Shown here: positions 1-20,000 of the stretch, piece after piece
Layout of the letters: every line of letters starts with the position of its first letter
How positions within the stretch are numbered: the first letter of the stretch is position 1
Origin: an uncultured virus (IMG/VR IMGVR_UViG_3300028173_000008)
Lineage: Duplodnaviria > Heunggongvirae > Uroviricota > Caudoviricetes
Virus record (IMG/VR): IMGVR_UViG_3300028173_000008
Length of the DNA stretch: 20,000 nucleotides
Reading direction: 5' to 3' (one strand)
Made by a program: the position numbers and the translations under genes
The notes under the pieces: generated by a model
What the model was told of the DNA's origin: nothing
What the model saw: only the letters and a program-made list of their open reading frames with translations
The model's database searches: none

Positions 1-1323
1 GACCCCCTCGTCCGCAGGGACCTGCACACATGGGTAAAGCGGAACATCTACTACGCCGATAAGCGGAACACAGGGGACGAGCTACCCCCCCTCCAGGCTG
101 AGAACATGGTCGCCGTGATGCCGCCCCAGGTGGAAGACGCCTACAGGGCGGTCACCGACCAGTTCGCCTACATGATGAAAGGGCTCGCCACCAGGTTCAA
201 AGACAGGGAGAAAGCGGGGATCTCAGGCCGCCATCCCGACGTAGAGCGCATCTTCGGCAAGGCGTTCAAGCCCGTCGTCAAGCTGCTCAACGACCTGGCG
301 AACCACCCCGAGATCGCCCTGACGGACATCGCCCACATGATGCGGACGGAGACGCTCCCCTACCCGGACAAGTTGGGGGACCCGATCCCGCTCCCGCACC
401 AGTTCAAGAGGGCACTCAAGGTCTGGGCTACCAGGTTCTCCCCGGAGGAGTTGGAGGCGGAGGCCGAACACATCCAGAGTCCGAAGCTCCTGGTGGCCGA
501 AGAGGTCATCCGGGACAAGGTCGATGCCACGGACGGAGCCAGCCGTGCCCTCCTGTTCACGGACGACACCAGGCTCATCTGGTCGGCGGCCCGTCACATG
601 GCGAAGAAGATCACCGGCTGGCACGCTGTAGCCCTCAAAGACGAGATCCACTTCATGGACGGGGACGCCCCTATCCAGAAGATCACGTTTGAGATGCCGA
701 GGGACCTCCTGGCCAAGATGAAGCCGGAGAAGCGTGACCAGGTACTCGCCGAGACAGGGGGCGTAACAACGCACACGCTGCCTTTCCATAAGAAGACGTA
801 CCGTAGGCACCCCCTGCTCCCTGCGGGCCCCGACAACGTCCATTACAAGGCCGACAACTGGCAACAGTTCGTCCTCAAGGAGATCATCACGCCCGACAGG
901 CGGATCAGGACGTTGGCGTTGTACGGCCCGACCTATCAGTACGGGCACAACCTCCAGGCCTTCGACACGGTCATTCACCTCGACCGGGACGGTTGGAACT
1001 CTGAGTCCATGAAGCAGCGGACAGCGAGGGCGTGGCGTCAGGGGCAAGACCAGCCGGTCGACGAGATCACCATCGACGCAGTCTACGACCCGAACACCCC
1101 GGAGGCTCAGACGGAACTTGATGGCACGCTGGACGAGATCCGCAGGTACTTCCAGGAGATGGACGCTGACGTGTTCAACGCCATCATGCGGGAGGCACAG
1201 GGACTGGACCTGGGCGGTGAGTGGGAGGGCCTTGCCCGTCACGAGTCCTCCAAGACCAGGCTGAACCAGGACATCATGGAACTCATGACTTCGCCCTACG
1301 TGGGCCGGGTGAGGGGAGTCTAA
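1..1323 (+). CDS. SNF2/SWI2-family helicase, C-terminal part (5' truncated by the window edge)
   Basis: Frame is open from base 1 (DPLVRRDLHTWVKRNIYYADKRNTGDELPPL..). SNF2 helicase-C motifs YQYGHNLQAFDTVIHLDRDGWNSESMKQRTARAWRQGQ (cf. G.GLNL..A..VI..D..WN....QA..RA.R.GQ). Stop TAA at 1321-1323. Confidence 0.8.
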   Translation, partial: DPLVRRDLHTWVKRNIYYADKRNTGDELPPLQAENMVAVMPPQVEDAYRAVTDQFAYMMKGLATRFKDREKAGISGRHPDVERIFGKAFKPVVKLLNDLANHPEIALTDIAHMMRTETLPYPDKLGDPIPLPHQFKRALKVWATRFSPEELEAEAEHIQSPKLLVAEEVIRDKVDATDGASRALLFTDDTRLIWSAARHMAKKITGWHAVALKDEIHFMDGDAPIQKITFEMPRDLLAKMKPEKRDQVLAETGGVTTHTLPFHKKTYRRHPLLPAGPDNVHYKADNWQQFVLKEIITPDRRIRTLALYGPTYQYGHNLQAFDTVIHLDRDGWNSESMKQRTARAWRQGQDQPVDEITIDAVYDPNTPEAQTELDGTLDEIRRYFQEMDADVFNAIMREAQGLDLGGEWEGLARHESSKTRLNQDIMELMTSPYVGRVRGV

Positions 1324-1565
1324 TGGGCGACCGCTTACCCGAAACCATGGCCGAGTGGCAGGAATACATCGATGGGCTACGGGGAGCCGCCTTGTGGTCC
1401 AAGGCGGTCAACGCCAACACGCAACTCTTCGCCGACATCTTGCTGGCGGAAGGTTTCAAGATGGATGACGTGAGGGGCATCGTCACGATGTTCGCCGAAC
1501 GTCTACTGGTCGATGACCAGCGCCTCCCCGAACACGGGGCCTACGACATGCGGTCCCTCGTCTAG
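1323..1565 (+). CDS. Hypothetical protein (80 aa, MGDRLPETMAEWQEY..)
   Basis: ATG overlaps the upstream stop (TAATG) after a GAGGGGAG RBS-like run. Codon usage matches neighbouring genes. Stop overlaps the stop of the convergent gene. Confidence 0.65.
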   Translation: MGDRLPETMAEWQEYIDGLRGAALWSKAVNANTQLFADILLAEGFKMDDVRGIVTMFAERLLVDDQRLPEHGAYDMRSLV

Positions 1566-2926
1566 CACATCAACAGGGAATCCGAACCAGCCTCTTTCAC
1601 ACAGCGGCGGGCCTCCGCCACGATAGAAGCCGCACGGTGGGGGCTGACGCCCTCCTCGTGAGCGATCTCCTTGACGGTGAACCCACAGACCCGCATGCGG
1701 ATGATGCCGACGTAGCGCATCCACGCCTTCGGCTTCTTCTCCCGCACGATGTCCTCGATCCGCTCCATGATCCCTTCGAACTGGATCCAGTCGTCTACGG
1801 CGTTGGGGGCGTCCAAGGGTTCAGAGGCGATGTCCATCATTTCGCCTGCGTGCCCGTCATCGCCACGCTGCCACACGATCCGGGGGTCGGACATGGGAGC
1901 CGTAACGACGCCGTGCTGACGCTCCGACTGAGTCCGTGCCCCGTACAGTTCCCGTGCGACGGGGTCTTTCCCCTCGTCCCGGATGTCCGTGTAACCGGCC
2001 CGGACAGCGTAGGTGGACAGCAGGGAGTCGGGGATCTTCTTGCCTGCCAGAATCCGCTCTCTCAGGCTGTCACGCTGGATCAACCGCAGGAGACAGTTCT
2101 GGACGTGGTCCTCGACCCGGTTCGTGCGGGCTGAGATAGGGAGCTTCTTCGCCACGGCACCGGCCATCATCTTCATCAGGTCGCCCTGGTGGCCGCCGGT
2201 CTCCTTGATCCGCTGACCCAGGAACTCGCCCGTGAGGTTGGCCTTCTTGGCTCCGGTGAGGCGGCGGGCCTCCTCGATCCCTGCGGTGGTCAGCCGCCAC
2301 TTGCCGTGTCCGGCCTTTTCCACGTAGGGGATGGCCCGGTCACAGAGGTTCTTCATGGCCCAACGGGCACGCTCCGGGGCCAGCAGGGTGCCATTGGAAG
2401 TCTTCACGTCCCAGCCACGAGGGAGGGCCGCCAAGTCGTACCCCAGAACCTGGAACACGTCCGGGAGAATCTCCTTGAAACTCAAGGGGTCAGGCTCGTA
2501 GTCGGTGGCCTGACCCAGCGCCTTGAGGATGGGTTCGTGGAATAGGGCGGGGGACGGAGCGGGGAGGGGACGGGGGCACAGCTTCTCGGCGAGGGCTACC
2601 CCTGCATCGGTGAGTCCCCACTTGCCACGGTGGCCGGTCAAGACCATCGGATTCTGGGAACGCCAGTGGAGGCGACGGTACGAGTACCAGATGCGCCGGT
2701 CGAAGCCGTTGGGCTTGTCCCGACCGGGGCGCTGCCAGCCGTCCTTCGGGTCGCCGTACTGACTGAGGTTGTCCGGGTCGTACCCGGCGTCACGGATCAC
2801 GTCGGGGAGGATGTCCGCACTAGAGACCAGAATCCCGCTTTTGAAGTCGGTGGCCTTGCCTAGCTGCTTGATCAGGTGGGGCGTGAACTGTTGGGGAGAC
2901 GGGAGACAGGGATTCACATTGGTCAT
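1562..2926 (-). CDS. Fusion protein: two tandem Mrr_N-like winged-helix domains plus a C-terminal ECF/sigma70-like region 2 and region 4 HTH (454 aa)
   Basis: ATG at 2926 preceded by AAGGAGG. Two internal repeats, each PSP..F...(L/I)(I/L)K.LG.ATD..ILPDV....GYD..GW..R..(W/Y)....L..GKW.LT.AG, resembling the Mrr N-terminal domain. Then VEDHVQNCLLRL..LSTYAVRAGYTDIR (sigma region 2-like) and IIRMRVCGFTVKEIAHEEGVSPHRAASIVAEARRCVK (region 4-like HTH). Confidence 0.7.
   Translation of the reverse strand: MTNVNPCLPSPQQFTPHLIKQLGKATDFKSGILVSSADILPDVIRDAGYDPDNLSQYGDPKDGWQRPGRDKPNGFDRRIWYSYRRLHWRSQNPMVLTGHRGKWGLTDAGVALAEKLCPRPLPAPSPALFHEPILKALGQATDYEPDPLSFKEILPDVFQVLGYDLAALPRGWDVKTSNGTLLAPERARWAMKNLCDRAIPYVEKAGHGKWRLTTAGIEEARRLTGAKKANLTGEFLGQRIKETGGHQGDLMKMMAGAVAKKLPISARTNRVEDHVQNCLLRLIQRDSLRERILAGKKIPDSLLSTYAVRAGYTDIRDEGKDPVARELYGARTQSERQHGVVTAPMSDPRIVWQRGDDGHAGEMMDIASEPLDAPNAVDDWIQFEGIMERIEDIVREKKPKAWMRYVGIIRMRVCGFTVKEIAHEEGVSPHRAASIVAEARRCVKEAGSDSLLMC
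2258..2905 (-). repeat. Internal protein-level tandem duplication (aa ~8-116 and ~123-223)
   Basis: LPSPQQFTPHLIKQLGKATDF vs APSPALFHEPILKALGQATDY; DILPDVIRDAGYD vs EILPDVFQVLGYD; GHRGKWGLTDAG vs GHGKWRLTTAG. Confidence 0.85.
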
Positions 2927-3039
2927 CCGGGGTTCCTCCTTAGGCAATCGCTCTTTCGAGCATGAGCCTTGGCTGGGTTTCGACCACCAACTTGAACGGG
3001 CTTTCTTACGAGCAGGTTGCGGTGGTGGCCTGTGCCTTG

Positions 3040-3067
3040 AATGTACCACGCTCCTGTTGCCTGTCAA
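3040..3067 (-). promoter_or_regulatory. Sigma70-type promoter for the 1562-2926 gene
   Basis: On the - strand: TTGACA (3067-3062), 16 nt spacer ending in TGG (extended -10), TACATT (3045-3040). Confidence 0.65.
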
Positions 3068-3106
3068 GGAAAACGCCATCCTAGATTCTGGAATGATAAC
3101 AAGAAC

Positions 3107-3136
3107 TTGCACGTCGCTCGGTGTTCGTTCTATACT
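3107..3136 (+). promoter_or_regulatory. Possible sigma70-type promoter for the 3172 gene
   Basis: TTGCAC (3107-3112), 18 nt spacer, TATACT (3131-3136). AAAGGA RBS before the ATG at 3172. Confidence 0.45.
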
Positions 3137-3171
3137 GGTGTCGTGGTAGACAGTGCTGAAAGGAAGCCAGC

Positions 3172-4356
3172 ATGACGCTGAACACATTGAAAAGAGACCT
3201 GGTGGCCCTCAACCGTGTTGCCCGGGATCTAGCATCCCGTGAGGCCGCTGCGGTCACCGATACGGACAAGCTGACACACAGGGTGGCCTCCCGCTGGGTG
3301 TCCGGTGCGTCCGGTGCCATGCGCCGTGAGTACGACATCATGCTTCGCCTCCAGACGCTAGAGGGTGCGGCCAACGTCAAGGACGGCATCTGGTGGAAGA
3401 AGGGCAAGCGCGGCCTTCCTCTGGCACAGGCGGCGTTTGAGAAGGCCACAGTAGACCCCGAGTGGTTCTCCACCGGCTACACCCGCATGTATGAGGCGGT
3501 CGAGGCCAACGTGGCCCGTACCATCTCGTCGATGGGCCTGCCGGTCGAGGCGGACGAACTCATCAATCTGACCCTGATGGGCCAGTCGTTGACGAAGGAG
3601 GACAAGGCGGCCACGCCGATCCCCCGGTCAGCAGGCAAGACCTTGAAGAGCGGGATCCTGTCCGGCAAGGAGTCCCCTGTCATGGTCGGCAAGGGTGTCA
3701 TCGCCTCGTGGATCAAGCAGAAGCTCATTACCCTCAAGCGTGACGCCCCTCCCGAACAGGAGATGCCCACGGACGAGGACGGCAAGGACTACGAGTTCGC
3801 TGCCCCGAGTGATGAGCCGGAGCCCGAATACAGCACCCCGCATGAGTTCCTGTCAGCCATCACCTACCGTAAGATGGGTGACCCGTTGGGCAAGAAGTTC
3901 CGTGCCTTGATGAAGAAGGCGTTTACCAACAACCGGGACTGGTCCCCCGCCATGCTGTACTGGCTGGAGCAGGCCGAGAAGGGCCGCTTCGTGCAGAGGA
4001 ACCAGATGGCCGATTGGGCGAACATCTCACCCGGCAGCTTCTCCGTGAACTACTGGAAGGCCGCTTGGGCGGCGTTCTTCAAGGAACTGTGGGCCGACAA
4101 GAGCCTCCTCAAGGAGATCAAGAAGCGCCTACAGGCCGAGGAATTGTTCGACGAGATCGTCAAGCCCGACCTGACCAAGCTCAAGGACGGCAACCCGCTG
4201 TCCATCATCCTCCCCCGCAACCGGAACCGTAAAAAGAAGAAGGCCGACAGGGACATGGTCGAGCACGTCACCACCCGGTGGATGGACGGCAGCATCATCG
4301 AGAAAGTCGTCCACCGTCATGTCGCCGAAAGGCCCGACAGCGTCCCGGTTTCCTGA
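3172..4356 (+). CDS. Hypothetical protein (394 aa), possibly a divergent sigma-factor-like HTH protein
   Basis: Long ORF with RBS and typical codon usage. YEAVEANVARTISSMGLPVEADELIN and VIASWIKQKLITLKR loosely resemble sigma region 2. RNQMADWANISPGSFSVNYWKAAWAAF resembles a region-4 HTH. The CDS is well supported; the function is weakly supported. Confidence 0.6.
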   Translation: MTLNTLKRDLVALNRVARDLASREAAAVTDTDKLTHRVASRWVSGASGAMRREYDIMLRLQTLEGAANVKDGIWWKKGKRGLPLAQAAFEKATVDPEWFSTGYTRMYEAVEANVARTISSMGLPVEADELINLTLMGQSLTKEDKAATPIPRSAGKTLKSGILSGKESPVMVGKGVIASWIKQKLITLKRDAPPEQEMPTDEDGKDYEFAAPSDEPEPEYSTPHEFLSAITYRKMGDPLGKKFRALMKKAFTNNRDWSPAMLYWLEQAEKGRFVQRNQMADWANISPGSFSVNYWKAAWAAFFKELWADKSLLKEIKKRLQAEELFDEIVKPDLTKLKDGNPLSIILPRNRNRKKKKADRDMVEHVTTRWMDGSIIEKVVHRHVAERPDSVPVS

Positions 4357-4396
4357 ACCCCACTCATCCTGCCCCCTTACAGCCCCCTCTGTTTCC

Positions 4397-4426
4397 TTGA
4401 CGTCGTGCCCTAACGGCGACTACCCT
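4397..4426 (+). promoter_or_regulatory. Sigma70-type promoter directly upstream of the structured non-coding region
   Basis: TTGACG (4397-4402), 18 nt spacer, TACCCT (4421-4426). Predicted start near 4433, with no RBS/ORF following. Confidence 0.5.
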
Positions 4427-4429
4427 TTG

Positions 4430-5000
4430 TACTTGGTTCGACCGACCGACCTGATCTCTGAAAATGAGACGTACTGTTGCCGCTCCGGTGCCGTTGAGTA
4501 CTGGTCCCCTTGGGGATCGTGGAAAGCCACTGGAGGCAGAGAGTCATAGTCCTAATGACTTGGCAGGTATCCGGGTAACCGGAGGGGAAGCCATTGAGCT
4601 TTGAGAGCGCCCCCACAGGACGGTCTGTTCTTTGAACATGTCGAACCTCGTCATCTGCGGGACTCCTTGGTCCCCTCGATGGTGAAGGTGATTTGAGGTT
4701 TGCCCTTTCCGTATGGGAGAGGGCCTGGATGGGAGCCTTCAGGTGTAACGAGGAACGCACCTGACCCCGGGTAGCCCATCACGGACTGCGGTAGAATGAC
4801 CCTGACTCTCAGGACCATGATGAGAGAAAAGGGCGTCCGTAGGACGACCGGATGATGAGTAGGGATAGCGGTTAAGATTCCAGTGCTTGTTCTCGTCAAC
4901 GTAGTAGCGACTGCAACGGCAGCCGGAAAATCCAGCGCAGGTTACCCCTAGTGGGGCTTGGGCGACGTGTATTAAAAACTCCCAAGTTTGCCTCTCCGCC
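4430..5000 (+). ncRNA. Candidate large structured non-coding RNA (family unassigned)
   Basis: 720-nt gap without a credible ORF in an otherwise tightly packed genome. More than 12 closely packed hairpins, e.g. GGTCCC-CTTG-GGGATC 4503-4518, GTGG-AAAG-CCAC 4519-4530, TCCGG-GTAA-CCGGA 4570-4583, GCCCTTTCC..GGGAGAGGGC 4702-4724, TCAGGTG..CACCTGA 4739-4764, CGTCC-GTA-GGACG 4834-4846. Long-range helix 4532-4540/4987-4995. Confidence 0.7.
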
Positions 5001-5079
5001 AAAGTTCCACCCCAATAGTTTCAAGTTTAGACCCCGGCCTCGGTATTCTGTGTCTACGGGACCTCTGTAGGAGGGTGCT

Positions 5080-5637
5080 GTGACGATCAGGACATCAGAG
5101 TACGAACGCTTCGACACCCGCAAGATGGCTGTGGGCTGCCTGCATATCCTGTTAAGCCGTGCTCATGCGGACTTCCCTGGGACTACAAGGGCTGCTCCTG
5201 CACGTTGGGTGGTTGTTCAGTTGGCCCCTGGAGGGCCTCTAGCTCCCGCCTACAAGGGCTACTTCCCCTACAAGGTCATCTGGTACGTCTGGCAAAACGT
5301 GGTCGTTCCTGTGCTGGAAGACCCGACCTACCAGATCGTGACAGAGGACACGACGTCCCTGCGTGTGTCGTTGAACCAAGCCCTGATTGAGGAGGGTGAC
5401 TACAAGGGGGTGACCGACAAGATCGAAGCAGCCCTGATCGTCCGTCTCAAGGAACAGGGTATGGTACAACCGGATGCAGAACCGGAGTCGTCCAGCACGC
5501 TGGTTGATCCTGTTGCACCCGGGGAGCCTATCGTCCTGCCTGACACAGACCCCATGGACACGGGGGACTCCCTTGTGTGGCCGGAGGGGCACCCCAAGTT
5601 GACGTACCCCGAAGTGGATGGAGGCCCCAATGGCTGA
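5080..5637 (+). CDS. Hypothetical protein (185 aa) with an acidic/Pro-rich C-terminus
   Basis: GTG start after AGGAGGG. Stop overlaps the start region of the next gene. No recognisable motif. Confidence 0.6.
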   Translation: MTIRTSEYERFDTRKMAVGCLHILLSRAHADFPGTTRAAPARWVVVQLAPGGPLAPAYKGYFPYKVIWYVWQNVVVPVLEDPTYQIVTEDTTSLRVSLNQALIEEGDYKGVTDKIEAALIVRLKEQGMVQPDAEPESSSTLVDPVAPGEPIVLPDTDPMDTGDSLVWPEGHPKLTYPEVDGGPNG

Positions 5638-5848
5638 CGAGAAGAAAAAGGTTCCTGTCCCCAAGACGCTCTGGATCAAGTGCCGTGCGAGTGAGAAGTG
5701 TGAGGGCAACCAGGCCGAGATCATCATGCAGCGGGCACAGAAGCCCATGGGTCGTGCTGGGGGAGCCTTCAACCTGGCGGAGCGGGCCGGAAAGCTCATC
5801 AGATATCGCTGTACGACCTGCAAGGGCATCTTCCAGATCGGTCAGTAG
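5630..5848 (+). CDS. Small zinc-ribbon protein (72 aa)
   Basis: ATG at 5630 after GGAGG. C-x5-C (CRASEKC) plus IRYRCTTCK CxxC, a typical Zn-ribbon layout. Confidence 0.65.
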   Translation: MADEKKKVPVPKTLWIKCRASEKCEGNQAEIIMQRAQKPMGRAGGAFNLAERAGKLIRYRCTTCKGIFQIGQ

Positions 5849-5866
5849 GCTCCTCGCCCGCTTTCC

Positions 5867-5877
5867 TCGGGTAAGAT
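5867..5877 (+). promoter_or_regulatory. TCGGGTAnnnT motif (candidate phage promoter), copy 1
   Basis: TCGGGTAAGAT ends 19 nt before the GTG at 5897. Same motif at 10831 and 18039. Confidence 0.55.
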
Positions 5878-5896
5878 TCCCTTACAGGAGGTAAGC

Positions 5897-6559
5897 GTGG
5901 CATCCTGCATATTGCTCCACGGGCCTGGTGCCCGACAAGCCGCATACAGCAAGGCCATCGAGGTCGGTCACCTGTCAGGTGATTTCGGGGACACTGAGGA
6001 GAAGCGGGCCAAGCCCAAGAAGGACCAGACCCTCTTCTCCCTGAATGTCGCCGAAGCCCGTGAAGCGATGGCCCTACTGTTGGACACCCCCCTCTATGAC
6101 TCCGTCGGTTGCGTCGTCATAGGCCCCGTGGACGAGGCACAAGCCAAGGCGACCGACGTCCTGCTCAAAGGGATCGAGGAGTTCGCTGAAGGCGTCGTGC
6201 AGCCGATCCTGTGGGCCTACGACTATGGCTCAGTGTCCGCTACCGTGCGCTCCCGGTGCATGGAACAGTGGGTGCCGGGAGCGGGCGAGTCCGACGAGGA
6301 TGAAGACCTTGTGGCCACGGCGTGGGTCGCGGTGGACAACGCCCTGTCCGGTGACGTCCACCTAATCCCGTCTGATGTCCAGAAGTTCGCCAAGAAGACC
6401 CGGGATGTGCTGTCCTTCTTGAAGGCGTCGGCTGATGCGGTCAGTACAGACCTGGACTGCCCCAAGAGACGGGCGCTGTGGGAACGGCTACGCAAGGTGG
6501 CCTCGCACTACAACCCGACGCCGACGGAGTTGATCTCCGCCTTGATGGGGGTGGGCTGA
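5897..6559 (+). CDS. holB: DNA polymerase III clamp-loader delta'-like subunit (HolB-like)
   Basis: ILLHGPG (degenerate Walker A), LNVAEARE, VVIGPVDE, ATDVLLKGIEE (cf. A.NALLK.LEE), SVSATVRSRC (SRC arginine-finger motif). AGGAGG RBS. Confidence 0.75.
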   Translation: MASCILLHGPGARQAAYSKAIEVGHLSGDFGDTEEKRAKPKKDQTLFSLNVAEAREAMALLLDTPLYDSVGCVVIGPVDEAQAKATDVLLKGIEEFAEGVVQPILWAYDYGSVSATVRSRCMEQWVPGAGESDEDEDLVATAWVAVDNALSGDVHLIPSDVQKFAKKTRDVLSFLKASADAVSTDLDCPKRRALWERLRKVASHYNPTPTELISALMGVG

Positions 6560-7554
6560 TGGCCAAAGAGAAGAAGGCACCCCCGAAGCTGGTTGCCATC
6601 GCAGGCACTGACGGGTTCAACCGTCGCCGTGCCCTCCGTAAGACCATCCTCGATCAGGAGAAGGTCGGGTGGCGTGTGTCCTACGCTGACGCCACCGACC
6701 CTATGTCCATTTGGGACGCCGCTGCGGCGGACGTGATGTTCGAAGCCCCGGTGCTGGTGGTCGTAGAGAAGCCCCACAAGGGGAAGCTCGATCTGTACCG
6801 TGAGTTCATGAAGCGGGATGAGGGCGAGTCCGTCCTGTTGCTGTACGTGGACGGGAAGCTGGACACACGGACCAAGGCGGGCAAAGCGTTCGCCGAGTTC
6901 CTGAAGAAAGAGGTGAAGGCCAAACAGATATACGACGAGGCCGAGTCCCCGTGGAAGCGTGAGGAACTGGCCGTCGAGTTCGTGATCATGGAGGCCAAGG
7001 ACACCTTCGATAAGAAGATCTCGTTCCCCCTCGCCAGTGGGATCGTCCAGAGGGTCGGGACAGACAAGGGGCTCATCCACTACGAGTTGCTCAAGATGGC
7101 CGAACTGGCCTCCCTGGACGGGTCCACCACCATAGACGGCACGCACGTCAAAGGTGGCCTCGCACCTCTAGGGGTGGCCCTCACTACGCCCCTGACGAAC
7201 GCCCTGTCCCGCAAGGATGGCGTGAAGGTGGCCAAGGTCCTGGACCGCATCAAGAAGACGAACAAGGGTGACCCCACGATCTACATCTGCCGGTTGCTGG
7301 CCTCCACAGTCTACAGGTGGCTGGGTCCGCTCAGGATGAAGGCGGAGGGGATCGGGTTCAAGGAGGCCGCCCTCCGGCTGAACATCAACGAGTGGTACTA
7401 CAAGAACAAGCTCGCCCCACAATCCGCCATGTGGACTCAAGGCGACGTGCAGGCTCTGATCGGCAAGCTGGCCCTCACCGAAAGAGACCTTTTGACCGGT
7501 GCCTTGAACCCCTGGATGAGTCTGACTGCTCGGCTTCTGGCCTTCTGTGGGTAG
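6559..7554 (+). CDS. holA: DNA polymerase III clamp-loader delta-like subunit (HolA-like)
   Basis: ATG coupled to the holB stop (TGATG). LVAIAGTDGF N-terminus, MFEAPVLVVVE (cf. LF..r.lvvv), IVQRVGTDKGLIHYELLKM (cf. G.dl..l..El.KL), 331 aa, adjacent to the delta'-like gene. Confidence 0.65.
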   Translation: MAKEKKAPPKLVAIAGTDGFNRRRALRKTILDQEKVGWRVSYADATDPMSIWDAAAADVMFEAPVLVVVEKPHKGKLDLYREFMKRDEGESVLLLYVDGKLDTRTKAGKAFAEFLKKEVKAKQIYDEAESPWKREELAVEFVIMEAKDTFDKKISFPLASGIVQRVGTDKGLIHYELLKMAELASLDGSTTIDGTHVKGGLAPLGVALTTPLTNALSRKDGVKVAKVLDRIKKTNKGDPTIYICRLLASTVYRWLGPLRMKAEGIGFKEAALRLNINEWYYKNKLAPQSAMWTQGDVQALIGKLALTERDLLTGALNPWMSLTARLLAFCG

Positions 7555-7692
7555 GGTGATGCGGAGGGGGTTCGTTTTCCCTTCTATGAGCCCTACTCTG
7601 ATGGAGTCCATGATGAAAACCCACCCCTCTAATACAGGGTGGTGCTCGTGCCACCCCCTTGCCCGAGGCGTCTTCGTAGGAGTAGTCACACA

Positions 7693-10600
7693 ATGATTTT
7701 CAGTCAGGCTGCCGGTGACCGAAAGGTCCGTGCTTTTTCCTTGTCCAGTTCGTTCCTTGAGGAGTTCCACGGCAAGCAGCCCAACTGGGGTCCGGTAGGC
7801 TATTTCACGTTCAAGCGAACCTACGCCCGTGAGCTACCCGAGGGTGGCACGGAGGAGTTCTGGCAGACGTGTAAGCGGGTCGTCGAGGGTTGCTTCCAGA
7901 TCCAGAAGATCCACTGCCGCCGGATGGCCCTCCCGTGGAATGAGGCCAAGGGCCAGAACTCGGCGCAGGAGATGTTCCGCCGCATGTTCGATTTCAAGTT
8001 CACGCCACCGGGGCGTGGCCTGTGGATGATGGGCACGGACGTCGTGTATAGCCGGGGCTCCGCCGCCCTCCAGAACTGCGCCTTCGTGTCCACGGACAAG
8101 CTCGCTGAAGATTTCTCCGGCCCCTTCACCTTCCTGATGGACCTTTCGATGCTCGGCGTGGGTGTCGGTGGAGACACCAGAGGGAAAGGGGCTGTCCGTA
8201 TCCAGCGCCCCGACATGTCCGTCACGCCCTACGTGGTGGATGACAGCCGGGAGGGCTGGGTGGACCTGGTCCGTACCTTGCTGGAGTCGTTCGTGGGCAA
8301 GGCCCAGTACCCGAGGGTCATCGACTACTCGCCGGTGCGGGGCCGTGGGGCAGCCATCAGCACTTTCGGGGGCGTAGCCTCCGGGCCACTCCCACTCCAG
8401 AAACTGGTCGAGGGCATCACGAAGATCCTGCTCCCCAAGGGCGTCCGGGCTGAGTTCGACGTGGACTACGACGAGGCCACGGGCAAGATCGGGAACGTGA
8501 TCGTGACGTTCAAGGGCAAGAAGGCTCCCACGCCGTACCGTATCGGGTCAGCCCAGATCGTCGATGTGTTCAACTACATCGGCAAGTGCGTCGTGGCCGG
8601 TGGCGTCCGCCGGACGGCAGAGATCATGTTCGGAGAGCCCGACGACGAGGATTTCGTGACCCTCAAGCAGGACGAGGAGGCCCTCAACGACCGCCGTTGG
8701 GCGTCCAACAACTCCGTGTTCGGGTACGTGGGCATGGACTACACGGACATCGTGGATTCCATCGCCAAGAACGGGGAGCCTGGTATCTGCTGGCTGGAGA
8801 ATGCCCGTGCATACAGCCGCATGGGACACCCTGCGGACAACAAGGACTGGCGGGTCGTGGGTACGAACCCCTGCGGTGAGCAATCCCTTGAGTCCTTTGA
8901 GCTTTGCAACCTCGTGGAGACCTACCCGGCCCACCACGATGACTACGACGACTACGAGCGCACCCTCAAGATGGCGTACCTCTACGCCAAGACCGTGACC
9001 CTCGTTCCTACACACATCCCAAGGGCCAACGCTGTCATGCAGCGCAACCGCCGCATCGGCTGTTCCATGTCTGGGATCACACAGGCGATGGCCAAGCTGG
9101 GGAGACGCTCGTTCCTGAACTGGTGCGATGAGGGCTATGACTACGTGCAGCGCCTCGACCGCATCTACTCTGAGTGGCTGGGCTGTGGCCTCTCGGTCAA
9201 GACGACGACCGTGAAGCCTTCTGGGTGCCAAGTACAGGGCACTCTCATAAACACAGAAAAGGGTATTTTCAGGCTGTCCGAGTTGGGGGATGTGCAAGGA
9301 GAGATGTGGCAGGATATTTCTGGGTGGACTTCCCTTGGGAAAAACATCACTAAGTTCTTTGTGAATGGGGATGGTCCTACTAAGCAGTTACGGACAGAGG
9401 ATGGAAATCTTCTTGAGGGCTCTTTGCCTCATCAGTACCAGGTGGTGGTTGATGGCGATGTTGTTTGGAAGAAGGTTGCTGATATTGTGGTAGGTGACCA
9501 ACTTTTGGTTTCTTTGGGGGACTACCAGAACAAGACAGAGCCTTCTCTTTTTCAGGTCCCTGCCCCATACCACAATACCAAGAGCATTCTGCAACCGAAG
9601 GAGATGAGTCCTGCGTTAGCATGGTTTCTCGGGATGTTGTATGGGGATGGTTCTGTCCATAAGAAGGGGTTGCGGATATCTTTCAATCGGAAAGAGGCTT
9701 CCCTTGTCCATTTCATTTCCCAGACGGTGAAGAGTTTGTTTGGGTTGGATGCTCTTGTGGACGATGATCACAGTATATACATCAACTCGACCCACCTTTT
9801 GGCTTACCTAGAAGCCAACCATATGCTGAAGGACTTTTCACACTCCTTGGAGATGCCTTTGGCCATACGCAGCGCAGGGGTAGACAGCATCAAAGCGTTC
9901 ATCACGGGTTTGTGGCGGGCTGATGGAGCGATCTATAACCGTTCTACTTGGGGCATCTGTACGGTGTCTGAAGGTTTCGCTAGAGACCTTTTGGTCCTTT
10001 GCCGAGCTGTGGGTTTCAATGTCAAGCTGAAAAATGCGGGTCCGGGTGGTTGGGGCTCTCGGGATAGGTGGCTCATTACTTCGCGGATGGGGGAACCTGA
10101 TTTGCTCCGGTATGTGTCCCGTGAATTACGGGAGCGAGTCTTTGGGGAGGGTTTGTGGTTGGATCCTGTGGTAGATGTCACGGATTCCTATAGCCCGACC
10201 TTTGATATCGAGGTTCCTGACACGAAAGAATATGTGGCGAATGGGGTGTTGTCCCACAACACCGTCAGCCTCTTGTGTGGGGCGACACCCGGTATCCACT
10301 ACCCCCACTCGGAGTTCTACATCCGGCACATTCGGGTGCAGAACACGTCCCCGCTGGTCCAGGCCGCACGGGACGCAGGATTCGACGTCCACCCCGACCC
10401 CTACGCCGACGACACGTCCGTGGTGGCGTTCCCCGTCCGGGAGAACCACTTCACGAAGGGCAAGGCGGAGGTGACGGTCTGGGAGCAGTACCTGAACGCC
10501 GAGGACTTGCAGAAGCACTGGGCCGACAACCAGGTCTCCGTCACGATCACCTTCACGAAGGACGAGGTGCGGGATCTCAAGCCCGCACTCGAGGCTTTTG

Positions 10601-10812
10601 AGGATCGGCTCAAGGGTATCTCGATGTTGCCCCTGGCGGACGAGGATCACGGTTACCAGTTCGCTCCGTACCAGGAGATCGATGAGGAGCAGTACGCCTC
10701 GATGGTAGCCCGCACAAAGGCCATCGACTTCGGCGGGGCCGACACCCACGACAAGGATTCGGAAGACAAGTTCTGCACGGGTGAAGCCTGCACCATTCTC
10801 CCCCCCAAGTAG
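7693..10812 (+). CDS. nrdJ: Class II (adenosylcobalamin-dependent, monomeric RTPR-type) ribonucleotide reductase, intein-containing
   Basis: FKRTYAR, PPGRGLW, ALQNCAF, MLGVGVG, catalytic TNPCGEQ..LCNL, RNRRIG, TTVKPSG/TVSLL and the C-terminal cysteine pair FCTGEAC. ATG at 7693 after AGGAG. Confidence 0.92.
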   Translation: MIFSQAAGDRKVRAFSLSSSFLEEFHGKQPNWGPVGYFTFKRTYARELPEGGTEEFWQTCKRVVEGCFQIQKIHCRRMALPWNEAKGQNSAQEMFRRMFDFKFTPPGRGLWMMGTDVVYSRGSAALQNCAFVSTDKLAEDFSGPFTFLMDLSMLGVGVGGDTRGKGAVRIQRPDMSVTPYVVDDSREGWVDLVRTLLESFVGKAQYPRVIDYSPVRGRGAAISTFGGVASGPLPLQKLVEGITKILLPKGVRAEFDVDYDEATGKIGNVIVTFKGKKAPTPYRIGSAQIVDVFNYIGKCVVAGGVRRTAEIMFGEPDDEDFVTLKQDEEALNDRRWASNNSVFGYVGMDYTDIVDSIAKNGEPGICWLENARAYSRMGHPADNKDWRVVGTNPCGEQSLESFELCNLVETYPAHHDDYDDYERTLKMAYLYAKTVTLVPTHIPRANAVMQRNRRIGCSMSGITQAMAKLGRRSFLNWCDEGYDYVQRLDRIYSEWLGCGLSVKTTTVKPSGCQVQGTLINTEKGIFRLSELGDVQGEMWQDISGWTSLGKNITKFFVNGDGPTKQLRTEDGNLLEGSLPHQYQVVVDGDVVWKKVADIVVGDQLLVSLGDYQNKTEPSLFQVPAPYHNTKSILQPKEMSPALAWFLGMLYGDGSVHKKGLRISFNRKEASLVHFISQTVKSLFGLDALVDDDHSIYINSTHLLAYLEANHMLKDFSHSLEMPLAIRSAGVDSIKAFITGLWRADGAIYNRSTWGICTVSEGFARDLLVLCRAVGFNVKLKNAGPGGWGSRDRWLITSRMGEPDLLRYVSRELRERVFGEGLWLDPVVDVTDSYSPTFDIEVPDTKEYVANGVLSHNTVSLLCGATPGIHYPHSEFYIRHIRVQNTSPLVQAARDAGFDVHPDPYADDTSVVAFPVRENHFTKGKAEVTVWEQYLNAEDLQKHWADNQVSVTITFTKDEVRDLKPALEAFEDRLKGISMLPLADEDHGYQFAPYQEIDEEQYASMVARTKAIDFGGADTHDKDSEDKFCTGEACTILPPK
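9226..10260 (+). mobile_element. Intein with LAGLIDADG homing endonuclease (345 aa)
   Basis: Interrupts KPSG|TVS. Starts CQVQGTLINTEKG and ends TFDIEVPDTKEYVANGVLSHN, followed by Thr. LAGLIDADG blocks LAWFLGMLYGDGS and FITGLWRADG. Abrupt switch to T/A-ending codons at these boundaries. Confidence 0.93.
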
Positions 10813-10830
10813 CCCCACAACACAGCGCTC

Positions 10831-10841
10831 TCGGGTATTCT
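10831..10841 (+). promoter_or_regulatory. TCGGGTAnnnT motif, copy 2
   Basis: TCGGGTATTCT ends 19 nt before the ATG at 10861. Confidence 0.55.
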
Positions 10842-10860
10842 CCATGACAAGGAGGGACTC

Positions 10861-11394
10861 ATGGACGGGTTCAATGCGATTCTGTTAGAGGGCAAGTTCT
10901 ATGCGAAGGATGACACGCTCTGGATGACGGAGCAGGGCAACGTCCATGACGTTGACGACGCCTTGCGTCCGTTTGAGGGCATCCTCGTTCACGTAGCCGT
11001 TCACATGGTCCCCCCAATGCCCCCAGACCCTACGAAACGGGGCGGCGGGTGCTGTTACTGGCCCGAGGGCATGGAATGTCCCGCAGGTCACCACGAGCAC
11101 CCTGAACGCCTGTTGAACGTCCACGGTGATGGGACCCTCATCTACAAGGAGGGCGACTGGACACAGGAAGCGACGTGGTGGCTCAAGCAGTTCGACGGAA
11201 CGGAACTGCGGCTGCCTTTGATGTACCTGCCCGGGCATGACGCCCGGATCGCCTGCGCCACGAAGTTCGACGCCGAACGGATGCAGGAGTTGCTGTCCAA
11301 GGAGGGACTCGGCCAAGTTGAGGCCCTGGGGACACAGGCGCAGAGCCTTCAGGACATCCTCCGCCAGATCCAGGACGCCACCAAGGAGAAGTAG
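10861..11394 (+). CDS. Hypothetical protein (177 aa) with a Cys/His cluster
   Basis: AAGGAGG RBS. GGGCCYWPEGMECPAGHHEHP is a possible metal-binding site. Confidence 0.7.
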   Translation: MDGFNAILLEGKFYAKDDTLWMTEQGNVHDVDDALRPFEGILVHVAVHMVPPMPPDPTKRGGGCCYWPEGMECPAGHHEHPERLLNVHGDGTLIYKEGDWTQEATWWLKQFDGTELRLPLMYLPGHDARIACATKFDAERMQELLSKEGLGQVEALGTQAQSLQDILRQIQDATKEK

Positions 11395-11396
11395 CG

Positions 11397-13751
11397 TTGC
11401 CTTTGTACTTTTCAGGCCGGGTCCACTCCGTCATCTACGATGACCCGGCCCAGGCTTTCTACATTCTGAAGATGAGTCTGGACGCTCCCGAAACCCCGGA
11501 AGGGCAGATCGGGATCGTCAAGGGCGTGCAGGCCACGGTCAAGGGGCACGTCCCCGGTATCCCCATCAAGGTGGGGACGTGGTTCGGGTTTGAGGGCAAC
11601 TGGAAGACCCACAAGACGCACGGGAAGCAACTGGCGATCACGAAGGCCCCCATCCTGAAGAACGGGTGGGACGCGGACACCGCTGAGAAGATGCTCTCCG
11701 CCAACGGGGTCGGCCCACGCCTTCTCCTGCTTGCACGGCAGTACTTGGGCGAGGATTTCGTTGCCGCCTTGTCCGACCCCAAGCAGTTGGAGGTCGTTCC
11801 GGGCATCGACGAGTTCACTGCCCTGCACATCTCCCAGCGGTGGACGTCGACGCAGGCGTACTTCAAGACCCTCACTTTCCTCAATGATCTCGGCGTCCCC
11901 AACAGCAAGGTGCGGGAGGTGTGGGCCAAGTTCGGTGGTGAGGCAGAGGAGGTGCTGGCGAAGAACCCGTGGGCGCTGGTGCGTCTGGAGGGCTTTGAGT
12001 TCAGCGCCGCCGACGAGATCGCCATCCGTCTGGGCCTTCCCATGGACGGGGAGAACCGGGTGTACGGGGCCGTCCTGTACTGTGCCCGCACACAGCGGGG
12101 CATGGGTCACCTCTACATGCGAACGGGGCAAGTCATGGGGACTGTCCAAGCCCTGATCCCCGGTGTCACGACCAGGCAGGTAGCGTCGGCCCTCAAGGAG
12201 TGCCATCTCAACAAGGATCTCGTGGTGGACAGGGAAACCCTGCCGGGGGCCGTCGCGGTCTACGAGCCTTGGTCCTGGGAGATGGAGTCTGAGTCCGCCA
12301 AGCTGTTGCACAGCCGACGGAAGACCGCCGCCTACGGGAAGGGCGGGCTGGAGTTGAAGACCTACTTCAAGCGGCTCCGGGGTGTGGGGCCGGACACGAA
12401 GGCCAAGGCTGAGATGAAGCGCCCCAGGCTGGCGACGGTCATCAAGACCGCCATCGAGGAGTGGGGCCTGTCCTCCAAGATGGTCCTCTCAGACACACAG
12501 AAGAAGGGCATCTTCAACGCCCTTACAGAGCCCGTGTCCGTCCTGACCGGGCTGCCCGGAACAGGTAAGACGACCAGCCTGCGGGCCGCCGTTCGCATCC
12601 TTCAGGATTCCGACGTGCCCTTCCTCCTGTGCGCTCCTACTGGGATCGCAGCCAAGAACCTTTCCGCCCTGTCCGGGGCACCCGCCCACACGATCCACCG
12701 GGCGTTCTCCGCCCGAGGGAAGTCTGACGACAAGCGGGAGTCCACGTACACGGGCATCGTGGGTGAGGCGGACGGTGAGAAGGGGGACATGGGGCAGGGT
12801 TCGCAGTGGGGGTTCAGCGTAGAGCGCCCGCACCCGGCGGAGGTTGTGTTCGTGGACGAGTCCTCGATGGTGGACCAGCACCTTATGTACCGGCTGCTCA
12901 CCTGTACGTCCCCGCAGTGCCGTCTGGTGTTCGTGGGCGACCCCGCACAGCTTCCCTCTGTGGGACCGGGCAACGTGTTGCGGGATCTGGTGTCCAGTGA
13001 CGTGTACCCCGTTGTTCACCTGGTCGAGATCTTCCGTCAGGAGGAGACCAGCGACATCGTGTTCGCCGCCCACGACATCTACAAGGGCGAGGTGCCCTCC
13101 TACACTCAGGGGTCGGAGTTCTCGCTGTTGATCCTCAAGTCAGAGGAGATGGTGCTGGAGGCGATCCTGAAGATGGCCTCCAAGCTGTACGATCAGCGCC
13201 GTAACTTCCAGGTTCTGTCACCCCGTCACGGGGGGACCGTGGGGGTCACGAATCTGAATGACAGGATTCGGATGATCCTCAACCCACAGGGGATCGGGTT
13301 GCAGGAGGTTCGTCTGGGCGGTGACGTGATCCGGGAGGGCGACCGGATCATGGTCGTCAAGAACGACTACGAGAAGGGCGTGTTCAACGGTGACGTGGGC
13401 AAGGTGTCCCGCATTAACCGCAAGGACAAAGAGGTGGAACTCAAGATCTTCGGCCAGCCTCCGGTGTTCGTGAAGGTGGCGTTCAAGGATCTCCCCCGCC
13501 TCATCCGTCTGGCCTATGCCTGTACCGTACACAAGGCACAGGGCCTGGAGTACGACGTCATCGTGATGCCGCTCATCGACGGGTTCAGGCACCAGCTACA
13601 GCGGAACCTCTTGTATACGGCGGTCACGAGGGCCAAGAAGCGGGTCGTGCTAGTGGGCACGCACACAGCACTGGCCTCCGCCGTGTTCAACGACAAGGAA
13701 GACCTCCGCAACACGCTTTTCAAGCAGCGACTCCAAGCTCTCGCTTCCTAG
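11397..13751 (+). CDS. recD2: RecD2-like SF1B helicase
   Basis: N-terminal OB-like/HhH region (GVGP, PGID, KNPWAL..F..AD.IA). Walker A TGLPGTGKTT, CAPTGIAAK, VDESSMVD, VGDPAQLPSVGPG, IFRQ, LAYACTVHKAQGLEY, RNLLYTAVTRAK. TTG start after AAGGAG. Confidence 0.92.
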   Translation: MPLYFSGRVHSVIYDDPAQAFYILKMSLDAPETPEGQIGIVKGVQATVKGHVPGIPIKVGTWFGFEGNWKTHKTHGKQLAITKAPILKNGWDADTAEKMLSANGVGPRLLLLARQYLGEDFVAALSDPKQLEVVPGIDEFTALHISQRWTSTQAYFKTLTFLNDLGVPNSKVREVWAKFGGEAEEVLAKNPWALVRLEGFEFSAADEIAIRLGLPMDGENRVYGAVLYCARTQRGMGHLYMRTGQVMGTVQALIPGVTTRQVASALKECHLNKDLVVDRETLPGAVAVYEPWSWEMESESAKLLHSRRKTAAYGKGGLELKTYFKRLRGVGPDTKAKAEMKRPRLATVIKTAIEEWGLSSKMVLSDTQKKGIFNALTEPVSVLTGLPGTGKTTSLRAAVRILQDSDVPFLLCAPTGIAAKNLSALSGAPAHTIHRAFSARGKSDDKRESTYTGIVGEADGEKGDMGQGSQWGFSVERPHPAEVVFVDESSMVDQHLMYRLLTCTSPQCRLVFVGDPAQLPSVGPGNVLRDLVSSDVYPVVHLVEIFRQEETSDIVFAAHDIYKGEVPSYTQGSEFSLLILKSEEMVLEAILKMASKLYDQRRNFQVLSPRHGGTVGVTNLNDRIRMILNPQGIGLQEVRLGGDVIREGDRIMVVKNDYEKGVFNGDVGKVSRINRKDKEVELKIFGQPPVFVKVAFKDLPRLIRLAYACTVHKAQGLEYDVIVMPLIDGFRHQLQRNLLYTAVTRAKKRVVLVGTHTALASAVFNDKEDLRNTLFKQRLQALAS

Positions 13752-13822
13752 TGGGTACGTTCCGGGTTCCCCCCGAGTAGATGGGGTGTGAACAGAACAC
13801 GACCCTCGAAAGGGAGGACAAC

Positions 13823-14248
13823 ATGGCTGACGAAACGAAAGACAAGGCACGAGCGGAACTCAGGGCTGAACTGGCCCGCATCAAGAAGGGCCTCCGGGTC
13901 ACGAAGGTGGTCTGTACCCGTTCCATCAAGGGACGGTACGGAGATGCCTACGTGGGCTTTTCGGCGGCCTGGGACACGATCCAGGACGATGCCGGGGGCG
14001 GGGCGGATCTCGTGTCCGCACAGGACGGTGACGTGGCAGAGGCCAACCGTGCCAGCGGGATGACCCTCAAGGAGTCCCGGATGGCGGCCCTCGTACTGGG
14101 GCTTCAGGCGGACCTGGCCGCAACGGACAACGCCATGGCGGGATCGACGATCACGTCGGAGCAGCGTCTGGGCGCACAGAAGGCCATCAAGCACAACTAC
14201 GCTTCGCTGATGAGCGAGGCGTTGTCGAACGGTAACGGAGGCAACTGA
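13823..14248 (+). CDS. Hypothetical protein (141 aa)
   Basis: ATG after GGGAGG. Stop coupled to the next start (TGATG). Confidence 0.7.
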   Translation: MADETKDKARAELRAELARIKKGLRVTKVVCTRSIKGRYGDAYVGFSAAWDTIQDDAGGGADLVSAQDGDVAEANRASGMTLKESRMAALVLGLQADLAATDNAMAGSTITSEQRLGAQKAIKHNYASLMSEALSNGNGGN

Positions 14249-15306
14249 TGACTACGGCGGCGTCCGACTTCCTGACGTTCACGGTTGAGGACGCCGAGGA
14301 AGTCTTTGGGGAACTCAAGGAACTGCACGTCGACCTGGACGCAGATCCGTTGGCCTACGGGCCGAAGCGGCTGAATAACAAGATGGCCGAGTGCCGTGGG
14401 GTGATGCACCGGGTGGAGCGGATCTTCCTCCGGGTGTCCAAGAAGCTGCACGGGGTTACCCGTGCCAAGCGGCGGGCGGAACTGGACATCGAACTGGCCA
14501 AAATGCAGCTTCTGGCGGAGGACCCTCATGTCCGGGCCGGTCGCAGCGTGGCCGACCGTGATGCCGAAGCCTCGATGAAGCTCCGGGACGAGATCCTGGC
14601 TTTCGACGAACTGGAACTGACCGAGATCAGTCTGGCGCAGACGATGGCTGTGGTGAAAGCCAAGCGGGCCGACCTGAAGTCCACCGTTTCGATGCTCAAG
14701 GATCAGATCCGCCTCTGCAACGAGGAGATCGGGTTGGGGGCACAGTGGGGATCTAAGAAGGTGTCGGCCCCGGACTTCAAGCCCGTGGACGCCACGGCGG
14801 AGTTGGCCGACATCGACGGCATGTTGGGGGATATGGAAGGCGAGATCCCGCTCCGTGTGTTGGGATCCGATGACGAGGATGCCGAGGGGGCGGAGGTTGA
14901 GGTGCCTGTCCCGGTAGAGGACGAGGATGCCGTAGAGGATCTGGCGGACGTGATCGCCACGGTAGGTGGGCTCACAGAGGAGCCTGAGCCTGTAGCCCCG
15001 GTGGTGGTGCAGCCTGTGCCAGAGGCCCCCACGCCGCCCGTGGAGCCGACAGTAGAGGAAGCCCCCAAGGATGCCCCTGTGGAGCCGGAGGACGAATCTG
15101 GGGGGCTTGTGGAGCCAGAGGAGGCCCCTTCGGCGGCGGAAGCGTTGCCCGATAACACGCCCGCAGACCTGGCCGAATCCTTCCTTGACGCCATGCCCGA
15201 AGATGCCGTTTCGGACCCCTCCTTCAAGGATCCTCTCACGGGCAAGACCGCCGACGATCTGTTGGACGTGGACTCCATCCTCGATTCTTTTGAGGACATT
15301 GATTGA
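14248..15306 (+). CDS. Coiled-coil protein with a long acidic Pro/Glu-rich tail; possible UvsY-like recombination mediator
   Basis: Helical N-terminal ~165 aa followed by an acidic low-complexity tail. Sits beside SSB, RuvC and RecA. The UvsY link is inferred from architecture and context only. Confidence 0.55.
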   Translation: MTTAASDFLTFTVEDAEEVFGELKELHVDLDADPLAYGPKRLNNKMAECRGVMHRVERIFLRVSKKLHGVTRAKRRAELDIELAKMQLLAEDPHVRAGRSVADRDAEASMKLRDEILAFDELELTEISLAQTMAVVKAKRADLKSTVSMLKDQIRLCNEEIGLGAQWGSKKVSAPDFKPVDATAELADIDGMLGDMEGEIPLRVLGSDDEDAEGAEVEVPVPVEDEDAVEDLADVIATVGGLTEEPEPVAPVVVQPVPEAPTPPVEPTVEEAPKDAPVEPEDESGGLVEPEEAPSAAEALPDNTPADLAESFLDAMPEDAVSDPSFKDPLTGKTADDLLDVDSILDSFEDID

Positions 15307-15406
15307 GGGGGGGTTTCAACCCTTCCCCCGTGGAGTAGAACCAGTCGACAAGGACCTGTCCGGTAGATGACCCGTCCTGTCCAGACTACTTTAGGAGGTG
15401 CGTATC

Positions 15407-16132
15407 ATGAGCGGTTACCAGGACTTCAGTTTCGGCGAGAATGACTCCGGCATCGGCGAGAAGACCAAGCGCTTCAAGGCCGAGGGGGGTCACACCTACA
15501 GGGTGTCCTTCGGGTGGTGGAAGAAGACCGACGAGAACGGTCTGGCCATCATGGACGGAGCGCCCCAGTTCACGGGTGCTCAGGTGAACTACATCCCGAA
15601 CGCGGGCTACATCGTGAACAGCGGTCCCGAGTTCACCAAGCTCGCCGGAGAGCCCGCCCGTACCCGCATCGGCACGGTGCTGGTCGTGTGGCCGACCCTC
15701 AAGGACGGCACCATCGACAAGACCCGGCTGGCGGCTGGCGACGTGGAAGTGATCCCGTGGATCTTCAGCGGCGACAAGTACAAGCGCCTGAACCACATCC
15801 ACAAGGAGTTCCCGTTCGGCCAGCACGACGTGACGCTCTCCTGCACGGATACCCAGTTCCAGAAGATCGACTTCAGCCCGTGCAAGGACAGCCTGCTCGC
15901 CAAGATGATGGGCAACGACAAGGCCAAGGGGCTGGTCGACAGCATCTTCGCCGACGTGGCCCGCATCGTTGAGGGCATCCGGGGCGAGGTCGGGCGTGAG
16001 ATGACCATCGAGCAGGTTCGTGAGAAGCTGGCCGGTGGTGGCGGCGGCGGTGGCGGAAGCGCCCCGGTCGCACAGGCCGCAGCGGTAGCGTCCGAGGACA
16101 TCGACTCCATGGTCGATGACATGCTCGACTAG
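15407..16132 (+). CDS. Phage single-stranded DNA-binding protein (gp32-like, putative)
   Basis: Strong AGGAGG RBS and strongly biased codons. Aromatic-rich core, Gly8 linker and acidic C-terminal tail (EDIDSMVDDMLD). Located in a recombination cluster. Confidence 0.6.
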   Translation: MSGYQDFSFGENDSGIGEKTKRFKAEGGHTYRVSFGWWKKTDENGLAIMDGAPQFTGAQVNYIPNAGYIVNSGPEFTKLAGEPARTRIGTVLVVWPTLKDGTIDKTRLAAGDVEVIPWIFSGDKYKRLNHIHKEFPFGQHDVTLSCTDTQFQKIDFSPCKDSLLAKMMGNDKAKGLVDSIFADVARIVEGIRGEVGREMTIEQVREKLAGGGGGGGGSAPVAQAAAVASEDIDSMVDDMLD

Positions 16133-16156
16133 ACACCTCCCGTCACCGGGGGTGGC

Positions 16157-16828
16157 ATGCGTGTTCTCGGTATCGACCCTTCCCTGACAAACTACGGGTG
16201 GGCACTCCACGACAGCGATGCCGTGGGTGCCCACCGTTGTTTGGCCCGTGGGCGCTTCCAAACGTCCGCAAAAACACTCTTCATTGACCGCTACATCGCC
16301 ATGCGGGACGCTCTGCGTGCTCACATTGAGCAGATCGGCGTGGACTACGGTGTCACTCGTGTAGGGCTTGAGTACCCGGTGTTCAACGATCTCTACAGCG
16401 AGGGGATGTACGGTCTGTTCCTGTATACCTGTGAGGCCCTCCGGCTGGCACAGGTGGACGTGGTCTTCTTCTCCCCGATGCAGATCAAGGCGCACGCCCG
16501 AGAGTCCCTGCAACGCCCGAAGGGCTGGAAGATGATGAAGCCCGACATGGTGGAGGCCGCCAAGACGGACTGCGGGGGCAAGGGGCGGTGGAACCACAAC
16601 GAGGCGGACGGTTATTGGGCTGCTTGGACCGCTGCTAGGTTCTGGAAGCTGCATGACGGAGTAATAGGGGTGGACGACTTGAACCCCGTGGAGAGGAAGC
16701 AGTTCACGCAGATCCACACGTTCACACGGGGCAAGAAGGCCGGGGACACCGTTTTCAAAGGGATACTCCACCGGGAGGACGAGCGTTTCTTCCGATGGTC
16801 ACAGGAGGGACTACAAGATGGCGACTAG
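16157..16828 (+). CDS. ruvC: RuvC-like Holliday junction resolvase
   Basis: MRVLGIDPSLTNYGWA (catalytic D), VGLEYP (E), SPMQIK, HNEADG (D). Confidence 0.85.
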   Translation: MRVLGIDPSLTNYGWALHDSDAVGAHRCLARGRFQTSAKTLFIDRYIAMRDALRAHIEQIGVDYGVTRVGLEYPVFNDLYSEGMYGLFLYTCEALRLAQVDVVFFSPMQIKAHARESLQRPKGWKMMKPDMVEAAKTDCGGKGRWNHNEADGYWAAWTAARFWKLHDGVIGVDDLNPVERKQFTQIHTFTRGKKAGDTVFKGILHREDERFFRWSQEGLQDGD

Positions 16829-18029
16829 AAAGAAGACTGAAGTGGGCACCAAGCGGAAGCGCAGCCCTTTGAGTGCAGCCCGTGGGGCTGTCAGCGGCAT
16901 CCTCAAGGATGACGACTCCTACGTGGAGGTGGACGAAAGCAAGCTCAAGGAGTCCCTCCCGCACCTCCCCTCCGGCTCCATCGTGATCGACTGGCTCATC
17001 GGAGGCCGTGCGAACCGCTGGGGCGTCATGCCCTGTCCTGGGTTCCCCAGGGGGAAGATCGTCAACCTGTACGGTCAGGAAGCGGCGGGTAAGACGACGA
17101 TGGCCCTGGAAGTCGCCAACAAGACCATCGAGAACGGTGGCTACGTGGGCTTCGTAGACTGGGAGCACGCCGTCGACCTGTCCTACGCCAGTGCCCTCGG
17201 CATCCCCGTCCAGAACGAGGACGTGTTCAACCTGGTGCAGCCGGTCTCCTTGGAGCGTGGCCTCACCGTCATCACGGCGATGGCACGGGCCGGGGTCGAC
17301 CTGATCGTCATCGACTCGGTCGGTGCGGGTGTCCCCCAGGCCATCCTGAACCAGACCCTCGACGAGAAGGGCAACGTGGGCCGTGTTGGCCTCATCGCAC
17401 AGATCTGGTCGCACTTCCTCCGGGAGTTGCAGTCCACCATCTCCCGTTCCGGCTCCTGCGTCATCGGGATCTCCCAGCTTCGCAAGGCCATCAACACGAC
17501 GGGGTACGGCGGCCCGACCAACACGCAGCAGGGTGGAGAGGCGTGGAAGTTCTACAGCAGCCTTCGGTTCGGCCTCCGCCGCATCAAGTACGAGAAGGGG
17601 AAGATCTACGATCCCCTCACCCACAAGAAGATCGATGCCGTCATCGCCTCCACCATCCGGGCCAAGATCGACAAGTGCAAGATCTCGGCGTCACAGGGCC
17701 ACGAGGCCGACTTCTTCGTCCGGTTCGGCGAGGGCATCGACGACATGAAGTCGGTCATTGAGATCGCCAAGGCCCACGGGATCATCAAGGGTTCCAGTTG
17801 GCTGTCCTGGGAGCGGGGCTCCGGTGAGACCCTCAAGATCCAGGGCATGGAACGCTTCAAGGAAGCTCTCCGGGCCGCTGACGGGGCCGTCGACGAGTTG
17901 TCCCGGCAGGTGATGGACGCCCTCACGGTGGCTGGTCCCGGCACGATTGTGGCCGCAGAGGACGAGGACCTGGACGTCGATAGCATCCTGACCGGCGTGC
18001 GGGAAGCGGCGGACGACGAGGCTAACTAG
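16818..18029 (+). CDS. recA: RecA-family recombinase
   Basis: GFPRGKIVNLYGQEAAGKTT, FVDWEHAVD, LIVIDSV, ISQLR, GGEAWKFYSSLR, acidic tail. Confidence 0.92.
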   Translation: MATRKKTEVGTKRKRSPLSAARGAVSGILKDDDSYVEVDESKLKESLPHLPSGSIVIDWLIGGRANRWGVMPCPGFPRGKIVNLYGQEAAGKTTMALEVANKTIENGGYVGFVDWEHAVDLSYASALGIPVQNEDVFNLVQPVSLERGLTVITAMARAGVDLIVIDSVGAGVPQAILNQTLDEKGNVGRVGLIAQIWSHFLRELQSTISRSGSCVIGISQLRKAINTTGYGGPTNTQQGGEAWKFYSSLRFGLRRIKYEKGKIYDPLTHKKIDAVIASTIRAKIDKCKISASQGHEADFFVRFGEGIDDMKSVIEIAKAHGIIKGSSWLSWERGSGETLKIQGMERFKEALRAADGAVDELSRQVMDALTVAGPGTIVAAEDEDLDVDSILTGVREAADDEAN

Positions 18030-18038
18030 CGGTCTCCT

Positions 18039-18049
18039 TCGGGTAGAGT
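18039..18049 (+). promoter_or_regulatory. TCGGGTAnnnT motif, copy 3
   Basis: TCGGGTAGAGT ends 17 nt before the ATG at 18067. Confidence 0.55.
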
Positions 18050-18066
18050 GACCGGAGGGAGGCTCT

Positions 18067-19164
18067 ATGCTCACCGTAAACGTACAGAATTTCCAATCCA
18101 TCGCGGCGGTGAAGCTCCTCATCAAGGGCTTCACCGTCGTGACGGGTCAGAACAACTCCGGCAAGTCCGCCTTGATCCGGGCCATCCGTGGGGCGCTCCA
18201 GAACACACGGGGCACGTCCTTCATCCGGCACGGGTCCAAGACCACGACGGTCAAGCTGGAGATGGACGACGGGCACACGCTGGAATGGTCGAAGGGTACG
18301 GCCAAAGGGGCCAAGCCCACCTACCATATCGATGGGGGTGACGCTATCCATCCGGGGCAGTCCGTCCCGGATGAGGTGCGGGATCTGGGGATCGTCCCGA
18401 TCACCGCTGGTGGCCGTGAGGTGTGGCCCCAGGTTGCCCCGCAGTTCACGGGTCAGGTATTCCTGCTGGACCAGCCCGGTAGCGTCCTCGCCGAAGCCGT
18501 GGCGGACGTGGAGCGGGTAGGCCAGTTGAACGGCGCTCTCCGGTTGGCGGAGTCCGACAAGCGGGCCGCCTCGTCCGAGTTGAAGGTGCGGAAAGCGGAC
18601 ATCGGCGGCTTAGAGGCCAAGCTGGACGGGTTTAAGGGTCTGGAGGACGTGGAGGCCACGCTCGTACAGATTGAACAGGCCCAAGGGAAGGCCCTGACCA
18701 TCGAGCGGGCCGTTTCGGGTTTGACGGATCTGCACGACAGGCACACAGGAGCCAAGGAGGCGGTAGGCCGCCTATCAGGGATCGAAGACGTGAATCTGCC
18801 GGGTGACGAGCCTTTTGAGGCCGTCCGGGTACTGCTGGGGGAGAAGGCTGGTCTGGAAGGGCTGGCCGCCAAGCATTCCCGCCTTGACTCGGAAGTTACT
18901 AGGTTGAGTGGCGTGGAGGAAGTCGGTGTAGACATCGACTTCACGCAGACAGAACGCCGGTTGGCCGCCTTGGACGTGATGCGGGGCATGCAGTCCCGCT
19001 ACCTCAAGGCGACCAAGAAGGTGACGGACACAGAGCAGGAACTGGCGGACGCTGAGTCCGCATTAGACGCTGTGACCCAGGAGTTTACGGAAACCCTGGG
19101 TGGGTTGGGTGAATGTCCGGTCTGCGGCTCGACGCTGGCACATGAGCACGGAGGTGCAGTATGA
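18067..19164 (+). CDS. SbcC/Rad50-like ATPase, N-terminal half only (Walker A, coiled coil, zinc hook)
   Basis: VQNFQSI..FTVVTGQNNSGKSALIRAI, Q-loop-like APQF, coiled coil, CPVCG hook about 12 aa before the stop. No ABC signature or Walker B. Confidence 0.8.
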   Translation: MLTVNVQNFQSIAAVKLLIKGFTVVTGQNNSGKSALIRAIRGALQNTRGTSFIRHGSKTTTVKLEMDDGHTLEWSKGTAKGAKPTYHIDGGDAIHPGQSVPDEVRDLGIVPITAGGREVWPQVAPQFTGQVFLLDQPGSVLAEAVADVERVGQLNGALRLAESDKRAASSELKVRKADIGGLEAKLDGFKGLEDVEATLVQIEQAQGKALTIERAVSGLTDLHDRHTGAKEAVGRLSGIEDVNLPGDEPFEAVRVLLGEKAGLEGLAAKHSRLDSEVTRLSGVEEVGVDIDFTQTERRLAALDVMRGMQSRYLKATKKVTDTEQELADAESALDAVTQEFTETLGGLGECPVCGSTLAHEHGGAV

Positions 19165-19811
19165 GGTACGGCATCGTTGCGGTGGTACTACTGGGCATCG
19201 GCTTCCTGGCCGGGGCTACCATTCCAGGTCTCTTCGCACTGGAGGAGAGGCACGAGAACATTCAACCGTTCCCCGACTGTGGGGACGTTGCGATGACCTG
19301 TTTGGAGTGCCCGTCCTGTCCGACGTTGAGCGACCTGTTCTCCGTTGACCGGGACGCACAGATCGACCAGATCGTGAAGGCCATGGAGGCCATCGCCTCT
19401 ACGGCCTATCCGCACGACCTGGGCAAGCTGATCGAGGGTTGGGAGCAGTCCTACACGGCGAGGGACATCGCCCGGATCATCTTGGACCACGCTGAGTCCA
19501 ACGACATTGACCCGCTGGTACTCACCGCCATCGTGTGGAAGGAGTCTAAGTTCCGGGTGCGGACGTTCGGCGACTACAAGAACGGCAAGCCCCGCAGTTG
19601 CGGGATGACACAGGTGATGACGACCTTCCGGGGCCGCCCTGAGTGCAAGGAACTCCTCGACCCCTACTTCGCCATCGGGTGGACGGCAGAGCATCTGGCC
19701 AAGTTCCCCGGCTGGTGTAAGGGGTGGATGTGCCTTCGCAAGTACAACGGGGGCGACTACGAGGTGAAGGTCTGGCGCATCGCCGATAGGATGCGGAGGG
19801 CTACGCTGTGA
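19161..19811 (+). CDS. Lytic transglycosylase (SLT domain) with an N-terminal transmembrane/signal segment
   Basis: Hydrophobic N-terminus MRYGIVAVVLLGIGFLAGATIPGLFA. SLT motifs IDPLVLTAIVWKESKF (catalytic E), CGMTQV and YNGG. ATGA overlap with the upstream stop. Confidence 0.75.
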   Translation: MRYGIVAVVLLGIGFLAGATIPGLFALEERHENIQPFPDCGDVAMTCLECPSCPTLSDLFSVDRDAQIDQIVKAMEAIASTAYPHDLGKLIEGWEQSYTARDIARIILDHAESNDIDPLVLTAIVWKESKFRVRTFGDYKNGKPRSCGMTQVMTTFRGRPECKELLDPYFAIGWTAEHLAKFPGWCKGWMCLRKYNGGDYEVKVWRIADRMRRATL

Positions 19812-20000
19812 AGGACACCACCCTCGTTTTCAGGACAGACGCCCACATCGCCGACACAGCCCCGCAGGCCCGTGTTGACGACTGGACGGCAACCATCCTC
19901 GACAAGATCGCACAGGTGAATGACATCGCCCGTGCGGAGGGGGCGGAGGCGATTCTGGACGGGGGCGATCTCTTTCACATCAAGAGCCCGACCCGGAACA
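19808..20000 (+). CDS. SbcD/Mre11-like metallophosphoesterase nuclease (3' truncated; not in the ORF track)
   Basis: GTG overlaps the upstream TGA after GGAGGG. Translates MKDTTLVFRTDAHIADTAPQARVDDWTATILDKIAQVNDIARAEGAEAILDGGDLFHIKSPTRN, with DxH and GDLFH motifs. Near the SbcC-like gene. Confidence 0.8.
   Translation, partial: MKDTTLVFRTDAHIADTAPQARVDDWTATILDKIAQVNDIARAEGAEAILDGGDLFHIKSPTRN

What the first reader, a model, noticed from the sequence alone, without database searches (positions are those of the whole stretch)
4397..5000. Candidate large, intricately folded phage ncRNA (~570 nt) with its own promoter
Seen: the only long non-coding gap in a window where most genes overlap or abut. 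It is preceded by TTGACG-N18-TACCCT and is largely tiled by stems: 4485-4503, 4503-4518 (CUUG loop), 4519-4530, 4542-4560, 4570-4583 (GNRA loop GUAA), 4626-4638, 4644-4700 enclosing 4659-4674, 4702-4724, 4728-4780 enclosing 4739-4764, 4834-4846, 4911-4922, 4945-4956 and 4957-4986. GGAGGCAGA (4532-4540) can pair with TTTGCCTCT (4987-4995), closing a ~460-nt multi-domain unit. Several stems rely on G-U pairs that work only on the + strand, supporting a + strand RNA. Known: large structured RNAs of unknown function (GOLLD, ROOL) occur in phages and prophages. Inference: this is a divergent member of such a class or a new class. It lacks the hallmarks I recognise for tmRNA, RNase P or group I/II introns.
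Basis: partly seen in the sequence, partly recalled or inferred. Interest (0 to 1): 0.9.

Follow-up and report, generated by a model that had tools for sequence, protein, structure and literature searches.

The report
New large folded RNA of huge phages
The gap holds a roughly 420-530-base RNA of no known family, kept in shape by evolution in at least nine huge marine phages, always just ahead of the same small gene in the DNA-replication block; what it does is unknown.

Summary
Confirmed. Window 4357-5079 is a 723-base gap with no conserved reading frame, in a fragment of a huge marine phage. Its + strand encodes a multi-helix RNA. The conserved core is 4444-4853, and a conserved hairpin and motif extend it to about 4972.

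I found homologues in eight other contigs (133-536 kb, one a complete 435.8 kb genome). Each lies upstream of the same 185-aa gene family, although the flanking proteins are only 27-40% identical.

Covariation is strong:
- Domain 1: 41 of 57 pairs change on both sides, 95% paired.
- P6/P7/P9: 20 of 24 pairs.
- P11-P15: 22 of 40 pairs.
- No shuffle out of 500 reached any of these values.
- A loop-loop kissing contact (4664-4669 with 4749-4754) is complementary in 9 of 9 sequences, in several unrelated sequence versions.

Rfam gives no family, and ARAGORN finds no tRNA or tmRNA. A TTGAC -35 box sits 35-50 bases upstream in 8 of 9 sequences.

Its proposed closing helix (4532-4540 with 4987-4995) is not supported; the true domain closure is 4444-4453 with 4616-4625.

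Function is unresolved. My best guess is a folded leader or RNA-protein partner of the gene behind it. The main rival is a free-standing ornate RNA like ROOL or GOLLD.

The parts
3172..4356 (+). Upstream gene, 394 aa, all-helical, no known family. Syntenic homologues occur in L008 and L024.
   Evidence: ORF. No Pfam or PHROG match. 33% and 31% identity to the proteins in the same position in L008 and L024. Low-confidence helical model, pLDDT 56. No fold match at E <= 0.001.
4397..4426 (+). Promoter-like site: TTGACG, 18 bases, TACCCT
   Evidence: Read. TTGAC is present 35-50 bases before P1 in 8 of 9 strong homologues; L078 lacks it. The -10 is weak, and the site is not called by the consensus scan.
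4444..4625 (+). Domain 1, closed by helix P1 (4444-4453 with 4616-4625). It holds P2 (4455-4469), P3 (4472-4481 with 4561-4569), P4 (4483-4535, tip hairpin 4503-4518), P5 (4541-4561), P6 (4570-4583, GUAA loop) and P7 (4584-4587 with 4611-4614).
   Evidence: Model R3 finds 9 of 9 sequences at E 5e-55 to 5e-4. 57 pairs are 95.3% paired against 70.9 in shuffles; 41 pairs change on both sides; 0 of 500 shuffles reach this; slid controls give 35-49%. P1 has 8 of 9 pairs with changes on both sides.
4588..4600 (+). Most conserved single-stranded motif, AAGCCAUUGAGCU, in the loop closed by P7
   Evidence: Nearly invariant in the alignments. The pattern scans that recovered homologues were built on it.
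4626..4638 (+). P8 hairpin
   Evidence: A hairpin occurs at this place in the five first-found sequences with unrelated sequences, from single-sequence folds. MAFFT misaligns it, so it was not counted.
4646..4688 (+). P9: base CCU/AGG (4646-4648 with 4686-4688), outer stem (4649-4655 with 4678-4684), internal loop UGC/CUC, inner stem (4659-4663 with 4670-4674) and loop L9 (4664-4669)
   Evidence: On a structure-blind MAFFT alignment of 5 sequences, 15 of 24 pairs of P6/P7/P9 change on both sides, 90% paired, 0 of 500 shuffles. With 9 sequences, 20 of 24 pairs, 90.8% paired.
4702..4724 (+). P11 hairpin
   Evidence: Helix 1: 91.7% paired, 3 of 9 pairs with changes on both sides (5 sequences).
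4728..4780 (+). P12 (4728-4733 with 4775-4780) enclosing P12a (4739-4745 with 4758-4764) and loop L12a (4746-4757)
   Evidence: Helices 2 and 3: 4 of 6 and 6 of 7 pairs change on both sides.
4664..4754 (+). Kissing-loop contact: L9 UCCUUG (4664-4669) with CGAGGA (4749-4754) of L12a
   Evidence: Complementary over 4-7 pairs in 9 of 9 sequences. Versions: CCUU/AAGG (5 sequences), CCGAAC/GUUCGG, AUCCC/GGGAU, CCCC/GGGG, CACCUGA/UCAGGUG. Cognate duplexes average -7.2 kcal/mol and non-cognate -3.6.
4782..4850 (+). P15 (4782-4784 with 4848-4850) enclosing P13 (4800-4803 with 4830-4833; 4806-4811 with 4821-4826) and P14 (4834-4846)
   Evidence: Helices 4-7. P13 inner has 6 of 6 pairs with changes on both sides. 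P15 is weak (77% paired). The P14 sequence UCCGNAGGA or a compensated form is seen in all 9 sequences by reading.
4854..4944 (+). Variable linker, poorly conserved even between the window and L013
   Evidence: Alignments.
4945..4972 (+). 3' hairpin P16 (4945-4956) followed by a conserved motif of the form YUGGNCGANNUGUAU (4957-4972)
   Evidence: Seen by eye in the block alignment of five sequences. Not counted formally.
4985..5079 (+). Spacer before the gene, with AAGTTYC-like words, the Shine-Dalgarno AGGAGG (5069-5074) and the GTG start at 5080
   Evidence: Sequence. The motif A[ACG][GCT]TT[TC]C[AG] is enriched in the 320 bases before the gene in 6 of 10 loci. No + strand terminator-like site was found.
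5080..5637 (+). Downstream gene, 185 aa, of a wide family with no known function. It always follows the RNA.
   Evidence: ORF. 260 cluster representatives at E <= 0.001. 54 of the 150 listed were scanned and none has a Pfam family above its cut-off. Model pLDDT 66, no fold match. Clamp-loader-like genes follow it.

Best explanation
Two claims with different certainty.

(1) Near certain, about 0.95. The + strand of 4444-4853, with a further conserved hairpin and motif to about 4972, encodes a large RNA whose three-dimensional fold is under selection. It has at least 15 helices in two parts: a domain closed by the long-range helix P1, and a row of hairpins P8-P15. It also has a GNRA tetraloop hairpin, invariant unpaired motifs and a conserved kissing contact between loops L9 and L12a. 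It is a new RNA class, found so far only in a clade of huge marine phages, once per genome.

(2) Inferred, about 0.45. It is made by host RNA polymerase from the TTGAC promoter early in infection, as the 5' part of the transcript that runs on into the 185-aa gene and the clamp-loader genes. It works together with the product of that gene, either as a folded leader that the protein binds to set its own or the operon's expression, or as the RNA half of an RNA-protein particle.

Shown: structure, strand, synteny, copy number. Inferred: transcription start, co-transcription, any protein binding.
For: Structure and homology:
- The window gap matches L008 by nhmmer at E 6e-14 although the flanking proteins are about 30% identical. 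A profile reaches L024 at E 2e-15.
- Models R1, R3 and R2 find 9 of 9, 9 of 9 and 5 of 9 sequences.
- No shuffle out of 500 reaches them, and slid controls give 35-56% paired against 91-95% observed.
- The kissing loop is complementary in 9 of 9 sequences.
- Core fold z is -3.47 on + and -1.91 on -. G-U cells outnumber A-C cells 41 to 9.
- No conserved ORF: translated matches fall in several frames on both strands at the same conserved bases, and most indels against L013 are not multiples of three.
- Single copy in the complete 435.8 kb genome (117.6 bits, next best 13.6) and in the window's own record.

Link to the gene:
- In all 9 sequences the RNA lies 200-760 bases upstream of, and co-oriented with, a member of the 185-aa family.
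- Four of the nine were found through the protein alone. Of 7 distinct protein-anchored loci tested, 4 gave 44-64 bits just upstream, 1 gave 21.6 bits and 2 gave nothing.
- Loci with divergent forms of the protein carry other long non-coding stretches in the same place. In type B (L010, L011, L029) 10 predicted pairs keep pairing through changes on both sides. L027 has an 850-base gap behind TTGACA-N17-TATAGT.
- No + strand terminator-like site lies between the RNA and the gene.
Against: - No transcript evidence of any kind.
- The -10 hexamer is weak, and L078 has no TTGAC.
- A 400-500-base fold with a kissing loop and invariant loops is far more elaborate than known protein-binding leaders.
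- A repeated AAGTTTC-like word between the RNA and the gene in 6 of 10 loci could be a separate promoter or operator for the gene. That would make the RNA its own transcription unit.
- Synteny alone cannot separate a working link from the general conservation of gene order in this block. The upstream gene is conserved too.
- R2 and R3 were built from the window sequence alone, and their alignments are fitted to the structure, which inflates the percentage paired. The MAFFT-based count does not have this bias.
- Only 9 sequences, several of them related, so shuffle counts are not probabilities.
Confidence: 0.45

Rival explanations
1. A free-standing, trans-acting ornate RNA in the manner of ROOL, GOLLD or OLE. 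It would be released as a discrete molecule of about 530 bases that folds, perhaps multimerises through its loop-loop contact, and acts as a scaffold, cage or decoy during infection. On this reading its place next to the 185-aa gene is only conserved gene order.
For: - Size, number of helices, invariant loops, the GNRA loop and a strongly covarying kissing loop are what is seen in large phage RNAs.
- Passages of bioRxiv 10.1101/2024.12.08.627333 report that covarying kissing loops in ROOL and GOLLD turned out to be contacts between molecules.
- The two loops here are not self-complementary, so the contact could be within one molecule or between two.
- The RNA has its own -35 box.
- A conserved 3' hairpin and motif are followed by a spacer with repeated words that could belong to the next gene's own control region.
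- The RNA bases are better conserved than the flanking proteins.
Against: - No terminator-like site after the RNA.
- No tRNA genes nearby (0 in 20 kb), unlike many ROOL and GOLLD loci as described.
- No Rfam match.
- Strict adjacency to one gene family in 9 of 9 sequences.
- No transcript data.
Confidence: 0.35
2. An origin-of-replication transcript. A structured RNA made at the head of the replication gene block would form a persistent hybrid with the template and prime DNA synthesis, as ColE1 RNA II does. (The ColE1 mechanism is recalled, not taken from a call.)
For: - Position at the start of a block with clamp-loader-like, RNR, RecD-like, RecA/UvsX-like and SbcC-like genes.
- A length close to that of RNA II (recalled).
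- Repeated short words in the spacer that could be iterons.
- A switch of gene direction near 3180.
Against: - Cumulative GC skew of the complete 435.8 kb relative falls steadily from one end to the other, with no turn at the locus near 60 kb.
- The repeats are absent in 2 of 10 loci (L024, L077) and not enriched in 2 more (L008, L080).
- Nothing in the fold points to hybrid formation.
Confidence: 0.07
3. A self-processing or catalytic RNA, such as an unrecognised ribozyme or the remnant of an intron or mobile element.
For: Invariant unpaired bases in internal loops (UGC/CUC in P9, AAGCCAUUGAGCU in the P7 loop) and a compact multi-domain fold.
Against: - No group I, group II, RNase P or small-ribozyme model matches at E up to 10 or in homologues at E up to 1.
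- The element lies between two separately conserved genes, each with its own start, not inside one.
- One copy per genome.
- No endonuclease, reverse transcriptase or transposase gene beside it.
Confidence: 0.06

Closest known systems
ROOL RNA (Rfam family; phage and prophage large ornate RNA)
   Same: Phage-borne, several hundred bases long, many helices, conserved loop-loop contacts found by covariation, function unknown (description from passages of bioRxiv 10.1101/2024.12.08.627333).
   Different: No match to the Rfam model at E up to 10. No tRNA genes nearby. Tied to one protein-coding gene. Multimer formation not tested.
GOLLD RNA (Rfam family)
   Same: A large structured RNA of phages with two structural parts and kissing loops.
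   Different: No Rfam match. Smaller than GOLLD (its size is recalled). No tRNA in or beside it.
OLE RNA with its partner proteins OapA, OapB and OapC
   Same: A large RNA encoded next to genes for proteins that bind it (the partnership is recalled; the OLE dimer is described). This is the model for an RNA-protein reading of the synteny seen here.
   Different: OLE is bacterial rather than phage-borne. No Rfam match. Binding of the 185-aa or 394-aa protein is untested.
Autoregulatory translational operators of phage replication genes (T4 gene 32 and gene 43; the gene 32 candidates in PMC10690425, passages seen)
   Same: Structured RNA in the 5' leader of a replication-module gene of a phage.
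   Different: Those are tens of bases long; the candidates in PMC10690425 span 29-151 bases. This one is 400-530 bases with tertiary contacts. The T4 details are recalled.
Candidate structured RNAs mined from IMG/VR (PMC10690425)
   Same: Same source collection and same kind of evidence (covariation in intergenic regions).
   Different: The listed candidates are at most 151 bases. The invariant 13-base motif was not found in the supplementary text that could be searched, but three files, which may hold the alignments, could not be searched. A fragment of this RNA could therefore be among them.

Membership tests
GOLLD / ROOL / OLE / HEARO / raiA and other Rfam large RNAs | Match to the family's covariance model | tested here: not met
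   No family reaches its gathering score in the 20 kb window. At E up to 10 on 4300-5150 the only row is a C/D snoRNA model at 16.7 bits against a gathering score of 70. Nothing matches in the RNA regions of six related loci at E up to 1.
ROOL / GOLLD | Frequent location beside tRNA genes in phages or prophages (as described) | tested here: not met
   ARAGORN finds 0 tRNA or tmRNA genes in the window.
ROOL / GOLLD | Homo-multimeric cage held by intermolecular kissing loops and A-minor contacts | not testable with these tools
   A covarying kissing loop exists. Whether it forms within or between molecules needs native gels or cryo-EM.
tmRNA | tRNA-like domain plus tag reading frame | tested here: not met
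   ARAGORN finds none. No Rfam tmRNA model matches.
RNase P RNA | Match to bacterial RNase P models with the conserved P4 regions | tested here: not met
   No Rfam match at E up to 10. The GGAAAGCC word at 4521-4528 is not conserved in L008 or L019.
Group I / group II introns | Match to the intron models, and insertion within a gene whose exons join into one frame | tested here: not met
   No Rfam match. The flanking ORFs are two separately conserved proteins. The downstream family starts at the same methionine region in its relatives. No longer, fused form was searched for.
Cis-regulatory 5' leader of the downstream gene | Lies between the promoter and the start codon of the regulated gene, on the same transcript | tested here: inconclusive
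   Position and orientation fit in 9 of 9 sequences, and no terminator-like site intervenes. Co-transcription is not shown, and a possible second control region lies in the spacer.
Origin primer RNA (ColE1 RNA II type) | Coincides with the replication origin | tested here: inconclusive
   There is no GC-skew turn at the locus in the complete relative. However, the skew of this genome shows no turn anywhere, so it does not locate an origin.

The most novel reading that the evidence does not exclude
This is a new class of ornate phage RNA that acts as a machine in its own right. Its covarying L9-L12a contact would join copies into a defined multimer, or clamp a compact core, that recruits the 185-aa protein and the clamp-loader proteins encoded behind it. 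That would make it an RNA-scaffolded replication or host-takeover particle specific to phages of 400-540 kb.
Probability: 0.2. Interest if true: 0.9.

Novelty: new variant of a known kind. Interest (0 to 1): 0.82.

Why it matters
Large RNAs with conserved three-dimensional folds are rare, and each class found so far (ribosome, RNase P, introns, OLE, ROOL, GOLLD) has turned out to do something unusual. This one has an unusually clean signature from few sequences: about 16 helices, and a kissing loop that has been rewritten several times while staying complementary.

It also sits at a fixed place in the replication block of some of the largest known phages, next to a protein family of 260 clusters with no known function. 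That gives a concrete handle on two unknowns at once, and a good target for cryo-EM. The model built here can be used to annotate the locus in other huge-phage assemblies.

Tried and rejected
- Rfam at gathering and at loose thresholds: nothing.
- Phage GenBank collection by blastn: no match.
- First DNA pattern scan was mis-specified by one base and found nothing. The corrected patterns recovered known loci plus L014 and one chance hit, L033.
- Pattern scan of 185,579 species genomes: 12 loci, all at most 21.9 bits with R1, like the chance hit L033 at 20.4 bits. So no homologue was found there by that pattern.
- Sequencing runs: no RNA holder listed. Contigs of four DNA runs laid on 4300-5700 showed no differences, so there was no population variation to use.
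- Shine-Dalgarno / anti-Shine-Dalgarno reading of the UCCUU and GAGGA loops: dropped. The loops have unrelated sequences in L076, L077, L078 and L080 yet stay complementary to each other.
- Origin reading: GC skew of the complete relative has no turn at the locus.
- Flanking proteins: no Pfam, PHROG, PDB sequence or fold match. Weak sigma-factor and TFIIB rows (E above 1) and one Sigma70_r2 cluster at rank 18 in the Atlas are only a lead for the upstream protein. The Atlas gave nothing for the downstream protein.
- Type B loci (L010, L011, L029) and L027 as members of the class: only weak or partial model hits. L010 scored 15.4 bits with R1 and 20.4 bits (E 0.0017) with R3; L029 and L011 scored lower; L027 had E 0.5. 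Membership is not established.
- R2, built from the window alone, missed L024, L076, L077 and L080 at E <= 0.01, although P14 and P12a are visible in them by eye.
- The exact AAGTTTC word does not occur in the window.
- Literature: four full-text searches found no description of this RNA.
- A wider protein alignment was too divergent for a locus scan, so a smaller one was used.

Full report
**Context.** The window is the reverse strand of bases 5263-25262 of a 73,378-base IMG/VR virus record estimated to be 14% complete, so it is a fragment of a very large phage.
- The long ORFs include a helicase-like fragment, a B12-type ribonucleotide reductase interrupted by an intein, a RecD2-like helicase, a RecA/UvsX-like recombinase, an SbcC-like ATPase and a clamp-loader-like protein.
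- Near-identical DNA is held in seawater metagenome runs. Contigs of three runs from three studies that are not flagged as possible sources lie on 4300-5700 without a difference.

**The observation.**
- The + ORF 3172-4356 and the + ORF 5080-5637 leave 723 bases in which every + frame carries stops of all three kinds. The other gaps between the long ORFs are at most about 240 bases.
- The - strand has open stretches of 82-116 codons, but they are not conserved as protein. Translated matches to related loci fall in several frames on both strands at the same conserved bases, and most indels against the closest relative are not multiples of three.
- Fold energies beat dinucleotide shuffles on the + strand: z -2.87 for 4430-5000 and z -3.47 for the core 4444-4853, with 0 of 100 shuffles as good. 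The - strand is weaker, at z -2.13 and -1.91.

**Relatives.**
- The two flanking proteins found only near-identical contigs at first.
- A search with the downstream protein gave relatives of 33-69% identity. An alignment of them located syntenic loci in other viral contigs and one metagenome contig.
- In each there is again a long gap between a homologue of the 394-aa protein and a homologue of the 185-aa protein.
- The gap DNA itself is homologous. nhmmer gives E 6e-14 between the window and L008, whose flanking proteins are 30-33% identical, and E 2e-15 for L024.
- A motif scan added the complete, terminally repeated 435,804-base genome G001.
- A profile search showed that the 185-aa family has 260 cluster representatives. 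A scan with some of them brought 7 further distinct loci. The 134-position model R1 found the RNA just upstream of the gene in 4 of them at 44-64 bits, weakly in 1 (21.6 bits), and not in 2.
- Nine clear members are therefore known: the window, L013, L008, L019, L024, L076, L077, L078 and L080. Those in viral contigs lie on records of 133-536 kb.
- Pattern-selected chance matches score at most 22 bits.
- The RNA is single-copy in the complete genome and in the window's own record.

**Structure, domain 1 (4444-4625).**
- It is closed by P1 (4444-4453 with 4616-4625).
- It holds hairpin P2, a three-way arm (P3, P4 with tip 4503-4518, P5), the GNRA hairpin P6 (4570-4583), and P7, whose loop carries the near-invariant AAGCCAUUGAGCU (4588-4600).
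- The P3-P5 arm appears to be dispensable: the domain 1 matches in L078 and L077 are only 95 and 79 bases long.

**Structure, the rest.**
- P8 (4626-4638).
- P9 (4646-4688), with a conserved UGC/CUC internal loop.
- P11 (4702-4724).
- P12/P12a (4728-4780).
- P13 and P14, enclosed by a short P15 (4782-4850).
- After a variable linker, five sequences share a hairpin (4945-4956) and a motif of the form YUGGNCGANNUGUAU (by eye).

**Covariation.**

| Helices | Alignment | Sequences | Pairs changed on both sides | Cells paired | Shuffle mean | Slid controls |
|---|---|---|---|---|---|---|
| P6, P7, P9 | structure-blind MAFFT | 5 | 15 of 24 | 90.0% | 72.0% | 39-61% |
| P6, P7, P9 | aligned to R1 | 9 | 20 of 24 | 90.8% | 68.3% | 38-56% |
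| Domain 1 | aligned to R3 | 9 | 41 of 57 | 95.3% | 70.9% | 35-49% |
| P11-P15 | aligned to R2 | 5 | 22 of 40 | 92.7% | 76.3% | 41-53% |

- None of 500 shuffles reached the observed values in any row.
- The three model-based alignments lean towards the structure, and the sequences are related, so the shuffle counts are not probabilities. The MAFFT-based count and the slid controls do not share that bias.
- G-U cells outnumber A-C cells 22 to 1, 13 to 3 and 6 to 5 in three alignments, which fits the + strand.

**Kissing loop.** Loop L9 and loop L12a are complementary in all nine sequences, although their sequences differ between lineages:
- UCCUUG with CGAGGA in the window, and CCUU with AAGG in four others.
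- CCGAAC with GUUCGG in L078.
- AUCCC with GGGAU in L080.
- CCCC with GGGG in L076.
- CACCUGA with UCAGGUG in L077.

Cognate loop duplexes average -7.2 kcal/mol and non-cognate ones -3.6. This rules out my earlier idea that the loops mimic a Shine-Dalgarno pair. It shows a tertiary or quaternary contact under selection.

**Ends.**
- TTGAC lies 35-50 bases before P1 in 8 of 9 sequences, followed after 17-18 bases by a weak A..T hexamer.
- The consensus scan does not call the site in the window.
- No + strand terminator-like site follows the RNA.
- The downstream gene has an ordinary AGGAGG and a GTG start.
- The spacer holds AAGTTTC-like words that are enriched before the gene in 6 of 10 loci. 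Their meaning is open.

**What it is not.**
- No Rfam family matches the window region at E up to 10, or the relatives at E up to 1.
- ARAGORN finds no tRNA or tmRNA.
- The element lies between two separately conserved genes, not inside one, and no endonuclease, reverse transcriptase or transposase lies beside it.
- Four literature searches found no description.
- A survey of IMG/VR (PMC10690425, passages read) lists candidates of at most 151 bases. Its large supplementary files could not be searched, so a fragment of this RNA may be listed there.

**How it may work.** The fold, strand, synteny and copy number are shown. Everything about action is inferred.
- I rate a working link with the gene behind it as most likely (0.45): a folded leader or RNA-protein partner. 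The adjacency holds in 9 of 9 sequences and in protein-anchored searches. Divergent forms of the protein come with other long non-coding stretches in the same place. Nothing that looks like a terminator intervenes.
- A free-standing ornate RNA like ROOL or GOLLD is the main rival (0.35). The fold is far more elaborate than known leaders, and covarying kissing loops in those RNAs proved to be contacts between molecules.
- An origin primer (0.07) has no support from GC skew.
- A ribozyme or intron remnant (0.06) has no support from models or context.

**Flanking proteins.** Neither could be assigned.
- The downstream protein models as a small alpha/beta domain (residues 10-130, pLDDT about 85) with a disordered tail that ends in a conserved W-P-E-G-H..L.Y-P motif. 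It has no fold match.
- The upstream protein is helical with a low-confidence model. Only non-significant rows point to sigma factors and TFIIB.

Noticed in passing
L010:4325-4919, L011:4296-4898, L029:1814-2407: In three contigs with a divergent, shorter form of the 185-aa protein, the same position holds a different non-coding stretch of about 590 bases. It lies behind TTGCTC-N17-TAGATA and after an extra - strand ORF. 10 predicted pairs keep pairing through changes on both sides. It contains a GNRA hairpin and a GGGAAACC..GACCGAUUGA word that resembles P6/P7 of the window RNA. Model hits are weak (15-20 bits), so kinship is open.
   Followed up: partly
L027:1320-2170 (same contig as L083): Another relative of the gene is preceded by about 850 non-coding bases behind TTGACA-N17-TATAGT. 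These contain a GAGGAAUCCAUUGAAC word like the invariant motif, but no significant model hit (E 0.2-0.5).
   Followed up: partly
window 4985-5030, and the 320 bases before the gene in L013, L019, L076, L078, L085: Repeated AAGTTTC/AACTTTC-like words in both orientations lie between the RNA and the gene: 9 in L078, 4 each in L019 and L085. They are enriched 6- to 24-fold over the rest of the locus in L019, L076, L078 and L085; in L013 both copies in the locus lie there. None occur before the gene in L024 or L077. They could be operators, iterons or a phage promoter word.
   Followed up: partly
window 7639-10812: The class II (B12-type) ribonucleotide reductase gene carries an intein with a LAGLIDADG endonuclease domain (Pfam Intein_splicing and LAGLIDADG_3 at residues 545-874).
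   Followed up: no
window 3172-4356: The upstream 394-aa helical protein has no family. The only leads are non-significant fold rows to sigma factors and TFIIB and one viral Sigma70_r2 cluster at rank 18 of the Atlas feature search. If it is a sigma-like factor, the RNA lies between a transcription factor gene and the replication block.
   Followed up: partly
window 5080-5637: The 185-aa protein belongs to a family of 260 cluster representatives (149 at E <= 1e-10) with no Pfam domain in the 54 scanned. It has invariant P, W and P residues and a conserved C-terminal W-P-E-G-H..L.Y-P..V motif after a disordered linker.
   Followed up: partly
L078:1362-1456, L077:1412-1490: Domain 1 is only 95 and 79 bases long in these two homologues. 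The P3-P5 arm of the window RNA therefore seems to be an optional insertion.
   Followed up: no
L008:8757-8824: A sub-threshold match to the Rfam RAGATH-18 model (30 bits against a gathering score of 44.9, E 0.075) lies about 4 kb downstream of the RNA in a related contig.
   Followed up: no
G001 whole record (L050-L071): Cumulative GC skew of the complete 435.8 kb relative falls almost monotonically from one end to the other, with no V shape. That fits one-directional replication or transcription from the terminal repeat.
   Followed up: no
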